Shown here one piece after another: positions 1 to 64,000 of a stretch of DNA of 64,000 nucleotides (position 1 is its first letter; every line of letters starts with the position of its first letter). Source of the stretch: an uncultured Alphaproteobacteria bacterium (lineage in GTDB: Bacteria > Pseudomonadota > Alphaproteobacteria > HIMB59 > GCA-002718135). A program made the position numbers and the translations under genes. The stretch covers positions 6,515 to 70,514 of the forward strand of contig CABXWB010000002.1 in assembly GCA_902515745.1 (NCBI GenBank). Reading direction: 5' to 3'. The notes under the pieces are model-generated. The model searched no databases and was not told the origin of the DNA. It saw nothing but the letters and a program-made list of their open reading frames with translations.

Positions 1-435
1 CTCCCATCTATCTCCATTTTCTAAAAGTTTATCTTTATTATAAATTAATTCTTCTCTCGTTTCAGTGGCAAATTCAAAATTTGGTCCTTCGACTATTGCA
101 TCAACTGGGCAAGATTCTTGACATAAACCACAGTAAATACATTTAGTCATATCTATATCATATCTTGTTGTTCTTCTGCTTCCATCCTCTCTTGGCTCAG
201 CTTCAATTGTAATTGCCTGAGCAGGACATACTGCTTCACAAAGCTTACATGCAATACACCTCTCTTCTCCACTTGGATACCTTCTTAATGCATGCTCACC
301 TCTAAAACGAGGACTTAATGGACCTTTTTCATGAGGATAATTTATTGTAACTTTAGATTTAAATATGTATTTGAAAGTTAAAAATAAACCCTGAATTAAT
401 TCAAATAAAGTAAAAGATTTAATTAATTTATACAT
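1..435 (-). CDS. nuoI: NADH-quinone oxidoreductase subunit I (partial; C-terminus lies beyond position 1)
   Basis: Not in the ORF track because it runs off the window. My minus-strand translation from the ATG at 435-433 reads [145 protein letters not shown]. It has two CxxCxxCxxxCP 4Fe-4S motifs and lies directly downstream of nuoH. Confidence 0.9.
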
Positions 436-436
436 A

Positions 437-1438
437 TTAATTTGGAAGCATATCAAAATATACTAAAAAACCAGAAGTTGCCACAACCCAAAACAACGAA
501 AAAGGTAGAAAAACTTTCCATCCAAGTCTCATTAACTGATCATATCTATATCTTGGGAAAGTTCCTCTAACCCAGATAAATAAAAACAATATAAATATAA
601 CTTTAACAGTAAACCAGATTACTCCAGGAACAACATTTAGTGGATATACATCAAATGGAGGTAGCCATCCGCCTAAAAATAGAATGACAGTCATAGAAGA
701 CATTAAAATCATACTCGCGTATTCACCTAAAAAAAATAATACAAATGATGCAGATGAATATTCAGTAAAAAATCCTGCAACAAGTGTTGATTCATCTTCA
801 GGAAGATCAAAAGGCAATCTATTTGTTTCAGCTAACGCAGAAATAAAAAAAATAATGAACATTGGTAATAATGGGATTGCAAACCATACAGTCTGCTGAG
901 CTAAAACTATCTTTGATAAATTTAAAGAACCTACACATAATAATACTGTAATTATTACAAATCCAATAGATACTTCATATGAAACCATTTGAGCAGCTGA
1001 TCTTAATGCTCCTAGAAAAGGATATTGAGAGTTACTAGCCCAACCAGCCATTATTATTCCATATACTCCGAGAGATGATACTGCAAACAGATACATGATA
1101 CCTACGTTAATATCAGAGACTACCCATCCTGGAGCAAAAGGTATTACTGCCCAACCTGCTAAGCTAAGTACCATTGTTATTATGGGTGCTAAAATAAAAA
1201 CAATTTTATTAGATCCACTAGGTATAATATTTTCTTTAGTAATAAGTTTTAATGCATCAGCAAAGCTTTGTAATATACCAAAAGGTCCTACTATATTTGG
1301 ACCTCTTCTTAATTGAATTAGGGCTAAAACTTTTCTTTCAGCATAAACTAAAAAGGCTACAGATATTAAAACTGGCACAACAACAGCAAGTATTTGAGCA
1401 ACGATTATTAACCCTGTAATTAATATATCATAAGTCAT
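437..1438 (-). CDS. nuoH: NADH-quinone oxidoreductase subunit H
   Basis: 333-aa polytopic membrane protein. [33 protein letters not shown] is the NuoH/ND1 signature. Position in the nuo operon agrees. Confidence 0.95.
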
Positions 1439-1445
1439 GTAATTA

Positions 1446-3485
1446 TTATGCTGCCTTATTTAAAATATCTTTAGTACATTTTGCCATTGTTTCAGAAGAT
1501 CTAGAAATAGAGTCATTCATATAAAAATTTTCAATGTTATATTTAATTTTAGTATTCTCAATTTTATTATTTTTAGCAAAAGTTATTTCTTCATTAGAAT
1601 TAACTTCATTTAAGTGAGCAAATTGACCATAGGTACTTGTAAGTTCATTACGAAGTTCCCCAAGATTATTAAAATTTAAATTTTTTTCAAATAAGTCGCT
1701 TAAAACTCTAAAAATTTTCCACTCCTCTTTTGCTTCACCCATTGGATTATGACACTTAGTTGTTTGAATAACTCTACCTTCTATATTCATATAAGTAGAA
1801 CTTTTCTCAGTATATGCAGGGGTTGGTAAAATTACATCAGCTATAGATGCTGACACATCTCCATGATGACCAAGATAAACAACAAAAGCGTTTTCAAATG
1901 TTGAAAAATTTATCTCATCTAACCCCATTAAGAAAACTACAGGTTTTGTTTTATCGATATGTTTTTTTAATTGTTTATTGTAATCATTATCAAATTTTTT
2001 ATTATAAAATTTCAAATCTAATGCCCCTACTCTAGAAATATCTTGGTTAAGAATATTTAATGGATTTATATTTTTATTTTTTTGAATTTTTTTCGCAATT
2101 AATCCTGCAGTTTCTAATACTTTTTTTCCATGACCATTATTAATTGCTGAAGTACCTAATATTATAAGTGGGTTTTTTGCAGATTTTAAAACTTTATTAA
2201 AATCAGATTTATTATTAGATAATTTGTTAAGGTAATTTAAAGAATCAGATAGATGATGATAATCGTAAGTAAGATCTAATTTAGGGCCTATAAGACCAAT
2301 TTTGCAGTTATTCTCAATATATGCCTTTCTAATTCTAGCGTTTAGTACAGCCGCTTCCCATCTAGGATTGGACCCAATTAAAAGAATAGCATCAGCCTTT
2401 TCAATTTCTTGAATTGTTGAATTAAATTTATAACTTGAAGATGAATTATCGATAATTTGTGTATTATCAAATCTGCAATCATAGTTTTTTGATTTTAGTG
2501 AATTGCTAAATTTTTGTGCAGAATATAAAGTTTCAATATCGGTAAACTTACCCGATAGGAATACAGTATTTTCTTTACCTCTTTTTGTGATTTCTTTTTT
2601 TATTAACTCAAATGCATCATCCCATGAAGATTTTTCGAGTTTTTTATTTGATTTAGAATATGCACTATCCAATCTTTGACTGGAGAGTCCATCAACTGCA
2701 AATCTAGATTTATCACTTATCCATTCTTCATTAGTTTCTTCATTTATTCTAGGAAGAGCTCTTAAAACTTTTTTTCCTCTTGTATCAATTCTTATACTTG
2801 AACCTACACCATCAAACACATCAAATGTTTCTGTCTTAGTTAATTCCCATGGTCTAGATTTAAACGCATATGGTTTACTTGTTAAAGCACCTACAGGACA
2901 TAAATCAATTACATTTCCAGATAATTCTGACTCAATAGTTTTTTCTAAGTACGTCGTAATCTCAGCATTTTCACCTCTGCCAAGCAACCCTATATCATCA
3001 ACTCCCGCGACTTCTGTAGAAAACCTTACGCATCTTGTACAATGTATACATCTTGTCATAATTGTTTTGACAAGTGGTCCCATATTTTTATTTTGAACTG
3101 CTCTTTTATTTTCTTCATATCTAGTTTTATCAAAACCATAATACATCGCTTGATCTTGAAGATCACATTCTCCCCCTTGATCACAAATAGGGCAATCCAA
3201 TGGATGATTAATAAGAAGAAACTCCATTACACCTTTTCGAGCTTTTTTGACTGTAGCTGTATTTGTTTTTATAACCATTCCGTCTGCAGCTGGCATGGCA
3301 CATGATGCAATAGGTTTTGGAGCTTTTTCCATTTCTACTAAACACATTCTACAGTTTCCTGCTATTGAGAGTTTTTCGTGATAACAAAATCTTGGAATTT
3401 CAGTTCCTGCTTGTTCACAAGCTTGCATTACGGTCATGCCGCTTTCAAATTCGTATTCTTTGTTATCAATTGTTATCTTTGGCAC
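1446..3485 (-). CDS. nuoG: NADH-quinone oxidoreductase subunit G (75 kDa)
   Basis: 679 aa. N-terminal Fe-S cysteine clusters ([46 protein letters not shown]). Operon position agrees. Confidence 0.95.
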
Positions 3486-4759
3486 TAAGCTACTCGTCTG
3501 TTTCTTTCTTGAATTCTTTTTTCAATTTCAGGTCTAAAGTGTCTAAACAAACCTTGAATAGGCCAAGCGGCAGCATCGCCTAGGGCGCAAATAGTATGAC
3601 CTTCAATTTGCTTAGTCACATCTAAAAGTTTATCAATATCTTGATGTTCAACATTTCCATGAATCATTTTTTCCATCATTCTGTACATCCATCCAGTACC
3701 TTCTCTGCAAGGTGTACATTGACCACAACTTTCATGCTTATAAAAATGTGATAATCTGGCTATTGCCTCAACGATGTCTGTTGATTTATTCATTACAATA
3801 ACAGCCGCAGTTCCTAATCCACTTTGAACTTCTTTTAGACTATCAAAATCCATTTTAACCGTATCACAAATAGACTTAGGTAATAAAGGCACACTTGCGC
3901 CCCCAGGAATTACAGCTAACAAATTTTCCCAACCACCAATTACCCCACCTGCATGTTTTTCAATGAGATCTTTCAGTGGTATACCCATTTCTTCTTCTAC
4001 ATTACATGGGTTATTTACGTGTCCAGAGATACTAAAAATTTTTGTACCTGTATTATTTGTACTACCTAAATTAGCAAACCATTTAGAACCACGTCTTAAA
4101 ATAGTTGGTGAGACAGCAATTGTTTCAACGTTTGTAACAGTTGTAGGACATCCATATAAACCAGCACCAGCTGGAAACGGAGGTTTTAATCGGGGCTGAC
4201 CTTTTTTACCCTCTAAACTTTCAAGTAAAGCAGTTTCTTCACCACAAATATATGCTCCAGCTCCTCTATGAAGATAAATATCAAAATCCCACCCAGTACC
4301 ACAGGCATTTTTACCAATTAAATTATTTGCGTAAGCTTCATCTATTGCTTTTTGTAAATTAGAAGATTCAGAATAATATTCACCCCTTATGTAGATATAG
4401 CAAGTATGTGCATGCATTGCAAAAGCCGCAACTAAACAACCTTCTAAAAGAAGATGTGGGTCGTTTCTCATAATCTCTCGATCCTTGCAAGTGCCTGGTT
4501 CTGACTCATCTGCATTAACAACTAGATAGTGATCTTTTCCAGAGTCTTTAGGCATAAATGACCACTTTAGTCCCGCAGGGAAACCTGCTCCTCCCCTTCC
4601 TCTTAATTGACTATTTTTAATTTCCTCAACAATTTTTTCACTACCCATTGTTATAAGATCTTTAGTATTTGACCAAATACCTCTTTTTTTAGCACCTTCT
4701 AATTTCCAGTCTTGAAAACCGTATAAATTTTTAAAAATTTTATCTTTTTCTTTAAGCAT
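3485..4759 (-). CDS. nuoF: NADH-quinone oxidoreductase subunit F (51 kDa)
   Basis: [22 protein letters not shown] site and [10 protein letters not shown] 4Fe-4S motif. The ORF is open to 4795, but the Met at 4759 ([14 protein letters not shown]) looks like typical NuoF N-termini and reduces the overlap with nuoE to 8 nt. The start is uncertain. Confidence 0.92.
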
Positions 4760-5351
4760 CAAATTTTCTTTCAGGTTGTGATGATTTTCTACCAATTTGT
4801 GAGCCTACGTTTATTGATTTATTATCTTTTAAATCTTGAAGTATTTTTTTAAAACTCTCTTCATCTAAATCTTCATAATAATCATCATTGATCTGAACCA
4901 TAGGAGCATTGCAACATGCACCTAAGCATTCAACTTCAACAACCGTAAATATTTTATCCTCACTCGTCTCGCCAATATTTGTTTCACAAACTTCTTGTGC
5001 AACTTTAGAAAGTGTATCACTCCCTCTTAACCAGCAAGGTGTTGTTCTACAAATTTGGACAAAATTTTTACCAATAGGTTCTAAATTAAACATCGAATAA
5101 AAAGTGGCAACTTCCAAAACTCTTATATAAGACATACTTAGAGTTTCAGCTACTTTTTCCATTGAGTTTTTACTTAGCCATCCATTATTTTGTCTCTGTG
5201 CTAAATCAAGTAAAGGGATAACCGCGCTTTGGATACGGTTTGATGGATATTTTTTTATTATTTCAGAAATTTTTTTAAAATTTTCTGATGACCATTCAAA
5301 ATTATCATTAATTTTTTTATATACTTTATTATTTGTACCAGGATGATGCAT
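4752..5351 (-). CDS. nuoE: NADH-quinone oxidoreductase subunit E (24 kDa)
   Basis: 199 aa. 2Fe-2S cysteines in [10 protein letters not shown] and [11 protein letters not shown]. Lies between nuoD and nuoF. Confidence 0.93.
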
Positions 5352-6529
5352 TATCTATCTATCTCTCCAAAAACAATATCTAAGCTACCTAGTATAGCGG
5401 CAATGTCAGCCATTAAGTGGCCTTTAGATAAATGATCCAATGTTTGAAGGTGTGCAAAACCTGGTGCTCTTATTTTACATCTATATGGTTTACTAGATCC
5501 GTCAGAAACCAGGTAAACACCAAATTCACCTTTAGGAGCTTCTACTGCACTATAAACTTGACCAGCTGGAACACGATAACCTTCAGTGAAAAGTTTAAAA
5601 TGATGAATTAAAGCTTCCATTGATTTTTTCATTTGATTTCTTTTAGGAGGCGTAATTTTATTATCCTCAATTGATATTGGACCTGGTTTGATTTTATTTA
5701 AACATTGGTTAATAATACTAATGCTCTGTCTCATTTCCTCAATACGCACCAAATATCGATCAAAACAATCACCTTTTTTTCCAACAGGAACTTCAAAATC
5801 AACTTGATCATAAGCGTCATAAGGTTGAGATCTTCTTAAATCCCATGCTACGCCTGTACTTCTTAGTACAGGACCCGAACACCCCCATTCAATTGCTTCT
5901 GACTTTGAAATTATTCCTATATCAACTGATCTTTGTCTCAATATTCTGTTATTAGTCAGCAAGCTTTCAAGATCATCAATAAATTTTGGGAGAGTTTTAA
6001 AATGTTCAAATAATTTTTCTTCCATTCCTTCTGGCATATCCTGATGAACGCCGCCAGGTCTAAAATAGGCTGCGTGGAATCTTGCTCCAGATACGGCTTC
6101 ATGAAATTCTAAAAGCTTTTCCCTTTCTTCAAAACACCATAAAAATGGTGTCACTGCACCAATGTCAGCAGCATAGGCAGGTATATTTAATAAATGATTA
6201 AGTATTCTAGTAATTTCAGCAAAAATAACACGAATATATTGAGCTCTTTTAGGCACATTAATACCTAGTAGATTTTCAGTTGCTAATGCAAAAGCATGTT
6301 CTTGACACATTGGCGAAACATAATCAAGTCTATCAAAATAAGGAACTGCCTGAAGGTAAGTTTTGTATTCAATTAATTTCTCTGTTCCCCTATGCAACAA
6401 TCCAATATGTGGTTCCGCTCTTTGAACTACTTCACCTTCCAGTTCAACTACTAAACGTAAAACACCATGCGCAGCTGGATGTTGTGGACCAAAGTTAATT
6501 GTAGTTGTATTAAGCTCAACTTCTTTCAT
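5351..6529 (-). CDS. nuoD: NADH-quinone oxidoreductase subunit D (49 kDa)
   Basis: 392 aa. Has [15 protein letters not shown] and the C-terminal [10 protein letters not shown] signature. Confidence 0.95.
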
Positions 6530-7111
6530 TTAATTTTCACCAGTAGATTTCTCATCACCAAAAAGATTGTTTTCCATTCCTTCCCAAGGAGATTCACTAT
6601 CGAAATTTCTAAATTCTTGAGTTAACTTAACAGGCTCATATATTACTTTTTTTTCAAGGTCATCATAGCGAACTTCTGTGTGTCCTGTTAAAGGAAAATC
6701 TTTGCGCAATGGATAACCTTCAAAATTATAATCGGTCATTATCCTTCTTAAATCAGGATGATTAATGAATTCAATTCCAAATAAATCATAACATTCTCTC
6801 TCATACCAATCCGCAGATTTGTGAATATTTGTTATTGATTGTATGTTTTCATTTTCTTTAATAAAAGTTTTAAGAATAATTTTTTTATTTTTAGTTAAAC
6901 TTTGCAAAATATAAATCATATCAAATCTAAATTCTCTTGAAGGATAGTCAACTGCTGTAATATCTAATAATTGATTAAAATTAAGCTCAGTGTTATCTTT
7001 TAATTCGTCAAAAATTTTAATAATATTATTTTTTTCAAATTCTATTTCTAACAAATTATTATTCTCTAAAAGATTATTTATACCATCTATTTTAGTAAGA
7101 ATTTTAATCAT
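6530..7111 (-). CDS. nuoC: NADH-quinone oxidoreductase subunit C (30 kDa)
   Basis: 193 aa. ERECYDLFGIEFINHPDLRRI motif. Operon position agrees. Confidence 0.93.
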   Translation of the reverse strand: MIKILTKIDGINNLLENNNLLEIEFEKNNIIKIFDELKDNTELNFNQLLDITAVDYPSREFRFDMIYILQSLTKNKKIILKTFIKENENIQSITNIHKSADWYERECYDLFGIEFINHPDLRRIMTDYNFEGYPLRKDFPLTGHTEVRYDDLEKKVIYEPVKLTQEFRNFDSESPWEGMENNLFGDEKSTGEN

Positions 7112-7117
7112 ACAAAA

Positions 7118-7651
7118 TTATCTTTTAAATTTATTTTCTCTTCTAATTTTTTTCTGTAATTGCAATATGCCGTAAACTAATGCTTCTGCTGTTGGGGGAC
7201 ATCCTGGTACGTAAACATCAACGGGAACTATCCTATCACACCCTCTAACTACAGAATATGAATAATGATAATATCCGCCACCATTTGCACATGAGCCCAT
7301 TGATATTACCCACCGAGGTTCTGGCATTTGATCGTAAACTTTTCTTAAAGCTGGTGCCATTTTATTTGTTAGTGTGCCCGCAACAATCATTACATCAGAT
7401 TGTCTAGGACTACCTCTTGGAATGACTCCATAACGGTCTAAATCATATCTTGCCATATAAGAATGTATCATTTCTACTCCACAACATGCCAATCCAAAAG
7501 TCATTGGCCATAAGGAACCAGTTCTAGCCCATGTGAGAATTTTATCGTAGCTAGCAACTAAAAAGCCTTTTGAAGATAATTCTGTATTTAGAGTATCATC
7601 TACAATTTTTTTTGACTCATCTACTCCCATTCTAAAGCTCCTTTTTTCCAT
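7118..7651 (-). CDS. nuoB: NADH-quinone oxidoreductase subunit B (20 kDa)
   Basis: 177 aa. Cluster N2 cysteines in [17 protein letters not shown] and VPGCPP. An alternative Met at 7630 would cut the 31-nt overlap with nuoA to 10 nt. Confidence 0.93.
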
Positions 7652-7986
7652 TCATAAATGAACCCAATAGTTAAAACAGTTAGGAATATCATCATTGACC
7701 AAAAACCAAACAACCCAATATTACCTAGTGTTATTGCCCATGGAAACAAGAAAGCTACTTCTAAATCGAAGATAATAAATAAGATTGCTACTAAATAAAA
7801 TCTTACATCAAATCGTCCGCGAGCATCATCAAAAGCTTCAAACCCACATTCATAAGCTGATAATTTTTCTTGATCTGGTTGAGAATCCCCTACTACAAAA
7901 GATAACAATGTCATTCCAACAGCTAATGCCAACGCAATAAATATAAATATTAAAATGGGTAAATATTCAAACAGGAACTCTGACAC
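7621..7986 (-). CDS. nuoA: NADH-quinone oxidoreductase subunit A
   Basis: 121 aa, three TM segments, YECGFE motif. First gene of the nuo operon. Confidence 0.93.
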
Positions 7987-8085
7987 TATAATCTCACAAT
8001 TAAATTAGTAATGTATTTAACGATTTATTCAACAATAACAATGTGTCTCGTTGCGACTTTAGTACACAAAAAAACACTGGGAAGG

Positions 8086-8162
8086 TGGCGCGAGAGACGG
8101 GATTCGAACCCGCGGCCTCTGCCGTGACAGGGCAGCGTTCTAACCAGCTGAACTACTCCCGC
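8086..8162 (-). tRNA. tRNA-Asp (anticodon GUC)
   Basis: The reverse complement GCGGGAGTAGTTCAGCTGGTTAGAACGCTGCCCTGTCACGGCAGAGGCCGCGGGTTCGAATCCCGTCTCTCGCGCCA folds as a cloverleaf. Acceptor is GCGGGAG/CTCTCGC, the anticodon loop CTGTCAC gives GTC, the T-loop is TTCGAAT, and CCA is encoded. Confidence 0.9.
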
Positions 8163-8165
8163 GCA

Positions 8166-8241
8166 TGGTGGGTGTTGAGAGACTTGAACTCCCGACCCTC
8201 TCGGTGTAAACGAGATGCTCTACCAACTGAGCTAAACACCC
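8166..8241 (-). tRNA. tRNA-Val (anticodon UAC)
   Basis: Reverse complement GGGTGTTTAGCTCAGTTGGTAGAGCATCTCGTTTACACCGAGAGGGTCGGGAGTTCAAGTCTCTCAACACCCACCA. Anticodon stem is TCTCG/CGAGA, the loop TTTACAC gives TAC, and CCA is encoded. Confidence 0.9.
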
Positions 8242-8242
8242 A

Positions 8243-8276
8243 AATAAAAACGGCTGTTAAATTTATTTAACAGCCG
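8243..8276 (-). terminator. Intrinsic terminator downstream of hupB
   Basis: Near-perfect palindrome CGGCTGTTAAAT-TT-ATTTAACAGCCG at 8251-8276. On the minus strand it is followed by TTTTTATTT. It sits 20 nt after the hupB stop. Confidence 0.6.
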
Positions 8277-8295
8277 GTGCAAGAAAAAAAGATAA

Positions 8296-8571
8296 TTAAT
8301 TGTTTACTGAATCTTTTAGAGCTTTTCCTACAGTAAACTTTGGTCTTTTAGATGCTGGTATTTGAATAGATTCACCTGTTCTTGGGTTTCTACCAGTAGT
8401 TGCTTTTCTATGGCTTACACTAAAGTTACCAAATCCTACTATACTAACCTTTTCATCTCTTTTTAAAGCATTAGTTATTGCATCTAGAAAGCTTTCAATT
8501 GCTCTAGTTGCGTCAGATTTAGATAATCCTGCGGAAGATGCTACAGATGCGATAAGATCATTTTTGTTCAC
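8296..8571 (-). CDS. hupB: DNA-binding protein HU
   Basis: 91 aa. HU/IHF fold signature GFGNFSVSHRKATTGRNPRTGESIQIPASKRPKF. GTG start preceded by GGAG. Confidence 0.9.
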   Translation of the reverse strand: MNKNDLIASVASSAGLSKSDATRAIESFLDAITNALKRDEKVSIVGFGNFSVSHRKATTGRNPRTGESIQIPASKRPKFTVGKALKDSVNN

Positions 8572-8707
8572 TTTAAATCTCCTTTATTAAATTTTAACAA
8601 TAATTGTCTGTTTTCCAAACAAGTCAATATTATTATTAAAATTTTCCCAGAAATAAGGGAATTTATCTTTAAAATGGCTTAATAACTACATTATTTATTA
8701 TAAAATA

Positions 8708-11074
8708 TTAGTGGGTACTAGTGGTATTTTGGTTATTTTTTAATTGAGATTCGGTTAAATTTAATGGAATTACTGATTTTGTTAAAGTATGTTCAAGAAT
8801 TGAGAATGCATCAGATACTGGAATTATCTTAATACCCTTAATAACTTCTTTATCAAATTCAGATACTTCTCTAAAATTATCCTGAGGTATAAGTACTTTT
8901 TTAATACCAGCCCTACTTGCGGCATATATTTTTTCTTTTAAACCTCCAATTGGAAGAACTCGGCCCCTAAGGGTTATTTCACCAGTCATCGCAACATCTC
9001 TTCTTATTTTATTGTTTGTTAATGATGATACTAATGAGTTAAAAATAGCGATACCAGCGCTTGGACCATCTTTTGGTGTAGCTCCTTCAGGAACATGAAT
9101 ATGAATATCATAATTTTCAAAATCTTTAGGATTTATCCCAAGACTTAAAGATTTTGATTTTACATAAGAAGTAGCTGCTTGAATTGACTCTCTCATAACT
9201 TCACCTAATTTACCCGTAATTGTAAGTTTTCCTTTGCCTATAGATAAAATAACTTCAACTGATAAAATTTCTCCACCTACTTCTGTCCAAGCCAAGCCGT
9301 TAGTAACACCTACCAAATTCTTTTTTTCAATTTCACTTGATCTGAATTTTGGAATACCGAGAAGATTTTGTAAAGATTTATCATCTAATTTAATTTTTTT
9401 GATCTTAGTAGTTTCTAATTTTTTTACAGTCTTTCTACAAACTTTAGAAATTTCTTTTTCAAGGTTTCTTACTCCAGCCTCTCTAGTATAATTTCTAATA
9501 ATAGAATTTAAAACTTTAGAATTGAATGAGATTTCAGTTCTTTTTATTCCATGATTTTTGATTTGTTTTGGAACTAAATATCTTTTTGCAATTTGGTTTT
9601 TTTCTTTTTCAGTATATCCAGGTATTCTTATAATTTCCATTCTATCGAGAAGAGCTGGAGGTATATTAAGAGTATTGGCAGTGCATACGAACATAACGTC
9701 AGAAAGATCATAATCTAGTTCAAGATAATGATCATTGAACTTACTATTTTGCTCAGGGTCAAGAACTTCTAAAAGTGCGGAAGATGGATCACCCCTCCAA
9801 TCAGAGCCAAGCTTGTCAATTTCATCAAGCAGTATGAGTGGGTTAGAAGACCTAGATTTTTTCATTGCTTGAATAAATCTACCTGGCATTGAACCAATAT
9901 ATGTTTTCCTATGACCCCTTATTTCAGCTTCATCCCTTACACCTCCAAGTGACATTCTAACAAAACTTCTTCCTGTTGAATTTGCTATGGATTTACCAAG
10001 TGAGGTCTTTCCAACACCAGGTGGTCCAACCAAACACAATATGGGACCTTTAAGTTTATTAGTTCTTTTTTGAACTGCTAAATATTCAAGAATTCTATCT
10101 TTAACTTTTTCTAATCCATAGTGATCGCTCTCTAATATTGATGATGCTTTATTGATATCTTGTGAAATTTGATCAGGATTATTCCAAGGTATTGACATTA
10201 CCCAATCTAGATAATTTCTTATTACAGTAGCTTCAGCTGACATCGGGCTCATATTTTTTAATTTTTTAATTTCAGCTGAGCATTTATCCTTAGCTTCTTT
10301 TGATAAGTTGTATTGGTTTAATTTTTTTTCTAGCTCAGCAATTTCATCTAAATCATCATTTTCACCTAATTCCTTTTGGATAGCTTTCATTTGTTCATTT
10401 AAATAATATTCTTTCTGAGTTTTCTCCATTTGTCTTTTTACTCGACCTTTTATTTTTTTCTCAACTTGAAAAGAGTCGATTTCAGATACTAAATAACCAT
10501 AAACTTTATTAAGCCTATCTTCTGTATTTATGATTTCTAAAATCTCTTGTTTTTGAGATAAAGAAATTGAAATATTAGATACTATTATATCAACAATTTT
10601 ATCTGGATCATTAAATGTTTTAACATTATTAATTACATCAAGAGAAACTTTTTTATTAATTTTTTGAAACTCTACAAACTGCTCAATGATAAGTTTTTGT
10701 AAAGCTCTTATATTAGAATTTTTTTTAATTTTTGGATTAATTTCACTAATGGACGCAGTAATAAATTCTTTATTGAAATTTATTTTATTTACTTTTGCTC
10801 TTTGGATCCCTTCAACTAATACCTTAAGAGTTCCATCTGGAAGTTTTAATAACTGGATAATTTTTGCAATAGTTCCGAAAGAGTAAAGGTTTTCTTTGTT
10901 AGGATTATCAATTTTAGAATTTTTTTGAGAAAGTAAAAAAATTTTCTTATCACCTGTCATTACATGGTTAAGAGCATTTACTGATTGCTCTCTTCCGACG
11001 AATAATGGAGCAACCATATTTGGAAATACTACTATATCTCTAAGTGGAAGAACAGGGATTTGATTTTTTAGCAT
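8708..11074 (-). CDS. lon: ATP-dependent Lon protease
   Basis: 788 aa. Walker A GPPGVGKTS and catalytic Ser motif PKDGPSAG. Conserved clpX-lon-hupB synteny. Confidence 0.97.
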   Translation of the reverse strand: MLKNQIPVLPLRDIVVFPNMVAPLFVGREQSVNALNHVMTGDKKIFLLSQKNSKIDNPNKENLYSFGTIAKIIQLLKLPDGTLKVLVEGIQRAKVNKINFNKEFITASISEINPKIKKNSNIRALQKLIIEQFVEFQKINKKVSLDVINNVKTFNDPDKIVDIIVSNISISLSQKQEILEIINTEDRLNKVYGYLVSEIDSFQVEKKIKGRVKRQMEKTQKEYYLNEQMKAIQKELGENDDLDEIAELEKKLNQYNLSKEAKDKCSAEIKKLKNMSPMSAEATVIRNYLDWVMSIPWNNPDQISQDINKASSILESDHYGLEKVKDRILEYLAVQKRTNKLKGPILCLVGPPGVGKTSLGKSIANSTGRSFVRMSLGGVRDEAEIRGHRKTYIGSMPGRFIQAMKKSRSSNPLILLDEIDKLGSDWRGDPSSALLEVLDPEQNSKFNDHYLELDYDLSDVMFVCTANTLNIPPALLDRMEIIRIPGYTEKEKNQIAKRYLVPKQIKNHGIKRTEISFNSKVLNSIIRNYTREAGVRNLEKEISKVCRKTVKKLETTKIKKIKLDDKSLQNLLGIPKFRSSEIEKKNLVGVTNGLAWTEVGGEILSVEVILSIGKGKLTITGKLGEVMRESIQAATSYVKSKSLSLGINPKDFENYDIHIHVPEGATPKDGPSAGIAIFNSLVSSLTNNKIRRDVAMTGEITLRGRVLPIGGLKEKIYAASRAGIKKVLIPQDNFREVSEFDKEVIKGIKIIPVSDAFSILEHTLTKSVIPLNLTESQLKNNQNTTSTH

Positions 11075-11104
11075 AATATATAGATGTCTATATATTGGTT
11101 AAAT

Positions 11105-12370
11105 TCAAGAGTTATTAGTCATTAATTTTTGACTATTTTCTTTATTAGAATAAATTAATATAGGATCAGTTTTTTTTGCAATAACATCTTTATTTATTAC
11201 TACTTTATATAAATCTTTTTGATCTGGAACTTTATACATAAGATCTATTAGTGAGTCTTCAATTATAGATCTTAATCCTCTAGCTCCAGTATTTTGAGAT
11301 ACTGCTAACTTTGCAATTTCATTCAAAGCATCTTCTTTAATTTCTAATTTAACTCCATCCATTTTCATAAGAGATTCGAATTGTTTTACAATAGCGTTTT
11401 TTGGCTGAGTCATTATTCTAATAAGCATATCTTCGTCTAACTCAGTCAAAGTTGTAATTACTGGAAGTCTTCCAATAAATTCAGGAATCATTCCAAATTT
11501 CAATAAATCTTGGTTCTCTAATTTTTTAAGTGATGCGCCAATAGTTTTTTTAGGTTCTAAATCTAATTTAGAATTAAAACCGATAGCAGTTCCTTTTAAG
11601 CGATAATTTATAATTTCTTCTAAACCTGAAAATGCTCCTCCGCATATGAACAGAATATTTGAAGTATCTACTTGTAGGAATTCTTGCTGAGGATGTTTTC
11701 TTCCTCCCTGTGGAGGTACACTAGCGATAGTTCCTTCCATAATTTTAAGTAAGGCTTGTTGTACACCTTCTCCAGAAACATCTCTTGTTATAGAAGGATT
11801 GTCAGTTTTTCTGCCAATTTTGTCAATTTCATCAATATAAACTATCCCTTTTTGAGCTCTTTCAACATTGTAATCTGAGGCCTGCAATAATTTAAGAATT
11901 ATATTCTCAACATCTTCTCCAACGTATCCTGCTTCTGTTAAACTTGTAGCATCAGCTACTGTAAATGGGACATCTAGTATTTTTGCTAAAGTTTGAGCTA
12001 ACAATGTTTTACCCGTACCAGTAGGACCAACTAAAAGTATATTTGATTTTGAGATTTCAATATTATCATTTTCTAAATTAGAAGATAATCTCTTGTAGTG
12101 GTTATAAACTGCTACTGAAAGTATTTTTTTTGAATCTTTCTGACCTATTACGTAATCATTTAAAAATTTATTTATCTCTGAAGGCTTTGGGATATCTTTT
12201 TTAATTTTAAATTTATTATTTTTATTATCTTCTTTGATAATATCCATACATAGTTCTACACATTCATCACAAACAAAAACAGTTGGGCCTGCAATTAATT
12301 TTTTAACTTCTTTTTGATTTTTGCCACAAAAAGAGCAAAATAATGAATCTTTGTCATTTTTTTTATTCAT
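11105..12370 (-). CDS. clpX: ATP-dependent Clp protease ATP-binding subunit ClpX
   Basis: 421 aa. N-terminal zinc module CSFCGK...CDEC and Walker A GPTGTGKT. Confidence 0.97.
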
Positions 12371-12981
12371 TATTTCCTACCCTTTACAACTTTATCTATA
12401 AGACCAAATTTAATGGCTTCATCTGCTGAGAAATATTTATCTCTTTCCATTATGCTTGATATTTCTGATATTTTTTTTCCTGTATGTTTTGAATAAATTT
12501 CATTTAATTTTAACTTTGCTCTCTTTATTTCATTAGTTTGAATTTCAATATCGGTTACTTGACCTTGGTAACCTCCACTAGGTTGATGAACCATTATACG
12601 AGAATTAGGTAAAGAGAACCTCATACCTTTCTCTCCAGCTGTCAAAAGAAGAGAGCCAGCAGAAGCAGCTTGACCAATACAGATAGTCATAATTTTTGAA
12701 GAAACATATTGCATAGTATCGTAAATTGCCAAACCAGACCAAACAATACCTCCTGGTGAATTAATATAAAAAGAAATTTCTTTTTTTGGATTTTCAGACT
12801 CTAGAAATAATATTTGAGCACATATTAGACTTGCAACATTATCATCAATAGGTCCAGTAAGGAAAATTATTCTTTCTTTCAATAACCTTGAATAGATGTC
12901 ATAAGATCTTTCACCCCTTGATGATTGCTCAACAACCATTGGGATAAGATTATTTGTAATATTGTCTATGGGATTTTTCAT
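12370..12981 (-). CDS. clpP: ATP-dependent Clp protease proteolytic subunit
   Basis: 203 aa. [11 protein letters not shown] (active-site Ser) and MVHQPSGG (His). Shares 1 nt with the clpX start. Confidence 0.97.
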
Positions 12982-14330
12982 CTTTTTGTATCTTTAATAT
13001 CAAATGTTTTAACTTCAAGTTTTTTATATTCATCTTCAGTTAATTTTATAACATTTGTCTTCGATTTGGAAATGATTGAATCTATTACTTTTTGCTCGAT
13101 GAGAGGTGCGCGAATTGTATCCAGGGATGATGGATTTTTTTCAAAATATTCCATAATCTGCTTTTCTTGACCTGGATATTGACTACTATATTCTAAAATT
13201 CCTTTATTTATTTCCTCCTCAGTTACAACTACTTTTTCTTCTGAGGCTATATGTTGCATTAATAATCCAAGTTTGACTCTTCTTTCTGAAATTTTTTTAT
13301 ATCTTTTTTTAAGATCGTCATCTGTTAATAACTTATCATCCTCATCTAACCTACCTTCTTTTTTAGCTTGTTCTAAACGATTCCATATTTGATTAAAATC
13401 ATCTTCTAATACTCCATCAGGTAATTCAAATTTATAATTATTATCTAAGAGATCCATCAATTCTTTTTTTTCTATTTGTTTTATTCCTTGCTCATATTGA
13501 GTTTTAATATTACTCACTAGAAACTCTCTAAGATCTTTTTCTGTTTTAAAACCATTTTTATCTAAAAACTCTTTTGTAAGTTCAAATTTAATTTTTTCTT
13601 CAATTGAAATTATTTCAAAATTAAAATTTGTTTTTTTAAATTTATCATCTTTAAGAATTTTAGATAAGTTGATTTTTAATTCAATTTTATCTCCAACTTT
13701 TACTTTTCTTTCTATCAATTCTTTATTTAAACCTGGAAGCATTCCATCATCAAAACCCAAATCAATTGGAAAATTTTTTTGAGATTTTAAATATTCTGGA
13801 AGGTTTTGTTGAGCAGATTCAAAATTAACAATAACCTTGTCAGAATTTTTAACCTGTCTTAAACTTTCAATTTTTTTAAAATTTTTTTGTGAGTCAATAA
13901 AACTCTTAAATTGATTTTCTTCTGATTTTTTATCTAATGCAATTTCATACTTATTAATTTTAAGATTTTTTAAATCTTTAAGTTTAATTTCAGGTTTTAA
14001 ATCAAATTTTAAATTTATAGTTATTGGCTTATTTTTTTCATAGTTACTAAGCTCAACTTTAGGAGCTCTAAAAAGAGAAAATTTTTTTTCATCAATTAAT
14101 TTTTTTGTATTTGTATCTATTACTTTTTGAATTACTTCATTTAACACATTATCTTCATATTTTTTTTTAACAATATTTAGTGGAGCTTTACCTTTTCTAA
14201 AACCAGGGATATTAACAGTAGGTAGTATTTGACTTATTTTTTTATCTACTTCATTATCGATTTCTTCATAAGGAATTTCTAATGAGTATTCCTTGTAAAG
14301 TTTTGTTGATTTTAATTCTTTTGTATTCAT
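12978..14330 (-). CDS. tig: Trigger factor
   Basis: 450 aa, acidic and lysine-rich. N-terminal ribosome-binding region GFRKGKAP. Conserved position upstream of clpP, with a 4-nt overlap. Confidence 0.92.
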
Positions 14331-14346
14331 ATTTTATCAATCCAAA

Positions 14347-14431
14347 TGGTAGGCCGGAAAGGACTTGAACCTTCACACCTCGCGGCACTAGAACCTAAAT
14401 CTAGCGTGTCTACCAATTCCACCACCGGCCC
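14347..14431 (-). tRNA. tRNA-Leu (anticodon UAG)
   Basis: Reverse complement GGGCCGGTGGTGGAATTGGTAGACACGCTAGATTTAGGTTCTAGTGCCGCGAGGTGTGAAGGTTCAAGTCCTTTCCGGCCTACCA. It has a long variable arm, and the anticodon loop TTTAGGT gives TAG. Confidence 0.9.
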
Positions 14432-14497
14432 TATTTTTAAAAGCCTTTTATTTACAATAAATTAAAAAACAATAGAGAAAATTAACTAAATAAAAAT

Positions 14498-14575
14498 TGG
14501 GGCGAACGATGGGATTCGAACCCACGGCATCAGGCACCACAAGCCTGCGCTCTAACCAACTGAGCTACGCTCGCC
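14498..14575 (-). tRNA. tRNA-His (anticodon GUG) with encoded G-1
   Basis: Reverse complement GGCGAGCGTAGCTCAGTTGGTTAGAGCGCAGGCTTGTGGTGCCTGATGCCGTGGGTTCGAATCCCATCGTTCGCCCCA. The anticodon loop TTGTGGT gives GTG. There is an extra 5-prime G opposite discriminator C, as in bacterial tRNA-His. Confidence 0.9.
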
Positions 14576-14627
14576 ATAAAACATAATTAAAAGTTTAATT
14601 TTTATATTAAATCGCTATATCAAAAAT

Positions 14628-15785
14628 ATGGAAGTTTCAAAAAGAATATTTAATTTAGAAACAGAAACAGCATTCTCTATTCTTGCTAAAGCCAATGATT
14701 TAGTAGCCAAAGGTAAAGATATTATCAATTTGGGAATTGGACAACCTGATTTTCCAACACCAATTAATATTCAAGAAGCTGCTATTAAAGCAATTAAAGA
14801 TGGGTATCATGGATATACTCCATCAAATGGTATACCTGAATTACGAGATGCAATTTCAGAATTAGTACTCAATAAATATAAAACAAATATCAAACCAGAA
14901 AATATTTTAATAACTCCAGGAGGTAAGCCAGTAATTTTCATTTCAGCATTATTGTTAGGAAGTGAAGACTCAGAAATAATTTTTCCCGATCCTGGTTTTC
15001 CAATTTATAGATCTATGATTAAATATAGTGGCGCAAAGGCTGTACCATTGCAACTCTCTGAAAAAGATAATTTTGAAATTAATACTCAACAATTAAAAGA
15101 ATTAATTTCTGATAAAACAAGTTTGATAATAATAAATAATCCTAACAATCCAACAGGATCATATATGAATAAAAAAAAAATTACTGATCTTGTTAATTTA
15201 TTAGAGCAGTACCCAAACGTATGCATTTTAAGTGATGAAATTTATAGTAATATTATTTTTAATAATGAACAAATGCCATCATTATTAGAATACGAAAGTA
15301 TAAGGGATAGATTAATAGTTCTTGAGGGATGGAGCAAAACATATTGTATGACTGGATGGAGATTAGGTTGGAGTATATGGCCAGAAAATTTAATTGAACA
15401 TGCTAACAAAATATGTGTGAATTATAATTCCTGCGCTACCTCAATTTCACAATATGCAGGATTAGAGGCAATAAAAGGTTCTCAGAAAGAAATAACAAAA
15501 ATTGTTAATGAATTTCAAAAAAGAAAAGAATACGTTTTCAATGAATTGAATAAATTAGAAAAAATTTCTTGTTTTGAACCGGGTGGTGCTTTTTATGCTT
15601 TCCCAAATATATCAAAAACTGGATTAAGTGGAAATAAATTTGCAGAAGTAGCACTTCAAGAAAAAGGTGTTGCTTTAGTTCCAGGCTCTAGCTTTGGAGA
15701 TAATGCTAATGAATTTGTTAGAATAAGTTTTGCTAATTCGATAGAAAACATTAAAGAAGCAATTAAAAGATTATCTACAATATGA
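14628..15785 (+). CDS. Pyridoxal-phosphate-dependent aminotransferase, class I (aspartate/aromatic type)
   Basis: 385 aa. Has NNPNNPTG and the PLP-lysine context WSKTYCMTGWRLGW. The stop overlaps the PII start (ATGA). Confidence 0.9.
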   Translation: MEVSKRIFNLETETAFSILAKANDLVAKGKDIINLGIGQPDFPTPINIQEAAIKAIKDGYHGYTPSNGIPELRDAISELVLNKYKTNIKPENILITPGGKPVIFISALLLGSEDSEIIFPDPGFPIYRSMIKYSGAKAVPLQLSEKDNFEINTQQLKELISDKTSLIIINNPNNPTGSYMNKKKITDLVNLLEQYPNVCILSDEIYSNIIFNNEQMPSLLEYESIRDRLIVLEGWSKTYCMTGWRLGWSIWPENLIEHANKICVNYNSCATSISQYAGLEAIKGSQKEITKIVNEFQKRKEYVFNELNKLEKISCFEPGGAFYAFPNISKTGLSGNKFAEVALQEKGVALVPGSSFGDNANEFVRISFANSIENIKEAIKRLSTI

Positions 15786-16123
15786 AAAAAATAGAAGCAA
15801 TCATTAAACCATTTAAACTTTCTCAAGTTAAAGAAGCTTTACATGAACTTGGAATATCCGGGATGACATTAGTAGATGTAAAAGGTTTTGGTAGACAAAG
15901 AGGATCAACTGGTGGAATTGATCCTAATGATGGGTATGATGATGAATTTTTAGCAAAAATGAAACTTGAAGTAATCGTCGAAGACAATCAAGTGGATAAT
16001 GTTATTGAGTCAATAAAAACTAGCGCTTATTCAGGAAAAATTGGTGATGGTAAGATTTTTGTATCGAATATTGAGCAGGTAATTAGAATAAGGACTGGTG
16101 AAAAAGACAGTGATGCTGTCTAA
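15782..16123 (+). CDS. glnB: Nitrogen regulatory protein P-II with divergent T-loop
   Basis: 113 aa. MKKIEAIIKPFKL, GFGRQ, GKIGDGKIFV and IRIRTGE are canonical PII motifs. The T-loop reads RQRGSTGGIDPNDGYDDEF instead of RQKGHTELYRGAEYMVDF. Confidence 0.9.
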   Translation: MKKIEAIIKPFKLSQVKEALHELGISGMTLVDVKGFGRQRGSTGGIDPNDGYDDEFLAKMKLEVIVEDNQVDNVIESIKTSAYSGKIGDGKIFVSNIEQVIRIRTGEKDSDAV

Positions 16124-16166
16124 TTTTTCTTTACTTTTATATAAAACCTTGTAATTAACCAATAAT

Positions 16167-16214
16167 CGTTCAACTCTTTTAGAGTCGGAAGTAGGCATTG
16201 TGCCGAAGGAACGC
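16167..16214 (+). promoter_or_regulatory. Glutamine riboswitch aptamer (glnA RNA motif), copy 1
   Basis: CGTTCAACTCTTTTAGAGTCGGAAGTAGGCATTGTGCCGAAGGAACGC. Closing helix is CGUUC/GAACG and the first hairpin is ACUCU/AGAGU. The conserved UCGGAAGUAGG core is present, followed by hairpin GGCA/UGCC and GAAGGAACGC. Confidence 0.8.
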
Positions 16215-16231
16215 ATGCAAAAGTTATAAAT

Positions 16232-16282
16232 CGTTCAACCTATTATAATAGGTCGGAAGTAAGCCAAAAGCTGAAGGAACGC
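16232..16282 (+). promoter_or_regulatory. Glutamine riboswitch aptamer (glnA RNA motif), copy 2
   Basis: CGTTCAACCTATTATAATAGGTCGGAAGTAAGCCAAAAGCTGAAGGAACGCG. Same architecture as copy 1, with compensatory hairpins (ACCUAUU/AAUAGGU and AGC/GCU). It ends 88 nt upstream of the glnA ATG. Confidence 0.8.
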
Positions 16283-16369
16283 GCATCAAAAGCAGATTTC
16301 ATAACTAGAGCATGATTTAACCGGGTAACGCTGGATAGCATACCCTTTTGTTGAAGTAAGGAGATAGAT

Positions 16370-17800
16370 ATGAAATTAAAAAGCTCGACTCCAAAAGATT
16401 TAATGTCTGAAATTAAAGATATGGACATTAAGATGGTTGATATGCGCTTTACTGATATACCAGGAACAACTCAACATTTTACAATACCAATTAAATTTTT
16501 AGACGAAGATATATTTTCTGATGGACTTGGTTTTGATGGATCTTCAGTAAGAGGTTTCCAAGAAATTCAAGACAGTGATATGATTGTTTTGCCAGATGCA
16601 ACTACTGCATACATTGATCCATTTTTTTCAGAAAAAACTTTAGCATTGCATTGTAATATTAAAGATCCTGTAACTTTGGTTGATTATAGTCGTGACCCAA
16701 GAAATATTGCTAAAAAAGCTGAAGCCTATTTAAAATCATCTGGTATCGGCGACACAGCATTTTTTGGTCCAGAAGCAGAATTTTTTGTCTTTAATAATGT
16801 TCAGTTTGATTCGGGATCAAACTTTGCATTTCATGAAGTTGATTCTGTTGAAGGTACTTGGAATAGTGGCGCAGATGAAAATCCAAACCTAGGACATAAA
16901 CCTAGACATAAAGAAGGTTATTTTCCTTTACCACCAGTAGATACACTTCAAGATGTAAGAACTGAAATGGTAATGACCATGCAAGACATTGGTCTGACTG
17001 TTGAAGCACATCACCACGAAGTTGCAACAGGTGGACAGTGTGAAATTGATTTAGAATTTTCACCACTCTTGAAGATGGCTGATGATATGATGAAATATAA
17101 GTATGTTGTTAAAAATGTTGCGAGGCAACATGGAATGACTGCTACATTTATGCCTAAACCTTTATTTGAAGATAACGGTTCAGGTATGCACGTGCATCAA
17201 AGTGTTTGGAAAGACGGTGACACATTAATGTATAAAGAGGGTAACTATGCTAACCTAAGTGATTTAGCTCTAAATTATATTGGCGGTATACTTAAACATG
17301 CACCTGCTCTTTTAGCTTTTTGTGCTCCTACTACTAATTCTTATAAAAGATTGGTCCCAGGCTTTGAGGCTCCTGTGAACATTGTTTATTCTCAAAGAAA
17401 TAGAACTGCATCTGTGAGAATTCCTGCTTATTCTCAAAGCCCTAAGGCAAAAAGAATGGAATTTAGATGCCCAGATCCAAGTGCAAACCCATACTTAGCA
17501 TTCTCAGCAATGCTAATGGCAGGATTAGATGGAATTAAAAACAAAATTGATCCCGGTGATCCAACAGATATAAATCTCTACGCTGCTAGCGATGAAGTTT
17601 TGTCTAAAATTCAATCTACGCCTGGATCTTTAGCTGAATCTCTTGAAGCTCTTGAAAAAGATCATGCATTTTTATTAGAGGGTGATGTATTCACCAAAGA
17701 TGTAATTGAAACTTATATTGGCTATAAAAAAGAGAGTGAGGTTGACCCTATTAATATTAGACCTCATCCTCACGAGTTCAAATTATACTACGACGTATAG
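16370..17800 (+). CDS. glnA: Glutamine synthetase, type I
   Basis: 476 aa. Has [18 protein letters not shown] and [13 protein letters not shown], plus an NLY Tyr context near the C-terminus. SD AAGGAG lies 7 nt upstream. Confidence 0.97.
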
Positions 17801-17820
17801 AATTATACTTATCTCTATAA

Positions 17821-17850
17821 AAAAAAACCGCCTTAGGGCGGTTTTTTTTT
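17821..17850 (+). terminator. Intrinsic (bidirectional-looking) terminator after glnA
   Basis: AAAAAAACCGCC-TTAG-GGCGGTTTTTTTTT: a GC stem flanked by an A-run and a 9-T run, 20 nt after the glnA stop. Confidence 0.85.
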
Positions 17851-17886
17851 ATGTTTTTAGAACAACACTTTTGATAAGAAATATTT

Positions 17887-19821
17887 GTGGCTAAAAAATC
17901 TACTTATAATGCTAGGGATATTGAAGTACTTGAAGGTCTTGAACCTGTTCGTAAAAGACCAGGAATGTATATTGGAAGCACAAACCAAGATGGCCTTCAT
18001 CATTTAGTTAATGAGGTATTAGATAATAGTATAGATGAAGTTTTAGCAGGTCATGCAACTGATATAAGTTTTCAATATAAAAAAGATGGTTCGATAAAAA
18101 TAAAAGATAATGGAAGAGGTATTCCTATTGATTTTCATCCAAAATATAAAAATAAAAGAGCACTTGAGGTAGTTTTAACTACACTTCACGCAGGTGGTAA
18201 ATTTAACAGCAATGCCTACAAAACCTCTGGTGGATTACACGGGGTTGGGATTTCTGTTGTAAATGCATTAAGCTCTTTATTAAAAGTTCAAGTCTTCAAA
18301 GATGGAAAAGTATATCAGCAAGATTATTCAAAAGGGAAAGTTAAAACAAAAATAAAAATTGAAAAATGTAGCAAAAAATTAAAAGGTACAGAAATTTCTT
18401 TTACCCCAGATGAAAGCATATTTGAAGAAACACAATTTGTTCCAAAAAAATTATATAATTTTATAAATATGAAATCAGTATTAGTTGGAGGAACAACCAT
18501 CAACTTTGAAATTGATAAAGAATTAATTAAAGATAAAACTCCTAACAAAAAAAGTTTTTTTTATAAAAAAGGAATTGAAGATTATTTTCAATTAGAATTC
18601 GCAAACAACTCTAAATTATTCGAAAAAAATTTTTTATTAAAATCAAAAATTAAAGATAATGAAAATTTTGAAACATTAATTTCATTTAATACAAATGAAA
18701 ATTCAAGCTTAATGTCATATTGTAACACTATTGCAACACCAGATGGTGGCTCTCATGAAAATGGTATTCGTAATGGAATTTTAAAAGCTATAAAACTTTA
18801 TGGCCAAAAAAATCAATTCTCAAAAATTAGTAATATTAATCACAGTGATATTTTTGATTACTCTAACTTAATTATTTCAATCTTTATCAATGATCCAAGT
18901 TTTGAAGGTCAAACTAAAAAAAGAATAATAATGCCAAATTTACAAAAAGAAATTGAAACAAAAACACAACAAGAATTTTTATTATGGTTAAATGCTAACA
19001 AGAAAAATTCAAAAATACTTTTAGATAATTTAATTGAAAGAGCACTTCAGAGAACAGATTTATCAAAAATTAAAGAGTTAGATAGAAAAAGTATTAAAGA
19101 AAGAAATCGTCTTCCAGGTAAATTGGTAGATTGTTCAAGTAAATCTATAAAAGACTCAGAGATTTTTATTGTTGAAGGTGACAGTGCCGGAGGTTCTGCT
19201 AAGCAAGCAAGAAATAGAGAATTTCAAGCAATTCTTCCTTTAAGAGGAAAAATATTAAATGTTTATAATGTTGGGTTATCTAAAATTGCTGATAACAATG
19301 AAATACAAAATCTTATTCAATCGTTAGGTTGTGGTATTGGAAAAAATTTTGAAATTTCAAAACTTCGTTATGAGAAAATAATACTAATGACGGATGCAGA
19401 TGTCGATGGTTCGCATATTGCAACTCTACTTATCACTTTTTTTTATAAATATATGAAAAGTTTAATTGATGAAAATAAACTATATCTAGCAATGCCTCCT
19501 CTATTTAAAATTTATAACAAAAATAAATCTTTTTATGCATATGATGAAAAAGAGAAAGATAAATTAATTGAAAAAGAATTTAAGTCTGACAATTATAACA
19601 TTACAAGATTTAAAGGTTTGGGTGAAATGCCAGCTGATCAATTGAAAGAGACAACAATGGATCAAAATAAAAGAAACTTGATATTAATTAATTCTGAAAA
19701 AGCAAAGAAAGATTTAAAAAATACAGAAAATTTATTTGAAACGTTAATGGGAAAACAAGCAGAGTTACGTTTTAAATTTATTCAAAATAATGCTAATTTC
19801 ATCAAAAATTTAGATGTTTAA
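17887..19821 (+). CDS. parE: DNA topoisomerase IV subunit B
   Basis: 644 aa. GHKL ATPase N-terminus (LEGLEPVRKRPGMYIGST, VNEVLDNSIDE), Toprim EGDSAGGSAK and MTDADVDGSHI. The length fits ParE rather than the ~800-aa GyrB. GTG start. Confidence 0.88.
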   Translation: MAKKSTYNARDIEVLEGLEPVRKRPGMYIGSTNQDGLHHLVNEVLDNSIDEVLAGHATDISFQYKKDGSIKIKDNGRGIPIDFHPKYKNKRALEVVLTTLHAGGKFNSNAYKTSGGLHGVGISVVNALSSLLKVQVFKDGKVYQQDYSKGKVKTKIKIEKCSKKLKGTEISFTPDESIFEETQFVPKKLYNFINMKSVLVGGTTINFEIDKELIKDKTPNKKSFFYKKGIEDYFQLEFANNSKLFEKNFLLKSKIKDNENFETLISFNTNENSSLMSYCNTIATPDGGSHENGIRNGILKAIKLYGQKNQFSKISNINHSDIFDYSNLIISIFINDPSFEGQTKKRIIMPNLQKEIETKTQQEFLLWLNANKKNSKILLDNLIERALQRTDLSKIKELDRKSIKERNRLPGKLVDCSSKSIKDSEIFIVEGDSAGGSAKQARNREFQAILPLRGKILNVYNVGLSKIADNNEIQNLIQSLGCGIGKNFEISKLRYEKIILMTDADVDGSHIATLLITFFYKYMKSLIDENKLYLAMPPLFKIYNKNKSFYAYDEKEKDKLIEKEFKSDNYNITRFKGLGEMPADQLKETTMDQNKRNLILINSEKAKKDLKNTENLFETLMGKQAELRFKFIQNNANFIKNLDV

Positions 19822-19822
19822 T

Positions 19823-21304
19823 ATGAGCAAATTTTTCCTAGTTATAGATCAAGGGACAACAAGTTCAAGAATTGTACTATATGATCAAAAATTTGAAATA
19901 TTTGATTTTGTCCAAAAAGAATTTGAACAATATTTTCCAAATGAAGGATGGGTAGAGCATAATGCAACAGAAATTTGGAACGATGTAAAAAATTTAATTT
20001 CAAAAATACTAAAAAAAAATAAGTTAATTGCAAAAAATATAATTTCAATTGGAATTACCAATCAACGAGAAACAACAGTTTTATGGAATAAAAAAACTGG
20101 GAAACCAATTTATAGAGCAATAGTCTGGCAAGATAGAAGAACAGCTAATCTTTGTGAAAAGTTAAAAAGAAAAGGGATTGATAAAAAAATTCAAAAAATA
20201 ACTGGTTTAGAGCTTGATCCTTATTTTTCTGCTACTAAAATTAAATGGATTATAGATAACGTTAAGGAAGTAAATAAAAATTTAAAGAATAATAATTTAC
20301 TTTTTGGAACTATAGATACCTGGCTATTATGGAATTTAACCAAAGGAAAATCTCACCTAACAGATATATCAAATGCCTCAAGAACCATGATTTTTGATTC
20401 TCAAAAAGAAAAATGGTCAGACGAAATTTTAAAATTATTTAAAATTCCAAAAAAAATCTTACCAAGTGTAGTTGAAAATGCATATGATTTTGGCTCTACT
20501 AAATTATTTGGTGATACAATACCAATTGGCGGCATGGCTGGAGACCAACAATCAGCATCAATTGGTCAAGCTTGTTTTAAAAAAGGGCAATCAAAAAGTA
20601 CGTATGGTACAGGTTGTTTTCTTCTTATGAATATTGGTGAAAAATTTAAATTATCTAAGAATAGATTACTAACAACTGTTGCATTTAAAATTAATGGTAA
20701 AAAAATGTTTTGTTATGAAGGAAGTATTTTTGTAGCAGGCTCTGCCATACAATGGCTTAGGGACAATTTAAAATTTATAAAAGATTCTAGTGAAACTGAT
20801 AAATTGTATAAAAAAGCTAATAAAGATGAAAATTTATTTTTTGTCCCAGCCTTAACTGGACTTGGAGCACCATATTGGAACCCTAATGCGAGAGGAACAT
20901 TTTTTGGTATCACTAGAAATACATCTAAAGAAAATATCATCAAAGCAACTTTGGATAGCCTATCTTATCAAACTTATGAATTAATTGAGTGTATGGAAAA
21001 AGATTCTAAAACAAAGATTAGTGAAATACGAGTTGATGGTGGTATGGTCAAAAATAATAGCTTTTTACAAAGTTTAGCAAATGTTTCTCAAATTAAAATT
21101 ATTAGACCAAGTAATATTGAGACTACTTCACTTGGGGCAGCATATCTTGCAGCAATTCAATCTGGATATTTAAAAAATACAAGCCAAATAAATAAATTTT
21201 GGAAAAAAGATAAAATAGTAAAAGCAAATATTCGCAAATCCATTTCAACATCTAGTATTATTAAGTGGAAATCAATTATTAATGTAGTTAATAATTTTTA
21301 TTAA
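19823..21304 (+). CDS. glpK: Glycerol kinase
   Basis: FGGY kinase with LVIDQGTTSSR and NQRETTVLWNKKTGKP. The ORF is open from 19814 and overlaps the parE stop. The ATG at 19823 (MSKFFLVIDQG) fits usual GlpK N-termini. Confidence 0.92.
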   Translation: MSKFFLVIDQGTTSSRIVLYDQKFEIFDFVQKEFEQYFPNEGWVEHNATEIWNDVKNLISKILKKNKLIAKNIISIGITNQRETTVLWNKKTGKPIYRAIVWQDRRTANLCEKLKRKGIDKKIQKITGLELDPYFSATKIKWIIDNVKEVNKNLKNNNLLFGTIDTWLLWNLTKGKSHLTDISNASRTMIFDSQKEKWSDEILKLFKIPKKILPSVVENAYDFGSTKLFGDTIPIGGMAGDQQSASIGQACFKKGQSKSTYGTGCFLLMNIGEKFKLSKNRLLTTVAFKINGKKMFCYEGSIFVAGSAIQWLRDNLKFIKDSSETDKLYKKANKDENLFFVPALTGLGAPYWNPNARGTFFGITRNTSKENIIKATLDSLSYQTYELIECMEKDSKTKISEIRVDGGMVKNNSFLQSLANVSQIKIIRPSNIETTSLGAAYLAAIQSGYLKNTSQINKFWKKDKIVKANIRKSISTSSIIKWKSIINVVNNFY

Positions 21305-22109
21305 GATTTAACCAATTTGAAATTTCTAAAGAATGGATGTCTTCATCAAGTACATCATCATAAATTTGTAATTCTTTTTTTTCAAGATTATCAGGGTTTT
21401 GTAAAATCGTCTTTTCGTTTTCAAATTCTGATAAATTTTCATATACTTTTTGTTCCAACAAAATATCTCTTCTCATTTCCATAAGTCCAGCCATCCATTT
21501 TGGATTAAATTCTGGATGATATTGTACTGCCCAAATACTTGATTGGTTTGCTTCAAAACTTATAGATTGAAATTTGCTGATCTTATTTGAAGCTAGGACT
21601 TTGGTTTCTTTTGGAAGATTTTCTGCTTCATCATAATGCCAACAGAGTGCATTAAATGATTTTTTTTTATTCTTATACATAGTGTGAACTTCACCATCTT
21701 GATTTAATGTAATATTTTTGGCTAAAACTGCTTCAAGTCCATTTGGATTTTTTCTTACTTTACCTCCTGCAGCAGTAACTAAAACCTGAAGCCCCCAACA
21801 ACTTCCAAATATTTTATTTTTTCTTTTAAATAGTTCTTTAGCTAACTCTATTTGATTGGTTATGGACTTTGTCTCATTATATATATTTAGCAAACTTCCC
21901 GTCCAAGCAACCGCTTCGAAGTCATCAAGACTTATGCCTAAAGGAAGATAATTATTATGAACTGCAGGATGAATTGTTGTAATATTGATTGTTGAACTAG
22001 AATATTTTTTTAAAATTTTTTCATATACTTGAAATTGAGTATCCATACCTAATTTTGTATATCGATCAGAAGCTTCTTTTTCATTTCCATCAACTAATAA
22101 TATGTTCAT
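21288..22109 (-). CDS. Class-I glutamine amidotransferase-like protein
   Basis: 273 aa. Nucleophile elbow GSCWGLQ and QYHPEF (His-Glu) of the GATase1 triad. The 3-prime end overlaps glpK by 17 nt. Confidence 0.78.
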   Translation of the reverse strand: MNILLVDGNEKEASDRYTKLGMDTQFQVYEKILKKYSSSTINITTIHPAVHNNYLPLGISLDDFEAVAWTGSLLNIYNETKSITNQIELAKELFKRKNKIFGSCWGLQVLVTAAGGKVRKNPNGLEAVLAKNITLNQDGEVHTMYKNKKKSFNALCWHYDEAENLPKETKVLASNKISKFQSISFEANQSSIWAVQYHPEFNPKWMAGLMEMRRDILLEQKVYENLSEFENEKTILQNPDNLEKKELQIYDDVLDEDIHSLEISNWLNLNKNY

Positions 22110-22152
22110 ATTTATCTTTATTTTTCATCTATCATGAAATATGTAAAACTTC

Positions 22153-23046
22153 ATGAAAATTAAACTTGGTATCGCTCCTATTGCATGGAGCAATGATGAT
22201 ATGCCAGAACTTGGAGGTGACACTCCTATTGAGAAATGTTTAGAGGATGCAAGCACATCTGGATTTACAGGTATAGAATTAGGTGGAAAATTTCCAAGAA
22301 ACCCGGGTATTACAAAATATCTTTTAGAAAAATTTAATTTAAAAATGCCAGGTGGTTGGTATGGTGCATTACTAAGAAAAAGAAGTGCTAAAGAAGAATG
22401 GTTAGCACTTCAAGATCATTTAAATTTATTAAAGTTAATAAGTGCAGATGTTTTTGTTTTTGCTGATGTGTCAGGATCAATCCAAGGAGATCAATCAAAA
22501 GCTCTAAGTAAAAGACCGAAACTTGAAAAAGACGAATGGGAAAGCTATTGCAAAAAAATTAGTGAATTATCAAATATGCTTATGGATGAAGGAATGCCAA
22601 TATCTTATCACGAGCATATGGGAACTATTATACAATCTGAGGAAGATGTAGATCGATTTATGGATATGACAAATCAAAATACATTTCTACTTTATGATAC
22701 TGGACATTTGATGTTTGCTGAAGCAAATTATGAAAGAGTATTAAAAAATTATATTTCTCGAATTAACCATATTCATTGTAAAGATATAAGAAAAAATGTT
22801 TTTATAAAATCAATAAAGGATGACTTGAGTTTTAGAGAGTCTTTTTTAAATGGTGTTTTCACTGTCCCGGGTGATGGATGCATCAACTATAGACCATTAA
22901 TTAAAATATTATTTGAAGAAAAGTATCAAGAATGGCTTATAATTGAAGCTGAACAAGACCCAAAAAAAGCTGATCCTCTTGAATATGCTATAATTGGATA
23001 TAATTATCTTTCAACAGCATTAAAAGAAAATGATTACACGCTTTAA
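22153..23046 (+). CDS. iolE: Inosose dehydratase-like sugar-phosphate isomerase/epimerase TIM-barrel protein
   Basis: 297 aa. LGIAPIAWSNDDMPELGG, YDTGH, FLNGVFTVPGDG and IIEAEQDP closely parallel Bacillus IolE. Confidence 0.8.
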   Translation: MKIKLGIAPIAWSNDDMPELGGDTPIEKCLEDASTSGFTGIELGGKFPRNPGITKYLLEKFNLKMPGGWYGALLRKRSAKEEWLALQDHLNLLKLISADVFVFADVSGSIQGDQSKALSKRPKLEKDEWESYCKKISELSNMLMDEGMPISYHEHMGTIIQSEEDVDRFMDMTNQNTFLLYDTGHLMFAEANYERVLKNYISRINHIHCKDIRKNVFIKSIKDDLSFRESFLNGVFTVPGDGCINYRPLIKILFEEKYQEWLIIEAEQDPKKADPLEYAIIGYNYLSTALKENDYTL

Positions 23047-23479
23047 AATTATACTCATAGTACTATCCTTAATTACACCGACTGTATTGATGGGTCATAA
23101 AGTAACTTTAGAAGATAAATCTCTTGAAGAAATAGTAAATAATAGAATGGCTTTAATGCAAAAGGTTAAAAGTACTTCATCTCAAATATTTAGATTATTA
23201 AAAAGCAATGATTACGAAGCAATTCTTGAATTAAACGAAACATTGTTACATGTTGCAACAGAATTTATAGATCACTATCCTGAAGGCAGTCAGCACAAAG
23301 GAGCTAGTGAAGAAATATGGAATGATAGAGAAACTTTTAATGAATTAAATGATAAGTTTGTAAGTGATATTGAAATGATTTCACTTAGCGCTGAATTAGA
23401 GGATAGTGAAATGCTAAATGATGCTTTTAAAGTAATGGCAGCAAATTGTGGGGCATGTCACAAAAAGTTTAGAAATTAA
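23030..23479 (+). CDS. Class II c-type cytochrome (cytochrome c-prime / c556 family)
   Basis: 149 aa. Signal peptide, four-helix-type sequence, and a single C-terminal heme motif CGACHKKFR. The start overlaps the iolE-like gene by 17 nt. Confidence 0.8.
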   Translation: MITRFKIILIVLSLITPTVLMGHKVTLEDKSLEEIVNNRMALMQKVKSTSSQIFRLLKSNDYEAILELNETLLHVATEFIDHYPEGSQHKGASEEIWNDRETFNELNDKFVSDIEMISLSAELEDSEMLNDAFKVMAANCGACHKKFRN

Positions 23480-24186
23480 TTATTTAATCTCAAGTGGGGA
23501 TTATACTTCCATTCTAAATATTTAACGAATTGTACCATTAGAAAATTTAAAAAAAGATAAAGAATTCCTGCAGCAATAAATGCTTCAACTGGCGCAAATG
23601 TTTTAGCCATTATCTTTCTAGCAATACCTGTCATTTCCATGTAGGTTGTCAGACTAACCAAAGAGGTTGCTTTAACCATTAGTATTAATTCATTACCGTA
23701 AGATGGTAAAACTTTTCGTATAGCTATTGGTAGTATAATTTTTCTTAAAAGTAAAAATTTTCCAAACCCAAGAGATTGACCTGATTCAACCTGACTTTTC
23801 TCAATTGATTGAATGCCACCTCGGAAAATTTCTGCTCCATATGCAACAGTATTAATTGTAAGTGCTATTACCCCGCACCAAAAAGGTTCTTTTAATGCAT
23901 ACCACAAAAAACTTTCTCTAATAAATTTTACGGAACCTAAACCAAAATAAATTAAATATATTTGAACAAGTAAAGGGGTTCCTCTTATAACAAAAATATA
24001 ACTAGCAATTGTTCTCGATAATAATGTTATTTTAGAAACTCTTCCTAGAGCAAATAATAATGCTAAAACAAAACCAAGTGGTAATGAAATTAATAATAAT
24101 AAAATTGTATTATCTAAGCCAGATAGGACCAAAAAGAAATTTTTATAAATTAAAGAATTTTGAATATTATTTAAAAATTCAATCAT
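23476..24186 (-). CDS. Polar amino-acid ABC transporter permease (HisM type)
   Basis: 236 aa, multi-TM. EAA-type loop EIFRGGIQSIEKSQVESGQSLG. Overlaps the upstream permease gene by 4 nt. Confidence 0.88.
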   Translation of the reverse strand: MIEFLNNIQNSLIYKNFFLVLSGLDNTILLLLISLPLGFVLALLFALGRVSKITLLSRTIASYIFVIRGTPLLVQIYLIYFGLGSVKFIRESFLWYALKEPFWCGVIALTINTVAYGAEIFRGGIQSIEKSQVESGQSLGFGKFLLLRKIILPIAIRKVLPSYGNELILMVKATSLVSLTTYMEMTGIARKIMAKTFAPVEAFIAAGILYLFLNFLMVQFVKYLEWKYNPHLRLNN

Positions 24187-24890
24187 GTTGAAAATCCTTT
24201 TGAATAATTTACTTCTAGCGTTTTAAAAACCCTGCCAGAGATTGTTGTTAAACATAAATATAATATTGCTGCTGTTATTAAGAAAGTTAAAGGTGAATGC
24301 TCAACGTTAGAAGATATTCTAGATTGACGCATAATTTCAACAAGACCAGTTACGGAAATTAGTGAAGTATCTTTCAGAGTTATTTGCCATACATTCCCTA
24401 TTCCCGGTAAAGCATGTCTTATAACTTGAGGCGAAATAACTTTAAAAAAAATACTAAATTTATTCATACCCAGTGCTCTTGCAGCTTCTATTTGACCCTT
24501 AGATATAGCCAAATAAGAAGCTCTTAAAACTTCACTGGAATATGTAGCTGATATTACTGCAATGGCTATTGTCGCAATTGTAAGCGCATTAAGCTCAATA
24601 TACTTATTATAACCAAATACTTTAGCGATACTCATAACAACAGCATTGCCGCCAAAGAAAATTAGATAAATAACTAATAATTCAGGAACACCTCTAATTA
24701 CTGTTGTATAAATATTTGCAATAAATCTTGTTATTCTGTTTTGTATTATCTTTGCCCAAACTGTAATAATTGCTAAAAAAAGGCCTAACCCCATTGATAA
24801 AATGCTTACTAGTAGAGTCATGAGTGTTGCTATAAGAAATTCATCGCCCCACCCTGCATCTCCAAATACAAGTTTGTCAAATTTGAACAT
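24183..24890 (-). CDS. Polar amino-acid ABC transporter permease (HisQ type)
   Basis: 235 aa, multi-TM. Loop EVLRASYLAISKGQIEAARALGM. Confidence 0.88.
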   Translation of the reverse strand: MFKFDKLVFGDAGWGDEFLIATLMTLLVSILSMGLGLFLAIITVWAKIIQNRITRFIANIYTTVIRGVPELLVIYLIFFGGNAVVMSIAKVFGYNKYIELNALTIATIAIAVISATYSSEVLRASYLAISKGQIEAARALGMNKFSIFFKVISPQVIRHALPGIGNVWQITLKDTSLISVTGLVEIMRQSRISSNVEHSPLTFLITAAILYLCLTTISGRVFKTLEVNYSKGFST

Positions 24891-24949
24891 ATAAGGGTAA
24901 ACAAGTAATCATGAAAAATATACTTGTCTACCTTCTAATATAAGAAATT

Positions 24950-25924
24950 TTAAATCAGAATTTTATCTATTTCTTCAATCACTCTAGAGACAGATATTTT
25001 ATTGATATTTATTGAGTTAAAATCACTTGAGGATATAGAAAATAGATTTCGATTTTCAGGAGTAAATTTTGTAGAATCTTTGGGGCCAAAAAGTTTAATT
25101 AATGGGCAATATCCAGTGGACAACATATGACTAACACCGCTATCATTCGAAATGGCTAATTGTAAATATTTGGTTGTAGCCATAATAATTTCTATATTTT
25201 GAAATCCAGTAATATGATCCTCAATAAATATTGAGTCAGGATAAAGATTTTTTAATTTTTCTTTTAAATATAATTCGTCAGGTCCAATAAAAAAAACTAT
25301 AGTCTTATTATTTCTTTCAAAATAATTACATAATTCAATGTATTTCTCTAAAGGCCAAATCTTATTTTTTTCACCTGCACCAGGTGCAATTCCTACATAA
25401 CTTTTATGTTTTAATAAAATATTACTTATTAGTCCCTCGAGATTTTCACTTATTGGAATTTTAAAATTACTTCTATTTTTTTTAATAACTATTAAATCTA
25501 ATAAATCTAAAATATAGTTTAAATAATATTTTCTTTTCTTATTACTTTTAATTTTTTTAGAAGAAAAAAAACCATTAGCTGATCCAGAAATAAAATTTTT
25601 ATGCTTGATTCGTTTTAATGATATAGTTCTTATTACTGATTTTTGTGTATCTAAAATATAATCAAAAAATTCATTCTCTAAATTATATTTTTTTGATATT
25701 TTATTCCAAAAAAATGGACTAAGTTCTGCTTGATCAAGAATCTCATCAATATAATTACTTGCAATGAATTTAAGAGTATTTGAATAAACAGTCTTACCCT
25801 TATTGGTAAGCCAATATAACTTATAATCTGGAAGTCTTGTTTTTATTTCATGTAGAAGTTGTAATTTTATTATTCCATCTCCAATTTTTTCACCATTTGA
25901 AAAAACTAAAATTTTTTTGTCCAT
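24950..25924 (-). CDS. Glycosyltransferase family 9 (heptosyltransferase-like)
   Basis: GT9 pattern: IGDGIIKLQLLHEIKTRLPDYKLYWL, KIWPLEKYIELCNYF, and SNDSGVSHMLS...KLFGP. The ORF is open to a GTG at 25942; the ATG at 25924 (MDKKILVF) is preferred. Confidence 0.72.
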   Translation of the reverse strand: MDKKILVFSNGEKIGDGIIKLQLLHEIKTRLPDYKLYWLTNKGKTVYSNTLKFIASNYIDEILDQAELSPFFWNKISKKYNLENEFFDYILDTQKSVIRTISLKRIKHKNFISGSANGFFSSKKIKSNKKRKYYLNYILDLLDLIVIKKNRSNFKIPISENLEGLISNILLKHKSYVGIAPGAGEKNKIWPLEKYIELCNYFERNNKTIVFFIGPDELYLKEKLKNLYPDSIFIEDHITGFQNIEIIMATTKYLQLAISNDSGVSHMLSTGYCPLIKLFGPKDSTKFTPENRNLFSISSSDFNSININKISVSRVIEEIDKILI

Positions 25925-26150
25925 ATTTGAATACTTTAACACAAATTTTGTAAGAGTCTATTTTTGAAGAATTGTAAGATTAAATAGCTGTAAATTAAAA
26001 CAAAAGATTTCGAAGGTGATAAAAGGTGATATTTACGACCTTATTAACTAACCAAAAATTAACAAAAACTAAACTTTTCTCTAATAAAAGCTGTGTTGTT
26101 TATTTTTGAAAAAACAAAATGAGTCACCTTCAAAAAAAGTAAAAAAAAAG

Positions 26151-26226
<76 letters not shown>

Positions 26227-26278
26227 ACAAGACATCAGATAAAGTATTTATAATTAAATTCAATTAAAAATAGAATAA

Positions 26279-26458
26279 TTAATCGGATTTTATTTGGAGC
26301 CCATGTTCATCAGTGAGCCATTTCATCAAATCAAGACTAGCACATTTTTTTGAACAAAAAGGTATAAATGGTTCCTTAGAAACCTTTTTACATGTTGGGC
26401 ATTTAGATTTTTTTTTTAAAGAAATGATATTATTTTTTTTAGATTTTTTTATTTCCAT
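26279..26458 (-). CDS. yacG: DNA gyrase inhibitor YacG (zinc-finger protein), 59 aa
   Basis: Below the ORF-track cutoff. My translation is [59 protein letters not shown]. It carries the YacG signature CPxC...PFCSxxCxxxDLxxW. The ATG overlaps the infA 3-prime end by 10 nt. Confidence 0.75.
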
Positions 26459-26667
26459 CTAAAAGTAATTCTACCTTTTGTTAAATCATATGGTGTCATT
26501 TCTACTGTAACTTTATCACCAGCTAACACTCTTATTCTGTTTTTTCTCATTTTACCTGATGAGTGAGCTAGAATTTCATGATCATTCTCTAATTTTACTT
26601 TAAACATTGCATTTGGAAGAAGTTCTAAGACAACCCCTTGAAATTCAATCGATCCTTCTTTTGGCAT
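26449..26667 (-). CDS. infA: Translation initiation factor IF-1
   Basis: 72 aa. [70 protein letters not shown] is a textbook IF-1 S1 domain. Confidence 0.97.
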
Positions 26668-26691
26668 ATTTTTAATAGCTTATAGTAAAAA

Positions 26692-27972
26692 TTATTTCTT
26701 TTGTCTAATTTTAACTGATAATTTATGTCCATCTAAACCTTCAAGTCCAGACATTTTTTGGGTATCTTCTGAAAGAGTATTAAAAGATTTTTTATTCATC
26801 TCAACTACAGAACTTCTTTTCATAAAATCTAAAACACCTAACCCTGATGAAAATTTTGCCGCTCCAGATGTCGGCAACACATGATTAGTTCCTACAATAT
26901 AATCACCAAAAGCTTCAACAGAATACTCACCTAAAAAGATACCGCCGGCATTATTTATCTTTGATAATAATTTTGCATAATCAGAAATATGTATATGTAA
27001 ATGTTCTGGTGCAATAAAATTTATAATTTCTGATGCAAGTTCTATATTGTCAACCAAAACTATAATGCCATTATTTTTAAAACTTTTCTCAATTATTTTC
27101 TTTTTTGGTAAATCTTGCTTAATTTTTTTAATTGAATTTAAGACTTTAGTTGAAAAATTTTTATTGTCTGTAATTAAAATTGACTGTGCATTTTCATCAT
27201 GTTCTGCTTGAGCTATTAGATCTGAAGCTACCCAATCTGGATTATTATTGTTGTTTGCAACAACTATTATTTCAGATGGTCCTGCTAGTAAATCTATTCC
27301 TACTTTTCCATATAATTGCTTTTTAGCTTCTGCAACATAAGCATTACCAGGCCCAAAAATTTTGTTAACTGGTTTAATTGTTTGAGTACCAAACGTTAGT
27401 GCACTAATAGCTTGAGCACCTCCTACAAAATATGTTTCTTTAATACCTAATTCTTTTATTAATTTGATAAAGTAAGGATTAATTGATTTAGTGGGTGGTG
27501 TTATACAAACAATTCTTTTAACACCAGCTATGATTGCTGGTATCGTGTTCATAATTAAAGATGAAGGATAAAAAGCCTTTCCTCCAGGTACGTACAAACC
27601 AACTGAATCAATAGGTTTCCATACTGATTTCAATGTTGCTCCATTATTAGTATAGATAATATTTTTAGGTAATTGCTGTTTATGAAATGATGAAATATTT
27701 TTAATAGCTTTTTTAAAACTATTTAATATTTTTGGCTCAGCTTTAGATTGAATTTTTATTTTAGATAAATCTAAACTAAGATCATTTTTACTAATTCTAA
27801 CTTTATCAAATTTTGAAGCGTATTTAACTAGGGATTTATCACCATTTTTTTTTACATCATTAATAATTTTTTTTACATCAACTTGAATTGATTTACTTGA
27901 TAATGAATTTCTTTTTTCAATTATTGTTTGAAGTTGGTTATAAAAATTTTTGTTAAATTTTATTATTTTCAT
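26692..27972 (-). CDS. hisD: Histidinol dehydrogenase
   Basis: 426 aa. Has GPGNAYVAEAK, LIAQAEHDENA and GDYIVGTNHVLPT. Confidence 0.95.
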   Translation of the reverse strand: MKIIKFNKNFYNQLQTIIEKRNSLSSKSIQVDVKKIINDVKKNGDKSLVKYASKFDKVRISKNDLSLDLSKIKIQSKAEPKILNSFKKAIKNISSFHKQQLPKNIIYTNNGATLKSVWKPIDSVGLYVPGGKAFYPSSLIMNTIPAIIAGVKRIVCITPPTKSINPYFIKLIKELGIKETYFVGGAQAISALTFGTQTIKPVNKIFGPGNAYVAEAKKQLYGKVGIDLLAGPSEIIVVANNNNNPDWVASDLIAQAEHDENAQSILITDNKNFSTKVLNSIKKIKQDLPKKKIIEKSFKNNGIIVLVDNIELASEIINFIAPEHLHIHISDYAKLLSKINNAGGIFLGEYSVEAFGDYIVGTNHVLPTSGAAKFSSGLGVLDFMKRSSVVEMNKKSFNTLSEDTQKMSGLEGLDGHKLSVKIRQKK

Positions 27973-28616
27973 TTTACAAAAGTACCTATTTCAGAAATAA
28001 TTTTTGACAACTCATTCATATTTGTCTTATAAGCTGATCTATTGACAATTAATTTAGATTGAATTTTCATTATTTCTTCAATTTCAGTCAAACCGTTTTC
28101 TTTCAATGTTTTTCCTGTAGAAACTAAATCTACAATTCTCCTACACATATTTAAAGAGGGGGCTAATTCCATTGATCCACTTAGTTTTATAATTTCTACT
28201 TGTATTCCCTTATTATAAAAAAATTTTTTAGTAATATTTGGGTATTTAGTAGCAATTCTAATATTACTCCAGGTTTCTGGATCCTCTTTTTTTAATAAAG
28301 ATTTCAGAGCAGCTACAGAAATTCGACAATGACCAATATTTAAATCAAGTGGAGCATATATTTCTGAGTAATCAAATTCATTAATTACATCCTCACCAGC
28401 TATTCCTATTTGCGCAGCTCCAAATGCAACAAATGTACATGCATCAAAGGCTCTTACTTTAATATACTCAATGTTTCTTTTTTTAGATTTGAACGTTAAC
28501 TTTCTTGTATCTTTATCAAATAGTAGAGGATCAGGAGCAAAACTTGTTTTAAGTAACAAGTTTTTACATTCTTTTGTTATTCTGCCTCTCGGTAATGCAA
28601 TAACTATTTTGCTCAT
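27969..28616 (-). CDS. hisG: ATP phosphoribosyltransferase (short form)
   Basis: 215 aa. IALPRGR and DLVSTGKTLKENGL. Overlaps hisD by 4 nt. Confidence 0.92.
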   Translation of the reverse strand: MSKIVIALPRGRITKECKNLLLKTSFAPDPLLFDKDTRKLTFKSKKRNIEYIKVRAFDACTFVAFGAAQIGIAGEDVINEFDYSEIYAPLDLNIGHCRISVAALKSLLKKEDPETWSNIRIATKYPNITKKFFYNKGIQVEIIKLSGSMELAPSLNMCRRIVDLVSTGKTLKENGLTEIEEIMKIQSKLIVNRSAYKTNMNELSKIISEIGTFVK

Positions 28617-28662
28617 AAATTGCAGGCTTTTATATTGTGATCAAAGAAAAAACTAGAAAAAG

Positions 28663-29919
28663 TTAGTTTTTCTGTCTTTTTATTTTTGCTCCCAAACTAC
28701 CTAATGTTTTTTCAATATTTTCATAGCCTCTATCAAGATGATAGACACGATTTAGTGTCGTTTGACCATTCGCATTCATAGCAGCTAACACTAAACTTAT
28801 ACTAGCTCGTAAATCACTAGCCATTACCTGTGCGCCTTTAAATGTTTGATTGCCTATTATTGTAGCGGTATCTTTTTCTACTGTAATATTCGCACCTAAT
28901 CGATTCAGTTCAGGAACATGCATGAATCTATTTTCAAAAATTGTTTCTTTAATTTTTGACTTCCCATAAGAGATACACATAAGAGACATTAACTGAGCTT
29001 GTAAATCGGTGGGAAAACCTGGATATGGACTAGTTGAAAGACTAGTAGATTTTAGTTTTGATCCTTTAGAGACTTTTATCGAATTTTTACTTACTTTTAA
29101 TTTTGCACCCATTTTTTTTAAAATATCAATTAAGGATTTTAAATAAATAGTATTAAAGTTATTTATTTCTAAAGCTGAATTTAATATCAAAGCTGCAATT
29201 ATATATGTGCCAGCTACAATTCTATCAGCAATTATATCATGCTCTGCTTTTTTTAAATTTGTAACACCTTGTATAAGAATAGTTTTTGTTCCATGACCTT
29301 CTATTTTTGCACCCATTTTTATAAGACAGTTTGACAAATCTTCTATTTCTGGTTCTCTTGCAGCATTAGAAATTTTAGTTTCACCTTTTGCTAATACTGA
29401 GGCCATTAGTATATTTTCAGTTGCTCCTACACTTGGAAATGGTAATTTAATTTTATTTCCAATCAATTGTGATTTAACACTGCCGACAACAAAACCATTT
29501 TGAATTTCAAAATTAGCTCCCAATTTTGATAAACCAGCAAGATGTATATCTATTGGCCTAGTTCCAATGGCACATCCTCCTGGTAAAGATATTCTAGCCT
29601 CACCAAATCGAGATAGTAATGGACCTAGAATCAATATAGAGGCTCTCATTTTTCGCACAACATCATAATCTGCTGATAGATTCTTAATTTTTGAGGGATT
29701 TATTTTTAATTTATTTTTTTTATGTTCAATTTTTACACCATAATTTTTTAGTATTTTTATTAAATTTAGAACATCAACCACATTAGGTACATTTGAAAGT
29801 TTTAAAGTTTTTTCAGATAAAAGAGAAGATACTATAATTGGTAGTGCAGAATTTTTTGAACCATGGACATTAATTGAGCCAGAAATTTTAGAACCTCCTT
29901 TAATTATTAATTTATCCAT
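28663..29919 (-). CDS. murA: UDP-N-acetylglucosamine 1-carboxyvinyltransferase
   Basis: 418 aa. Has GSKNSALPI, active-site GGCAIGTRPID, and FPTDLQAQ. Confidence 0.96.
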   Translation of the reverse strand: MDKLIIKGGSKISGSINVHGSKNSALPIIVSSLLSEKTLKLSNVPNVVDVLNLIKILKNYGVKIEHKKNKLKINPSKIKNLSADYDVVRKMRASILILGPLLSRFGEARISLPGGCAIGTRPIDIHLAGLSKLGANFEIQNGFVVGSVKSQLIGNKIKLPFPSVGATENILMASVLAKGETKISNAAREPEIEDLSNCLIKMGAKIEGHGTKTILIQGVTNLKKAEHDIIADRIVAGTYIIAALILNSALEINNFNTIYLKSLIDILKKMGAKLKVSKNSIKVSKGSKLKSTSLSTSPYPGFPTDLQAQLMSLMCISYGKSKIKETIFENRFMHVPELNRLGANITVEKDTATIIGNQTFKGAQVMASDLRASISLVLAAMNANGQTTLNRVYHLDRGYENIEKTLGSLGAKIKRQKN

Positions 29920-30061
29920 TTTTGCTAATAGCTTTTTTTCTTTTAAAAATATTTGATTTCAGTTTTTTTTCTAACCTTTTTATTCTTGTTAAGCGTATTT
30001 CTTTTTTAGAATCATTTTTTGTTTGATGTGTTTCTTTTTCTTTATTTAATTTATCTGTCAT
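29912..30061 (-). CDS. Small lysine-rich hypothetical protein (49 aa), translationally coupled to murA
   Basis: My translation is MTDKLNKEKETHQTKNDSKKEIRLTRIKRLEKKLKSNIFKRKKAISKNG. Its stop overlaps the murA ATG (AATGGATAA). It fills an otherwise empty 150-nt gap. No homology could be assessed. Confidence 0.35.
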   Translation of the reverse strand: MTDKLNKEKETHQTKNDSKKEIRLTRIKRLEKKLKSNIFKRKKAISKNG

Positions 30062-30070
30062 AAATAAGAT

Positions 30071-30256
30071 TTAATTATTATTATTTTTTTTTAATCCATT
30101 TTTAGAGCATTTCTTAGAACAATATAAAACATTCTTCCAATCTCTTTCCCATTTTTTTCTCCAAGAGAATGGCTTATTGCAAACAATACAAACTTTAGAT
30201 GGTAAGTTTCTCTTCAAGATTTTACTCAAATAGGTAAAAATATCCGTAGGCAACAA
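30071..30256 (-). CDS. DUF2256-type zinc-ribbon protein
   Basis: [29 protein letters not shown] matches the DUF2256 pattern CxxCxxPFxWRKKW...YCSxxC. The listed start is a TTG. An internal TTG at 30229, overlapping the upstream stop, would give 52 aa. Confidence 0.7.
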
Positions 30257-31370
30257 CTAATGCAGGAATTGCACTATAAAGAGTTGCTAAAATCGCAGCT
30301 TTTGGGGCAAGAGCAATTGCTGGGAATAAAGCATCACCATCATTTGAAATAGCATTACCAAGCTCTGCAGAAAGAGGAATATAGCCATTTAGATAAAACG
30401 TTGCTACAACAACTTGCGGTCCACAACCAGGTAAAAAACCAAATATAATTGCTACTAATGGAACAAACGGTAGCCATAAATCAAAAAAGATTTTTAAATC
30501 TAAACTTGTAAAGTACATAAATATTTCAAAGACAAGAAAACCACTAATGACCCAGGTGGTTACAAAATTAGTTGTATCTACTACTCTTGATAATAATCCT
30601 CTACTTTTGTCAGTTGAGCATTGAAAATCACTTAATGGATTTAATGACCACATAAATATTGAAAGTATTGCTCCAGCAGAAGCTACAAAAACTAAAAGTG
30701 AGTTGTAAACTGGTGAAAATTCTATCTGGAATGCAACTAGAATACCTAAAATAAAACCAGGGATAAATAAAAAAAGCCAAAAGAAATTAAAATTCGATAC
30801 AAAAGTTTTATTTATTTTTTCAAATTCAACTTTTATTTTTGTCTCTGATTGCATAAAATTTATGCCATGAATAAAATCAATTATATAACCTGAAATTGAT
30901 CCAACAATTATTCCAATACCAAATATTAAAAGTCCTGTTGTGGGCTCAATAGCAAGTATTAAAAAAGCTGCATCGCCCATTGTTGCTGTTAACACAGCGA
31001 CTAAGGATCCAAAAGAAATACGGCCCTGAATATATTGCGTCACAACTATTATAGCTCCACCACATCCAGGTATTGCACCTAAAAAAGCAGCTATACCGAC
31101 ATGGAACTTTTGTGTCTTAGATAAAAAATTCTTTACATCAAATTTTGTTAAACTGTCCAATCCAATAAAAACAAAAAGAGTAAATCCTACAAAAACAGAT
31201 ACTTGGATATAAGCATCTATCAATGATGATCGTATAACTTCTCCAAACTCTCCTCCTTGAAAAACAAGAGAAAGTAATAATAGACCAAAGAAAGATTTCT
31301 TTAATAACCTTCCATCATTCTCAAGAATGATCTTTGTTTTTTCATTAATAGCGTTAATTAGCGCATTCAT
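30222..31370 (-). CDS. Polytopic membrane protein, putative divalent-metal (Mn) transporter
   Basis: 382 aa, about 10 TM. Two homologous halves each carry PGCG and GDA(A/L)F motifs ([11 protein letters not shown]...MGDAAFL and [11 protein letters not shown]...DGDALFP). This resembles the predicted 10-TM heavy-metal exporter family. It is divergent from mntR. Confidence 0.65.
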
Positions 31371-31390
31371 TGGATGTATATATAGCTAAT

Positions 31391-31412
31391 AAATATAGCT
31401 ATGGCTATATTT
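31391..31412. promoter_or_regulatory. Candidate MntR operator (perfect 9-bp inverted repeat)
   Basis: AAATATAGC-TATG-GCTATATTT lies in the 80-nt divergent spacer between the transporter and mntR. An extra half-site-like copy TATATAGCTA is at 31377-31386. Confidence 0.45.
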
Positions 31413-31450
31413 TATGTTAATTTTTATTGATTATTATGTTAAAAAAAAGG

Positions 31451-31840
31451 ATGTCATTCAACAAAGTCCGAAATGCTCATAAAACAGAAAATACTGAAGA
31501 TTATTTAGAGCTAATTGCAGAACTTTTAAATTCCAAAGGTGAAGCTCGTATCGTTGATATTGCTGAAAGCTTGGGTATTGCACAAGCCACAGCCAATAAA
31601 ACCATACAAAGATTACAAACACAGGGTTTCATTAAAAGAGAACCTTATCGATCAATTTTTTTAACTTTTAAAGGTCAAAAAATAGCAAGTGAATCAAAAA
31701 AAAAGCATAATATAGTCTACAATTTTTTACTCAATCTTGGTTTAGACAAGAATACGGCCTCTGAAGATGCTGAAGGAATAGAGCATCATGTTAGTGAAAA
31801 GACACTTCGAAAAATGGATAATTTTAATTCAAAGAAATAA
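31451..31840 (+). CDS. mntR: DtxR/MntR-family metal-dependent transcriptional regulator
   Basis: TEDYLELIAELL, wHTH ARIVDIAESLGIAQATANKTIQRLQ, and the metal-site region EGIEHHVS. The ORF is open from a TTG at 31427. The ATG at 31451 follows AAGG. Confidence 0.85.
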   Translation: MSFNKVRNAHKTENTEDYLELIAELLNSKGEARIVDIAESLGIAQATANKTIQRLQTQGFIKREPYRSIFLTFKGQKIASESKKKHNIVYNFLLNLGLDKNTASEDAEGIEHHVSEKTLRKMDNFNSKK

Positions 31841-31883
31841 ATATAATTTGTTGTCAAATCAGTTTTATCTAGTGTATAAAAAA

Positions 31884-31914
31884 AGAAGGGACACGGCGAA
31901 TATCCCTTCTTTTC
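31884..31914 (+). terminator. Possible terminator after mntR
   Basis: AGAAGGGA-(11-nt loop)-TCCCTTCT followed by TTTC, with an A-run upstream. The loop is large and the T-tract short, so confidence is low. Confidence 0.35.
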
Positions 31915-32004
31915 ATCGTTGGTTTATGGATAGAAAATAAACCTAATTAATAAATACCCGATTCTCGGTTTTGGCTCAAATTTTTAATTATAAAGTCTTA
32001 ATTT

Positions 32005-32628
32005 TTAATATTTTTGTAATAAAACAATTTTAATTTTTATTTTGTTTTTAAAATCTTTATTCAATGGTAAATAATTTAAAGGTCTAGAAATTTTATTGAT
32101 TTTTAATGACTTTTGATGTTTTTTTAAAATACTTAAAAAATCCTGTTTCTCCCATAAATCTATTCTATGGGTAAATAGTACAAAGCCTTTTTCTTTAATA
32201 TTTTTATTAATATTAGCAAAAAATTTATCAAAGTCTTTGCAATACGTCATTGAGCCAATCAAAGAAATAAGATCAAATTTTATTTTATAATGATGTAATT
32301 GTTCAAAGTTTTTTATTTGCAATTTTTTGTAAATATTTTTTCCTGATGAAATTTTCAGGCTTTTTTTGGAAATATCTGAACCATAAATATGACTTTTTGG
32401 ATAAACTTTTTTTAATTCAGCGCCAAATAAGCCAGTTCCACATGCTAGGTCTAAGATATTTTTTGGTTTAAAATTATTTGTTTCTTTTAAAAATTTAATG
32501 CTCTTTTTAGGTGCTTGATAATTCCATAACTTCAGTGTTGTATCATAATTTTCTGACCAATCATCATAATATTTTGTTGTTTTACTCAAATTGCCAACGC
32601 CAGAAACTAATGATTTAAAATTACTCAT
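32005..32628 (-). CDS. Class I SAM-dependent methyltransferase
   Basis: 207 aa. Motif I ILDLACGTGLFG. Last gene of the 9-gene operon. Confidence 0.8.
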   Translation of the reverse strand: MSNFKSLVSGVGNLSKTTKYYDDWSENYDTTLKLWNYQAPKKSIKFLKETNNFKPKNILDLACGTGLFGAELKKVYPKSHIYGSDISKKSLKISSGKNIYKKLQIKNFEQLHHYKIKFDLISLIGSMTYCKDFDKFFANINKNIKEKGFVLFTHRIDLWEKQDFLSILKKHQKSLKINKISRPLNYLPLNKDFKNKIKIKIVLLQKY

Positions 32629-33427
32629 ATTTTAAAGAAGGAATTTTTTTTCTTATTTTATTTACATCAGAAATATTAATAGTTGAGTTAATAATTGCAG
32701 GTTTATTTTTGGTACTATTTATAATTTTCCCCCATGGATCTACTAAAAGAGAATATCCATAGGTCTTTCTTTTCATATGATGATTTCCACACATACCTGT
32801 TGCAACAATAAATACATTATTCTCTATAGCTCGTGATCTATTCAAAACCTCCCAATGATCTTTTCCAGTTGGTCTAGTAAAAGCAGCAGGAACTAAAATA
32901 ATTGAACAATCTTTTTTAGCAAGTTGCCTATACAAATTAGGAAATCGTAGATCATAACAAATTGTCATTCCTAATTTAATATTATTAATTTTTGTAAAAA
33001 TTATTTTATTACCAGCTTTGAACAAAGATGATTCCTTATGTCTTTCTTTGTTGTTAATTTCAACATCAAACATATGTATCTTATCATATGTTTTTTTTAT
33101 GACTCCATAATTGTTTATAAAAAAAGATCTATTAACCAATTTGGTTTTGTTCTTAATTCTTAAAACCAAAGAACCTAGATTTATATTTACTTTATTTTTC
33201 TTAGCAAAATCTTTTGCCATCTTCAAAACTGGGCAGGTATTTTGGTAGGGAGCATTTAAAATTAAATAACTTTTATCATTAGTAATGATATTTGAGCATT
33301 CTGGAGTGCATATTAAGTGAGGTTTAAATTTGATTGCCTTGTTAAAATTTTCTTCAAGAAGTTTAGAATTAAATTTCGGGAGATGACTTGCAGAAAATTG
33401 GACTTGAGATACTTTAAGCTTATTCAT
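32621..33427 (-). CDS. Carbon-nitrogen hydrolase (nitrilase/omega-amidase superfamily)
   Basis: 268 aa. Glu-Lys-Cys triad contexts CTPECS, YDKIHMFD and GMTICYDLRFP. Confidence 0.88.
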   Translation of the reverse strand: MNKLKVSQVQFSASHLPKFNSKLLEENFNKAIKFKPHLICTPECSNIITNDKSYLILNAPYQNTCPVLKMAKDFAKKNKVNINLGSLVLRIKNKTKLVNRSFFINNYGVIKKTYDKIHMFDVEINNKERHKESSLFKAGNKIIFTKINNIKLGMTICYDLRFPNLYRQLAKKDCSIILVPAAFTRPTGKDHWEVLNRSRAIENNVFIVATGMCGNHHMKRKTYGYSLLVDPWGKIINSTKNKPAIINSTINISDVNKIRKKIPSLKYE

Positions 33428-34584
33428 TTAAATTTTAGTAAGAAAACTAATCCAGAGGTAAACACTATAATACATAATAAATACATATTTAATGTAAGAG
33501 AATAAGCTTCAGCTAAAAATCCAATTAAAGCAGGCATAATCATTGTTGATGATAATCCAATTGTTATAAGGTTAGTTACAGTCATAGGAATACTTTCATT
33601 AGACTGTTTAACTGCCTGCCTAATAACAATAGGTACTAAATTAGCTATAGCAAATCCATAAAAGCTTAAAACAACCAGAATAATATAAAAATTATTGGTT
33701 AACAAAGCTAAAAGCATTATTGATGCACCAATCATCACAAAGTGGCAACCTACAACTTTTTCAGTAAATAAATTGATTAATGAATTAGAAAATAAATTAG
33801 CAAAAATAGCTCCAATACTAAAGAAAATTAAACCCATACTTGCCAGGTAAAGGGGCGCATTTAAATCTTTTGATAACCATAGTGTTGACCAATCCATTAT
33901 TATTCCACCGGAGCCAAAAACAAAAAATAATAAAAATCCAAATAATAGAACATTTGTTTCAGGTATTTTGAATTTTTCACCAACACCTTTAAAGTCTAAG
34001 TTACGTGGTAATCCAAATGAGAATACAAAAAAAGATATAAAGATTGATAAAAAAGACAAGATAGTAAAAAATACATAAGGCTCATAATTATATCTCATAA
34101 TTATTCCTGCTAATCCTCCTCCAATTAGGATACCTAAATTAAATCCCATCGCATAATATGGAGTAATTATTTTCTTAAAATGTTGTTCAATTAATTGAGT
34201 ATGTATTCCTCCTATAGGGCCAGATGCGCCCCAACCTATTCCAGCTGGTATCGATGTTAATAATAAATAAAAATACGAAGGAGACACAATTGAAAGTAAA
34301 GTAGAAAAAGTAGTAAGTGGAAAAGCCAAAGACATTATCAATTTTGTTCCATATTTTGGAACAAGTATTCTTCCAGCTATCTGGTTAGAGATGATGAAAA
34401 ATATTCCAAATAATAGTATGGCAAAGCTTAAATCAGACTCATCTATTGATAGTCTATTCATGTTCCATGGAGTTACACCAAAGTAGCAGCCAACTACTAT
34501 CATAGGATAAGTTGATGTAATTATTGAAGCAAGTGTTGCTCTTCTAAATATTTTTATTTCTTCTGACACAAAAATTTTTACCAA
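33424..34584 (-). CDS. MFS transporter
   Basis: 386 aa, about 12 TM in two 6-TM halves separated by a charged loop (RNLDFKGVGEKFK). Confidence 0.78.
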   Translation of the reverse strand: MVKIFVSEEIKIFRRATLASIITSTYPMIVVGCYFGVTPWNMNRLSIDESDLSFAILLFGIFFIISNQIAGRILVPKYGTKLIMSLAFPLTTFSTLLSIVSPSYFYLLLTSIPAGIGWGASGPIGGIHTQLIEQHFKKIITPYYAMGFNLGILIGGGLAGIIMRYNYEPYVFFTILSFLSIFISFFVFSFGLPRNLDFKGVGEKFKIPETNVLLFGFLLFFVFGSGGIIMDWSTLWLSKDLNAPLYLASMGLIFFSIGAIFANLFSNSLINLFTEKVVGCHFVMIGASIMLLALLTNNFYIILVVLSFYGFAIANLVPIVIRQAVKQSNESIPMTVTNLITIGLSSTMIMPALIGFLAEAYSLTLNMYLLCIIVFTSGLVFLLKFK

Positions 34585-35561
34585 CGATGATGAACATCAT
34601 CAAAAAAATATTTTGTGTAAACACTATTGATTTCATTCATTAAGGATGAAATTTCATTTAATTCTGAAGAAGAAGTATTCAAACCTACGTGATCTTTATT
34701 TTTAGCACCAGGAATAACAATACTAACTGCATCATGCATTAAAATCCATTTCAGTGACAATTGAGACAATGTAATCCCTTCTGGTAATATATTTTTTAAT
34801 TCATCAAGAGCTTCTAATGCTTTATTAAAATTTACCCCAGAAAATGTTTCACCTACATCAAACGCATCTCCATTAATATTGTAATTACGATGATCATCAG
34901 GAGCAAATGGCGAATCTTTATTGAACTTTCCAGTTAATAATCCACTTGCAAGGGGTACTCTCACAATAATTGCAACTTTTCTTTCTTTTGCAATTTTAAA
35001 TAATTTTTCAGCAGGTTTTTGTCTGAAAATATTGAATATAACCTGAATAGACTTTGTTTGAGGTTTTTTTATACATTCTAATGCTTGATCAACTGTTTCA
35101 ACGCTAAAACCATAATTTTGTATTTTTCCTTTACCTACTAAATAATCTAACATTTCAAAAGTATGATCTGATGAATAAACTTCTGTTGGAGGACAATGCA
35201 TTTGTAAAAGATCGATTGTTTCAATATTTAGATTTGATAATGATCGGTCTACAAATGACTCCATTAAATCTTTATCATAATAACCTTTTGCAACGTGTGG
35301 GTTAATACGTCTACCAGCTTTTGTTGCAACATAAATTCTCTCAGAAATAGAATTTATAAAATTTCCTACAAATTTTTCACTTCTACCATCACCATAAACA
35401 TCAGCTGTATCGAAAAAGTTAACTCCATTTTCAAATGATGATTTTAATACTTCATTTGCCTTCTCTTCACTAACATTTCCCCAATCAGCACCAATCTGCC
35501 AACAGCCTAAACCTATTTCCGATATATTCCAATCAAGGGAGCCAAATTTTCTATATTTCAT
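34578..35561 (-). CDS. Aldo/keto reductase
   Basis: 327 aa. Has FFDTADVYGDGRSE, the HCP motif (LQMHCPP), and IPGAKN. Confidence 0.9.
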   Translation of the reverse strand: MKYRKFGSLDWNISEIGLGCWQIGADWGNVSEEKANEVLKSSFENGVNFFDTADVYGDGRSEKFVGNFINSISERIYVATKAGRRINPHVAKGYYDKDLMESFVDRSLSNLNIETIDLLQMHCPPTEVYSSDHTFEMLDYLVGKGKIQNYGFSVETVDQALECIKKPQTKSIQVIFNIFRQKPAEKLFKIAKERKVAIIVRVPLASGLLTGKFNKDSPFAPDDHRNYNINGDAFDVGETFSGVNFNKALEALDELKNILPEGITLSQLSLKWILMHDAVSIVIPGAKNKDHVGLNTSSSELNEISSLMNEINSVYTKYFFDDVHHRW

Positions 35562-35564
35562 ATT

Positions 35565-37727
35565 TTAATTTAAGATTATCTGTTCTGTTACTAATGTCCC
35601 ATTATCAACAATTAAACCTGCTCCACCTTTTAAAAAGGGAGAGTCATTATCCTCAACTTCAATAATAACTTTATCATTAATGTGTCCAATAATTTTATTT
35701 TTTATTACTGTCATTTTTAAGTTATATTCTTTAAAAAATACTACTTCAAATTCTTCTTCTTTTAATATTTGATAATCATTATTCATCTTTCCAATACGTA
35801 ACTTATTCCCTTTGCAAATTTCAAATGTGTAGTATTTATTTACTCCTTGGACTCTTGATACTATTCCTCCAGAGTTACTAGACTGCAAAATAATATTTGA
35901 TGAAATTGAATAATTTCTCCATAAATCTGTTCCAGTAAATAAAATTCCTCTACCATTATTTTGGCAAATTCTAAAATTTTTACCTCTCTTTTCCCATTTG
36001 TCTAATGATTGAACCCATGCATTTCTCCAAATTTCACCATAGTAGCCCTCTTTTTTTTCTTTACCTCTTTGATAATTTTCTACGTGATCAGGTCTTTTAA
36101 ATATTTGTTTTGGCTCTCCTTCAAAATTAACATAATTAAGAATAACTTGACCTTCTTTTTTTTCTTCTGATGAGATATTAAAGCCAATTTGACCGATAGG
36201 ATTTGACTCAGTGTCAGGCAAAACCCATGATATTAGTTTTTTTTCATTTCCACTTAAATTAAAAATATTCGAAGAAATTTTTTGCAGTTTATCATTTTCA
36301 CCCCAATATTTAGAAAACAAGGTAATTGAAATTTCATGAGAAAATATATTTTCTATTTCTAAAGTTACTTTCTGACCTGGAAAAATAGTTGGGCAAGAAA
36401 TATAATCGTAATGAAAAAAATCATTTCTTTTTTTTCCTTTTAAATCTAAAATAATTTCAGGAAAAAATGTTTCTACATAAACTTCTGAAGTTAAATCTTC
36501 TGAAAGATTTTTATATGCAATTTTTAAACCTCTTTCACCTAATGTAGAATTGTATTCAACATTACTGATTTTTGTTTCACAAAACTTATTTCCAACTCTA
36601 GTTCGCCAACCTTGTGTTGAGTCTTTAATATTAAAATGAAATCTAGCTCCATTTTTAGGTAAATTTTCTTCTAAACCATTAATTTTTCTAGTTGTATTAA
36701 TAATTTTGAAAGTTTCTGTCAGTGCATCAGTTAGAGTTTCACCTCCCAATGCAGAGGGGCAATATAAAATATCATTTATAGGAGATAAGTAATCAGGACC
36801 TGATTTAAGTCCTTCTATTCCATTTTTAATTCCTAAAATACAACCAACATTTCCTGAATTACAATCTGTATCCCAACCTGCTGTATTCACAATCATCATA
36901 GTTTTTTGAAAATCATCATCTCCAAATAGTAAAGCCATAATAATTAAAGCATGATTGGGTACCATATGACAGTTACCTAAATATTTATCATATCCATAAT
37001 TCTCAGCAATTTTTTCTCTTGCTTGTTCCCAACCTAAATTTCCTGATCGCCATTCTTGTATGTCAGATATTAATCTAAATATTACTGAATTATCTGGGAT
37101 AAATTTTTTAGCTTGCTCAACTAACTTTGTTAGATCATTCTCGACAAAGGCCATTGACTCTAGAGCAGCTACAACTTGTGCACCATAAATTGCCTCTCCA
37201 TCATGACTAACACTTGCTGCAAGTTTAGCATAATGAACTGCTCTTTCTGGATCACCAGGTGCTACCATCGCCCAACCATCAATAAAAATTTGAGCCCCTA
37301 TTTGTTCAGCAATTACCTTACCATTAGTTTTAATTGAACCACTGTCAGGAGCATCGATACCCTGTTTTAAATTTTGAAAAGCTGTATCCTCTGCTGAGTG
37401 TCCTTTTCCACCCCACCAAAGTATAGTTTTATCCTCAATAATATTATTTAACCACGTTTTTCCTATATCTTTAGCAGTAATATTTTCGCTGTAATTGCAT
37501 TCTCTAAAAGCACGTAAAAAGGTAAATGTACCAGTAATGTCATCATCAGAGACAGGTAACGGGAAATCTAATTTCTCATTTACATAATAATTAATAGGTC
37601 CCAATTCCTTCATTATTCTTTCATAAGACCAACCTTCGAATGGACGTCCTAGAAATACTCCAATTATTTTACCCAATACACCTGCGTAAACTTTTTCCTC
37701 AAAATTTTTATCTAATTTAAAAGTCAT
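35565..37727 (-). CDS. ADP-ribosylglycohydrolase-family protein fused to C-terminal beta-sandwich (lectin/LamG-like) region
   Basis: 720 aa. The N-terminal ~330 aa carry ARH motifs (VSDDDITGTF and AGWDTDCNSGNVGCILG). The C-terminal ~390 aa are beta-rich and end in GGAGLIVDNGTL, which looks like concanavalin/LamG-type jelly rolls. Shares 1 nt with the upstream permease gene. Confidence 0.8.
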   Translation of the reverse strand: MTFKLDKNFEEKVYAGVLGKIIGVFLGRPFEGWSYERIMKELGPINYYVNEKLDFPLPVSDDDITGTFTFLRAFRECNYSENITAKDIGKTWLNNIIEDKTILWWGGKGHSAEDTAFQNLKQGIDAPDSGSIKTNGKVIAEQIGAQIFIDGWAMVAPGDPERAVHYAKLAASVSHDGEAIYGAQVVAALESMAFVENDLTKLVEQAKKFIPDNSVIFRLISDIQEWRSGNLGWEQAREKIAENYGYDKYLGNCHMVPNHALIIMALLFGDDDFQKTMMIVNTAGWDTDCNSGNVGCILGIKNGIEGLKSGPDYLSPINDILYCPSALGGETLTDALTETFKIINTTRKINGLEENLPKNGARFHFNIKDSTQGWRTRVGNKFCETKISNVEYNSTLGERGLKIAYKNLSEDLTSEVYVETFFPEIILDLKGKKRNDFFHYDYISCPTIFPGQKVTLEIENIFSHEISITLFSKYWGENDKLQKISSNIFNLSGNEKKLISWVLPDTESNPIGQIGFNISSEEKKEGQVILNYVNFEGEPKQIFKRPDHVENYQRGKEKKEGYYGEIWRNAWVQSLDKWEKRGKNFRICQNNGRGILFTGTDLWRNYSISSNIILQSSNSGGIVSRVQGVNKYYTFEICKGNKLRIGKMNNDYQILKEEEFEVVFFKEYNLKMTVIKNKIIGHINDKVIIEVEDNDSPFLKGGAGLIVDNGTLVTEQIILN

Positions 37728-38563
37728 TATTCTTTTAAGCCTCCACTTGTTAGTCCTGAAATAAACCTTCTTTGAAACAACATAAATAAGATAGCTATTG
37801 GTGCTACCATCATGATTGCAGCTGCACTTTGTAAAGCATAATTATTTTCAAATCTAGCTTGAAAAGAAAAGAGAATTGTTGCCATTGGTTTAAAATTTGG
37901 ATCAGTTATAAAGGTAAGAGCAAATAAAAACTCATTCCAAACAGCTAAACCAATTATTAATCCAGCAGTTAAAATTACAGGCCAAGATAAAGGAAGGGCA
38001 ATTCTAAAAAAAATTTGAAAAGTATTTGCTCCATCAAGTTTTGCCGCATCAAATAATTCATCTGGTAACCTAATCATATAAGATCTTATTAAGAATGTTG
38101 CGAAAGGTGCATTCAAAGCTGAATATATGATAATTAAACCAATATGCGTGTTTAACAAACTTAATTCCTTCCATAAAAGAAAAAGAGGAAGAATATAAAG
38201 TTGAGCAGGTATACTAATTCCTACTAATAAATATATGGCTATGACGGTTGACCCTTTTGGATTTAATTTAGCTAAACTGAAACCTGCTAATAAAGAAACA
38301 GCTAAGCATAATATTACTGAGCCAAAAACTAGTTTTGATGAATTAAAAAAAATTTTTGTATATTCTCCAGCAATCCATGCATCTGGAAAATTTTGTAACC
38401 TAACTTCTGATGGTGGTCCAAGAGGATTTAGACCAAATTCACTAAAAGGTTTTATTGAATTAAAAAATAAAACTAAAATTGGTAATACAGCCAAAAGTGC
38501 AAACAATATTAATATAAAATGATTTGGTATTGCTTCTTTTCTTCTAAAATTAGAAACTAACAT
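37727..38563 (-). CDS. Carbohydrate ABC transporter permease (MalG type)
   Basis: 278 aa, 6 TM. EAA loop DELFDAAKLDGANTFQIFFRIALP. Confidence 0.9.
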   Translation of the reverse strand: MLVSNFRRKEAIPNHFILILFALLAVLPILVLFFNSIKPFSEFGLNPLGPPSEVRLQNFPDAWIAGEYTKIFFNSSKLVFGSVILCLAVSLLAGFSLAKLNPKGSTVIAIYLLVGISIPAQLYILPLFLLWKELSLLNTHIGLIIIYSALNAPFATFLIRSYMIRLPDELFDAAKLDGANTFQIFFRIALPLSWPVILTAGLIIGLAVWNEFLFALTFITDPNFKPMATILFSFQARFENNYALQSAAAIMMVAPIAILFMLFQRRFISGLTSGGLKE

Positions 38564-39439
38564 TTATATTTCCCATCCTAATCTTCTTAATAACCCAAAA
38601 ATACCTACAATAAATATGACATAGAAAAACATTAACGTACCAACTGCAGATGCGTATCCAACGTTAAATCTAACAAATGCATGAGTATAGAGATAATTAG
38701 CAACTACTTCAGAGCTATAAGCTGGTCCACCTCCTGTAAGTATGTAAACATAGTCAAAAACAGGAACTGACCAAATGATAATGATCATAAGACTAAAGAT
38801 AAATATAGGTCTAATCATTGGTAAGGTGATATATCTAAATTTTTGAAACTTGCTTGCACCTTCAATATCTGCAGCTTCATATAAGTGGTTATCAACCTGG
38901 TACATACCTGTTAAATAGATTACAACTAAAAAGCCCCAAAAGTGCCAACCATCTACAAAAGCTGCTGCATAAAGGGATGTATCTTTTGTTGTAAAAGGTG
39001 ATGATGCTAAAGCTTCAATTCCAATTGATTCAAAAAAACCACCTAGCCCGTGAATAGGATGAAAAAGATATTTCCAAATTTGGCAATTAACAACACTTGC
39101 AAGCATGTAAGGGAAAAAAAATGCTAAACGGTAAAACATCTGTCCACGTTTTATACCCGTTAGTAAGTATGCACACATAAGTGCAATACAAACTGGCACA
39201 GTTAAAAAAATAATTGTCCATAATATATTATGAAAGATAGCTTTCTTAAAATATCTATCATCAAACAATTCAATAAAATTCTCAAAACCAACATAATTTA
39301 TTTTGCCTAAACCACTCCAATCTGTAAGACATAAAGCAAGACTTAAGATCGATGGGATTCCAATAACAAAAAGATGAATAAATACTACGGGTATAACAAA
39401 GTACCAAGCTATGTAACTTTTATTTGATAAAAAATTCAT
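38564..39439 (-). CDS. Carbohydrate ABC transporter permease (MalF type)
   Basis: 291 aa, 6 TM. EAA loop HLYEAADIEGASKFQKFRYITLP. Confidence 0.9.
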   Translation of the reverse strand: MNFLSNKSYIAWYFVIPVVFIHLFVIGIPSILSLALCLTDWSGLGKINYVGFENFIELFDDRYFKKAIFHNILWTIIFLTVPVCIALMCAYLLTGIKRGQMFYRLAFFFPYMLASVVNCQIWKYLFHPIHGLGGFFESIGIEALASSPFTTKDTSLYAAAFVDGWHFWGFLVVIYLTGMYQVDNHLYEAADIEGASKFQKFRYITLPMIRPIFIFSLMIIIIWSVPVFDYVYILTGGGPAYSSEVVANYLYTHAFVRFNVGYASAVGTLMFFYVIFIVGIFGLLRRLGWEI

Positions 39440-39462
39440 TATACTTCCGAAATAATTGTTGG

Positions 39463-39490
39463 AAAAACGAAGCTCAACGAGCTTCGTTTT
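39463..39490 (-). terminator. Intra-operon terminator/attenuator hairpin after the binding-protein gene
   Basis: The minus-strand RNA is AAAACGAAGCUC-GUU-GAGCUUCGUUUUU. It sits between the SBP stop (39501) and the permease start (39439). Confidence 0.55.
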
Positions 39491-39500
39491 ATATTTTATA

Positions 39501-40829
39501 CTAGTCTCTTAATGGAACAGGCAAAGTTTCATTTTTCTTTCTAGCCTTATCCCACATTTTTTGATGGTCAGTCATAAAGTCTTCAACTGATATATCACCA
39601 GCCCATACTACTTCCATATCTTTCCAGATATGAACTCCAGGTTCTGCTGGCCAGAAAGTCCATGTACAATATCCGTAGTTTCCTTCACCAGTAATTCTAG
39701 CATATTCATTTAAATAGCTTGTTACTTGAGGTGAGATTGAGCTTGGAATATCACTTTCATCAAGAAGAAGTGGTACAACAAATTCTCCGAATTCAAAGTC
39801 ACTAGCTATATCGATTACTACATCTTTATTGGACATAATCCAGTTTAAGACGTCAATTGCTCCATCTTTATTTTTTGCGGCAGCATTAACAGACATTGTT
39901 GTGCCGATAGCAATCATAAAGTTTGGACCTGTAGAATTAGAGGATAATGATGGTAAAGGAGCCCATCCCCATTCATCATCAGATGCTCCAATTCCTAGAC
40001 TTGTAGCTTGAAAAGTCCAAGTTCCTATTGTCATCATAGCTGCTCCACGAGTAGCAAACTGTGCATGGAAATCATCCCATCCAATAGCGTAGTAGTTTTC
40101 TAAACTACCAGACCACCAACCTTCATTAACCATATGTTTTTTAAGAAGTTCTAAAGCTTCTATAAAAACTGGATCAGTCCATTCTCTTTCGCCAGTAATA
40201 GCTTCATAGACTGCTTCTGGTCCTGCATAGTTATTAAGATAAATACCTACTAAATGTTCATGTGTCGGTTGCCATCCTGATGAACCATATGTGTATACGT
40301 CCATCCCTTTAGCTTTGATCTTTGCTGCTACATCTTCTAATTCTTCACGAGTAGTTGGAACTGTCCAACCATTTTCTTCAAAAAGAGTTTTATTGTAAAG
40401 CATTACCATTGATTCATGTGTTTTAGGAATTGCATATAAGCTGCCTTCAAAAACTCCTGAACTATACGCCCAAGGAATCAATTTATCTTTCCATCCAAAT
40501 TCTGCAGCATAGGAATCAAGATTCTCTAACATACCTGCTTCTTGATATTCTTTAACATAAGAAGGGCCAGGGGTTTCTACGATGTCTGGACCCATACCAG
40601 CTAACATAGAAGTTCTAAGTGATTCAATTCTTGTTTCGTTTGGCTCAAATTGTATTTCTAATTCATAATTATCTTGAGCACTGTTGTATGCATTTTGTAA
40701 TTTTTCTAAAAATATAGGATCTCTATCAGCATTTGATTCCATTGACCAAGTAACCTTGGTTTTAGAGAATGCAGAAAAAGATACAGATAAAACTATTGAA
40801 GTTACAAAACTTATTATGGTTTTATTCAT
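39501..40829 (-). CDS. Extracellular solute-binding protein, carbohydrate ABC (CUT1) family
   Basis: The ORF is open to 40874, but the ATG at 40829 (MNKTIISFVTSIVLSVSFSAFS signal peptide) follows a strong SD, TGGAGGAATT. The SBP family-1 pattern runs throughout. Confidence 0.88.
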   Translation of the reverse strand: MNKTIISFVTSIVLSVSFSAFSKTKVTWSMESNADRDPIFLEKLQNAYNSAQDNYELEIQFEPNETRIESLRTSMLAGMGPDIVETPGPSYVKEYQEAGMLENLDSYAAEFGWKDKLIPWAYSSGVFEGSLYAIPKTHESMVMLYNKTLFEENGWTVPTTREELEDVAAKIKAKGMDVYTYGSSGWQPTHEHLVGIYLNNYAGPEAVYEAITGEREWTDPVFIEALELLKKHMVNEGWWSGSLENYYAIGWDDFHAQFATRGAAMMTIGTWTFQATSLGIGASDDEWGWAPLPSLSSNSTGPNFMIAIGTTMSVNAAAKNKDGAIDVLNWIMSNKDVVIDIASDFEFGEFVVPLLLDESDIPSSISPQVTSYLNEYARITGEGNYGYCTWTFWPAEPGVHIWKDMEVVWAGDISVEDFMTDHQKMWDKARKKNETLPVPLRD

Positions 40830-40992
40830 AATTCCTCCATTTAATAACCACTTCTTAAAGGAAATATAGATCACTTCAAGTTGATATCTAAAAGTGTGTC
40901 AAAATACGGCTAAACAAACAAATAAATTCTATTTTTATAAGTTAAATTTAATAGTATTAATTTTAAAAAGTATTAAGTATCTTTTAATTATT

Positions 40993-41781
40993 ATGAAAAA
41001 TAATCTCTTTGATATATGGGCTAAAAATGAAGCATCTATAAATGCTTGGTTATCGATACCAAATTCTTTTACTGCTGAAGCCTTTGGTAAAATGGGTTGG
41101 GATTCAGTTACTATTGATATGCAGCATGGTCAAAATGACTATTCTACTGCTATAGCAATGGTGCAGGGATTATCGAATAGCAATACTGTTCCTATGACAA
41201 GAGTTCCATGGAACGAGCCAGGTATAATTATGAAAATGTTAGATTTAGGTGTTCAAGGAATTATTGCCCCAATGATTAATACTAAAGAGGATTGTGAAAA
41301 ATTTGTTTCATATTGCTATTATCCTCCAATAGGTCAAAGAAGTTTTGGTCCAATGAGGGCTCAAGTAGTTTATGGTTCAGATTATTATCAGCACGCAAAT
41401 GATAATATTGTAAGTATGGCAATGATCGAAACGAAACAAGCAGTTGAAAATTTGGATGCTATTCTTTCAGTTCCTCATTTAACTGGTATCTATATTGGGC
41501 CGGCGGATATGAGTTCTTCTTATGGTTTGCCACCTAAATTTGATGTACGTGAAGATCCAGTATTTTCAAACATTAAAATGATTGCAAAGAAAGCAAAAGA
41601 AAAAGGAAAGATTGCAGGTATTCATAATGGATCAGTTAAGTATATGAAAGAAATGATGAAGTACGGTTTTCAATTTACCACCTTACTTTCTGATTTTAGA
41701 ATGATGACATCACATGCTGAAAGTTTATTAAAAGAATTGAAAGATGTAGATACTAAATCTGATAATACTAGCGCATATTAA
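40993..41781 (+). CDS. HpcH/HpaI-family aldolase
   Basis: WLSIPNSFTAEAFGKMGWDSVTIDMQHG, ETKQAVENLDAI and IGPADMS fit class II 2-keto-3-deoxy-acid aldolases. The ORF is open from 40894, but MKNNLFDIW at 40993 fits the family length (~260 aa). Confidence 0.85.
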   Translation: MKNNLFDIWAKNEASINAWLSIPNSFTAEAFGKMGWDSVTIDMQHGQNDYSTAIAMVQGLSNSNTVPMTRVPWNEPGIIMKMLDLGVQGIIAPMINTKEDCEKFVSYCYYPPIGQRSFGPMRAQVVYGSDYYQHANDNIVSMAMIETKQAVENLDAILSVPHLTGIYIGPADMSSSYGLPPKFDVREDPVFSNIKMIAKKAKEKGKIAGIHNGSVKYMKEMMKYGFQFTTLLSDFRMMTSHAESLLKELKDVDTKSDNTSAY

Positions 41782-41788
41782 TTGTCGC

Positions 41789-43603
41789 TTAATTACTAAC
41801 TAAATCCTCTTCCATTTTAATTAATTCAAACCATCTATTTTCTTTTGTATTGAGATCACTATTAAGAACTTCCATTTTGGAAGTTATTTCTTGATAGCGT
41901 TCAAAATTTTCCAAATATAGGTTTGTATCCTTCAATTCATTTTTAATATCTTCTAATTCTTGTTGAATTTTTTTTATTTGGTTTGGTAATTGCTCTAATT
42001 CATATTGAAACTTATATGATAGTTTAGCTTTAGAATTTTTTACTTTGTTATTTTCTGAATATGATTTTTTTGTTTCCTTATTTTTAGTAACTTGTTGATT
42101 TTCGGATTTCAAAAAATCACTGTATCCACCAAAAAATAATGATACATTCCCATCCTCTTTGAAATGTAGAATTTTATTTACAGTTTGATCTAAAAAATCT
42201 CGATCATGCGATACTATTAATAACGTTCCATTATAATTTGATAACATTTCAGTTAACAGATCTAGTGTTTCTAAATCTAGATCATTTGTTGGCTCATCTA
42301 AAATAAGTCCAGTCTTTGGATTAGCTAATACTTTTGCTAAAAGTAATCTATTTTGCTCTCCTCCTGATAATGTTTGTATCGTATGATTGACATTTTTAGG
42401 ATCAAACTGAAAATCTTTCACATAGCTACAGACATGCCTATCTCTTCCCTGAACTTTTAAATAGTCTCCTCCAGAGGGAACTAAAATATCTTTAATAGAT
42501 TTTCTGCCATTAAGATCATTACGCATCTGATCAAAATAAGAAAATTCTAAATTTTTTTTGAGCTTGATTTTACCTTTAGAAATTTTTATTTCATTAAGGA
42601 TTGTTCGAAGAAAAGTTGATTTACCACTTCCATTATTTCCTAACAAACCGATACGATCATTTTTTGAAATTTTTATTGAGAGATTTTTAAAAATAAATTC
42701 ACTTTGATTTGGATATTTCACAAACACTTCTTGAAGTTCAGCAATAAATTTAGATTGATCAGTAGATTTTTTAGATACTTGCGGTCTTAAAGATTTAATT
42801 GCACTTCTATAAGAAGCTTCATCTTTTTCTAATTGCGCTTTTAATTCTTTCGCTCTTTTTAATCTTTTTTCATTCCTCTTTACACGAGCTTTAACGCCTT
42901 TATTTGCCCACTCAAGTTCAATATTAACAAATTGCTTTCTATTTCTTAATTCTCTATATTCTTGATCTAGTAACTCCTCTGACCATTTATCAAAATCTTT
43001 AAATCCTCTAGGACTTACTCGTAATTTTCCCCTATCTATCCAAAATACTTTATTGGTAAAATTACTTAAAAAAGTTCTATCATGGCTCACACATATAATT
43101 GTTTTATTTAAATTGCGTAAGTAACTTTCTAGCCATTCGATGCATTGCAAATCTAGATGATTGGTTGGCTCATCTAATAACAAAACATCGGAGTCCTTTA
43201 ATAAAGATCGAATTAAATAAACTTTTCTTTTTTGCCCTCCTGAAAGATCTTCAACATTAGCAAATTTGTCTAAATTTAGTTTATTGCAAAATATATCAAC
43301 AAAATGTTTATTTTGTTCGTTAAGTAAATCTGAAAAATTCTCTTCAATGGTTTTGTTATCTAGTTTTTCAAATTTCTGATTAAAATATCCAACTTTTAGA
43401 TTTGGATAATTCCATAATTCTCCCGCATCTAAATCTTGATCACCATTTATAGTTTTCATAAGTGTTGTTTTGCCAACACCATTTTTACCAACAAGCGCAA
43501 TCATATCACCCTTGTGTAAATTTAAGTTTAGATCTTGGAAAATAACTTTTTTGCCAAATTTGATTTCTACATCTCTTAGAGAAAATAATAAATCACTAGC
43601 CAC
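41789..43603 (-). CDS. ABC-F family ATPase (Uup/YheS-like)
   Basis: 604 aa. Two ABC cassettes (GKNGVGKTT and GNNGSGKST; two LSGG(Q/E) signatures). No TM domain. C-terminal coiled-coil tail. Confidence 0.92.
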   Translation of the reverse strand: MASDLLFSLRDVEIKFGKKVIFQDLNLNLHKGDMIALVGKNGVGKTTLMKTINGDQDLDAGELWNYPNLKVGYFNQKFEKLDNKTIEENFSDLLNEQNKHFVDIFCNKLNLDKFANVEDLSGGQKRKVYLIRSLLKDSDVLLLDEPTNHLDLQCIEWLESYLRNLNKTIICVSHDRTFLSNFTNKVFWIDRGKLRVSPRGFKDFDKWSEELLDQEYRELRNRKQFVNIELEWANKGVKARVKRNEKRLKRAKELKAQLEKDEASYRSAIKSLRPQVSKKSTDQSKFIAELQEVFVKYPNQSEFIFKNLSIKISKNDRIGLLGNNGSGKSTFLRTILNEIKISKGKIKLKKNLEFSYFDQMRNDLNGRKSIKDILVPSGGDYLKVQGRDRHVCSYVKDFQFDPKNVNHTIQTLSGGEQNRLLLAKVLANPKTGLILDEPTNDLDLETLDLLTEMLSNYNGTLLIVSHDRDFLDQTVNKILHFKEDGNVSLFFGGYSDFLKSENQQVTKNKETKKSYSENNKVKNSKAKLSYKFQYELEQLPNQIKKIQQELEDIKNELKDTNLYLENFERYQEITSKMEVLNSDLNTKENRWFELIKMEEDLVSN

Positions 43604-43614
43604 TAATTTAAGTC

Positions 43615-43731
43615 TTATATAATTTTGTAATAAACAACAATAAAATCAAGGATCATAAATATTATAAATAGTATTGCCACTCTAGTTAATGACCATTGAC
43701 CTTTTGGAAAAATAAAATTTAGGAACTTCAT
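43615..43731 (-). CDS. Possible 38-aa hydrophobic peptide
   Basis: My translation is [38 protein letters not shown], with one TM segment. It fills the gap between the DsbA-like gene and the ABC-F gene. AAGGG lies ~12 nt upstream. No further support. Confidence 0.25.
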   Translation of the reverse strand: MKFLNFIFPKGQWSLTRVAILFIIFMILDFIVVYYKII

Positions 43732-43737
43732 ATTAAT

Positions 43738-44343
43738 TTACTTACCCTTTAACCTAATCCATTTAATGCAATCTTCAAGTCTATCATCTCCCCAAAATAC
43801 TTCTTTGCCATCATATACAAATGTAGGGCTTCCAAAAACTCCTTTTTTATAGGCATATTCAGTATTGCTTAGATATTTATCTTTTATTTCCTGCTCATTA
43901 GCTTTCTTTATCGTAGTATCAGGATCCAAGTTTAATTCTTGAAAGATTTCATTTAAATTTGGTTGTGTAGCTGGTTCTTTCCCTTGCTGAAACCATCTTT
44001 GATATGTTTTGTAAACATAATTGACTCCCCATCCTTCATTCATTCCAAGAATTGCTATTTGATTTGCCAAATCGAACTCTTTTAATGGGTATGGTGCTGG
44101 AACCTTTGCTTCAAATCCATAAAATTTTGCGCGTCTTTCAATATCTCTCCACATGTAATCTGATTTTATTTTTTTAGCTGGTGGAGTGAATGGAATGTTG
44201 TCCATATCCATCATAATTTTTCTTACACTAAAGGGATGCCAATTAAATTTAATATTTTCTTTTTTTGCAACTTTATGCAACCTATTGACTGATAGGTAAG
44301 TATAAGTACTGCCAATTGAAAACCAAAAATTTATTTCTTCCAT
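43738..44343 (-). CDS. 2-hydroxychromene-2-carboxylate isomerase / DsbA-like (kappa-GST-related) protein
   Basis: 201 aa. N-terminal FWFSIGSTYTYL and C-terminal GVFGSPTFVYDGKEVFWGDDRLE are typical of the HCCA-isomerase/DsbA-like family. Confidence 0.8.
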   Translation of the reverse strand: MEEINFWFSIGSTYTYLSVNRLHKVAKKENIKFNWHPFSVRKIMMDMDNIPFTPPAKKIKSDYMWRDIERRAKFYGFEAKVPAPYPLKEFDLANQIAILGMNEGWGVNYVYKTYQRWFQQGKEPATQPNLNEIFQELNLDPDTTIKKANEQEIKDKYLSNTEYAYKKGVFGSPTFVYDGKEVFWGDDRLEDCIKWIRLKGK

Positions 44344-44370
44344 AAATATAGTTTTATCAACTTAATTTTA

Positions 44371-45222
44371 TCATTCAATAATAATCTCATCAGGTGTTGA
44401 ATCTATTTCTTTTTTATGATCCCACGTAATTCCATTTTTACCAGATCCAAACTTAGCGGATTTATTTGTGAAAGGAAACTGATATAGCATTGAATTAAAA
44501 TATTTTTGCATCTTAGGCAGTGTTTTAAAGTTTAAAAAAAATTTAGATACTAAAGGAAAACCTAATTGTTCAAAAAAATTATCAGAGTTTATATTTTTTA
44601 CAAATTTATAATGTTTCAAAAATGCATAATAAAGTTCTAATGTATCAAACAAATTAAAATCAGGTGAAGAAATATTATTACCTATTAAAAATAGTTTAGT
44701 TTCTTCGTTACTTTTTGAACTAAGCCAATGTTCAAATTTTTGTAACTTCCCAACATTTGAATGTTCAAATGCCTGATTAAAAACAGTTGAAGCTTCACTT
44801 AACTCATCTTTTTCATTTTCAAAATGCGTATAAGCAAATCTTGTCACTATATTCCTTAAATCTACTGTTTCTTGAAGTAATTGATTACATTCTAATTCTT
44901 CTTTAGAATTTTCTCCAAACATATTAAATTTCTTACCAAGAAAAGATAAACAAGTAATAGATTGAGCAATTATTATTTCTTTCCCTCCTTCACTAAATTG
45001 TAAATAAGGTAAATTGATTAAACTATTTTTTTTCTTTAAAATAATTTTATCTTTATCGTGCCATTCACTACCATCATAAGTTAGGTAATTATTTTCTAAT
45101 TTTGGAATTAGTCTGTAAATTTTTGAAGTGAGCGGAGCACCAGCATAAATGATCATTTGACGCGAAGCTGAACCTAAACCTTTAGTGCTCCAGTAACCAA
45201 GAGTAATTTTATTCACATCCAT
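44371..45222 (-). CDS. Glutathione S-transferase-like protein with mu-class-like sequence features
   Basis: 283 aa. The segments ITLGYWSTKGLGSASRQMIIY, YDGSEWHDKDK, NLPYLQF..IIAQSITCLSFLGKK and FLIGNNISSPDFNLFDTLELY align by eye with the mammalian GSTM1 segments ILGYWDIRGLAHAIRLLLEY, YDRSQWLNEKF, NLPYLIDG.KITQSNAILCYIARK and WFAGNKITFVDFLVYDVLDLH. Confidence 0.7.
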   Translation of the reverse strand: MDVNKITLGYWSTKGLGSASRQMIIYAGAPLTSKIYRLIPKLENNYLTYDGSEWHDKDKIILKKKNSLINLPYLQFSEGGKEIIIAQSITCLSFLGKKFNMFGENSKEELECNQLLQETVDLRNIVTRFAYTHFENEKDELSEASTVFNQAFEHSNVGKLQKFEHWLSSKSNEETKLFLIGNNISSPDFNLFDTLELYYAFLKHYKFVKNINSDNFFEQLGFPLVSKFFLNFKTLPKMQKYFNSMLYQFPFTNKSAKFGSGKNGITWDHKKEIDSTPDEIIIE

Positions 45223-45417
45223 ATAAAATATAATTTAAATTAAATATTATTTTATAATCATTCTAAATTTAAATTATAACAAAATCATAATAAAACTTTA
45301 TTTTTTAGAACTTTCTTTGAATAAAATACATCAAAAATATTATTAAAAAAAAATATTTTTTATCTCTATGTAATAATCTCATAATAGTCATCTTATAGTA
45401 TTAAGAAAGGAGGTACT

Positions 45418-46032
45418 ATGTATGCGACATGGAAAATAAGAACTGACTATGCAAATGCAGTAGATATTTTTGATAAAGTTTCACCTTGGTTTAAAGAAAG
45501 TGGAGCTCGAATGACTAATGTTACACATAATATTGGTGGTGATGATAATACATTCACTATGGTAGCAGGATTTGAGAGTTATGAAGCATTTGGTAAAAAT
45601 GATGATGCTTGGGCTTCATCACCAGAATGGTGGCAAAAAATGCAACCAAATTTTGTAAACAACCAGTTAGTTGAAACTGTTTATTTAAATGAATTGATTG
45701 GAAATATTAAAGGTGCTACTGAGCAAATGCCTGTTTGGGCACATTTTGTTTTTAGTCATCCAGATGTGGATGCTATAAAAAAAAGTTTTGAAATTGATGA
45801 AAAACACTACATGTCAAATGGTTCATCAGGAATTGCAATTCATAGAATGTTTGGTGATAGAAATAATCAATATTTATTTGCTGCAAGATTCAACAGTATG
45901 CAAGAGTTAGGCAAGTGCATGGATGCTAATCAAAATTCTCCAGATTATTGGGCAAGTCATAAAGATTATTATGCAAACTTAAATATTCATCTTAATTATA
46001 ATGCCAGAGTAATTAGGAGAAATATTTATTAA
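45418..46032 (+). CDS. Hypothetical protein, paralogue A (two tandem ~100-aa repeats)
   Basis: 204 aa. Strong SD AAGGAGG 6 nt upstream. The N- and C-halves align ungapped at ~30% identity (ESGARMTNVTHNIGGDDNTFTMVAGFESYEAFGKNDDAWASSPEWW versus SNGSSGIAIHRMFGDRNNQYLFAARFNSMQELGKCMDANQNSPDYW). No signal peptide. Confidence 0.8.
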   Translation: MYATWKIRTDYANAVDIFDKVSPWFKESGARMTNVTHNIGGDDNTFTMVAGFESYEAFGKNDDAWASSPEWWQKMQPNFVNNQLVETVYLNELIGNIKGATEQMPVWAHFVFSHPDVDAIKKSFEIDEKHYMSNGSSGIAIHRMFGDRNNQYLFAARFNSMQELGKCMDANQNSPDYWASHKDYYANLNIHLNYNARVIRRNIY

Positions 46033-46046
46033 AAAAGGAGGTAAAA

Positions 46047-46664
46047 ATGATTGTAGGAAGTTGGCAATATAAAATTAGTAATGACAGAGCAATGTCAGGC
46101 TACAAAATTGTTTCAAAGTATGCAGAAAAATATGGTGCTATAGGAACTTCAATAGCCACTCATCAAGGAGCAGATACATCTGTCTATAATATTGATATTG
46201 GATATAATAATTATCAACACTTTGGTGAAATGGATGATAGTTGGAGTACAGATAGTGAATTTGGTTCTGAGATGGAAGCTTATTTTGGAATGAGTGAACA
46301 TGTTAGAATGAATTTCTATGAACCTTTAATGCACGAAATGCCATTCAATGGTGTTAAAAGCTGCTTTGCTATCTGGAAATTTTCTCACTCAAATAGAGAG
46401 TTAGTTCTAAAAGAGTCAGAAAGTTTCTTTAAATATTGGATGGATAATGGATCAACAGGCTGTACCGTTGGAACTTTAAGTGGAGCTGATTTTGGTCAAT
46501 ATGGCTTTGGTGCCAGATTTAACAATATGGCTGATTATGGAAAAGCAGAGGATAAGCTGAATGGAGATAAAGTATGGGACAATCATCAAGAAATGCTTAG
46601 CTCAACAATTTGGGATGGATTTAATCTCAGAAGAGTTTTAGCTGAAAATGGCTGGAAAGAATAA
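46047..46664 (+). CDS. Hypothetical protein, paralogue B (two tandem ~100-aa repeats)
   Basis: 205 aa. SD AAGGAGG 5 nt upstream. Clearly homologous to paralogue A (WMDNGSTGCTVGTLSGADFGQYGFGARFNNMADYGKAEDK versus YMSNGSSGIAIHRMFGDRNNQYLFAARFNSMQELGKCMDA). Confidence 0.8.
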   Translation: MIVGSWQYKISNDRAMSGYKIVSKYAEKYGAIGTSIATHQGADTSVYNIDIGYNNYQHFGEMDDSWSTDSEFGSEMEAYFGMSEHVRMNFYEPLMHEMPFNGVKSCFAIWKFSHSNRELVLKESESFFKYWMDNGSTGCTVGTLSGADFGQYGFGARFNNMADYGKAEDKLNGDKVWDNHQEMLSSTIWDGFNLRRVLAENGWKE

Positions 46665-46722
46665 ATATTTTGATAATTTTACAACGAATGAGCATAGCGT
46701 AATTGATGGACCATAAAATAAT

Positions 46723-46750
46723 GCGGACTTTTTAGTCCGCTTTTTCTTTT
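46723..46750 (+). terminator. Intrinsic terminator after the paralogue pair
   Basis: GCGGACT-TTTT-AGTCCGC followed by TTTTTCTTTT, 58 nt after the stop of paralogue B. Confidence 0.75.
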
Positions 46751-46956
46751 GATTATTATTAAATCAATTTAATTTATATCACTGTGGATAATAATTTTTT
46801 TAGATCCAATATATTTTTGGTGAAAATTATGATTCTTTTTTAAATTTTCCATTAAATTAGAAATTAAATCTTATAAGCTGTTATTTTTTAATAATAATTT
46901 TCAAAAACTTTTATGACATATTATTTAAATATTTATTAAAAAAAATGGGGGTAAAA

Positions 46957-48285
46957 ATGAAAATTATATCAATTTTTATTAGCTTCTTGTTTTTATCATT
47001 TTCTTTAAACGCTGAAACTATCAAGTATTGGACTACTGAAGAACAGCCTGCAAGAATGATGAAACAAGTTCAAATGGCTGTAGATTTTAATAAAGCTTCT
47101 GGCCATAATGTTACAGTTATACCAATTTCAGAGAATGAAATGGGCAAAAGAGCTGTAGCTGGTTTTGCTGCAGATGATTTGCCAGATGTAATCTATACTA
47201 CTTTACAGTATATTTTACCTTGGGCTGAAGAAGGCATAATCGATGTAGATGCTACAAACGAAGTAGTTAATATGTTAGGTGGTTCTACTTTTGGTGAAAA
47301 AGCTCTAGGCATGGCAAGTTACGATAGTAAATTTGCTGGAGTGCCAGTTGATGGTTGGACTCAAATGGTAGTCTACAGAAAAGATCTTTTTGAAGAAAAA
47401 GGTTTAGCAGCACCAAATACTTTTGATAACATTCTAAAAGCAATTGATGCACTACACAATCCACCAAATATGTATGGATTTGTGGCTGCAACAAAAACTG
47501 ATGAAAACTTTATGAGTCAGGTATTAGAGCACGTGCTTTTAGCAAATGGATGTTCGCCTGTTGATTCTTCAGGGATTGCCGAAATGGGCAGTACTTGTGT
47601 TGAAGCAATTGATTTTTATGAAGAATTAGCAAAAGCAAGTCCTCCAGGTGATTTATTCTGGCAACAATCTCGTGAATTATATTTTGCTGGTAAAGCAGCT
47701 ATGATTATTTGGTCACCTTTTATTATGGATGAATTAGCTGGTCTTAGAGACTCAGCGCCTCCAACAATAAATGATGATCCAACTTCACCAGAATTAGCAA
47801 GTAAAACTGGTTTCATTACTAACTTTGCTGGCCCAAGTAACCCAAGTGGTGCTGCGTGGGCAGATGTTAGATTTATGATTATTACAGATTCTGCTAACAC
47901 AGAAGTTGCACAAGAATGGATTAAATATGCTGTTGGCGATGGTTATGTTCAAACTTTAAGTATCGCTCCTGAAGGTAAATTTCCTGTTCGTAGAGGAGAT
48001 GCTTCAGACTCAGATAAATTTGTCCAAGCTTGGAGTAGCTTACCTGTAGGTGTAGATCGAAAAGCACCACTTAAAGATTTATATGATGCATCAGTCATTA
48101 ATGACATTGTTGCAGGACTAGATGTTGCTGAAAGATGGGGGGTCAAAGAAGGCCAGCTATCTGCAGCTTCAAAAATAATTAATAGTCAAATTATAAATCG
48201 TGAGGTTAGAGAAGTTATAGATGGCAACAAATCTGCTAGTGATGCAGTAGCTGCTATAAATAGCCAAATTAGCGATATAGACTAA
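46957..48285 (+). CDS. Extracellular solute-binding protein, carbohydrate ABC (CUT1) family
   Basis: Signal peptide MKIISIFISFLFLSFSLNA follows GGGGGTAAAA. The ORF is open from 46945. SBP family-1 features are present. GC content is visibly higher than in the adjacent permease genes. Confidence 0.88.
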   Translation: MKIISIFISFLFLSFSLNAETIKYWTTEEQPARMMKQVQMAVDFNKASGHNVTVIPISENEMGKRAVAGFAADDLPDVIYTTLQYILPWAEEGIIDVDATNEVVNMLGGSTFGEKALGMASYDSKFAGVPVDGWTQMVVYRKDLFEEKGLAAPNTFDNILKAIDALHNPPNMYGFVAATKTDENFMSQVLEHVLLANGCSPVDSSGIAEMGSTCVEAIDFYEELAKASPPGDLFWQQSRELYFAGKAAMIIWSPFIMDELAGLRDSAPPTINDDPTSPELASKTGFITNFAGPSNPSGAAWADVRFMIITDSANTEVAQEWIKYAVGDGYVQTLSIAPEGKFPVRRGDASDSDKFVQAWSSLPVGVDRKAPLKDLYDASVINDIVAGLDVAERWGVKEGQLSAASKIINSQIINREVREVIDGNKSASDAVAAINSQISDID

Positions 48286-48304
48286 AATTTTTTTTTATCG
48301 TATT

Positions 48305-48330
48305 AAAGGCGACATATATTGTCGCCTTTT
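48305..48330 (+). terminator. Intra-operon terminator/attenuator hairpin after the binding-protein gene
   Basis: AAAGGCGACA-TATAT-TGTCGCCTTTT. It starts 20 nt after the SBP stop and ends 6 nt before the permease ATG. Confidence 0.55.
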
Positions 48331-48335
48331 CATCA

Positions 48336-49577
48336 ATGTTTAACTTAAATAAAGAAGCAAAATTAGCATACACAATGCTAATTCCTACAATTAGTATCGT
48401 TTTTTTAATTATATTATTTCCTATTTTTGGAAATTTTTGGTTAAGCTTTAAAGAAGTTAAACTTGGTGATTTAAGAGCGCCACAACCTATCATAAAAGAA
48501 AAACTTAAGACTAAAGATATAGAGCCTGGAGATGATATTTTAATTGAATATAGATTCAAAAATAGTTCACAAAAAAAACCAATATTTAATATAGAAATTA
48601 CTGATAAAATTTCAAAATTTATTTCACCTGTAGAAATTGCTGAAGGATGTTCAGTAAATAATAATTTATTGAGTTGTTATTTTGAAGAATGGAAACCAAA
48701 ATATAATGAAAAAATAATTTTTAAATTTAAAGCGAATGATAATTTTGAAATAGATAATTTCAATCCAAAAGAAAGCAAACCAAGAGGTGCTGCTGATGCA
48801 GATAATATTTTAACAAACTTAAAATTTTCTCTTAAAAATTTTCAAAAAATATTACAAAAAAATGAAACAATAGAAAATATAAAGGTAACTTTTTTATATT
48901 CTTTTTTTGCTACTATCGGAGCATTATTATTAGGTATAAGTGCTGCTTTATTACTTGAAAAAAATTTTTTAGGAAAAGGATTTTTTAGAGGTTTATTTTT
49001 ATTTCCCTTTGTTTCTCCTGTAATAGCAGTAGCATTTACCTGGGTTTACATTTTAGATCCTTTTAAGGGCTTTCTTAATAATTATTTATTAAACAACGAA
49101 TTTATAAGTGAGCCAATTTTTTTCTTAGGACTAAAAAAAGTTGATTTTCTTGGGTTTGATTTTCCATTTACTCTATTTATTGTAATTCTTTTTGAGAGCT
49201 GGAGATATTTTCCATTAGCTTTTTTATTTATACTAGCAAGATTACAAGCTATTCCAAAAGATCTTTACGAGGCATCGGATATTGATGGAGCAACAAGAAT
49301 ACAACAGTTTTTTTACATTACATTACCGCAATTACTTGGAGTTATTTCCCTGCTTTTCATTTTACGTTTCATTTGGAACTTTAATAAGTTTGAGGATATA
49401 TTTTTATTAACGGGGGGTAATGCTGGAACTAGAACATTAACGGTTCAGGTGTACGATGAAGCTTTTGCACTTTCAAATATGGGCACTGCATCTTCAGTAG
49501 CTGTACTTATATTTATTCTTTTGGCAATTTTTGTTTTCATTCATCAAAAAATAGCACCTAAGGATATAGAAGAATGA
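48336..49577 (+). CDS. Carbohydrate ABC transporter permease (MalF type) with ~150-aa periplasmic insertion
   Basis: 413 aa. EAA loop DLYEASDIDGATRIQQFFYITLP. Between TM1 and TM2 there is a soluble beta-rich segment, GDDILIEYRFKNSSQKKPIFNIEITDKISKFISPVEIAEGCSVNNNLLSCYFEEWKPKYNEKIIFKFKAND, resembling DUF11/CARDB-type Ig-like repeats. Confidence 0.88.
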   Translation: MFNLNKEAKLAYTMLIPTISIVFLIILFPIFGNFWLSFKEVKLGDLRAPQPIIKEKLKTKDIEPGDDILIEYRFKNSSQKKPIFNIEITDKISKFISPVEIAEGCSVNNNLLSCYFEEWKPKYNEKIIFKFKANDNFEIDNFNPKESKPRGAADADNILTNLKFSLKNFQKILQKNETIENIKVTFLYSFFATIGALLLGISAALLLEKNFLGKGFFRGLFLFPFVSPVIAVAFTWVYILDPFKGFLNNYLLNNEFISEPIFFLGLKKVDFLGFDFPFTLFIVILFESWRYFPLAFLFILARLQAIPKDLYEASDIDGATRIQQFFYITLPQLLGVISLLFILRFIWNFNKFEDIFLLTGGNAGTRTLTVQVYDEAFALSNMGTASSVAVLIFILLAIFVFIHQKIAPKDIEE

Positions 49578-50779
49578 CAAATAATATTTATCAGTTTTTT
49601 TTCATTTATTTATATTCAATAATTACGCTATTTTTATTAGCTGTAATTGGAGATTTTGTTTCAATATCAATTTTTCTATCAAAAAATATATTTATTTATA
49701 AAAATATTTTTCTATATTGTTTCCTCTATGCAGTTTGTTTTTTTGCAATACGAATTATAATTACCAATCAAGTCTCTAACATTTTTATTTTTATAATATC
49801 TTTAGCTTTATCGTATTTTCTTCTTATTAATAAAGAAATTAATGCCTATCAATTATTAATTATTATATCAGTGTTTATTGTTTTTAATCTACTGTTACAA
49901 AAATATTTTACAGCTAAAAATTTTAGTAATTTTTTATTTGAAGTTTCTTTTTTAAAATTTCTTAAAACAAATAGTTTAATATTTTTTTCTTTTATAATTA
50001 TTTTTCCTTTTTATTTAATGTTTGTATCAAGCTTAAAAAGCCAAATGGTTTTGTTACAAAACCCAACTGATTTAAGTATTCCATTTTTTTATTCAATATC
50101 AGATTTTTTTTCTAGTTATATTGCTGTTATCACTCAATACAACTTTTTAAATTTTGCTTTAAACAGCACTATTGTCTCATTTGTAACTGTTTTCGTCAGT
50201 TTGTTTTTTTCTATTCCAGGTGCATATGCAGTTGCACGCTTAAGATTTGCAGGAAGATCGAAAATATCATCATCTATTTTAATAATATATATGGTTCCAG
50301 CTATAGTACTTGTAATTCCACTTTATGTTATATTCAGTCAGCTTGGTTTTAGAAATAGCTTGTTTAGTCTAATGATTGTTTATCCGGCAACAACTATTCC
50401 TGTTGCACTTTACATGTTGCAAGGATATTTCAAAGGTATCCCATATGAACTAGAAGAGTCTGCTCTTATTGATGGGTGTTCTCGTGTTGGGGTCATCTTA
50501 AGAATTACATTACCTTTAAGTGTCCCGGCTATTTTGTCTGTTTCATTGTACGTATTTATGATTGCTTGGAATGAATTCTTATTTGCTTTTATGTTTTTAG
50601 ATAATCAAGAATATTTTACTATACCAAGAGGTCTTTATACTCAACTTGATGATCAAGAGGTACCGAGACAATATTTAATGGCTGGATCAGTAATGATAAC
50701 CGTGCCTGTACTCTTACTATTTTTTATTTTTGAAAGATACTTAGTAGGAGGTTTAACTGCAGGAAGCGTTAAAGGCTAA
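49574..50779 (+). CDS. Carbohydrate ABC transporter permease (MalG type) with ~125-aa four-TM N-terminal extension
   Basis: 401 aa. The canonical MalG core starts near KTNSLIFFSFIIIFPFYLMFVSSLK. EAA loop YELEESALIDGCSRVGVILRITLP. The start is an ATGA overlap with the upstream gene. There is no alternative start codon before the core. Confidence 0.88.
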   Translation: MTNNIYQFFFIYLYSIITLFLLAVIGDFVSISIFLSKNIFIYKNIFLYCFLYAVCFFAIRIIITNQVSNIFIFIISLALSYFLLINKEINAYQLLIIISVFIVFNLLLQKYFTAKNFSNFLFEVSFLKFLKTNSLIFFSFIIIFPFYLMFVSSLKSQMVLLQNPTDLSIPFFYSISDFFSSYIAVITQYNFLNFALNSTIVSFVTVFVSLFFSIPGAYAVARLRFAGRSKISSSILIIYMVPAIVLVIPLYVIFSQLGFRNSLFSLMIVYPATTIPVALYMLQGYFKGIPYELEESALIDGCSRVGVILRITLPLSVPAILSVSLYVFMIAWNEFLFAFMFLDNQEYFTIPRGLYTQLDDQEVPRQYLMAGSVMITVPVLLLFFIFERYLVGGLTAGSVKG

Positions 50780-50837
50780 TCAAGTAAATAATGAATGATT
50801 TGAGTAAATAATTTGCTTATGCTAATATTATATAAGT

Positions 50838-50912
50838 GCTGATATAGTATAATGGTTATTACAGGCCGTTGGTAACGGTCAGATTCAAGTTCGATTCTCG
50901 GTATCAGCACCA
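50838..50912 (+). tRNA. tRNA-Thr (anticodon GGU)
   Basis: GCTGATATAGTATAATGGTTATTACAGGCCGTTGGTAACGGTCAGATTCAAGTTCGATTCTCGGTATCAGCACCA. The acceptor GCTGATA/TATCAGC is perfect. Anticodon stem is GGCCG/CGGTC and the loop TTGGTAA gives GGT. The T-loop is TTCGATT. The T-stem has one A-C mismatch and one U-G pair. Confidence 0.8.
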
Positions 50913-50917
50913 TGCAA

Positions 50918-51301
50918 ATGAAATATGTAATTATAATTCTAATTTTATCGATAAATTTTGAAATAATGGCCAAACAAATATCTGATTTTAATTGGGAGAA
51001 AAGAATAGTTATTATTTCATTTGAAAAAAAAGAGAATAAAATATTTCAATCTACTCAAAAATTTGTATCTGAAAATGAATGCTCAATAAACGATAGAAAT
51101 TTAAAATTTATATACTTTGAAAAATTCAAAAATAAAGAATTTGAAACACCAATTTTTCTTAATAAGTATGGAATATGGATAATTGGATACGATGGATCGA
51201 TTAAAGATTATAGTACAAATGAAAAAATTTTTTTACGCTTATTTAAATTGATTGATTCTATGCCTATGAGAAAAAGTGAAATGAAAAATGATCAATGTTA
51301 A
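50918..51301 (+). CDS. DUF4174 domain-containing secreted protein
   Basis: Signal peptide MKYVIIILILSINFEIMA. WEKRIVIISF, IGYDGSIKDY and LIDSMPMRKSEM match the DUF4174 pattern. The ORF is open from 50912, which would overlap the tRNA. Confidence 0.7.
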   Translation: MKYVIIILILSINFEIMAKQISDFNWEKRIVIISFEKKENKIFQSTQKFVSENECSINDRNLKFIYFEKFKNKEFETPIFLNKYGIWIIGYDGSIKDYSTNEKIFLRLFKLIDSMPMRKSEMKNDQC

Positions 51302-51699
51302 ATTTTTTTGAAATTTCTAAAGATAAAAAATAAATTTAAAATACTCAATATAGAAAAGAAAATTGCATTAGTTGCAATAATGTTTAGACTTGTTTCACCA
51401 GGACTATTCGTAAAAACATATCTCCAGAAATTTAATGATACTAAAACTTGAAAAATAAATATTAAAAAAATAAATGGTAGTTGTTTTTCTATCCCTCTGA
51501 ACATAATTATTATGTAAGCTAATACAAAAGTAACAAATATTATTCCTACAATTTCTGATAATCCTGCTACTGCATGATTAAAAAAACCTAAATTGTTTAT
51601 AGCAAATTCATCAGTAAATATTAAAAGTTGAATAGCGAAGTATGAAAAGAAAATAATATTTAGAATAATGATCAAAATATCTATATTTTTTTTGAACAT
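51298..51699 (-). CDS. Small integral membrane protein (4 TM), function unknown
   Basis: 133 aa, four clear hydrophobic segments. The long ORF fills the gap. No recognisable motif. Confidence 0.55.
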   Translation of the reverse strand: MFKKNIDILIIILNIIFFSYFAIQLLIFTDEFAINNLGFFNHAVAGLSEIVGIIFVTFVLAYIIIMFRGIEKQLPFIFLIFIFQVLVSLNFWRYVFTNSPGETSLNIIATNAIFFSILSILNLFFIFRNFKKI

Positions 51700-51734
51700 A
51701 TCTGTGTATCGTGTAATAAAATTAAATAATCAAC

Positions 51735-52391
51735 ATGGAAATCACATTATATTATTTTAAAATAGCTTTTTGGCGCGCTGAAATGACAAGATTGGCTTTG
51801 TATATTGGTGATATTCCTTTTAATAATTATATAATAGAAGGAAAAGATAGAGATAATTTTAAAAATTCAGGGATTCTTCCCAATAAAAAAATAGCTCCCT
51901 TTAGACAGCTTCCAGTTCTAGATGTAGATGGTAAAATTTTTGCTCAAACAGGTGCAATTGCACGATTTTGTGGCAAGTTATCAGGATTGTATCCAAAAGA
52001 TGATGATCTTGCAGCAGCTCGCATAGATCAAGTAATTGAAGTTGCTCAAGACATTAATTATTTATTTACATTATCAAGCAGAGACAAAGAAAAGGAAAAA
52101 TTAAAACTAGCTAGAAAAATCTTGGCCGCCAAACATCTACCAAAATATTTTAGTTTTCTAGAAAACTTAATTAAAGAAAATGATAACTCTTTATTTTTTG
52201 TGGGTGAAAACATCTCTATAGCAGATTTAGCTATATGGAGATTACTAGGTTGGTTTGAGTCAGGGATTATTGATGGAGTTCCAACAAATATATTAGAACC
52301 ATATGAAAATTTAAAAAAGATGAGAAATGAAATTTATAAACATCCAAAAGTAAATGATTGGATGATTAAATCATATGGGAAGGTTATATAA
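51735..52391 (+). CDS. Glutathione S-transferase (sigma/alpha-class-like)
   Basis: 218 aa. The N-terminal thioredoxin-like part has PFRQLPVLDVDGKIFAQTGAIARFCG, and the C-terminal helical domain has FFVGENISIADLAIWRLLGW. Confidence 0.85.
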   Translation: MEITLYYFKIAFWRAEMTRLALYIGDIPFNNYIIEGKDRDNFKNSGILPNKKIAPFRQLPVLDVDGKIFAQTGAIARFCGKLSGLYPKDDDLAAARIDQVIEVAQDINYLFTLSSRDKEKEKLKLARKILAAKHLPKYFSFLENLIKENDNSLFFVGENISIADLAIWRLLGWFESGIIDGVPTNILEPYENLKKMRNEIYKHPKVNDWMIKSYGKVI

Positions 52392-52400
52392 TTTAAAAAT

Positions 52401-53135
52401 ATGACAGCCTTAAGTGTTAATGTAAACAAGTTTGCTTTAGTAAGAAATGCAAGAGGTGCTGATTTACCAAACTTGATTGATATTAGTAATAAATGCTTAA
52501 ACTATGGTGCAGATGGTATTACGGTCCACCCTCGTCCGGATGAAAGACATGCAAAATTTTCTGACCTAGAACCATTAAAAAATTTATTGGAAAAATTTGA
52601 AAATAAAGAATTTAATATAGAAGGATATCCATCAGATTTTTTTGTTAAAAAAGTAATTGAGGTTAAACCAGATCAAGTCACATTAGTGCCAGATCCACCT
52701 GGTGCATTGACCTCTTCATTTGGTTGGGATTGTAACGAAAATAAAGAATTTCTTCGAGATATTGTTAATGAATTTAAAAAAAATAAAATTCGTGTTTCAA
52801 TCTTTATAAATCCATCGACTGAAACACTCGAAAATTTAGGAGTCATACAAACGGATAGAGTTGAGCTCTATACATATGATTATGCTCATAATTTTCAAAA
52901 GAATAAAGATGACTCTATAAAGCCCTATGTAGACGTATCAACATATTTAAAAAAAGAATTTCCTGGAATAAAATTAAATGCGGGCCACGATTTAAATTTA
53001 GAAAATTTAAAATTTTTCTTGGAAAATATAAATGATATTGAAGAAGTTTCTATAGGTCATGCTTTAATTTGTGATACATTTGAATTTGGCTTAGAGAAAA
53101 CAATTAAAAAATATTTATCTTTAACAAAAAATTAA
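52401..53135 (+). CDS. pdxJ: Pyridoxine 5-prime-phosphate synthase
   Basis: 244 aa. LSVNVNKFALVRNARG, ITVHPRPDERH, VTLVPD, and the C-terminal EVSIGHALI. Confidence 0.93.
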   Translation: MTALSVNVNKFALVRNARGADLPNLIDISNKCLNYGADGITVHPRPDERHAKFSDLEPLKNLLEKFENKEFNIEGYPSDFFVKKVIEVKPDQVTLVPDPPGALTSSFGWDCNENKEFLRDIVNEFKKNKIRVSIFINPSTETLENLGVIQTDRVELYTYDYAHNFQKNKDDSIKPYVDVSTYLKKEFPGIKLNAGHDLNLENLKFFLENINDIEEVSIGHALICDTFEFGLEKTIKKYLSLTKN

Positions 53136-53744
53136 ATGACTTTTATTTTTTGGCTTCAATTTGCCTTCGTATGTATTGCTGGAGCAATGTCTCCTGGACC
53201 TAGCTTAGCATTAATTATAAGAAACAGTGTTACTGTTAATAGATTTGCTGGCATTCTGACTTCTGTTGGTCACGGAATTGGTATGGGTGTTTACGCAATT
53301 TTTGCAGTGACTGGGCTCATAATTATTTTAACAACGAATGAAATGCTATTTCAATTTATACAAATTATTGGAATTCTATTTTTATTATTTATAGGTTTGC
53401 AATTTCTTTTCAAAAAAAATCAAGAAATTGAACATATAAATAATCAAAAAAATATTAATTCATTCTTACAAGGTTTTTCTATAGCAATTTTAAACCCTAA
53501 AATTCTCATATGGTTTTCAGCAGTATTCTCACAATTTGTAAAAATAGATGCTTCCTTTTTTTCGCACTCAATTCTTGTAATTACTGCATCTGTTATAGAT
53601 GGAATTTGGTATATTATAGTTACAGTTGTAGTAACAAGTTATGGAATGGGTGATTTTTTCCAAAGAAGAAAAAATATTATTCAAAAAGTATCAGGATTAA
53701 TTTTAATCTTAATTGGTGTTTTGCTAATTATCGATTTCTTCTAA
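53136..53744 (+). CDS. LysE/RhtB-family amino-acid exporter
   Basis: 202 aa, 5-6 TM. N-terminal MSPGPSLALIIRNS motif and NPKILIWF. Confidence 0.88.
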   Translation: MTFIFWLQFAFVCIAGAMSPGPSLALIIRNSVTVNRFAGILTSVGHGIGMGVYAIFAVTGLIIILTTNEMLFQFIQIIGILFLLFIGLQFLFKKNQEIEHINNQKNINSFLQGFSIAILNPKILIWFSAVFSQFVKIDASFFSHSILVITASVIDGIWYIIVTVVVTSYGMGDFFQRRKNIIQKVSGLILILIGVLLIIDFF

Positions 53745-54806
53745 AACTCTTAAGATATTTTTTCCCATAATTTTTTCAATTTCGGTATTTTTATATCCTC
53801 TTTTTTCTAAACTTTCTTGAATTATCATGTGATCTAAACAATCATTCCATTTATTTGGCAAACAATCAAGGCCGTCATAATCACTACCTACTCCGACATA
53901 ATCAATACCAATTTTATTAATTACATACTCAATATGATCAACAAATACTTCTATACTTGGACATATGTCTGATAATTTTTTTTGAAGAAAATGTTGTTTT
54001 GCTATCCACTGAGAAGTTTTGTTAGAATATTTTCTTTCAATAGAATTTAATTCATCAAGATATTTTTTTCTTTCTTTAGTTTCTCTCTCTTTAAAAGATT
54101 TATCAATAAAAAAAGGATACGGATTAAGACCAATCAAACCTTTTACTTTTTTGATTGCTTCAATTTGATCATCTTTTAAATTACGAAAATGAGGACACAA
54201 ATTATACACGCTAGAATGTGAAGCTATAAAAGGTATGGTACTTATTGATGCAATATCCCAAAAACTTTTCTCTCCAATGTGCGAAACGTCAATTAGCACA
54301 TTATTATCTTGGCAAATATAAATAACTTCTTTCCCAAATTCGTTTAAACCATGACTTTTAAGTTTTGAAGAATTGTATGTCTCATCATAATTTGATGAAA
54401 CCCATTCCAAAGAATGATTCCAAGTTGGGCCAAAATAGAAAAGACCTCTTTCTATAAAATGATATAAATTATTTATATCATTTTCTAAACCCTCCCCACC
54501 TTCCATTGAAATTGGAAGCATTAACTTATTATTATTAATCGCCTCATTTATGTCTGAGAGTTTTTTTGGAATGACAATTTCTTCGTGTGATGAAATTCTT
54601 TCAATCTCATCATACATTTTATCAGCTCTTTTAAAAAAATTTGGTTCATTAGAACTACTTGAGACCCAAATAATTAAAATTTCTAAATCAATTTCAGATT
54701 TTAATAATCTTTGTATGTCCGTATGCCCATGCGATGTAAGTTTTATAACATCTTCACCTTCGATAACTCTTTGCACAAGATCATTATGCAAGTCAGCTAC
54801 AAACAT
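53724..54806 (-). CDS. Membrane dipeptidase (peptidase family M19)
   Basis: 360 aa. N-terminal DLHNDL, DVSH, ASHSS, and GVGSDYDG metal-ligand contexts. Confidence 0.88.
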   Translation of the reverse strand: MFVADLHNDLVQRVIEGEDVIKLTSHGHTDIQRLLKSEIDLEILIIWVSSSSNEPNFFKRADKMYDEIERISSHEEIVIPKKLSDINEAINNNKLMLPISMEGGEGLENDINNLYHFIERGLFYFGPTWNHSLEWVSSNYDETYNSSKLKSHGLNEFGKEVIYICQDNNVLIDVSHIGEKSFWDIASISTIPFIASHSSVYNLCPHFRNLKDDQIEAIKKVKGLIGLNPYPFFIDKSFKERETKERKKYLDELNSIERKYSNKTSQWIAKQHFLQKKLSDICPSIEVFVDHIEYVINKIGIDYVGVGSDYDGLDCLPNKWNDCLDHMIIQESLEKRGYKNTEIEKIMGKNILRVLEEIDN

Positions 54807-54810
54807 TTAA

Positions 54811-55377
54811 TTATTTAATAATCTCCATCTTTATTATTTTATCTGGATCTGCAGGTGGTTCACCTCTTGTGATATTATCTACATATTCCATACCTTCGGT
54901 AACTTGAGCCCAAACAGTATATTGACCATCTAAAAAGGAACAGTCATTAAAACAAATAAAAAATTGACTGTTAGCACTATTTGGATTTTGAGCTCTGGCC
55001 ATTGACACGGCTCCTCTTCCGTGGTTTTCTGACGAAAATTCAGCCTCTATATCAGGAAGTTTTGAACCGCCGGTACCAGCCCTTGATAAGTTAAAACTAT
55101 CATTACTTGAATTTCCAAATTCTACATCTCCTGTCTGAGCCATAAAACCATCTATTACTCTATGAAAAACAACCCCATCATACTGTCCTTCTTCTATTAG
55201 TTGCTTGATTTGTTTAACATGTTTTGGTGCTACATCTGGTTTTGTCTCTATTACAACAACACCATCTTTAAGTGTCATATGGATAATATCTTTTTTTTCA
55301 TCAGCCATTAAAATCTCTCCTTTTAAAAATATTGAGAAAATGAAGATGAAAATAAATAGTTTTTTAAATTTAATCAT
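54811..55377 (-). CDS. Peptidyl-prolyl cis-trans isomerase (cyclophilin type), periplasmic
   Basis: FHRVIDGFMAQTGD, SMARAQNPNSANSQFFICF and YTVWAQVTEGMEYVD. The ORF opens at a GTG at 55398. The ATG at 55377 gives the signal peptide MIKFKKLFIFIFIFSIF. Confidence 0.92.
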   Translation of the reverse strand: MIKFKKLFIFIFIFSIFLKGEILMADEKKDIIHMTLKDGVVVIETKPDVAPKHVKQIKQLIEEGQYDGVVFHRVIDGFMAQTGDVEFGNSSNDSFNLSRAGTGGSKLPDIEAEFSSENHGRGAVSMARAQNPNSANSQFFICFNDCSFLDGQYTVWAQVTEGMEYVDNITRGEPPADPDKIIKMEIIK

Positions 55378-55421
55378 ATTTGTTTTCTTTACCTTCACCC
55401 AAATTGTTTTATATATAACTA

Positions 55422-55886
55422 ATGCACATCTTTGAAGAAAATATCAAGAAATTAGATTTAAATATTCCTGAAATGCCAACACCACTTGCAAATTACGTTC
55501 CTTATAAAGTTTCAGATAGTACCGTTTATGTATCAGGTCAAGGACCTGTAATAGATGGTAAAATTTTGTATAGCGGAAAAGTTGGTGTAGATATTTCTGA
55601 AGAAGAAGGAATAAAAGCCGCTGAAATTTGCTGCATTAACATTATCGCAGCTCTAAAAACATCAATAAATGGAGATTGGCATAGATTAGACACCTTTTTG
55701 AAACTTGGGGGTTTTGTCAATTGTAATGATAACTTTACTGATCAACCTAAAATCATAAATGGAGCATCAGATTTATTAGTTAGTATATTTGGTGATAAAG
55801 GAAGACATGCTCGGTTCGCAGTTGGATCAAATGCTCTTCCACTCAATATTTCTGTTGAAATAGACGCAATAATTAAAATTAAATAG
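55422..55886 (+). CDS. RidA/YjgF-family protein
   Basis: 154 aa. VYVSGQGP, and a C-terminal ARFAVGSNALPLNISVEIDAI typical of the YjgF fold. Confidence 0.82.
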   Translation: MHIFEENIKKLDLNIPEMPTPLANYVPYKVSDSTVYVSGQGPVIDGKILYSGKVGVDISEEEGIKAAEICCINIIAALKTSINGDWHRLDTFLKLGGFVNCNDNFTDQPKIINGASDLLVSIFGDKGRHARFAVGSNALPLNISVEIDAIIKIK

Positions 55887-55896
55887 CATACTCAAA

Positions 55897-57030
55897 ATGA
55901 GTGAACATTTTTTTTGCTCTTCGCTCAGTAACATCAAAAGATCTGAATGGAATAAATGTGTTGGAAATGATCATCCATTCTTACAATATGAATTTCTTCA
56001 CGCTTTAGAAAAAAGTAATAGTGCAAATACCAAAACAGGTTGGCAGCCATATCATTATATTGAAAAAGAAAATGATAAAATTATCTCATTATGTCCTCTT
56101 TATTTAAAGAACCATTCTTTTGGAGAATATATTTTTGATCATTCTTGGGCTGATGCTTATCATCGATATGGAATAAACTATTATCCAAAACTGCAATCTG
56201 CAATACCGTTTACGCCAGTAACTGGTGATAGAATTGTTTTAAACAAATCAGTTAAAGATAAAAAGGGAAAGCAAGTTCAGGTAATTAATAATATTATAGA
56301 AGAAGCAAAAAAAATAAATGTTTCTTCTCTCCATTTTAATTTTATCAATGATGCATCAAATTGGACTGGTATTGATAATATTATGGTTAGATCAGGAATA
56401 CAATTTCATTGGAACAATAATGAATACAAAAATTTTAATGAATTCTTAAATGACTTATCCTCAAGAAAAAGAAAAATTATTAGGCGAGAAAGACAATGTA
56501 TTGAAAATAATAATTTAACTGTAAAATTACTTAATGGAGATGAAATTAAAGAAGAGCATATAAATTTTTTTTACGATTGTTATTTAGATACAACAGGTAG
56601 AAAATGGGGTTCTACTTATTTAACTAAAGAATTTTTCTTTGATATATTACAGAATTTTAAAAATAAAATATTGCTTATAATGGCTTATCAAGAAAATAAA
56701 ATGGTTGCGTCTGCAATTAATTTTCTAAGTAAAACTCATTTGTATGGACGATTATGGGGATCAAAATATGAAGTACCATTTTTACATTTTGAACTCTGTT
56801 ATTATCAAGCAATTGAATACGCAATTCAAAATAAGATTCAAATTGTAGAAGCAGGTGCTCAAGGTGAGCATAAATTACAAAGAGGTTATGCACCTACAAA
56901 AACATGGAGTGCTCATTGGATTAAAGATAAAGAATTTAGCAAAGCTATCCAAAATTTTCTTGATAATGAAAGTCAGCTTATTGATAGCCAAAAAGAAAAA
57001 TTAGAAGATTATCTGCCTTTCAAAAATTAG
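55897..57030 (+). CDS. GNAT/FemAB-like protein of the DUF482 family
   Basis: 377 aa. HPFLQYEFLHALEKS, TGWQPYH, GEYIFDHSWADAY, GRLWGS and VEAGAQGEHKLQRGY match the conserved alphaproteobacterial DUF482 pattern. Confidence 0.75.
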   Translation: MSEHFFCSSLSNIKRSEWNKCVGNDHPFLQYEFLHALEKSNSANTKTGWQPYHYIEKENDKIISLCPLYLKNHSFGEYIFDHSWADAYHRYGINYYPKLQSAIPFTPVTGDRIVLNKSVKDKKGKQVQVINNIIEEAKKINVSSLHFNFINDASNWTGIDNIMVRSGIQFHWNNNEYKNFNEFLNDLSSRKRKIIRRERQCIENNNLTVKLLNGDEIKEEHINFFYDCYLDTTGRKWGSTYLTKEFFFDILQNFKNKILLIMAYQENKMVASAINFLSKTHLYGRLWGSKYEVPFLHFELCYYQAIEYAIQNKIQIVEAGAQGEHKLQRGYAPTKTWSAHWIKDKEFSKAIQNFLDNESQLIDSQKEKLEDYLPFKN

Positions 57031-59300
57031 GCTAATTCTTTTTTTACTTCTTGTTTATTAGAAAATTCAAAGTTAATTTTTTTATCTTTACATGTAATTT
57101 CAACATGCCCACCTTTAGCTAGTTTACCAAAGATAAGTTCTTCAGCCATCGGTTTTTTAACTTTTTCTTGTATTACTCTACCTAATTCTCTAGCACCGTA
57201 AACTTCATCATAACCCTCTTCAGCTAAAAATTCCTTTGCTTCTTTATTAATTGATAATGAAACCCCTTTGTCTTCGAGCTGTGCTTCAATTTCTATAATA
57301 AATTTATCTACTATCGAAAGTACAATATTTTTGGATAAATGATTAAAATGAATAATTGAGTCAATACGATTTCTAAATTCTGGTGAAAAAATTCTATTTA
57401 TTGCATCACTACTATCATCGTTAGATCGTTTTGCATTAAAACCAATTTTGTTTTTAGATACATCAATTGCACCAGCATTAGTTGTCATAATTAATATAAC
57501 GTTTCTAAAATCTATCGTCTTACCATTATGATCAGTTAGTTTTCCATAATCCATTACTTGTAAAAGAATATTGAATAAATCATAGTGGGCTTTTTCAATT
57601 TCATCCAATAACAATACACAATGAGGATTTTGATCGACTCCATCAGTTAATAACCCACCTTGGTCGAAACCTACGTAACCAGGAGGGGCTCCAATAAGTC
57701 TGCTCACGGTGTGACGCTCCATATATTCTGACATATCAAATCTAAGAAGTTTAATACCAAGTGTATTACTTAATTGTTTAGCTACCTCAGTCTTCCCTAC
57801 TCCTGTAGGCCCAGAAAATAGATATGAGCCAATTGGCTTTCCATCTTCTCTTAGTCCTGCTCTTGCTAGCTTAATGGAAGATGATAATTCTTCAATGGCC
57901 TTGTCTTGACCAAAGACGAAATTTTTCAAATCTCTCTCTAAATTTTTTAAACTGTTCTTATCACTTTGATTAACAGATTTTGTTGGAATTCTTGCCATTA
58001 AAGCAACTACTGCTTCAATATCTTTGGAAAGAATAATTTTTTTTCTCTTTTCTTCTGGTAATAAATATTGAGATGCTCCTGCTTCATCGATAACATCAAT
58101 AGCTTTATCTGGAAGCTTTCTATCGCCTATATATTTATTAGATAACTCGACTGCACTAATAATTGCTTCCGGTGAATATTTAATATTATGGTGTTCTTCA
58201 TAGTACGTTTTTAAACCCTCAAGAATTTTTACGGTCTCATCTTTCGATGGCTCCTTAACATCAATTTTTTGAAATCTTCTTACTAAAGCTCTATCTTTCT
58301 CAAAATAATTTTTAAATTCCTTATATGTTGTTGATCCAATACATTTAAGAGTACCATTTCCTAGAGACGGTTTTAATAAATTACTTGCATCCATTGAGCC
58401 TCCACTCGTTGCTCCTGCTCCGATAACTGTGTGTATTTCATCGATAAATAGAACAGCTTTGTCCTTCTTTTGTAATTCTTTAAGAACTGCTTTCAATCTT
58501 TCTTCAAAATCACCTCTGTATCTAGTGCCTGCTAATAATGCGCCCATATCTAAAGAATAAATTACAGCATCCTCCATAATTTTAGGCACTTTTTTTTCAG
58601 TAATTCTTTTTGCTAAACCTTCAGCAATCGCTGTTTTTCCAACACCAGGGTCTCCAACGAATAAAGGATTATTTTTTTGTCTTCTACATAAAATTTGAAT
58701 TGTTCTATCTAATTCTTTGCTTCTACCAATTAGCTTATCAACTTTACCATCTTTTGATTTTTCATTAAGATTTATACAAAATTGACCTAAAGCAGTTTTA
58801 GGTTTTTGTTGCGCATTATTATCATTTGTTTGACTATCTACAAATTCTTCATTTTCAAAACTTTCGTTAGCTTTTGAAATACCATGTGAGATATATTGAA
58901 CCGCATCTAATCTACTCATATTTTGTTGATGAAGAAAATATACTGCATGGCTTTCTTTCTCAGAAAATAAAGCTACAATCATATTAGCACCTGTAACACT
59001 CTCTCTTCCACTCGATTGTACGTGTATAGCAGCTCTTTGTAAAACTCTTTGAAAACCATTTGTTAGTTTTGGCTCGCCTGTAAAATTTTCTTTAAGGTTT
59101 TCTAAATCGTTAATAATAAATTTTTCAACGTTTTCTTTTAAATTTGAAATATCAACAGCACAGGCTTTAAGTACACTAATTGCATCTTGATCTTCCAAAA
59201 GAGAATATAAAAGATGCTCCAGAGTTACAAACTCATGCTTATAGTTAGTTGCTAATTGATAGGCTTCTCTTAATGTTTTTTCTAAATTTTGTGACAGCAT
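57027..59300 (-). CDS. clpA: ATP-dependent Clp protease ATP-binding subunit ClpA
   Basis: Two AAA+ modules (GDPGVGKTA and GPTGVGKTE). The N-domain starts [14 protein letters not shown] at 59300, with a TAATG overlap on the clpS stop. The ORF is open to 59321. Confidence 0.95.
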   Translation of the reverse strand: MLSQNLEKTLREAYQLATNYKHEFVTLEHLLYSLLEDQDAISVLKACAVDISNLKENVEKFIINDLENLKENFTGEPKLTNGFQRVLQRAAIHVQSSGRESVTGANMIVALFSEKESHAVYFLHQQNMSRLDAVQYISHGISKANESFENEEFVDSQTNDNNAQQKPKTALGQFCINLNEKSKDGKVDKLIGRSKELDRTIQILCRRQKNNPLFVGDPGVGKTAIAEGLAKRITEKKVPKIMEDAVIYSLDMGALLAGTRYRGDFEERLKAVLKELQKKDKAVLFIDEIHTVIGAGATSGGSMDASNLLKPSLGNGTLKCIGSTTYKEFKNYFEKDRALVRRFQKIDVKEPSKDETVKILEGLKTYYEEHHNIKYSPEAIISAVELSNKYIGDRKLPDKAIDVIDEAGASQYLLPEEKRKKIILSKDIEAVVALMARIPTKSVNQSDKNSLKNLERDLKNFVFGQDKAIEELSSSIKLARAGLREDGKPIGSYLFSGPTGVGKTEVAKQLSNTLGIKLLRFDMSEYMERHTVSRLIGAPPGYVGFDQGGLLTDGVDQNPHCVLLLDEIEKAHYDLFNILLQVMDYGKLTDHNGKTIDFRNVILIMTTNAGAIDVSKNKIGFNAKRSNDDSSDAINRIFSPEFRNRIDSIIHFNHLSKNIVLSIVDKFIIEIEAQLEDKGVSLSINKEAKEFLAEEGYDEVYGARELGRVIQEKVKKPMAEELIFGKLAKGGHVEITCKDKKINFEFSNKQEVKKELA

Positions 59301-59632
59301 TAACTTTTTTCCATTGTACATTGTAAGGGATGTTCATTTTTTTTTGCCATATCCATTACCGATTTACATTTAGACTCCGCTACCTCATAAGTAAATGTTC
59401 CACATACTCCAATACCATTTTTATGAACATGTAGCATAATTTGCGTTGCCTCTTCTTGTTTTTTATTAAATATTTTTTCTAAAACCATTACAACAAATTC
59501 CATGGGAGTATAATCATCATTTAATAATAAAACATTATACATAGAAGGTTTTTTTGTTTTTGGTTTAGTATCTAATAATAGACCCCTTTGAAAATCCTCA
59601 TTATTATTGTTATTTTGATCTTCATTTGCCAT
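59300..59632 (-). CDS. clpS: ATP-dependent Clp protease adaptor ClpS
   Basis: 110 aa. [24 protein letters not shown] and [13 protein letters not shown] are the ClpS core. Confidence 0.93.
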
Positions 59633-59715
59633 ATTTATTAAATAATATGTTTTGAAATATTTTAAAGTATTTTTATGTTTGAAAGCATCGAAAATCTTAT
59701 GTTAATCAAAGAAAA

Positions 59716-60819
59716 ATGAAAAAAAAATTATTATTAATCATAATTTTAAATAGTTTTTTCATATTAAGTTTTTCATCAAATATTTTTGCTAAAAAAGCAG
59801 CTATAGTAATCGATTTTGATACCGAAGAAGTTTTATTTGAAATCAATGCTGATACCAGAAATTATCCAGCATCCCTTACAAAAATAATGACTTTATACAT
59901 TGTATTTGATTACATCAAAAAAGGAAATCTAAGCTACGATAGTCAATTGAGTGTGTCAAGCGTTGCTGCATCTAGGTCACCAAGTAAGTTATATTTAGAA
60001 GAAGGTTCAAGTATTAAAGTAAGAGATGCTGTTAATGCACTTATAATTAAATCGGCAAATGATGTAGCTACTGTGATAGCAGAAAACATAGCAGGAACTG
60101 AAAAAGAATTTGCAAAACTTATGACTCAATATGCAAAAAATATAGGCATGAGTAATACAACATTCAAGAATGCATCTGGTCTTCCTAATAGAGCTCAATT
60201 GACAACCGCCAGAGATATAGCAAAATTATCCCATGCACTTATTTCAAATTTTCCTAATGAGTATAAATTATTTAGTAATACAAAATTTTTTTATAAAGGA
60301 AAAACTTATAAAACTCATAATAAATTAATGTTACGTTATGAAGGTGCGGATGGAATTAAAACAGGATATATAAAGGCATCTGGTTTTCAATTAGCTTTTT
60401 CCGCTGTAAGGGACAATAAAAGACTCATCGGTATAATTTTTGGAGGCGATACTGGGAGCCAAAGAAATAAATCTCTTAAAATTATAATGGATAAAGAATT
60501 CGCTGAATTAAATATAAAAATAAATGATAATAAAAAAGAAATTGTTAAAAAGGAAGTAGAAATAAAAGAGGTTAAAAAAAATAATTATTCAATTGTTGTT
60601 GGAACATTTAAATACAGAAATAATGCTGAAAAACAGATTAAATTAATTAAAAGTAAATACCCAGTTTCTACAAAAGATAAAAATTCAAATGTCGTTCTCA
60701 TAAAAGTTAGCGGCAAACAACTTTATGAATCTAGATTTGAAAACTTTTCCAAAAAAGAAGCATATACAGCGTGTAAAAGATTAAAAAAATATAACCGTGA
60801 TTGTTTTGTTAGATTGTAA
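59716..60819 (+). CDS. D-alanyl-D-alanine carboxypeptidase (PBP5/6, peptidase S11) with C-terminal SPOR-like domain
   Basis: Signal peptide. SxxK (PASLTKIMT), SxN (KSANDV) and KTG (IKTGYI). The last ~75 aa (NYSIVVGTFKYRNNAEKQIKLIKSKYP...EAYTACKRLK) look like a SPOR repeat. Confidence 0.88.
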   Translation: MKKKLLLIIILNSFFILSFSSNIFAKKAAIVIDFDTEEVLFEINADTRNYPASLTKIMTLYIVFDYIKKGNLSYDSQLSVSSVAASRSPSKLYLEEGSSIKVRDAVNALIIKSANDVATVIAENIAGTEKEFAKLMTQYAKNIGMSNTTFKNASGLPNRAQLTTARDIAKLSHALISNFPNEYKLFSNTKFFYKGKTYKTHNKLMLRYEGADGIKTGYIKASGFQLAFSAVRDNKRLIGIIFGGDTGSQRNKSLKIIMDKEFAELNIKINDNKKEIVKKEVEIKEVKKNNYSIVVGTFKYRNNAEKQIKLIKSKYPVSTKDKNSNVVLIKVSGKQLYESRFENFSKKEAYTACKRLKKYNRDCFVRL

Positions 60820-62215
60820 ATTTATAATTTATACCACTTAAGGATAATTGATTTTCGATAATTTCAATTAAAGATTTAAGACCTTCTTTAGAAGTTGACT
60901 CTGCTCTACATGTTAATTGGTTTTGAGTGTTACTAGCTCTCATTAGAAACCATCCATTATCATTTTCAACTCTTATGCCATCTATGTCAATTAATATACC
61001 TTCAGTATTTTTTATCCTGTCTTTAATTTCTTCAATAATTAAAAATTTTTTTGTTTCATCAACATCGAATCTTGTTTCAGGTGTTGAAAATGTTTTAGGA
61101 TAAAAATTAATTAATTCATTTAAAGTTTTTTCCTGATTACATAATATTCTTAATAGTCGTAATGCAACGTACATAGCATCATCATACCCATAAAAATCAT
61201 CAGCATAACAAACATGACCACTCATCTCTCCAGATAATGGAGAATTCAATTCTTTCATTTTTTCTTTTATAGGTGAATGGCCAGTTTTAGACATTATAGG
61301 ATCACAGTTCAGTTTTTTTGCTTCATCAAAGAATACTTTACTACATTTAACATCCATAATTATTTTTGGATTATCATATAATTTTGAAATTTCCGTGCAT
61401 AGTAATAACATGTATTGATCTGCCCAAACTAAATTACCTAAATTATCTACAACACCTAAACGATCTCCATCTCCATCAAAAGCAAGACCTATATCGCAAT
61501 GGTTATCTTGAACAGCTTTTATTAATTGTTTCATATTCTCTGGAACCGTAGGGTCTGGATGATGATTTGGAAAATTACCATCAACTTTTTCATTTATTAA
61601 AATGTTTTCAGAATTATTTAAATTGTCCGTAATTTCTCTAATAACAGATCCCATTGCTCCGTTACCAATATCCCAAGCAATTTTTATTTTCTTATTGAGA
61701 TTAATATTTTTTAATAATCTTTTGGTATAATCTAGTTTAATATCTTTATTAATAATCTCACCTTCAAGTAATTTAAAGGTGTCTTGATCTATTATTTTTT
61801 GAAGGCTTTGGATGTTTTCAGCATAAAAAGAATGCTTATTTAAGACCATTTTAAAGCCATTATATTCTGAAGGATTGTGTGATCCTGTCACCATTATAAC
61901 AGCATCCGTTTCAAGATGATAATGAGCAAAATAAGTCATAGGGGTTGGCCCCATACCAATATTAATAACTTTTGCTCCAGAGTCTTTTAATCCCTCACAA
62001 AGAGCTTGGTGTAGGTCCGGTGATGTTAATCTTCCATCATAACCAGTAGCTATTACATTAGATTTTAATCTATTACTTACGGTATATCCAAACGTTCTAC
62101 CTATCGTATAGGCTGTATTTTGATTAATATTATCTTCAACTACACCTCTGATGTCGTACTCTCTTAAGACCTCTTTATCAAAATTTTCAATTTTCAATTT
62201 ATTTTCCAGTACCAT
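60809..62215 (-). CDS. Phosphomannomutase/phosphoglucomutase
   Basis: 468 aa. Active-site TGSHNPSEYNGFK, metal loop FDGDGDR, and GEMSGH. Confidence 0.92.
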   Translation of the reverse strand: MVLENKLKIENFDKEVLREYDIRGVVEDNINQNTAYTIGRTFGYTVSNRLKSNVIATGYDGRLTSPDLHQALCEGLKDSGAKVINIGMGPTPMTYFAHYHLETDAVIMVTGSHNPSEYNGFKMVLNKHSFYAENIQSLQKIIDQDTFKLLEGEIINKDIKLDYTKRLLKNINLNKKIKIAWDIGNGAMGSVIREITDNLNNSENILINEKVDGNFPNHHPDPTVPENMKQLIKAVQDNHCDIGLAFDGDGDRLGVVDNLGNLVWADQYMLLLCTEISKLYDNPKIIMDVKCSKVFFDEAKKLNCDPIMSKTGHSPIKEKMKELNSPLSGEMSGHVCYADDFYGYDDAMYVALRLLRILCNQEKTLNELINFYPKTFSTPETRFDVDETKKFLIIEEIKDRIKNTEGILIDIDGIRVENDNGWFLMRASNTQNQLTCRAESTSKEGLKSLIEIIENQLSLSGINYKFTI

Positions 62216-63494
62216 AATAATTAAATCCCAACTCTTTTAAATCCTCTGGAATATAAATATTTCTTAAATCAAAAATGATTTTTTCTTTTAAAATATTTGA
62301 TATTTTTTTGAAATTTAATGCCCTAAATTCATTCCATTCTGTTCCAATAATAATTGCTGATGCTCCTTCACAAGCTTCATAAGCAGAATTGAAAAAAATA
62401 AAATTTGAATTTTCTTTTTTGGCATTATTCATTGCTTCAGGATCATAACATTGAATATTATATCCTTTTTCAAATAGGTTAGATGCAATTTTTATAGAAG
62501 TAGAATCCCTAATGTCATCAGTATTGGGCTTGAAGCTTAAACCCAGAAAACAAATGGTAGATTTATTTTCAATATTTGAAACTATTTTTTTTGAAATTTT
62601 TATTATACGATCTTGGTTAGATTTATTAACAGCATTAATGATTGATAAATTAATATTTTTGTTTTTAGCATTTGAAGCAAATGCCTTAACATCTTTTGGA
62701 AAACATGAGCCACCAAATCCCGGTCCAGCATTCAAAAATTTAGATCCAATTCTTTTATCTATACCCATTGCATATGCAACTTGTTGAACATCAGCACCAA
62801 CAACTTCACACAAATCGGCAACCTCATTAATGAAGGCTATTTTTGTTGCTAGAAAACTATTTGATGCATATTTAATTATCTCTGAAGTTTCGATAGATGT
62901 AGCTACAATTGGTGTTTCTTTAAGAAATAAAGGCCTGTATAGCTCCTTCATAATATTTTCAGATTTTTTATTTTCTGTTCCAATAACTACTCTATCTGGC
63001 CTGATAAAATCATTGATTGCAGATCCCTCTCGAAGAAATTCTGGGTTGGATACAACATCAAAAAGTTTTTGATCAATTTTATTTGATATAATTTTTTTTA
63101 CTTCTCTTGTAGTTCCAACTGGAACAGTAGACTTAGTTACAACTAAACAATATTTTTTTATATTATCAGCAATTTCTTCAGCAACTTGCCAAACAAAACT
63201 TAAATCAGCCTCATCCTCTAATCTTCTTGTTGGAGTTCCTACAGTAATAAAAATTATATCTGTTTTATCTAAGTTATTTTTAATGTTTGATTCAAAAGAT
63301 ATTAATTTTGTTTTATTAATATGCTTGTCTAAAAGGTCGTCCATACCTGGTTCAAAAAATGGGCACTTTCCTGATTTAAGCATTTCAAGGCGTTTAATAT
63401 CTTTGTCTATACATGTTACAGAATAACCAAATTCGGCAAAGCATGCTCCTGTTACCAACCCAACATAACCGGTACCAACTATAGTAAGATTCAT
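62199..63494 (-). CDS. ugd: UDP-glucose 6-dehydrogenase
   Basis: 431 aa. N-terminal Rossmann GTGYVGLVTGACFA and catalytic GFGGSCFPKD. Confidence 0.93.
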   Translation of the reverse strand: MNLTIVGTGYVGLVTGACFAEFGYSVTCIDKDIKRLEMLKSGKCPFFEPGMDDLLDKHINKTKLISFESNIKNNLDKTDIIFITVGTPTRRLEDEADLSFVWQVAEEIADNIKKYCLVVTKSTVPVGTTREVKKIISNKIDQKLFDVVSNPEFLREGSAINDFIRPDRVVIGTENKKSENIMKELYRPLFLKETPIVATSIETSEIIKYASNSFLATKIAFINEVADLCEVVGADVQQVAYAMGIDKRIGSKFLNAGPGFGGSCFPKDVKAFASNAKNKNINLSIINAVNKSNQDRIIKISKKIVSNIENKSTICFLGLSFKPNTDDIRDSTSIKIASNLFEKGYNIQCYDPEAMNNAKKENSNFIFFNSAYEACEGASAIIIGTEWNEFRALNFKKISNILKEKIIFDLRNIYIPEDLKELGFNYYGTGK

Positions 63495-63610
63495 TTTTTA
63501 AGATTTTTCTTTTATTTTGCTAAATAAACTAAATATTGTTTGTTTGTTATAAAATAATATTGAGAAAATTACTGGAAAATTATTTATTTTTTATTAATTA
63601 TTAAGAAAAT

Positions 63611-64000
63611 ATGTCAAATAATAATAAAATACAAACTGGTATAAATAACATATCAAATGAGTGGTTTAGGGCAAATATAGATCGCAAAACACTTAAAAAT
63701 CTCTCTAAAAGAACAGATTATGAGGGGTGGAAGCATATTATAATATTTACATTATCTCTAACTGGACTAGGCATACTTTCAGCTTACTTCTGGCAAACTT
63801 GGTGGTTTATTCCTCTATACCTTGCTTACTGTATGTTTTGGGGAGGTGCAGATGCTATTTGGCATGAGTGCGGTCACAGAACAGCATTTAGAACTCGTAA
63901 GCTAAATGATTTGTTTTACCATATTGCAAGCTTTATGAATAATTTTGAACCAGTAAGATGGAGATGGAGTCATTCTCTTCATCATAGTTATACAGCCTCA
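63611..64000 (+). CDS. Fatty-acid desaturase-family membrane protein (partial; continues beyond the window)
   Basis: Not in the ORF track. My translation from the ATG at 63611 is MSNNNKIQTGINNISNEWFRANIDRKTLKNLSKRTDYEGWKHIIIFTL...WHECGHRTAFRTRKLND...RWRWSHSLHHSYTAS. It contains His boxes HECGH and HSLHH. Confidence 0.8.
   Translation, partial: MSNNNKIQTGINNISNEWFRANIDRKTLKNLSKRTDYEGWKHIIIFTLSLTGLGILSAYFWQTWWFIPLYLAYCMFWGGADAIWHECGHRTAFRTRKLNDLFYHIASFMNNFEPVRWRWSHSLHHSYTAS

What the first reader, a model, noticed from the sequence alone, without database searches (positions are those of the whole stretch)
16160..16290. Two tandem glutamine-riboswitch aptamers between the PII gene and glnA
The 246-nt glnB-glnA spacer is one of the longest non-coding stretches in this window. 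It contains two GC-rich islands with the same architecture.
- Copy 1: CGUUCAACUCUUUUAGAGUCGGAAGUAGGCAUUGUGCCGAAGGAACGC.
- Copy 2: CGUUCAACCUAUUAUAAUAGGUCGGAAGUAAGCCAAAAGCUGAAGGAACGCG.

Both copies have a CGUUC/GAACG closing helix and a hairpin whose sequence differs but stays paired (ACUCU/AGAGU versus ACCUAUU/AAUAGGU). Both also have the invariant UCGGAAGUA(G/A)G core, a second small hairpin, and GAAGGAACGC.

This matches the published glnA RNA motif, a glutamine-binding aptamer class described mainly from cyanobacteria and marine metagenomes. Tandem copies suggest a steeper or two-threshold glutamine response acting directly on glutamine synthetase expression.
Basis: partly seen in the sequence, partly recalled or inferred. 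Interest (0 to 1): 0.7.

Follow-up and report, generated by a model that had tools for sequence, protein, structure and literature searches.

The report
Tandem glutamine riboswitch before glnA
The leader of the glutamine synthetase gene of this marine SAR11-like bacterium carries two genuine copies of the known glutamine-sensing RNA, an arrangement known since 2010; what is less ordinary is the conserved RNA around them, which looks built to switch the gene off when glutamine is plentiful.

Summary
Rfam's glutamine riboswitch model (RF01739) hits window 16165-16217 (64.3 bits) and 16230-16285 (65.2 bits), both full length, against a threshold of 35 bits. Both lie on the glnA strand in the 246-nt gap between a PII-family gene and glnA.

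The doublet sits upstream of glnA in every relative with enough upstream DNA except L161. These relatives have GlnA 72-100% identical and include a clade with no PII gene. Thirty distinct aptamer copies show compensatory changes in both hairpins.

The kind is already known. Tandem glnA RNAs upstream of glutamine synthetase in marine metagenomes were described in 2010, and 157 doublets were counted in 2022.

What I add is inferred, not shown:
- The 18-nt inter-aptamer linker and a 20-nt box after aptamer 2 are nearly invariant and complementary (helix A).
- The same box is complementary to the glnA start codon or Shine-Dalgarno region (helix B).
- Helix A starts at the C after aptamer 1's P1 helix, which published work says glutamine binding captures, and it runs into aptamer 2's P1.

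The likely logic is that glutamine weakens helix A, the box then masks the start site, and glnA is turned off. Phage copies of this riboswitch use a different, compact platform read here as an ON switch. The finding is a new member of a known kind, of modest interest.

The parts
15782..16123 (+). PII-family gene, 113 aa. Its start overlaps the stop of the upstream aminotransferase gene (ATGA). It is not part of the riboswitch and is absent from this position in a sister clade that keeps the doublet.
   Evidence: Pfam PF00543, 115 bits. Below the NCBIfam GlnB and GlnK equivalog cut-offs. Loci L169-L172 and L180-L184 have no PII gene but carry two aptamers, shown by Rfam for all of them.
16105..16131 (+). 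Terminator-like hairpin AGACAGTGATGCTGTCT followed by AATTTTTCTT. It overlaps the PII stop codon.
   Evidence: Terminator scan. Conserved in the six aligned leaders of the PII clade, though the stem is also coding sequence.
16130..16157 (+). Promoter-like element: TTTACT (16130-35), a 16-nt spacer, then TAATTA (16152-57). It would place the transcription start about 16163-16165, at the first base of aptamer 1. This is inferred.
   Evidence: TTTAC(T/A), a 16-nt spacer and TAnnnn keep the same position in all six aligned leaders, while the spacer sequence differs. The consensus scan did not call it.
16165..16217 (+). Glutamine riboswitch aptamer 1. P1 is 16167-71 with 16209-13. The conserved C after P1 is 16214.
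   Evidence: RF01739, 64.3 bits, model positions 1-53 of 53. Stem covariation.
16214..16231 (+). Inter-aptamer linker CAUGCAAAAGUUAUAAAU. It is nearly invariant and is the proposed anti-sequestor strand of helix A.
   Evidence: Alignments. Duplex with the box is -13.6 kcal/mol, with at most 1 of 1000 linker shuffles as stable. RNAalifold predicts the helix.
16230..16285 (+). Glutamine riboswitch aptamer 2. P1 is 16232-36 with 16277-81. The conserved C after P1 is 16282.
   Evidence: RF01739, 65.2 bits, model positions 1-53 of 53. Stem covariation.
16291..16315 (+). Conserved box AGCAG-AUUUCAUAACUAGAGCAUGA, the proposed switching strand.
- Helix A (with the linker): 16310-14 pairs with 16214-18, 16301-06 with 16222-27, 16295-99 with 16228-32, and 16291-93 with 16233-35.
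- Helix B (with the start region): 16296-16303 pairs with 16369-16376.
   Evidence: UUUCAUAACUAGAGCAUGA is invariant in the six PII-clade leaders first aligned, while the flanks diverge; other leaders carry variants such as CUUCCAUAACUAGCGCAUGA and UUUCCAUAACUAAGCAUGA. Duplex energies and shuffles. Growing-transcript folding.
16323..16345 (+). Hairpin GGGUA..UACCC between the box and the Shine-Dalgarno sequence, followed here by UUUUGUU. Its structure is conserved but its sequence is not. It is probably a spacer that brings the box close to the start site.
   Evidence: All 16 leaders fold into a hairpin here, with unrelated sequences and a mean z of -2.9. The U-run is inconsistent, so it is not a general terminator.
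16358..16376 (+). glnA translation initiation region: Shine-Dalgarno AAGGAG at 16358-63 and AUG at 16370-72. UAUGAAAU (16369-76) is the exact complement of box positions 16296-16303.
16370..17800 (+). glnA, type I glutamine synthetase (476 aa), the regulated gene. A strong terminator follows at 17816-17853.
   Evidence: TIGR00653, 665 bits against a cut-off of 429. Pfam. Terminator scan.

Best explanation
This is the 5' leader of a separately transcribed glnA mRNA. It carries two functional type 1 glutamine (glnA RNA) aptamers that share one translational expression platform, and the platform most likely works as an OFF switch.

**Shown**
- There are two full RF01739 aptamers, and the doublet is conserved with glnA.
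- The linker and the box are nearly invariant and mutually complementary (helix A).
- The box is also complementary to the glnA start codon or Shine-Dalgarno region (helix B).
- In the folding model, helix A and helix B exclude each other.

**Inferred**
- While the leader is being transcribed, the linker (16214-16231) pairs with the box (16295-16314) before the start site exists. This keeps the start site free, so glnA is translated when glutamine is scarce.
- Helix A begins at C16214, the nucleotide after aptamer 1's P1. I equate it with the C that published structural work says is pulled into a long-range pair when glutamine binds, melting whatever helix is attached there.
- At its other end helix A runs into the 5' strand of aptamer 2's P1 (16232-35), which glutamine stabilises.
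- Glutamine bound to the two aptamers therefore erodes helix A from both ends. The freed box pairs with UAUGAAAU (16369-76) and neighbouring bases, the start codon is masked, and glutamine synthetase synthesis falls.

Two aptamers acting on one helix would also sharpen the response.
For: **The aptamers are genuine**
- Scores are 64-65 bits against a threshold of 35.
- All 30 distinct copies keep the invariant cores and the C after P1. P2 and P3 show compensatory changes.

**The doublet goes with glnA**
- It is upstream of glnA in every one of 24 fetched relatives with enough upstream DNA except L161, down to 72% GlnA identity, with or without the PII gene.

**Helix A**
- The duplex is -10.3 to -13.6 kcal/mol, and up to -15.9 when aptamer 2's P1 strand is included.
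- At most 9 of 1000 linker shuffles do as well, in each of 15 leaders.
- RNAalifold predicts it from 6 and from 15 sequences.

**Helix B**
- It is present in the MFE structure of 14 of 15 full leaders.
- Cognate box and start-region pairs beat non-cognate pairs (permutation p = 0.03).
- In L175 and L082 the codon change AAA to AAG goes with a box change from AUUUCAUA to CUUCCAUA, and the duplexes reach -18.3 and -16.8 kcal/mol.
- In the clade without PII the box instead covers GGAGG, with 11-14 contiguous pairs.

**Order of folding**
- In growing transcripts helix A is in the MFE of 14 of 15 leaders before the start site is made. In 11 of the 12 PII-clade leaders (all those where helix A forms) aptamer 2's P1 is open at that stage.
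- Helix B replaces helix A in 14 of 15 once the start site is included.

**Direction**
- PMC6212724 reports the G23-C60 long-range pair and the melting of the helix attached to P1.
- In 116 phage arrays the tail that starts at that C is complementary to the Shine-Dalgarno sequence 20-30 nt downstream and co-varies with it. The C-led tail is therefore the working strand of this class.
- Here the tail pairs with an anti-start box instead, which inverts the logic. That fits the expected repression of glutamine synthetase by glutamine.
Against: - There is no compensatory evidence for helix A. Eight of 10 core pairs never vary and 2 vary on one side only. Cognate against non-cognate permutation gives p of about 0.10. 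Its conservation could have another cause.
- Helix B in the window alone is unremarkable. Its -10.2 kcal/mol ranks 7th of 52 genes of the window tested the same way, and shuffle fractions range from 0.000 to 0.37 across leaders.
- Equilibrium ensembles show helix B dominating whether or not the aptamers are forced closed, and the helix A state is 2-8 kcal/mol less stable in 13 of 15 leaders. The model therefore needs kinetic control, or tertiary effects that the energy model lacks.
- With both P1 helices closed and both Cs blocked, about 14 of the 19 helix A pairs could still form.
- The core of helix A is compatible with a folded aptamer 2, which also allows the opposite logic.
- Equating C16214 with C60 is my inference from the Rfam consensus and from Klähn's text. 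The Ren 2015 paper could not be read.
- No binding, structure-probing or expression data exist for this leader.
Confidence: 0.5

Rival explanations
1. The parts are the same but the logic is opposite. A folded, glutamine-bound aptamer 2 brings the linker and the box together and stacks on helix A. Glutamine would then stabilise helix A, keep the start site open and activate glnA.
For: The 10-pair core of helix A is predicted together with an intact aptamer 2. Aptamer 2's P1 abuts helix A with no intervening bases on the 5' side. The characterised members of this class are ON switches (PMC6212724), and the phage copies look like ON switches.
Against: Positive feedback of glutamine on its own synthetase makes little physiological sense. 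PMC6212724 itself calls negative regulation 'reasonable'. Helix A starts with the very C that glutamine binding is said to capture. Its inner end invades aptamer 2's P1 in the PII clade, so when helix A is full P1 is open. The architecture also differs from the ON type by an extra inverting element.
Confidence: 0.12
2. Helix A is a constitutive scaffold, like the leader-linker helix of tandem glycine riboswitches. It holds the two aptamers in a fixed geometry. The actual read-out lies elsewhere, for example in mRNA stability, Rho or a protein factor, and the match between the box and the start region is incidental.
For: Both strands of helix A are nearly invariant with no compensatory changes. 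This fits a sequence-specific tertiary or protein-binding role as well as it fits a switch. Helix B in the window is within the genomic background.
Against: The box's complementarity to the start site is kept in every clade, yet in different registers that follow changes in the local coding or Shine-Dalgarno sequence (p = 0.03). Folding of growing transcripts gives a clean exchange of helix A for helix B in 14 of 15 leaders. A structure-only hairpin is kept between the box and the start site.
Confidence: 0.18
3. Control is by transcription termination. The hairpin at 16323-16345 with its UUUUGUU run is an intrinsic terminator, and the linker and box form part of an anti-terminator switch.
For: In the window, L002, L084 and L169 the hairpin is followed by a U-rich run. 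A hairpin is present in all 16 leaders.
Against: Most leaders have no U-run after the hairpin: tails carry 1-4 U in 8 nt in 14 of 16. The terminator scan did not call it. The hairpin sequences are unrelated, and no conserved strand competes with their arms. The genuine terminators nearby are much stronger.
Confidence: 0.08
4. There are two independent, 'pseudo-cooperative' riboswitches, each with its own expression platform. This is how tandem glutamine riboswitches are classed in the 2022 survey.
For: PMC9481103 lists glutamine doublets among pseudo-cooperative systems.
Against: Only 18 nt separate the two P1 helices here, and 6-11 nt in 12 phage doublets. That space holds no terminator, Shine-Dalgarno sequence or start codon, so aptamer 1 has no platform of its own.
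Confidence: 0.04

Closest known systems
Type 1 glutamine riboswitch (glnA RNA motif, Rfam RF01739; Weinberg 2010, Ames & Breaker 2011, Ren 2015, Klähn 2018)
   Same: Both copies match the full model well above threshold. They have the P1, P2 and P3 architecture, the invariant CGGAAGUA and GAAGGAACG-C cores, and a position in the 5' leader of a nitrogen-assimilation gene. Type 1 riboswitches upstream of glnA in marine metagenomes are explicitly mentioned in PMC6212724.
   Different: The characterised members (gifB of Synechocystis, a Prochlorococcus DP aptamer) are ON switches in cyanobacteria. For the copies linked to glnA, the effect of glutamine and the host taxon were stated to be unknown. 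Here the host is an alphaproteobacterial single-cell genome. Its aminotransferase and trigger factor fall in >=90%-identity clusters with proteins NCBI names Pelagibacteraceae, and the platform looks like an OFF design.
Tandem (doublet) glutamine riboswitches (Weinberg 2010; Sherlock et al. 2022: 157 doublets, 4 triplets)
   Same: Two complete aptamers lie head to tail on one leader.
   Different: The survey classes them as pseudo-cooperative, with multiple platforms. Here, and in 12 phage doublets, there is no room for a platform after aptamer 1. The 18-19-nt linker of this lineage is longer than the 6-11 nt of the phage doublets, and it is conserved and complementary to a downstream box.
Compact platform of gifB and of phage-borne RF01739 copies, in which the aptamer tail masks the Shine-Dalgarno sequence (read here as ON-type)
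   Same: The working strand begins at the conserved C immediately 3' of P1.
   Different: In 116 viral arrays the start codon lies a median of 24 nt after the aptamer, and the tail itself pairs with the Shine-Dalgarno sequence. Here the start codon is 84 nt after aptamer 2, that aptamer's tail is variable, and aptamer 1's tail pairs with an intermediate box that is itself complementary to the start site. The extra layer would invert the logic.
Tandem glycine riboswitch (two aptamers, one expression platform)
   Same: Two like aptamers appear to feed one expression platform, with a conserved linker.
   Different: The aptamer class and ligand are unrelated. No inter-aptamer tertiary contacts or cooperativity are known or testable here.

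Membership tests
Type 1 glutamine riboswitch aptamer (RF01739) | Covariance-model score at or above Rfam's gathering score (35 bits) over the full model | tested here: met
   64.3 and 65.2 bits, model positions 1-53 of 53, E = 6e-12 and 3e-12 for the 64-kb window. Confirmed on the 341-nt region.
Type 1 glutamine riboswitch aptamer (RF01739) | P1 closing helix, plus P2 and P3 hairpins that are kept by compensatory change | tested here: met
   P1 (CGUUC/GAACG) is invariant. P2 pairs 1-4 have 0 of 120 non-canonical cells with 2-3 pair types each. P3 pairs 1-2 have 0 of 60. In one search, helices 4 and 5 have 5 pairs changed on both sides.
Type 1 glutamine riboswitch aptamer (RF01739) | Invariant junction nucleotides CGGAAGUA and GAAGGAAC, and the C 3' of P1 that forms the long-range pair | tested here: met
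   Present in both window copies and in all 30 distinct copies from relatives. Whether the pair actually forms cannot be tested.
Type 1 glutamine riboswitch aptamer (RF01739) | Location in the 5' leader, on the same strand, of a nitrogen-metabolism gene | tested here: met
   The aptamers are on the + strand, 84 nt upstream of glnA (TIGR00653, 665 bits). The position is the same in 23 related loci.
Type 1 glutamine riboswitch aptamer (RF01739) | Selective binding of L-glutamine (millimolar KD) with a conformational change | not testable with these tools
   Needs in-line probing, ITC or NMR on the 16165-16217 and 16230-16285 RNAs.
Riboswitch (complete: aptamer plus expression platform that changes gene expression) | Ligand-dependent change in expression of the downstream gene | not testable with these tools
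   Only a model is available: alternative helices A and B.
Tandem glutamine riboswitch doublet | Two complete aptamers adjacent on one transcript | tested here: met
   The two P1 helices are 18 nt apart. No terminator-like site lies between them.
Anti-Shine-Dalgarno-tail platform (gifB and phage type; ON logic inferred) | The tail of the last aptamer is complementary to a Shine-Dalgarno sequence about 20-30 nt downstream | tested here: not met
   The start codon is 84 nt after aptamer 2, and that aptamer's tail is variable (CGC, CUU, CAG, CUG, CGA, CAC, CGG). In viral arrays the median distance is 24 nt.
Pseudo-cooperative tandem riboswitches (each aptamer with its own platform) | A separate terminator or ribosome-binding site after each aptamer | tested here: not met
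   The 18-nt linker CAUGCAAAAGUUAUAAAU contains neither.
   131.8 against 202 (PRK10858) and 128.6 against 181 (PRK10665). Membership of the Pfam P-II family is met.

The most novel reading that the evidence does not exclude
The glutamine riboswitches linked to glnA in SAR11-related marine Alphaproteobacteria are a distinct OFF-type variant of the class. Two aptamers flank a single conserved anti-sequestor strand and erode it from both ends when glutamine binds. Aptamer 1 acts through its post-P1 C, and aptamer 2 acts through its P1 strand. This releases a conserved box that masks the glnA start codon or Shine-Dalgarno sequence. If true, it would answer the question left open by Klähn et al. 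2018 about what glutamine does to glnA in these organisms and which organisms they are. It would also give lineages that lack, or have only a divergent, PII system a direct RNA route from glutamine level to glutamine synthetase synthesis.
Probability: 0.45. Interest if true: 0.5.

Novelty: new member of a known kind. Interest (0 to 1): 0.3.

Why it matters
Glutamine synthetase is the entry point of ammonium into biomass. SAR11-type bacteria dominate the surface ocean and are reported to lack the usual PII/NtrBC control (PMC3870248).

A glutamine-sensing RNA placed directly on glnA would be a minimal feedback loop for nitrogen assimilation in these streamlined cells. The class itself, and its tandem form, are already known, so the locus mainly adds a well-conserved and taxonomically anchored example.

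The useful extra is a concrete, testable model for an OFF-type platform in a class where only ON switches have been characterised. It includes a natural comparison set: the phage copies with compact platforms against the glnA leaders with the extra box.

Tried and rejected
- **Other RNA families in the leader.** An Rfam E-value scan of 16080-16420 found only the two RF01739 hits and a sub-threshold Glutamine-II echo (16.4 bits against 33) over aptamer 2.
- **Intrinsic terminator as the platform.** Rejected as a general mechanism. The hairpin is conserved, but the U-run is not.
- **Leader peptide starting at the AUG inside the box (GCAUGA).** The ORFs read by eye from the leader sequences run from 2 codons to read-through into glnA with unrelated sequences, and there is no properly spaced Shine-Dalgarno sequence. 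Rejected.
- **Sigma-54 promoter in the box.** There is no GG-N10-GC arrangement on inspection of the sequence. Rejected.
- **Alignment-free covariation test for helix A.** Cognate against non-cognate duplex energies were not significant (p about 0.10). The formal pair count shows no compensatory change. The helix therefore rests on complementarity and conservation only.
- **Equilibrium 'apo against holo' ensembles.** These did not show a switch, because helix B dominates in both. Only the growing-transcript analysis separates the two states.
- **Search of viral contigs for the lineage-specific linker.** No hits.
- **Papers not held.** Ames & Breaker 2011 and Ren 2015 could not be read. Structural statements come second-hand from PMC6212724.

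Full report
**1. Observation**

The PII-family ORF ends at 16123 and glnA starts at 16370, so the gap is 246 nt.

A scan of the whole window against Rfam 15 at curated thresholds returns two hits to RF01739 ('Glutamine riboswitch aptamer, glnA leader'). They lie on the + strand at 16165-16217 (64.3 bits) and 16230-16285 (65.2 bits). Both cover model positions 1-53 of 53, against a gathering score of 35, with E about 1e-11. Apart from six tRNAs, nothing else in the window reaches threshold. The two copies have G+C of 0.47 and 0.43 in a window of 0.296.

**2. Gene context**

The downstream ORF is a type I glutamine synthetase (TIGR00653, 665 bits against a cut-off of 429).

The upstream ORF belongs to the Pfam P-II family. 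It falls below NCBIfam's GlnB and GlnK equivalog cut-offs. Compared from memory with E. coli GlnB, its T-loop (GFGRQRGSTGGIDPNDGYDDEF) does not look canonical. Its start overlaps the stop of an aminotransferase gene.

A terminator-like hairpin overlaps the PII stop codon. A TTTAC(T/A), 16-nt spacer, TAnnnn element keeps its place in all six aligned leaders while the spacer sequence drifts. I infer that glnA has its own promoter and that transcription starts at about the first base of aptamer 1.

**3. Organism and relatives**

The window is contig CACIED010000005.1 of single-cell genome AG-913-B05, labelled 'uncultured Alphaproteobacteria'. Its aminotransferase and trigger factor fall in >=90%-identity clusters with proteins that NCBI names 'Pelagibacteraceae bacterium'.

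GlnA relatives of 70-99% identity are abundant in marine assemblies. I fetched 30 loci.
- Every locus with enough upstream DNA except L161 has two full RF01739 hits directly upstream of glnA.
- This includes a clade (GlnA 72-74% identical; a MAG labelled Pelagibacteraceae) where the upstream neighbours are trigger factor and two tRNAs, with no PII gene.
- The doublet therefore belongs to glnA, not to the PII gene.
- GlnA relatives at about 66% identity and below, of which eight genome and several metagenome loci were scanned, have no aptamer.
- L161 (GlnA 87% identical, different upstream gene) also lacks it.

**4. The aptamers**

The 15 distinct leaders give 30 distinct aptamer copies.
- CGUUCA, CGGAAGUA, GAAGGAACG and the following C are invariant.
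- P2 and P3 vary freely but stay paired. P2 pairs 1-4 have 0 of 120 non-canonical cells, and P3 pairs 1-2 have 0 of 60, with several pair types each. The formal count finds 5 pairs changed on both sides, and no shuffle reaches the observed covariation score.
- Aptamer 1 always ends in ...GAACG-CAU(GC). The tail of aptamer 2 is variable.

**5. The rest of the leader**

Two stretches outside the aptamers are as conserved as the aptamer cores.
- The 18-nt linker CAUGCAAAAGUUAUAAAU (16214-31).
- A box AUUUCAUAACUAGAGCAUGA (16296-16315).

The linker and box are complementary (helix A).
- CAUGC pairs with GCAUG, AGUUAU with AUAACU, and AAAUC with GAUUU. In the PII clade a further 3-4 pairs invade the CGUU(C) strand of aptamer 2's P1.
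- The duplex is -10.3 to -15.9 kcal/mol. At most 9 of 1000 shuffled linkers do as well, in each of 15 leaders.
- RNAalifold predicts the helix from 6 and from 15 sequences.
- It has no compensatory support. Eight of 10 core pairs never vary and 2 change on one side only. A cognate against non-cognate test is not significant.

The same box is complementary to the glnA translation initiation region (helix B).
- In the window, AUUUCAUA (16296-303) is the exact complement of UAUGAAAU (16369-76).
- In L175 and L082, codon 2 is AAG and the box reads CUUCCAUA. The complementarity there runs over codons 1-5 (-18.3 and -16.8 kcal/mol).
- In the clade without PII, the box region pairs with the GGAGG Shine-Dalgarno sequence over 11-14 contiguous pairs.
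- Cognate pairs beat non-cognate pairs (p = 0.03).
- Taken alone, the window's -10.2 kcal/mol is only 7th of 52 genes tested the same way.

Between the box and the Shine-Dalgarno sequence every leader has a stable hairpin of unrelated sequence (mean z of -2.9). Most lack a U-run after it.

**6. How it probably works**

Folding growing transcripts gives a consistent picture.
- Once the box is made, but before the start site exists, helix A is in the minimum-energy structure of 14 of 15 leaders. In 11 of the 12 PII-clade leaders (all those where helix A forms) aptamer 2's P1 is open at that stage.
- Once the start site is included, helix B replaces helix A in 14 of 15 leaders.
- Helix A and helix B are therefore alternative partners of one strand, which is the usual anatomy of an expression platform.

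The direction comes from the literature and from a comparison set.
- Klähn et al. (PMC6212724) summarise the crystal and NMR work. Glutamine binding forms a long-range G23-C60 pair and melts the short helix attached to P1. In gifB that C and the bases after it mask the ribosome-binding site, so glutamine turns the gene on.
- In 116 RF01739-like arrays on viral contigs, the start codon lies a median of 24 nt after the aptamer. The tail beginning at that C is complementary to the Shine-Dalgarno sequence and co-varies with it: CAUCU with AGAUG, CAAUCU with AGAUUG, CACCU with GGGUG.
- In the glnA leader the corresponding C of aptamer 1 (16214) is the first nucleotide of helix A. Its partner is not the start site but a box that is itself complementary to the start site.
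- Glutamine should therefore weaken helix A at the aptamer 1 end through capture of the C, and at the aptamer 2 end through closure of P1. This frees the box, which masks the start site and lowers glnA translation.
- That is the physiologically expected sign. PMC6212724 calls negative regulation 'reasonable' but says it is unknown.

The weak points:
- Equilibrium ensembles favour helix B whether or not the aptamers are locked, so kinetic control has to be assumed.
- About 14 of the 19 helix A pairs survive in the 'bound' constraint set.
- Identifying C16214 with C60 is my inference.

**7. Comparison with what is known**

Both copies are members of RF01739 by every feature testable here. Tandem copies and association with glutamine synthetase, PII, GOGAT and Amt genes in marine metagenomes were reported in 2010 (PMC2864571). 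A 2022 survey counted 157 doublets and 4 triplets (PMC9481103). The kind is therefore known.

Differences worth recording:
- Only 18 nt lie between the aptamers, and 6-11 nt in phage doublets. Aptamer 1 therefore has no platform of its own, unlike the 'pseudo-cooperative' class to which the survey assigns glutamine doublets.
- The platform differs from the compact anti-Shine-Dalgarno tail of gifB and the phage copies (84 nt against about 24 nt to the start codon; an extra box and hairpin).
- The host is a Pelagibacteraceae-labelled alphaproteobacterium. The taxonomic affiliation of the glnA-linked copies was stated as unknown in 2018.

**8. Verdict**

The finding is an instance of a described arrangement, so its interest is modest.

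The linker, box and start-site architecture is a testable hypothesis for an OFF-type glutamine riboswitch. It is supported by conservation, complementarity and folding order, but not yet by covariation or experiment.

Noticed in passing
window 15782-16123 (and 14628-15785): There is a PII-family gene in a lineage whose proteins NCBI labels Pelagibacteraceae, although Pelagibacterales are reported to lack GlnB and GlnK (PMC3870248). It scores below the GlnB and GlnK equivalog cut-offs, and its T-loop (GSTGGIDPNDGYDDEF) looks atypical compared from memory with E. coli GlnB. Its start overlaps the stop of an aminotransferase gene (ATGA), which suggests translational coupling. The aminotransferase-PII pair is absent from the same locus in a sister clade (L169-L172, L180-L184).
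   Followed up: partly
L161:1150-1430: A GlnA 87% identical to the window's protein (471 aa) sits behind a different upstream gene (YbaK/tRNA_edit, minus strand). Its 140-nt leader has no glutamine aptamer, so the riboswitch has been lost or replaced in a close relative.
   Followed up: partly
The start codon lies a median of 24 nt after the aptamer. The aptamer tail is complementary to the Shine-Dalgarno sequence and co-varies with it. The downstream genes encode small proteins (e.g. MTKYQSMLFMRAVKKSLREK...).
   Followed up: partly
window 16209-16236: Because both aptamers have the same P1 sequence, the 3' strand of aptamer 1's P1 (GAACG) can pair with the 5' strand of aptamer 2's P1 (CGUUC). 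The linker then forms the loop. This 'domain-swapped' hairpin appears in the unconstrained MFE structures of several leaders. It could be a ligand-free misfold that matters for switching.
   Followed up: partly
window 17816-17853: A strong terminator follows glnA, with an A-run, a GC stem (CCGCC..GGCGG) and a T-run. It looks bidirectional. The next gene (gyrB/parE-like, GTG start at 17887) begins 34 nt later.
   Followed up: no
window 16291-16294 and codons 4-5 of glnA in relatives (e.g. L081:2052-2057): The conserved GCAG just upstream of the box can pair with aptamer 2's P1 strand. It can also pair with CUGC or CUGU at codons 4-5 of glnA in most relatives, which would extend helix B into the coding region.
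   Followed up: partly
window 29920-30221, 46665-46944, 43505-43737: These are other stretches of 230-300 nt without an ORF of at least 100 aa and without any Rfam hit at gathering threshold. They were not examined.
   Followed up: no

What the first reader, a model, noticed from the sequence alone, without database searches (positions are those of the whole stretch)
32005..41781. Nine-gene, regulator-less operon pairing a CUT1 sugar ABC importer with an ADP-ribosylglycohydrolase-family enzyme
On the minus strand the genes follow one another with gaps of 0-3 nt or overlaps of 1-8 nt. The only larger gap is the 61-nt hairpin-containing spacer after the SBP gene. The order is:
1. SBP (40829-39501)
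2. attenuator hairpin
3. MalF-type permease
4. MalG-type permease
5. 720-aa ARH-family fusion
6. aldo/keto reductase
7. MFS transporter
8. C-N hydrolase (omega-amidase type)
9. SAM methyltransferase

An HpcH-type aldolase gene is divergent from this operon.

I do not recognise this combination as a characterised sugar pathway. ARH-family enzymes cleave ribosyl or glycosidic N- or O-linkages. The downstream reductase, amidase and methyltransferase suggest processing of an N-containing aglycone or a ribosylated metabolite. The locus is a candidate uptake and catabolic system for an unidentified dissolved organic compound.
Basis: inference. Interest (0 to 1): 0.65.

Follow-up and report, generated by a model that had tools for sequence, protein, structure and literature searches.

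The report
Sugar importer with ARH-type riboside hydrolase
A SAR11-type ocean bacterium carries a six-gene (not nine-gene) module that pairs a sugar-type ABC importer with an uncharacterised 720-residue ADP-ribosylglycohydrolase-fold enzyme; the same pairing recurs from marine to soil bacteria, several times next to ribose-salvage genes, so it most likely imports an unidentified ribose-containing compound and cuts the ribose off.

Summary

- **Spacing is uninformative.** Tight spacing is the genome norm: 21 of 44 same-strand pairs have gaps of 3 nt or less.
- **Core module.** In 89 related loci, only SBP–MalF–MalG–ARH travel together across phyla.
  - Outside SAR11 they usually come with a LacI regulator and a MalK ATPase, both absent from this window.
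  - The AKR and the MFS are recurrent partners in marine alphaproteobacteria. An AKR 52% identical sits beside LacI–ARH in an Anaerolineae genome.
- **Backbone genes.** The CN-hydrolase (Nit1/Nit2-like), the methyltransferase and HpcH are SAR11 backbone genes. In L016 and L017 they sit together without the module, and they never accompany ARH elsewhere.
- **The enzyme.** It has an ARH domain with invariant metal-site motifs plus two β-sandwiches; the last resembles CBM66.
- **Ribose link.** In independent lineages the gene sits with ribokinase, RbsD or IU-nucleoside hydrolase, so a riboside substrate is most likely.
- **Variation in SAR11.** The cassette is mosaic and carries 1–4 tandem ARH paralogs.

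No characterised member was found.

The parts
40830..40992 (-). Divergent intergenic region between the SBP and HpcH genes. It contains the GGAGG ribosome-binding site and a promoter-like block (AACTTGAAGTGAT...TAAGAA) about 20-50 nt upstream of the SBP ATG.
   Evidence: Sequence read. The block is conserved across several cassette alleles. The promoter scan as a whole is not above shuffled background, so the promoter assignment is an inference.
39501..40829 (-). Periplasmic solute-binding protein (CUT1 / SBP_bac_1 type), 442 aa with a signal-peptide-like N-terminus.
   Evidence: Pfam PF01547, E 3.6e-26. The nearest solved relatives bind di- or oligosaccharides (BxlE 3vxb 8e-22; NagB1), not the SAR11 glucose binder. 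Orthologues at 33-51% identity accompany ARH across phyla.
39459..39490 (-). Intercistronic stem-loop (12-bp stem, 3-nt loop, then a T-run) in the 61-nt SBP-MalF spacer. Likely a partial terminator or mRNA stabiliser that gives an excess of SBP.
   Evidence: The structure is conserved with different stem sequences in nearly all variants.
38564..39439 (-). MalF/UgpA-type ABC permease.
   Evidence: Pfam PF00528. NCBIfam best hits are GlcT, UgpA and MalF. Co-conserved with ARH.
37727..38563 (-). MalG/UgpE-type ABC permease.
   Evidence: Pfam PF00528, E 1.5e-20. NCBIfam best hits are GlcU, UgpE and MalG. Co-conserved with ARH.
35565..37727 (-). Cytoplasmic 720-aa enzyme. ARH-fold catalytic domain (about residues 1-350), a middle beta-sandwich (about 375-545) and a CBM66-like beta-sandwich (about 570-720). 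Predicted metal-dependent ribofuranosidase.
   Evidence: Pfam PF03747, E 9.5e-52. AlphaFold model with pLDDT 79.9. Foldseek hits to ARH3 6g1p, 2cwc and CBM66 4azz/4b1m (TM 0.8, rmsd 2.0). The family profile hits CBM66 at E 5e-5. Catalytic motifs are invariant across phyla.
34578..35561 (-). Aldo/keto reductase (AKR11/IolS-like), a recurrent partner of the ARH gene.
   Evidence: Pfam PF00248, E 4e-61. Best PDB hit is IolS. It follows ARH in SAR11 and in other marine alphaproteobacteria with different flanks (L019, L020, L022, L023). A 52%-identical full-length orthologue sits beside LacI-ARH in an Anaerolineae genome (L079).
33424..34584 (-). 12-TM MFS transporter of unknown specificity. Either a second uptake route or an exporter of a hydrolysis product.
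   Evidence: Pfam PF07690. Follows ARH or AKR in L019 and L022 (60-63% identity), and a 39%-identical version travels with the relocated module in L016 and L017. It is kept with ARH-AKR in L012, where the ABC genes are deleted. It is absent outside marine alphaproteobacteria.
32621..33427 (-). Not part of the module: Nit1/Nit2-type CN-hydrolase. It is a backbone gene that overlaps the MFS stop by 4 nt and may be read through.
   Evidence: NCBIfam best hit is deaminated-glutathione amidase, below the cutoff. PDB best hits are NitFhit, Nit3 and Nit2. It is contiguous with HpcH, without the module, in L016 and L017. It occurs in 0 of 28 non-SAR11 loci.
32005..32628 (-). Not part of the module: class I SAM methyltransferase, a backbone gene paired with the CN-hydrolase.
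   Evidence: Pfam methyltransferase domains. It stays with the CN-hydrolase in L016 and L017. It occurs in 0 of 28 non-SAR11 loci.
40993..41781 (+). Not part of the module: HpcH/HpaI-type aldolase. It is a backbone gene that marks one edge of the variable cassette.
   Evidence: Pfam PF03328. It is 83-97% identical in SAR11 loci whatever the cassette type, and it is next to the CN-hydrolase in L016 and L017. It occurs in 0 of 28 non-SAR11 loci.

Best explanation
The functional unit is a six-gene module, SBP - hairpin - MalF - MalG - ARH fusion - AKR - MFS (33424-40829, minus strand). It is inserted into a conserved SAR11 backbone between the HpcH gene and a CN-hydrolase/methyltransferase pair.

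Proposed mechanism:
1. The periplasmic SBP captures a small, neutral, roughly disaccharide-sized glycoside that contains a ribofuranosyl group.
2. The two permeases import it, powered by a MalK-type ATPase encoded elsewhere.
3. The cytoplasmic ARH-fold enzyme uses its two-metal site to hydrolyse the ribosyl linkage and release D-ribose plus an aglycone. Its two beta-sandwich domains help bind the carbohydrate-like substrate.
4. The AKR reduces a carbonyl-bearing product.
5. The MFS gives either a second uptake route or an exit for a product.
6. The stem-loop after the SBP gene sets a high SBP-to-permease ratio.

What is shown: the gene families, the fold, conservation of the active site, co-conservation of the module, its cassette behaviour and its link to ribose-salvage genes. 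What is inferred: the substrate class, the direction of MFS transport, the AKR substrate and the transcript structure.
For: **Co-conservation**
- SBP-MalF-MalG-ARH are adjacent in SAR11 and in other groups. Among 28 non-SAR11 loci, the cognate SBP is present in 13, permeases in 16, LacI in 18-19 and MalK in 7.
- The complete LacI-SBP-F-G-ARH-MalK unit occurs on Rhizobium megaplasmids and in SAR116.

**Ribose link**
- True ribokinases lie right beside the ARH fusion in L069, L072 and L085. Their TIGR02152 scores are 356, 336 and 374 bits against a cutoff of 299.65.
- PfkB plus RbsD occur in L085 and L088.
- IU-nucleoside hydrolase occurs in L069, L085 and L086.
- A nucleoside:H+-symporter-type MFS occurs in L086.
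- Bacteroidetes ribose-utilisation loci likewise combine ribokinase, nucleoside hydrolase and ADP-ribosylglycohydrolase genes (bioRxiv 10.1101/574913).

**Enzyme**
- Pfam ARH match, E 9.5e-52.
- The motifs TDDD[IL]TGTF, SVSHDGE and GWDTDCNSGNVGC are invariant from SAR11 to Deinococcus and Enterobacter at only 42-50% overall identity.
- The fold matches ARH3, and the C-terminal domain matches CBM66.
- There is no signal peptide (sequence).

**AKR**
- A 52%-identical orthologue sits next to LacI-ARH in Anaerolineae.

**Hairpin**
- The structure is conserved while the stem sequence changes.
Against: - No ribokinase, RbsD or nucleoside hydrolase is in the SAR11 module or in the window.
- Ribose-salvage genes flank the ARH fusion in only about 5 of 32 non-SAR11 loci. 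Other loci show GH130, GH31, GH38, UxaC or ROK neighbours, which point to other sugars.
- No importer ATPase is in the window.
- The nearest solved SBPs bind xylobiose or chitobiose rather than ribosides.
- The CBM66 prototype binds fructofuranose, not ribose (established knowledge; hit).
- No biochemical data exist for any family member.
- The ARH domain region 98-137 is modelled with low confidence.
Confidence: 0.55

Rival explanations
1. The module architecture is the same, but the ARH-fold enzyme is a glycosidase for a sugar linkage that is not ribose. Candidates are another furanoside such as a fructofuranoside or arabinofuranoside, or a hexoside. On this view the ribokinase neighbours in a few lineages reflect lineage-specific substrates.
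For: The C-terminal domain resembles the fructan-binding CBM66 and the GALC lectin domain. The nearest solved SBPs bind xylobiose and chitobiose. Some loci have GH130, GH31, GH38, UxaC or ROK neighbours. SAR11 carries three deep paralog clades and up to four tandem copies, which suggests several specificities.
Against: The catalytic-site motifs are almost invariant across all lineages and paralogs, which argues for one chemistry on one sugar moiety. All characterised ARH-family enzymes act at ribose C1'' (established knowledge). The only sugar-specific salvage genes that repeatedly sit immediately beside the gene are for ribose.
Confidence: 0.25
2. One reading: all nine genes form one catabolic pathway. 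In it, ARH releases an N-containing aglycone that is then processed by the reductase, the CN-hydrolase (amidase) and the methyltransferase.
For: All the genes are on the same strand with overlapping or abutting reading frames. The CN-hydrolase start overlaps the MFS stop by 4 nt, and no terminator-like site was found between them. In L020 a CN-hydrolase at 58% identity again follows ARH-AKR.
Against: In L016 and L017 the CN-hydrolase and methyltransferase sit directly beside HpcH with no module, and the module is elsewhere. Neither gene accompanies ARH in any of 28 non-SAR11 loci. The CN-hydrolase is of the Nit1/Nit2 housekeeping type. Tight spacing is the genome norm.
Confidence: 0.07
3. The ARH fusion is a protein or nucleic-acid de-ADP-ribosylating enzyme with a regulatory or anti-toxin/defence role, and it lies next to a sugar transporter by chance.
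For: Canonical ARH-family members (DraG, ARH1, ARH3, Tri1) remove ADP-ribose from macromolecules (established knowledge). The metal-site motifs are intact.
Against: Adjacency to a cognate CUT1 transporter and a LacI regulator is conserved across at least six phyla. There is no PADLOC defence hit. No ADP-ribosyltransferase partner was seen in any of the neighbourhoods examined. The CBM-like domains and ribokinase/RbsD neighbours indicate free sugar metabolism.
Confidence: 0.04

Closest known systems
CUT1-family ABC sugar importers (MalEFGK2 / UgpBAEC type) with LacI-regulated cytoplasmic glycosidase operons
   Same: An SBP_bac_1 binding protein and two BPD_transp_1 permeases in SBP-F-G order, an intercistronic hairpin after the SBP gene, and a single cytoplasmic hydrolase encoded next to the transporter. 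Relatives add LacI and a MalK/UgpC-type ATPase with TOBE domains.
   Different: The hydrolase is not a CAZy-type glycoside hydrolase but an ARH-fold enzyme. The SAR11 version has lost both the regulator and the ATPase gene from the locus. The SBP is only distantly related to any characterised binder (best E 8e-22).
ADP-ribosylglycohydrolase family (Pfam PF03747: DraG, ARH1, ARH3, T. thermophilus 2cwc, M. jannaschii MJ1187)
   Same: A strong Pfam match, the helical ARH fold (Foldseek hits to ARH3 6g1p and to 2cwc) and conserved acidic/Thr metal-site motifs.
   Different: It has about 370 extra C-terminal residues that form two beta-sandwich, CBM-like domains. It is too divergent for phmmer to find any solved ARH. 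Its genomic context is catabolic (transporter, LacI, ribokinase) rather than regulatory. The predicted substrate is an imported small molecule, not an ADP-ribosylated macromolecule.
Ribose utilisation systems (Rus) of Bacteroidetes (Glowacki et al., bioRxiv 10.1101/574913)
   Same: The loci combine ribokinase(s), nucleoside hydrolase, ADP-ribosylglycohydrolase genes and often a LacI regulator to scavenge ribose from unidentified ribosides. L069, L085 and L088 here have the same gene logic.
   Different: Rus loci use SusC/D outer-membrane uptake and a permease, not a CUT1 ABC system. Whether the Bacteroidetes ARH genes have the same two-beta-sandwich fusion was not tested. The SAR11 module has no ribokinase.
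E. coli yegTUV (MFS nucleoside-type transporter, ARH-family YegU, PfkB kinase YegV). Recalled from memory and not tested here.
   Same: A transporter, an ARH-family protein and a PfkB sugar kinase in one cluster. This is analogous to ARH-AKR-MFS in L012 and to the ARH plus Nuc_H_symport MFS in L086.
   Different: YegU is a short, single-domain ARH. The window MFS is unrelated to the nucleoside-symporter-type MFS of L086. The function of yegTUV is also not established, to my knowledge.
SAR11 glucose ABC transporter (SBP SAR11_0769; Clifton et al. 2024, PMC11485210)
   Same: The only sugar-type ABC SBP characterised in that study of SAR11. It also has a patchy, ecotype-dependent distribution.
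   Different: The window SBP has no close match to any solved SBP, and SAR11_0769 has a crystal structure; the best hit is BxlE at E 8e-22. It is therefore a different transporter with an unknown ligand.

Membership tests
ADP-ribosylglycohydrolase family (PF03747) | Sequence match to the family HMM above the curated threshold | tested here: met
   176.9 bits against a gathering score of 26.2, covering residues 16-308 and profile positions 2-285 of 287.
ADP-ribosylglycohydrolase family (PF03747) | All-helical ARH fold | tested here: met
   The AlphaFold model is helical over residues 1-350. Foldseek hits are ARH3 6g1p (E 2.8e-6, TMt 0.63) and T. thermophilus 2cwc (E 1e-5, TMt 0.57).
ADP-ribosylglycohydrolase family (PF03747) | Binuclear metal site formed by N-terminal D-D-T-type and C-terminal D-x-D-T/S-type motifs | tested here: inconclusive
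   The motifs TDDDITGT (D61-D63, T65) and GWDTDCN (D286, T287, D288) are present and invariant in 33 and 22 family members. Their equivalence to the ARH3 and DraG ligands rests on my recollection of those motifs, not on a residue-level structural superposition.
ADP-ribosylglycohydrolase family (PF03747) | Hydrolysis of an ADP-ribosyl (ribose C1'') linkage | not testable with these tools
   This needs an enzyme assay. The ribokinase and RbsD context suggests that free ribose, not ADP-ribose, is the product.
CUT1 ABC importer | Family-1 extracellular solute-binding protein | tested here: met
   PF01547, 93.3 bits. There are 458 solved CUT1-type SBP relatives.
CUT1 ABC importer | Two MalF/MalG-type permease subunits | tested here: met
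   PF00528 in both proteins. NCBIfam best hits are GlcT/UgpA/MalF and GlcU/UgpE/MalG.
CUT1 ABC importer | MalK/UgpC-type ATPase with a C-terminal TOBE/OB domain | tested here: not met
   There is none in the cluster or in the 64-kb window. The only hit is the ABC-F protein at 24% identity. One is present next to ARH in 7 of 28 non-SAR11 loci. It may be supplied in trans; the rest of the genome could not be searched.
   But this is also true of about half of all same-strand gene pairs in the window.
   The CN-hydrolase, MT and HpcH are separated from the module in L016 and L017, and they are absent from all 28 non-SAR11 loci.
   No RNA data are available. Read-through from the MFS gene into the CN-hydrolase gene cannot be excluded, because the two overlap by 4 nt and no terminator-like site lies between them.
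Ribose utilisation system | Ribokinase encoded in the locus | tested here: not met
   Absent from the window. Present beside the ARH fusion in L069, L072 and L085, with a PfkB plus RbsD pair in L088.
CBM66-like carbohydrate-binding module (C-terminal domain) | Beta-sandwich fold and sequence similarity to B. subtilis SacC CBM66 | tested here: met
   The family profile hits 4b1m at E 5.2e-5 over positions 597-716. Foldseek gives TMt 0.79-0.83 and rmsd 2.0-2.1 Å. Conservation of the ligand-binding residues was not examined.

The most novel reading that the evidence does not exclude
ARH-fold enzymes fused to two CBM-like domains are a large class of catabolic 'ribofuranosidases' that has never been assayed. 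They are coupled to dedicated CUT1 importers, and bacteria from SAR11 to rhizobia, Chloroflexi and Enterobacter use them to harvest a still-unidentified family of ribosylated small molecules. In SAR11 populations the system diversifies by cassette swapping and tandem duplication (1-4 paralogs), which implies a pool of several related ribosides in marine dissolved organic matter that nobody has measured.
Probability: 0.4. Interest if true: 0.7.

Novelty: new variant of a known kind. Interest (0 to 1): 0.5.

Why it matters
SAR11 cells dominate the surface ocean, and their few transporters largely define which dissolved organic compounds are turned over. This module is a second sugar-type ABC system in SAR11, with an unknown ligand. 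It is tied to an enzyme family with more than 7,700 sequence clusters in public data, none with a known substrate.

Identifying the ligand would do three things:
- add a new compound class to the marine carbon budget;
- give the first catabolic, small-molecule function to the ARH fold;
- explain why natural SAR11 populations keep several divergent cassette alleles and up to four tandem paralogs at one locus.

The finding is also a caution: in streamlined genomes, overlapping reading frames do not delimit pathways.

Tried and rejected
1. **Identity with the known SAR11 glucose transporter operon (SAR11_0769).** Rejected. The window SBP has no close solved relative.
2. **A defence or toxin-antitoxin role for the ARH.** There is no PADLOC hit and no transferase partner (and the neighbourhood calls).
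3. **Sequence search of the whole ARH fusion against PDB.** phmmer found nothing. Only a family profile found CBM66, plus a marginal hit to MJ1187.
4. **Literature searches.** Searches for ARH plus SAR11, ABC transporter, riboside, glycoside hydrolase, ribokinase or LacI found no paper that characterises this protein. The only SAR11 mention is the poorly syntenic SAR11_1227 in HTCC1062.
5. **Promoter scan.** The number of hits equals the shuffled expectation in this AT-rich DNA (62 against 60.3), so it says nothing about internal promoters.
6. **MFS relationship.** The window MFS shows no significant similarity to the nucleoside-symporter-type MFS of L086, and it has no PDB or informative NCBIfam match.
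7. **The C-terminal module as an independent unit.** The 490-577-aa hits turned out to be truncated ARH fusions. Whether the ~380-aa forms are stand-alone proteins was left unresolved.
8. **Plasmid records for Rhizobium.** They carry no annotation, so the genes were labelled by BLAST against my own reference set.

Full report
**1. Observation**

The window has about 29% G+C. Its closest relatives are single-cell genomes labelled 'uncultured Alphaproteobacteria' or Pelagibacteraceae, so it comes from a SAR11-type genome.

- methyltransferase, 32005-32628
- CN-hydrolase, 32621-33427
- MFS, 33424-34584
- aldo/keto reductase, 34578-35561
- a 720-aa protein with an ADP-ribosylglycohydrolase (ARH) domain at residues 16-308, 35565-37727
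- two BPD_transp_1 permeases, 37727-38563 and 38564-39439
- a family-1 solute-binding protein, 39501-40829
- a divergent HpcH/HpaI aldolase

Other details of the observation:
- The SBP ATG at 40829 has a GGAGG site and a signal-peptide-like N-terminus.
- The most likely HpcH start is the ATG at 40993, which gives 262 aa as in relatives.
- The junctions are overlaps of 8, 4, 7 and 1 nt and gaps of 3 and 0 nt, plus one 61-nt spacer.
- The spacer holds a 12-bp stem-loop at 39464-39490 followed by a T-run.
- There is no regulator in the cluster. The neighbouring 604-aa ABC protein is a two-domain ABC-F protein.

**2. Is the spacing meaningful?**

No, not by itself. The window is 93.5% coding. The median same-strand gap is 5 nt, and 21 of 44 same-strand pairs have gaps of 3 nt or less. 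Whether the genes form a functional unit has to be judged by co-conservation.

**3. Co-conservation**

A scan of one genome per species with a family alignment returned 72 loci. tblastn of every window protein against them and ORF labelling gave these results.

- **SBP-MalF-MalG-ARH recur together.** They are adjacent in SAR11, in other marine alphaproteobacteria, in SAR116 (L062), in a Rhodobacteraceae SAG (L055), in Chloroflexi (L063, L071), in Bacillota (L065) and in an uncultured bacterium (L069).
- **The flanking genes evolve separately from the cassette.** Within SAR11 the flanking genes (arsenic-efflux-like permease, MT, CN-hydrolase, MFS, AKR on one side; HpcH and ABC-F on the other) are typically about 75-99% identical to the window. 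This holds even where ARH is only 55-57% and the SBP only 52% identical. The cassette SBP-F-G-ARH is therefore a variable module in a conserved frame.
- **The cassette is mosaic.** L010 has SBP/F/G at 98-100% identity but ARH at 83%. L001 has ARH at 95% but SBP/F/G at 81-84%.
- **Some variants carry tandem ARH-fusion genes.** L026 and L041 carry two, and L031 carries four. They fall into at least three deep clades that are 51-57% identical to each other.
- **One variant has a regulator.** In L026 a GntR/UTRA regulator lies between HpcH and the SBP gene.
- **L016 and L017 show the backbone without the module.** Their backbone runs arsenic-efflux - small ORF - MT - CN-hydrolase | HpcH - ABC-F with nothing in between. 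A module SBP-F-G-ARH-MFS (MFS 39% identical, no AKR) sits three genes away in the opposite orientation. The CN-hydrolase, MT and HpcH are therefore backbone genes.
- **L012 has lost SBP-F-G but keeps ARH-AKR-MFS next to HpcH**.
- **AKR and MFS follow ARH in other contexts.** In marine alphaproteobacteria with different flanks, ARH is followed by AKR (72-76% identical; L019, L020, L022, L023) and then by the MFS (60-63% identical; L019, L022).

**4. Outside SAR11**

Pfam and NCBIfam labelling of neighbours, plasmid records and twelve neighbourhood look-ups were combined. The tally over the first 28 non-SAR11 loci is:

| Gene near the ARH fusion | Loci (of 28) |
|---|---|
| LacI | 18 (plus one truncated) |
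| Cognate SBP | 13 |
| Permeases | 16 |
| MalK-type ATPase | 7 |
| Short single-domain ARH | 4 |
| Ribokinase | 3 |
| IU-nucleoside hydrolase | 2 |
| RbsD | 1 |
| AKR | 2 |
| MFS, CN-hydrolase, MT, HpcH | 0 each |

- Rhizobium megaplasmids and SAR116 carry the complete unit LacI-SBP-F-G-ARH-MalK, with ARH as the only enzyme.
- Enterobacter hormaechei has LacI-ARH-SBP.
- The AKR beside LacI-ARH in an Anaerolineae genome (L079) is 52% identical to the window AKR over all 327 residues. This is more than the ARH proteins of these lineages share, so the AKR is a true recurrent partner.

**5. The ribose link**

- The gene immediately after the ARH fusion in L069 and L072 is a ribokinase that scores above NCBIfam's curated cutoff: TIGR02152, 356 and 336 bits against 299.65.
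- L085 reads LacI - ribokinase (374 bits) - RbsD - SBP - F - G - short ARH - IU-nucleoside hydrolase - ARH fusion.
- L088 reads LacI - PfkB - RbsD ... ARH.
- L086 reads LacI - IU-nucleoside hydrolase - ARH, with a nucleoside:H+-symporter-type MFS nearby.
- L069 also has an IU-nucleoside hydrolase and a distant AKR.
- This gene logic matches the ribose-utilisation systems of Bacteroidetes. Those combine ribokinases, nucleoside hydrolases and ADP-ribosylglycohydrolases, and their natural substrates are also unknown (bioRxiv 10.1101/574913).
- The link is not universal. Other loci show GH130, GH31, GH38, UxaC or ROK neighbours.

**6. The enzyme**

- AlphaFold2 with a 33-sequence alignment gave pLDDT 79.9 and pTM 0.82. 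The model has a helical domain (about 1-350) and two beta-sandwiches (about 375-545 and 570-720). Residues 98-137 are poorly modelled.
- Foldseek against PDB matches the N-terminal domain to ARH3 and to the T. thermophilus ARH-like protein. It matches the C-terminal domain to CBM66 of B. subtilis levanase (TM 0.8, rmsd 2.0 Å) and to the galactocerebrosidase lectin domain. The tandem sandwiches match CBM22 and galectin tandems.
- A family profile hits CBM66 by sequence at E 5e-5. Some relatives hit Pfam GH59_C.
- The motifs LGRPFE, TDDD[IL]TGTF, AEQIGAQIFIDGW, SVSHDGE, PNHA and GWDTDCNSGNVGC are almost invariant in 22 fusion proteins. These range from SAR11 to Rhizobium, Enterobacter, Deinococcus, Bacillota and Chloroflexi, at 42-50% overall identity, and include all SAR11 paralogs.
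- The acidic/Thr motifs look like the two-metal site of canonical ARHs. This mapping comes from my knowledge of ARH3 and DraG and was not superposed here.
- There is no signal peptide, so the enzyme acts in the cytoplasm.
- The family is very large. A first search scored 7,894 of 8,000 candidate clusters at E of 0.001 or better, and a second scored 7,793 of 8,000 at E of 1e-50 or better. Every source names it only 'ADP-ribosylglycohydrolase (family protein)'.
- The C-terminal half on its own finds 708 representative clusters. All six longer hits I checked (509-790 aa) carry an ARH domain, four of them truncated.

**7. The other proteins**

- **SBP.** It is not the glucose-binding SAR11_0769 type characterised by Clifton et al. 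(PMC11485210). Its best solved relatives are the xylobiose binder BxlE (8e-22) and chitooligosaccharide binders, which suggests a ligand of about disaccharide size.
- **AKR.** It is closest to B. subtilis IolS and YhdN.
- **MFS.** It has no informative relative.
- **CN-hydrolase.** It is of the Nit1/Nit2/Nit3 type, and its best NCBIfam model is deaminated-glutathione amidase, below the cutoff. This fits a housekeeping metabolite-repair or omega-amidase role.
- **Defence systems.** PADLOC finds no defence-system link for the ARH, AKR, MFS or CN-hydrolase.

**8. Regulatory features**

- The stem-loop after the SBP gene is present in nearly every cassette variant. The stem sequences are unrelated (ACGAAGCTC, CAGTGAAGCTT, GCGAGGC, AAGGGGAA, AGAGCCG and others), including in SAR116, Rhodobacteraceae, Bacillota and L069. 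The structure, not the sequence, is conserved, as expected for an intercistronic attenuator or stabiliser that raises SBP output.
- Upstream of the SBP gene, a promoter-like block is shared by several alleles.
- The generic promoter scan is uninformative in this AT-rich DNA.
- Rfam finds nothing in the cluster.

**9. Conclusion**

The functional unit is six genes, SBP, MalF, MalG, ARH fusion, AKR and MFS, and not nine. It is a streamlined SAR11 version of a widespread LacI-controlled 'import and hydrolyse' module: it has no LacI and no MalK.

The most likely mechanism is uptake of a small ribofuranosyl-containing glycoside and metal-dependent release of ribose by the ARH-fold enzyme (confidence about 0.55). 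The main rival is a different sugar linkage (about 0.25). The identity of the substrate, the roles of the AKR and the MFS, the source of the ATPase and the transcript structure remain inferences.

I found no published characterisation. The only SAR11 mention is that the HTCC1062 ARH gene SAR11_1227 is poorly syntenic in metagenomes (PMC2217521). That agrees with the cassette behaviour seen here and with the flexible-island, paralog-rich picture of SAR11 pangenomes (PMC11796062).

Noticed in passing
window 16165-16217 and 16230-16285 (+): Two tandem glutamine riboswitch aptamers (Rfam RF01739, 64-65 bits, well above the gathering score of 35) lie upstream of the 476-aa ORF at 16370-17800.
   Followed up: no
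L031 5586-14341; L026 9995-14342; L041 7446-11788: Some SAR11 genomes carry two to four tandem ~720-aa ARH-fusion paralogs behind a single ABC transporter. They fall into at least three deep clades (51-57% identity between clades), and all have intact catalytic motifs.
   Followed up: partly
L012 9134-14304: In one SAR11 genome the SBP and both permease genes are missing, but ARH-AKR-MFS remain directly next to HpcH. This hints that the MFS can serve as an alternative uptake route, or that the module is decaying.
   Followed up: partly
L044 (NYXO01000061.1, 'Methanobacteriota archaeon ARS96'): A contig binned as an archaeon carries an AKR 90% identical and a MalG 70% identical to the SAR11 window genes. 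It is most likely a mis-binned SAR11 contig.
   Followed up: no
L041 13936-14743: The CN-hydrolase gene is split into two ORFs (147 + 115 aa) in this single-cell genome. This is either a frameshift or pseudogene, or an assembly error.
   Followed up: no
L074 (CP103578.1, Enterobacter hormaechei 'plasmid' pMB8072_1): The LacI-ARH-SBP trio sits between chiP/chiQ and glnS-nagE-nagBA, among core chromosomal genes (fur, fldA, seqA, pgm), in a record labelled as a 517-kb plasmid. Only an SBP, with no permease genes, accompanies the ARH there.
   Followed up: no
window 40942-40966: An AT-rich near-perfect palindrome (TTAAATTTAATA / TATTAATTTTAA) lies in the HpcH/SBP divergent spacer. A 'TACTATTAAA' block about 100 nt upstream of the SBP start is shared by several cassette alleles. 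It could be an operator or the HpcH promoter, or chance in AT-rich DNA.
   Followed up: partly
L063 8796-9929; L071 8495-9919; L082 6749-7930; L085 5877-6974: In Chloroflexi-type loci and some others, a second, short (365-474 aa), divergent single-domain ARH gene sits just upstream of the fusion gene. It lies between MalG and the fusion in L063, L071 and L082; in L085 an IU-nucleoside hydrolase gene intervenes. This suggests two sequential ribosyl-bond cleavages.
   Followed up: no
P0251, P0253, P0256, P0257, P0261, P0264 (representative library): Several ~376-387-aa proteins match the whole C-terminal double beta-sandwich from about residue 33 onward. The two I scanned (P0251, P0253) have no Pfam domain. 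It is unresolved whether they are stand-alone proteins or truncated gene calls.
   Followed up: partly
window 41789-43603 (-): A 604-aa ABC-F type protein (two ABC_tran domains plus ABC_tran_CTD) lies next to the locus. It could be mistaken for the importer's missing ATPase, but it is not of the MalK type.
   Followed up: yes

Follow-up and report, generated by a model that had tools for sequence, protein, structure and literature searches.

Two adjacent genes of a SAR11-type marine bacterium encode paralogous cytoplasmic proteins of ~205 amino acids, each made of two fused beta-alpha-beta-beta-alpha-beta ferredoxin-like modules, and their operon sits between a GST-like gene and a tRNA-Thr gene, in a small SAR11 flexible genomic island. 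The proteins are a new, divergent branch of an already known family, DUF6854, and not a new kind of system. We hold the fold, the family, and the island architecture with high confidence. Overall, we cautiously favor an explanation in which this DUF6854 barrel pair in a flexible island has a small-molecule role, as enzymes or as binders. All positions are those of the 64,000-nucleotide stretch of DNA that was analyzed (the window).

Two fused modules per protein and a known family

Gene A (45418..46032, + strand, 204 amino acids) belongs to the A clade, subtype A1, and gene B (46047..46664, + strand, 205 amino acids) to the B clade, subtype B1. BLASTP aligned their products at 27% identity over 183 amino acids (E = 2e-22), in agreement with the first-pass annotation, which had called the two adjacent reading frames paralogues. 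Reading-frame, Pfam, AlphaFold (AF2), and Foldseek analyses place a single-chain tandem of ferredoxin-like (alpha+beta barrel) modules in A, with module 1 at approximately residues 2 to 95 (45421-45702) and module 2 at approximately residues 106 to 203 (45733-46026); B has the same arrangement, at approximately residues 2 to 97 (46050-46337) and 106 to 201 (46362-46649). That each gene is an internal duplication of a ~100-amino-acid module also held: the halves of A matched each other at E = 1.7e-6, with 33% identity over a 46-amino-acid core, those of B matched at E = 5.9e-6, and half-versus-half Smith-Waterman z scores were 9.5 (A) and 9.0 (B), the observed score being reached by none of 500 shuffles. 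Identity over full-length halves is 19% (A) and 24% (B), and the best ungapped register gives 18%, so the earlier figure of about 30% ungapped identity between the halves of A applies to the beta3-alpha2 core only. Among SAR11 single-cell genomes, purifying selection acts on both genes (dN/dS of 0.11 [A] and 0.05 [B]), and no signal peptide was seen by eye at either N terminus.

The AF2 models (pLDDT 87 and pTM 0.84 for A; pLDDT 91 for B) have DSSP strings with beta-alpha-beta-beta-alpha-beta topology twice per chain, the secondary-structure arrangement characteristic of their superfamily, and the two modules are predicted to pack into a “pseudo-dimeric” alpha+beta barrel, as they do in that superfamily. 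All top structural neighbors returned by Foldseek for A and B were tandem or dimeric alpha+beta barrels. First for each was 2PGC (TM 0.77 to 0.78 and E = 8e-10 for A; TM 0.79 to 0.81 and E = 1.6e-12 for B), with alignments spanning ~206 columns, followed by 3MCS and 3F44 (tandem ABM-like “putative monooxygenases”), 5F9P (anthrone-oxidase-like), PenE, and sulfur oxygenase reductase (SOR). Tandem modules in the models and tandem barrels among the PDB matches thus bear out the earlier guess of a ferredoxin-like dimeric alpha/beta-barrel fold. The structure 2PGC, a JCSG entry for a “novel family” protein from the Global Ocean Sampling (GOS) marine metagenome and the type structure of DUF6854, shares with A and B a length of ~205 amino acids and two modules per chain, and 2PGC-type proteins come from low-GC marine bacterioplankton. 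Our literature search found 2PGC mentioned only among five structures from novel GOS families.

Against Pfam DUF6854 (PF21614), A scored 29.3 bits in two stretches, marginally above the gathering cutoff of 27, and B scored 13.4 bits, below that cutoff; 2PGC itself scored 125 bits, also in two stretches, and 9 of 11 family representatives matched at E ≤ 1. PDB searches that used A, B, P0038, or P0047 as single sequences gave nothing useful, and 2PGC was reached only by the 11-member family profile, for which 2pgc_A ranked first in the PDB (E = 0.0034, positions 6-181 against 17-192). The pair had previously been considered not assignable to a family, a statement that DUF6854 overturns. Among the families that had been named as reminiscent, NIPSNAP (PF07978) matched gene A only, weakly (13.8 bits, E = 0.068) and below its cutoff of 22.3 bits, and neither DUF1330 nor rhamnose mutarotase gave a Pfam match to A or B at E ≤ 10; NCBIfam returned no family. 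The branch is nevertheless divergent, with only 12 to 17% identity to 2PGC and B under the Pfam cutoff. At E ≤ 1e-3, the A/B profile matched only 40 representatives among 1.84 billion proteins, so the branch is small and mostly SAR11 restricted. Word-seeded homologue searches returned “hypothetical protein” names only, none of which named a cultured Pelagibacter strain, and literature searches on DUF6854, on Pelagibacter with ydhR, and on SAR11 metaproteomes with ferredoxin-like proteins found nothing.

A and B also resemble tandem ABM-type proteins (5F9P, PenE 9KDP, 3MCS, and 3F44), which are single-chain double ferredoxin-like barrels of ~210 to 240 amino acids (TM 0.6 to 0.7), but they have no Pfam ABM match (PF03992, E ≤ 10) and no polyketide or aromatic pathway context, and identity is ~10 to 14%. 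With SOR (2CB2 and relatives), they share a tandem ferredoxin-like core, at a TM normalized to the query of 0.72 to 0.75; however, SOR has ~308 amino acids, and it requires a 2-His-1-carboxylate iron site plus cysteines. In our family alignment, most invariant positions are structural (Gly or aromatic residues), the others being D62/D63, D169, and R197, with no invariant His, Cys, or Glu and no other obvious catalytic residue. We rejected SOR as an identity for A and B because these columns contain neither its iron-binding His, His, and Glu nor its catalytic cysteines. It is likewise very unlikely that the pair are heme-binding or heme-degrading barrels (IsdG/HmoB/HemQ/chlorite-dismutase/DyP-like) or an iron-dependent SOR-like enzyme: HmoB, HemQ, Cld, DyP, and SOR do appear among the Foldseek matches (TM 0.5 to 0.75), and His114 is present in A1, A2, and all B subtypes, but A3 has Cys and the outgroup has Pro at that position, the family lacks an invariant His, Cys, or Glu, 2PGC and the ABM-like matches stand far ahead of the heme proteins in the ranking, and SOR is longer by 100 residues. 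The C-terminal module is the better conserved of the two and may be the likelier functional site (F112, F154, R157, F158, G165, and D169, within its “ARFNSM..YGK..D” motif); a putative substrate pocket, placed by secondary-structure position only, would lie between sheet and helices.

Loss of a third gene from the barrel operon

Each gene is preceded by the Shine-Dalgarno sequence AAGGAGG, at 45407..45413 (+ strand), 4 nt 5' of the ATG of A, and at 46035..46041 (+ strand), 5 nt 5' of the ATG of B and inside the 14-nt A-B spacer. Their anti-Shine-Dalgarno duplex energies (-12.2 and -12.9 kcal/mol) are the top two among 59 open reading frames, the next being -9.3, which sustains the first-pass view of them as the strongest sites in the window. 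The 7-mer is not rare there, contrary to the same annotation (5 observed versus 5.3 expected), and only the A and B copies lie at ribosome-binding-site distance from a start codon. A GGAGG core is kept upstream of nearly all family members in related loci (AAGGAG only in L023 and P0017), and the sequence of the 14-nt spacer is conserved irrespective of which paralogue comes next. The strength of these sites suggests that A and B may be highly expressed. An Rfam search of 45150-47000 found no riboswitch or leader, and a promoter scan did no better than shuffled sequence (41 sites versus 45 expected from shuffles).

Genes A and B share, as had been proposed, a clean intrinsic terminator at 46723..46750 (+ strand), with a 7-bp GC-rich stem, a 4-nt loop, and a U-run (GCGGACU-UUUU-AGUCCGC plus the U-run; -12.3 kcal/mol, z = -4.5). 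In this genome A and B form a bicistron, as described earlier, but it is not an original unit of two: the ancestral operon consisted of an A-clade gene, a B-clade gene, a ydhR-like gene, and the terminator, and the form in the window is derived by deletion of ydhR. The ydhR-like gene, a third barrel gene with a single module, is the conserved partner of A and B in related loci, where the intact gene scores 46.8 bits against PF08803 and its start overlaps the B stop codon (ATGA) in L010. Alignments to L001/L003 and L010 locate ~50 nt of its 3' end in the window, at 46665..46720 (+ strand), and comparison with L010 and L001 shows a loss of ~250 nt that takes in the first ~75 codons. An identical hairpin lies 3' of ydhR in L001, and the terminator at 46723-46750 is the one that ended the A-B-ydhR operon ancestrally. 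In L033-L036, ydhR is followed by a 174-amino-acid open reading frame that does not belong to the family.

A flexible island with exchangeable paralogues

We compared gene layouts in 35 related loci; 20 SAR11 loci span the site fully. Related loci were collected by the presence of A/B, so cells without barrel genes lie outside the sample. On the left, the variable segment is bordered by the divergently transcribed GST-like gene (44371..45222, - strand), the alleles of which are bimodal (~70% versus 88 to 100% identity), and on the right it is anchored by tRNA-Thr(GGT) (50838..50912, + strand), found in 11 of 11 related loci checked. Flanking proteins are 96 to 99% (ABCF) and 91 to 99% (DsbA-like) identical across loci. 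Inside the island there are eight different A/B paralogue arrangements, with ydhR, MFS, and ABC genes each optional. The A- and B-clade paralogues are 25 to 76% identical and are mixed and matched between cells (A1-B1, A2-B1, A1-B3, and A2-B4), and MFS or ABC transporter cassettes are inserted or absent independently of them. Fixed position between core genes, variable content, and replacement of divergent paralogues mark the segment as a flexible island. Paralogue replacement at fixed SAR11 islands was described by Molina-Pardines et al. (2025, PMC11796062), whose islands, as presented there, likewise have a small variable region fixed between core genes, divergent paralogues of presumably equivalent function that replace one another, and transporter cassettes among the variable genes. 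By term search, the main text of that paper names neither the present island nor its barrel genes and does not mention GST, pdxJ, or MFS. In this organization, as A/B pairs accompanied by ydhR within a flexible island, the SAR11 genes differ from 2PGC-type genes, which are solitary.

The layouts bear on whether the proteins work only together. An obligate hetero-oligomer, in which A-type and B-type barrels pair with each other and A, B, and YdhR (where present) are subunits of one multisubunit enzyme or cage, would suit the fixed order of most loci, where a single A-clade gene precedes a single B-clade gene across the conserved 14-nt Shine-Dalgarno spacer, as well as the overlap of the B stop and ydhR start in L010, the five identical chains of the 2PGC entry, and SOR, a structural neighbor that is a 24-mer. 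We consider it unlikely, as B1 occurs without any A gene in L023 and L024, A3 without any A1 or B gene in L033-L036, and A1-A3 without B in L013, A and B subtypes combine freely, and distant homologues and 2PGC-type genes stand alone.

Downstream of the pair lies an ABC cassette (46945..50779, + strand), comprising a solute-binding protein and two permeases with no ATPase gene, which is an optional insertion between the barrel operon and the conserved tRNA-Thr. From this adjacency, the first-pass annotation had proposed a sugar-anomer or substrate-processing role, a reading in which rhamnose-mutarotase-like accessory proteins work with the downstream sugar transporter. The transporter components are of sugar type (SBP_bac_1 and BPD_transp_1), and the barrels share their fold superfamily with rhamnose mutarotase. 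However, a strong terminator and a ~200-nt spacer separate pair and cassette, A and B have no mutarotase Pfam match, and the co-occurrence check that had been suggested revealed no conserved linkage: the cassette is present in 7 of the 20 complete loci, where it accompanies other paralogue combinations too, and identical A1-B1 pairs lack it (L010 and L015). Among ABC-bearing loci, an MFS gene lies between barrel genes and cassette in L016 and L019, and ydhR plus an MFS gene in L024. Because conserved linkage is absent, this reading is largely refuted, and we regard it as highly improbable.

A phage-defense or phage-interaction cassette could also be considered, as the island is hypervariable, adjoins a tRNA gene, and shows discrete replacement of alleles. 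This is extremely unlikely, given PADLOC and PHROGs matches at noise level only, the absence of nuclease, ATPase, and sensor domains, strong purifying selection within subtypes, and N termini of A and B without a signal peptide by eye.

Candidate roles of the barrel proteins

The neighborhood is rich in genes of small-molecule or detoxification type (two GST-like, DsbA/HCCA-isomerase-like, beta-lactamase-family, MFS, and GYD), and in related loci a gene of the YdhR “putative mono-oxygenase” family adjoins the barrel genes, a further likeness to ABM-type proteins. By analogy, an enzymatic small-molecule role for A and B is plausible, and we propose it tentatively. The proteins would be abundant, soluble small-molecule enzymes or binders, cofactor independent like ABM-type oxygenases and isomerases, and paralogue swapping between strains would diversify substrate specificity, as has been proposed generally for SAR11 flexible islands. 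Several observations weigh against this role. A biochemical function is known for no DUF6854 member, the invariant sites are mostly Gly and aromatic with no His, Cys, or Glu, and the fold is functionally promiscuous, serving enzymes, heme proteins, regulators, and binding proteins. Moreover, the distant relatives are solitary genes in unrelated, uninformative contexts (P-II and Sel1 beside P0017; DUF3422 and creatinase-like beside P0111; dienelactone hydrolase, 2OG oxygenase, RidA, cupin, MaoC, and MFS beside 2PGC-type genes), and no conserved partner gene emerged around them.

The same lack of conserved catalytic residues would suit a non-enzymatic abundant protein, a stress-responsive or ligand-buffering barrel of the plant and bacterial Dabb or NIPSNAP type that sequesters a metabolite without transforming it. 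The weak NIPSNAP similarity agrees with such a protein, and the very strong Shine-Dalgarno sites suggest stoichiometric rather than catalytic amounts. We nonetheless think it improbable, since discrete divergent paralogues and the company of YdhR and GSTs suit enzymes equally well or better.

A more elaborate version of the enzymatic role, to which we assign a low probability, is a highly expressed barrel-enzyme system, specific to SAR11, in which A-clade, B-clade, and YdhR-like proteins serve as interchangeable subunits and recombination at the conserved Shine-Dalgarno junctions reshuffles the composition between cells. If so, lineages would differ in specificity toward a class of dissolved organic compounds, or toward thiol-reactive toxins that the flanking GSTs help to handle, and the island would be a case of combinatorial “paralogue cassette” niche partitioning in the most abundant ocean bacterium.

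SAR11 is the most abundant bacterial group of the surface ocean and has a core genome with very few paralogues. Here, a barrel family has undergone duplication both inside the gene and of the gene as a whole, and its members are exchanged from cell to cell; together with the best ribosome-binding sites in 64 kb, this makes the family a good candidate for an adaptive trait at the strain level. The proteins are a tractable target, as they are small and predicted to be soluble and the structure of a homologue is solved. Assigning their function would provide an annotation for DUF6854 as well as for a recurring component of the SAR11 flexible genome.

Tandem proteins of duplicated ferredoxin-like modules

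In this window, which has 29.6% G+C, gene A (45418-46032, 204 aa) is followed on the plus strand, after 14 nt, by gene B (46047-46664, 205 aa). The first-pass annotation took them for paralogues that are each internally duplicated, and both points hold. A and B share 27% identity over 183 residues (BLASTP, E 2e-22), and the N- and C-terminal halves match each other within A (E 1.7e-6; Smith-Waterman z-score 9.5) and within B (E 5.9e-6; z-score 9.0), with 0 of 500 shuffles reaching the observed score in either case. The identity of about 30% first given for the halves applies to the 46-residue beta3-alpha2 core only; across entire halves it falls to 19% (A) and 24% (B). Because same-position halves of A and B (E 1e-11 and 2e-13) are closer than the two halves inside one protein, the internal duplication predates the A/B split. 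Both are real genes under constraint, with a dN/dS of 0.11 (A) and 0.05 (B) across SAR11 single-cell genomes.

AlphaFold2 models of A (pLDDT 87, pTM 0.84) and B (pLDDT 91, pTM 0.84) are confident and show the topology beta-alpha-beta-beta-alpha(-alpha)-beta twice per chain. As modeled, the repeated unit is a ferredoxin-like module of the alpha+beta-barrel superfamily, whose barrels form via dimerization or via duplication and fusion (PMC4835899). The early guess of such a fold was correct, with 2PGC as the top PDB match for both models (A, TM 0.77-0.78, E 8e-10; B, TM 0.79-0.81, E 1.6e-12). Next come 3MCS and 3F44 (tandem ABM-like “putative monooxygenases”), 5F9P (anthrone-oxidase-like), PenE, and sulfur oxygenase reductase. 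Heme barrels rank lower, and the family alignment contains no invariant His, Cys, or Glu; that A and B are heme or iron enzymes is very unlikely.

Against Pfam DUF6854 (cutoff, 27 bits), A scores 29.3 bits in two stretches and B only 13.4. A profile built from eleven diverse members of the family retrieves 2pgc_A as its top PDB sequence, at full length (E 0.0034), and DUF6854 matches the sequence of 2PGC in two stretches with 125 bits; from these matches, we equate DUF6854 with the 2PGC family. Fold and family were already known as DUF6854 and its crystal structure 2PGC, which JCSG solved for a Global Ocean Sampling protein as one of five structures representing “novel” GOS families, with no function assigned (PMC2557142). 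What is new is the tie of B and the wider A/B branch to this family. The branch is small: HMMER, run exhaustively on 1.84 billion representative proteins, found 40 that reach E<=1e-3 and 7 that reach E<=1e-30; any that carry a name are called “hypothetical.” Across the family, W5, G29, G40, F112, G135, G146, F154, F158, G165, and D169 are invariant and D62, D63, and R197 nearly so. Conservation is higher in the C-terminal module (motif ARFNSM..YGK..D), which would hold the putative functional pocket.

The distant homologues include P0017, a B-clade protein at 37-44% identity on a contig of 36% G+C, and P0111, an outgroup at ~20% identity. P0111 clusters at 90% identity with P0047, which lies on a contig of 54% G+C. 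The P0017 and P0111 genes are solitary, in unrelated contexts; 2PGC-type genes are likewise solitary, on marine contigs of ~30% G+C with varying neighbors (dienelactone hydrolase, 2OG-Fe(II) oxygenase, RidA, cupin, MaoC, and MFS). These contexts point to no specific pathway. Since such genes stand alone, their products can function alone, which makes it unlikely that A and B form an obligate heteromer.

Operon signals and a lost third gene

AAGGAGG lies 4-5 nt upstream of the ATG of both genes. Of the 59 window ORFs of at least 100 aa, these two have the strongest predicted anti-SD pairing (-12.2 and -12.9 kcal/mol), ahead of the third at -9.3. The motif had been called rare in the window; these are indeed the only copies at ribosome-binding distance, but the heptamer as such is not below chance (5 seen versus 5.3 expected). 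The proposed terminator was recovered as a hairpin (46723-46740) followed by a U-run (-12.3 kcal/mol, z -4.5). GGAGG-type SD sequences precede nearly all barrel genes in related loci, across arrangements. Elsewhere, GGAGG motifs at 40829-40838 and 58394-58403 (minus strand) lie 4 nt ahead of internal, in-frame start codons in ORFs 39501-40874 and 57027-59321; these genes may truly begin further downstream than the longest ORFs suggest.

The commonest partner of the barrel genes is ydhR, a 105-aa YdhR-family gene (PF08803, 46.8 bits) for a single-module barrel protein, placed after the last or middle tandem gene; in the related locus L010, its ATG overlaps the stop codon of B. In the window, about 250 nt are deleted, and a remnant directly 3' of B (46665-46720) aligns to the last ~16 codons of ydhR, reading FDNFTTNEHSVIDGP and stop; the gene is intact at 105 aa in L010 and L001. 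The terminator after the remnant is that found 3' of ydhR in L001. Remnant and terminator together indicate that the A-B bicistron derives from a tricistronic barrel-protein operon. The operon of A/B-type genes with ydhR is newly described here.

A combinatorial island beside tRNA-Thr

The nearest relatives of the locus are all SAR11 (Pelagibacteraceae) single-cell genomes, and we mapped genes in each of 35 related loci. The left flank is conserved: an ABCF ATPase (96-99% identical), a DsbA/HCCA-isomerase-like protein (91-99%), and a divergently transcribed GST-like gene (44371-45222, minus strand, 283 aa). Alleles of the latter are bimodal (about 69-70% versus 88-100% identity) and uncorrelated with A/B subtype, so the variable region reaches into it. 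The right anchor, tRNA-Thr(GGT) (50838-50912), is found in every related locus examined; beyond it lie DUF4174, a small membrane protein, a second GST, and PdxJ. The mechanically listed DUF4174 start (50912) overlaps the final base of the tRNA, so the true start is probably further downstream.

Gene content differs in the stretch from the GST-like gene to the tRNA. The barrel proteins form two clades, A (A1, the window type; A2, 76% identical to A1; A3, 36-40%) and B (B1, the window type; B2, B3, and B4, 47-52% identical to B1). A1-B1 occurs in the window, L009, L022, L010, and L015; A2-B1 in L020; A2-B4 in L001-L003 and L005-L008, with L004 stopping within the second gene; A1-B3 in L011, L016, L019, and L021; A1-A3-ydhR-B2 in L012, L014, and L018; A1-A3 in L013; B1-ydhR without any A gene in L023 and L024; and A3-ydhR without A1 or B in L033-L036. 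The L012, L014, and L018 operons (about 6001-8380) carry three tandem-barrel paralogues along with ydhR, giving a row of six DUF6854-type modules and one YdhR module. The junction of the first gene's final codons and spacer (46020-46046, …ATATTTATTAAAAAAGGAGG…ATGAT; same in L001, L011, L012, L013, and L020) is near-identical before B1, B3, B4, or A3, irrespective of the downstream paralogue, and is a possible recombination site for the exchange of cassettes.

Many relatives also have a GYD-domain gene (PF08734) lying after the second GST and before pdxJ (L001 8078-8398; equivalent site in L010, L013, L014, L020, L023, and L033); it is absent from the window. GYD proteins belong to this barrel superfamily as well. 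A beta-lactamase-family gene, too, is carried by some loci and not by others. The exchange of discrete paralogues within a flexible island next to a tRNA gene fits the general pattern that PMC11796062 describes for SAR11; the combinatorial paralogue island adjoining tRNA-Thr is described here for the first time.

The ABC cassette (46945-50779; one solute-binding protein and two permeases, no ATPase gene) lies past the A/B terminator. The two permeases, of 413 and 401 aa, are longer than usual, and the transport domain occupies only their C-terminal ~200 residues. A sugar-anomer or substrate-processing role linked to this system had been suggested for A and B, but the linkage is not conserved. 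Only 7 of the 20 loci spanning the entire variable segment have the cassette (the window, L009, L016, L019, L021, L022, and L024), beside differing barrel combinations, and an MFS gene intervenes in 3 of the 7. L010 and L015 have identical A1-B1 pairs with ydhR and an MFS gene in its place, and in L011, L013, and L023 the operon directly precedes the tRNA. The cassette proteins are 94-100% identical regardless of the adjacent barrel alleles, so the cassette behaves as a mobile unit, and it is an independent insertion into the same island. A transporter-accessory role for A and B is accordingly highly improbable.

Proposed role of the barrel proteins

A and B are single-chain pseudo-dimeric barrels, encoded by a strong SD-driven operon under purifying selection and subject to paralogue replacement in a flexible island. 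The neighborhood is GST-rich, with esterase and efflux genes, which is compatible, circumstantially, with handling of reactive or aromatic small molecules. A function in defence is the least probable of the readings considered, and a purely non-enzymatic binding role is also unlikely. Tentatively, we favor the view that A and B are abundant in the cytoplasm and convert or bind small molecules in the cofactor-independent manner known from the ABM/YdhR branch of the superfamily; their specificity would be tuned as paralogues are swapped between cells.
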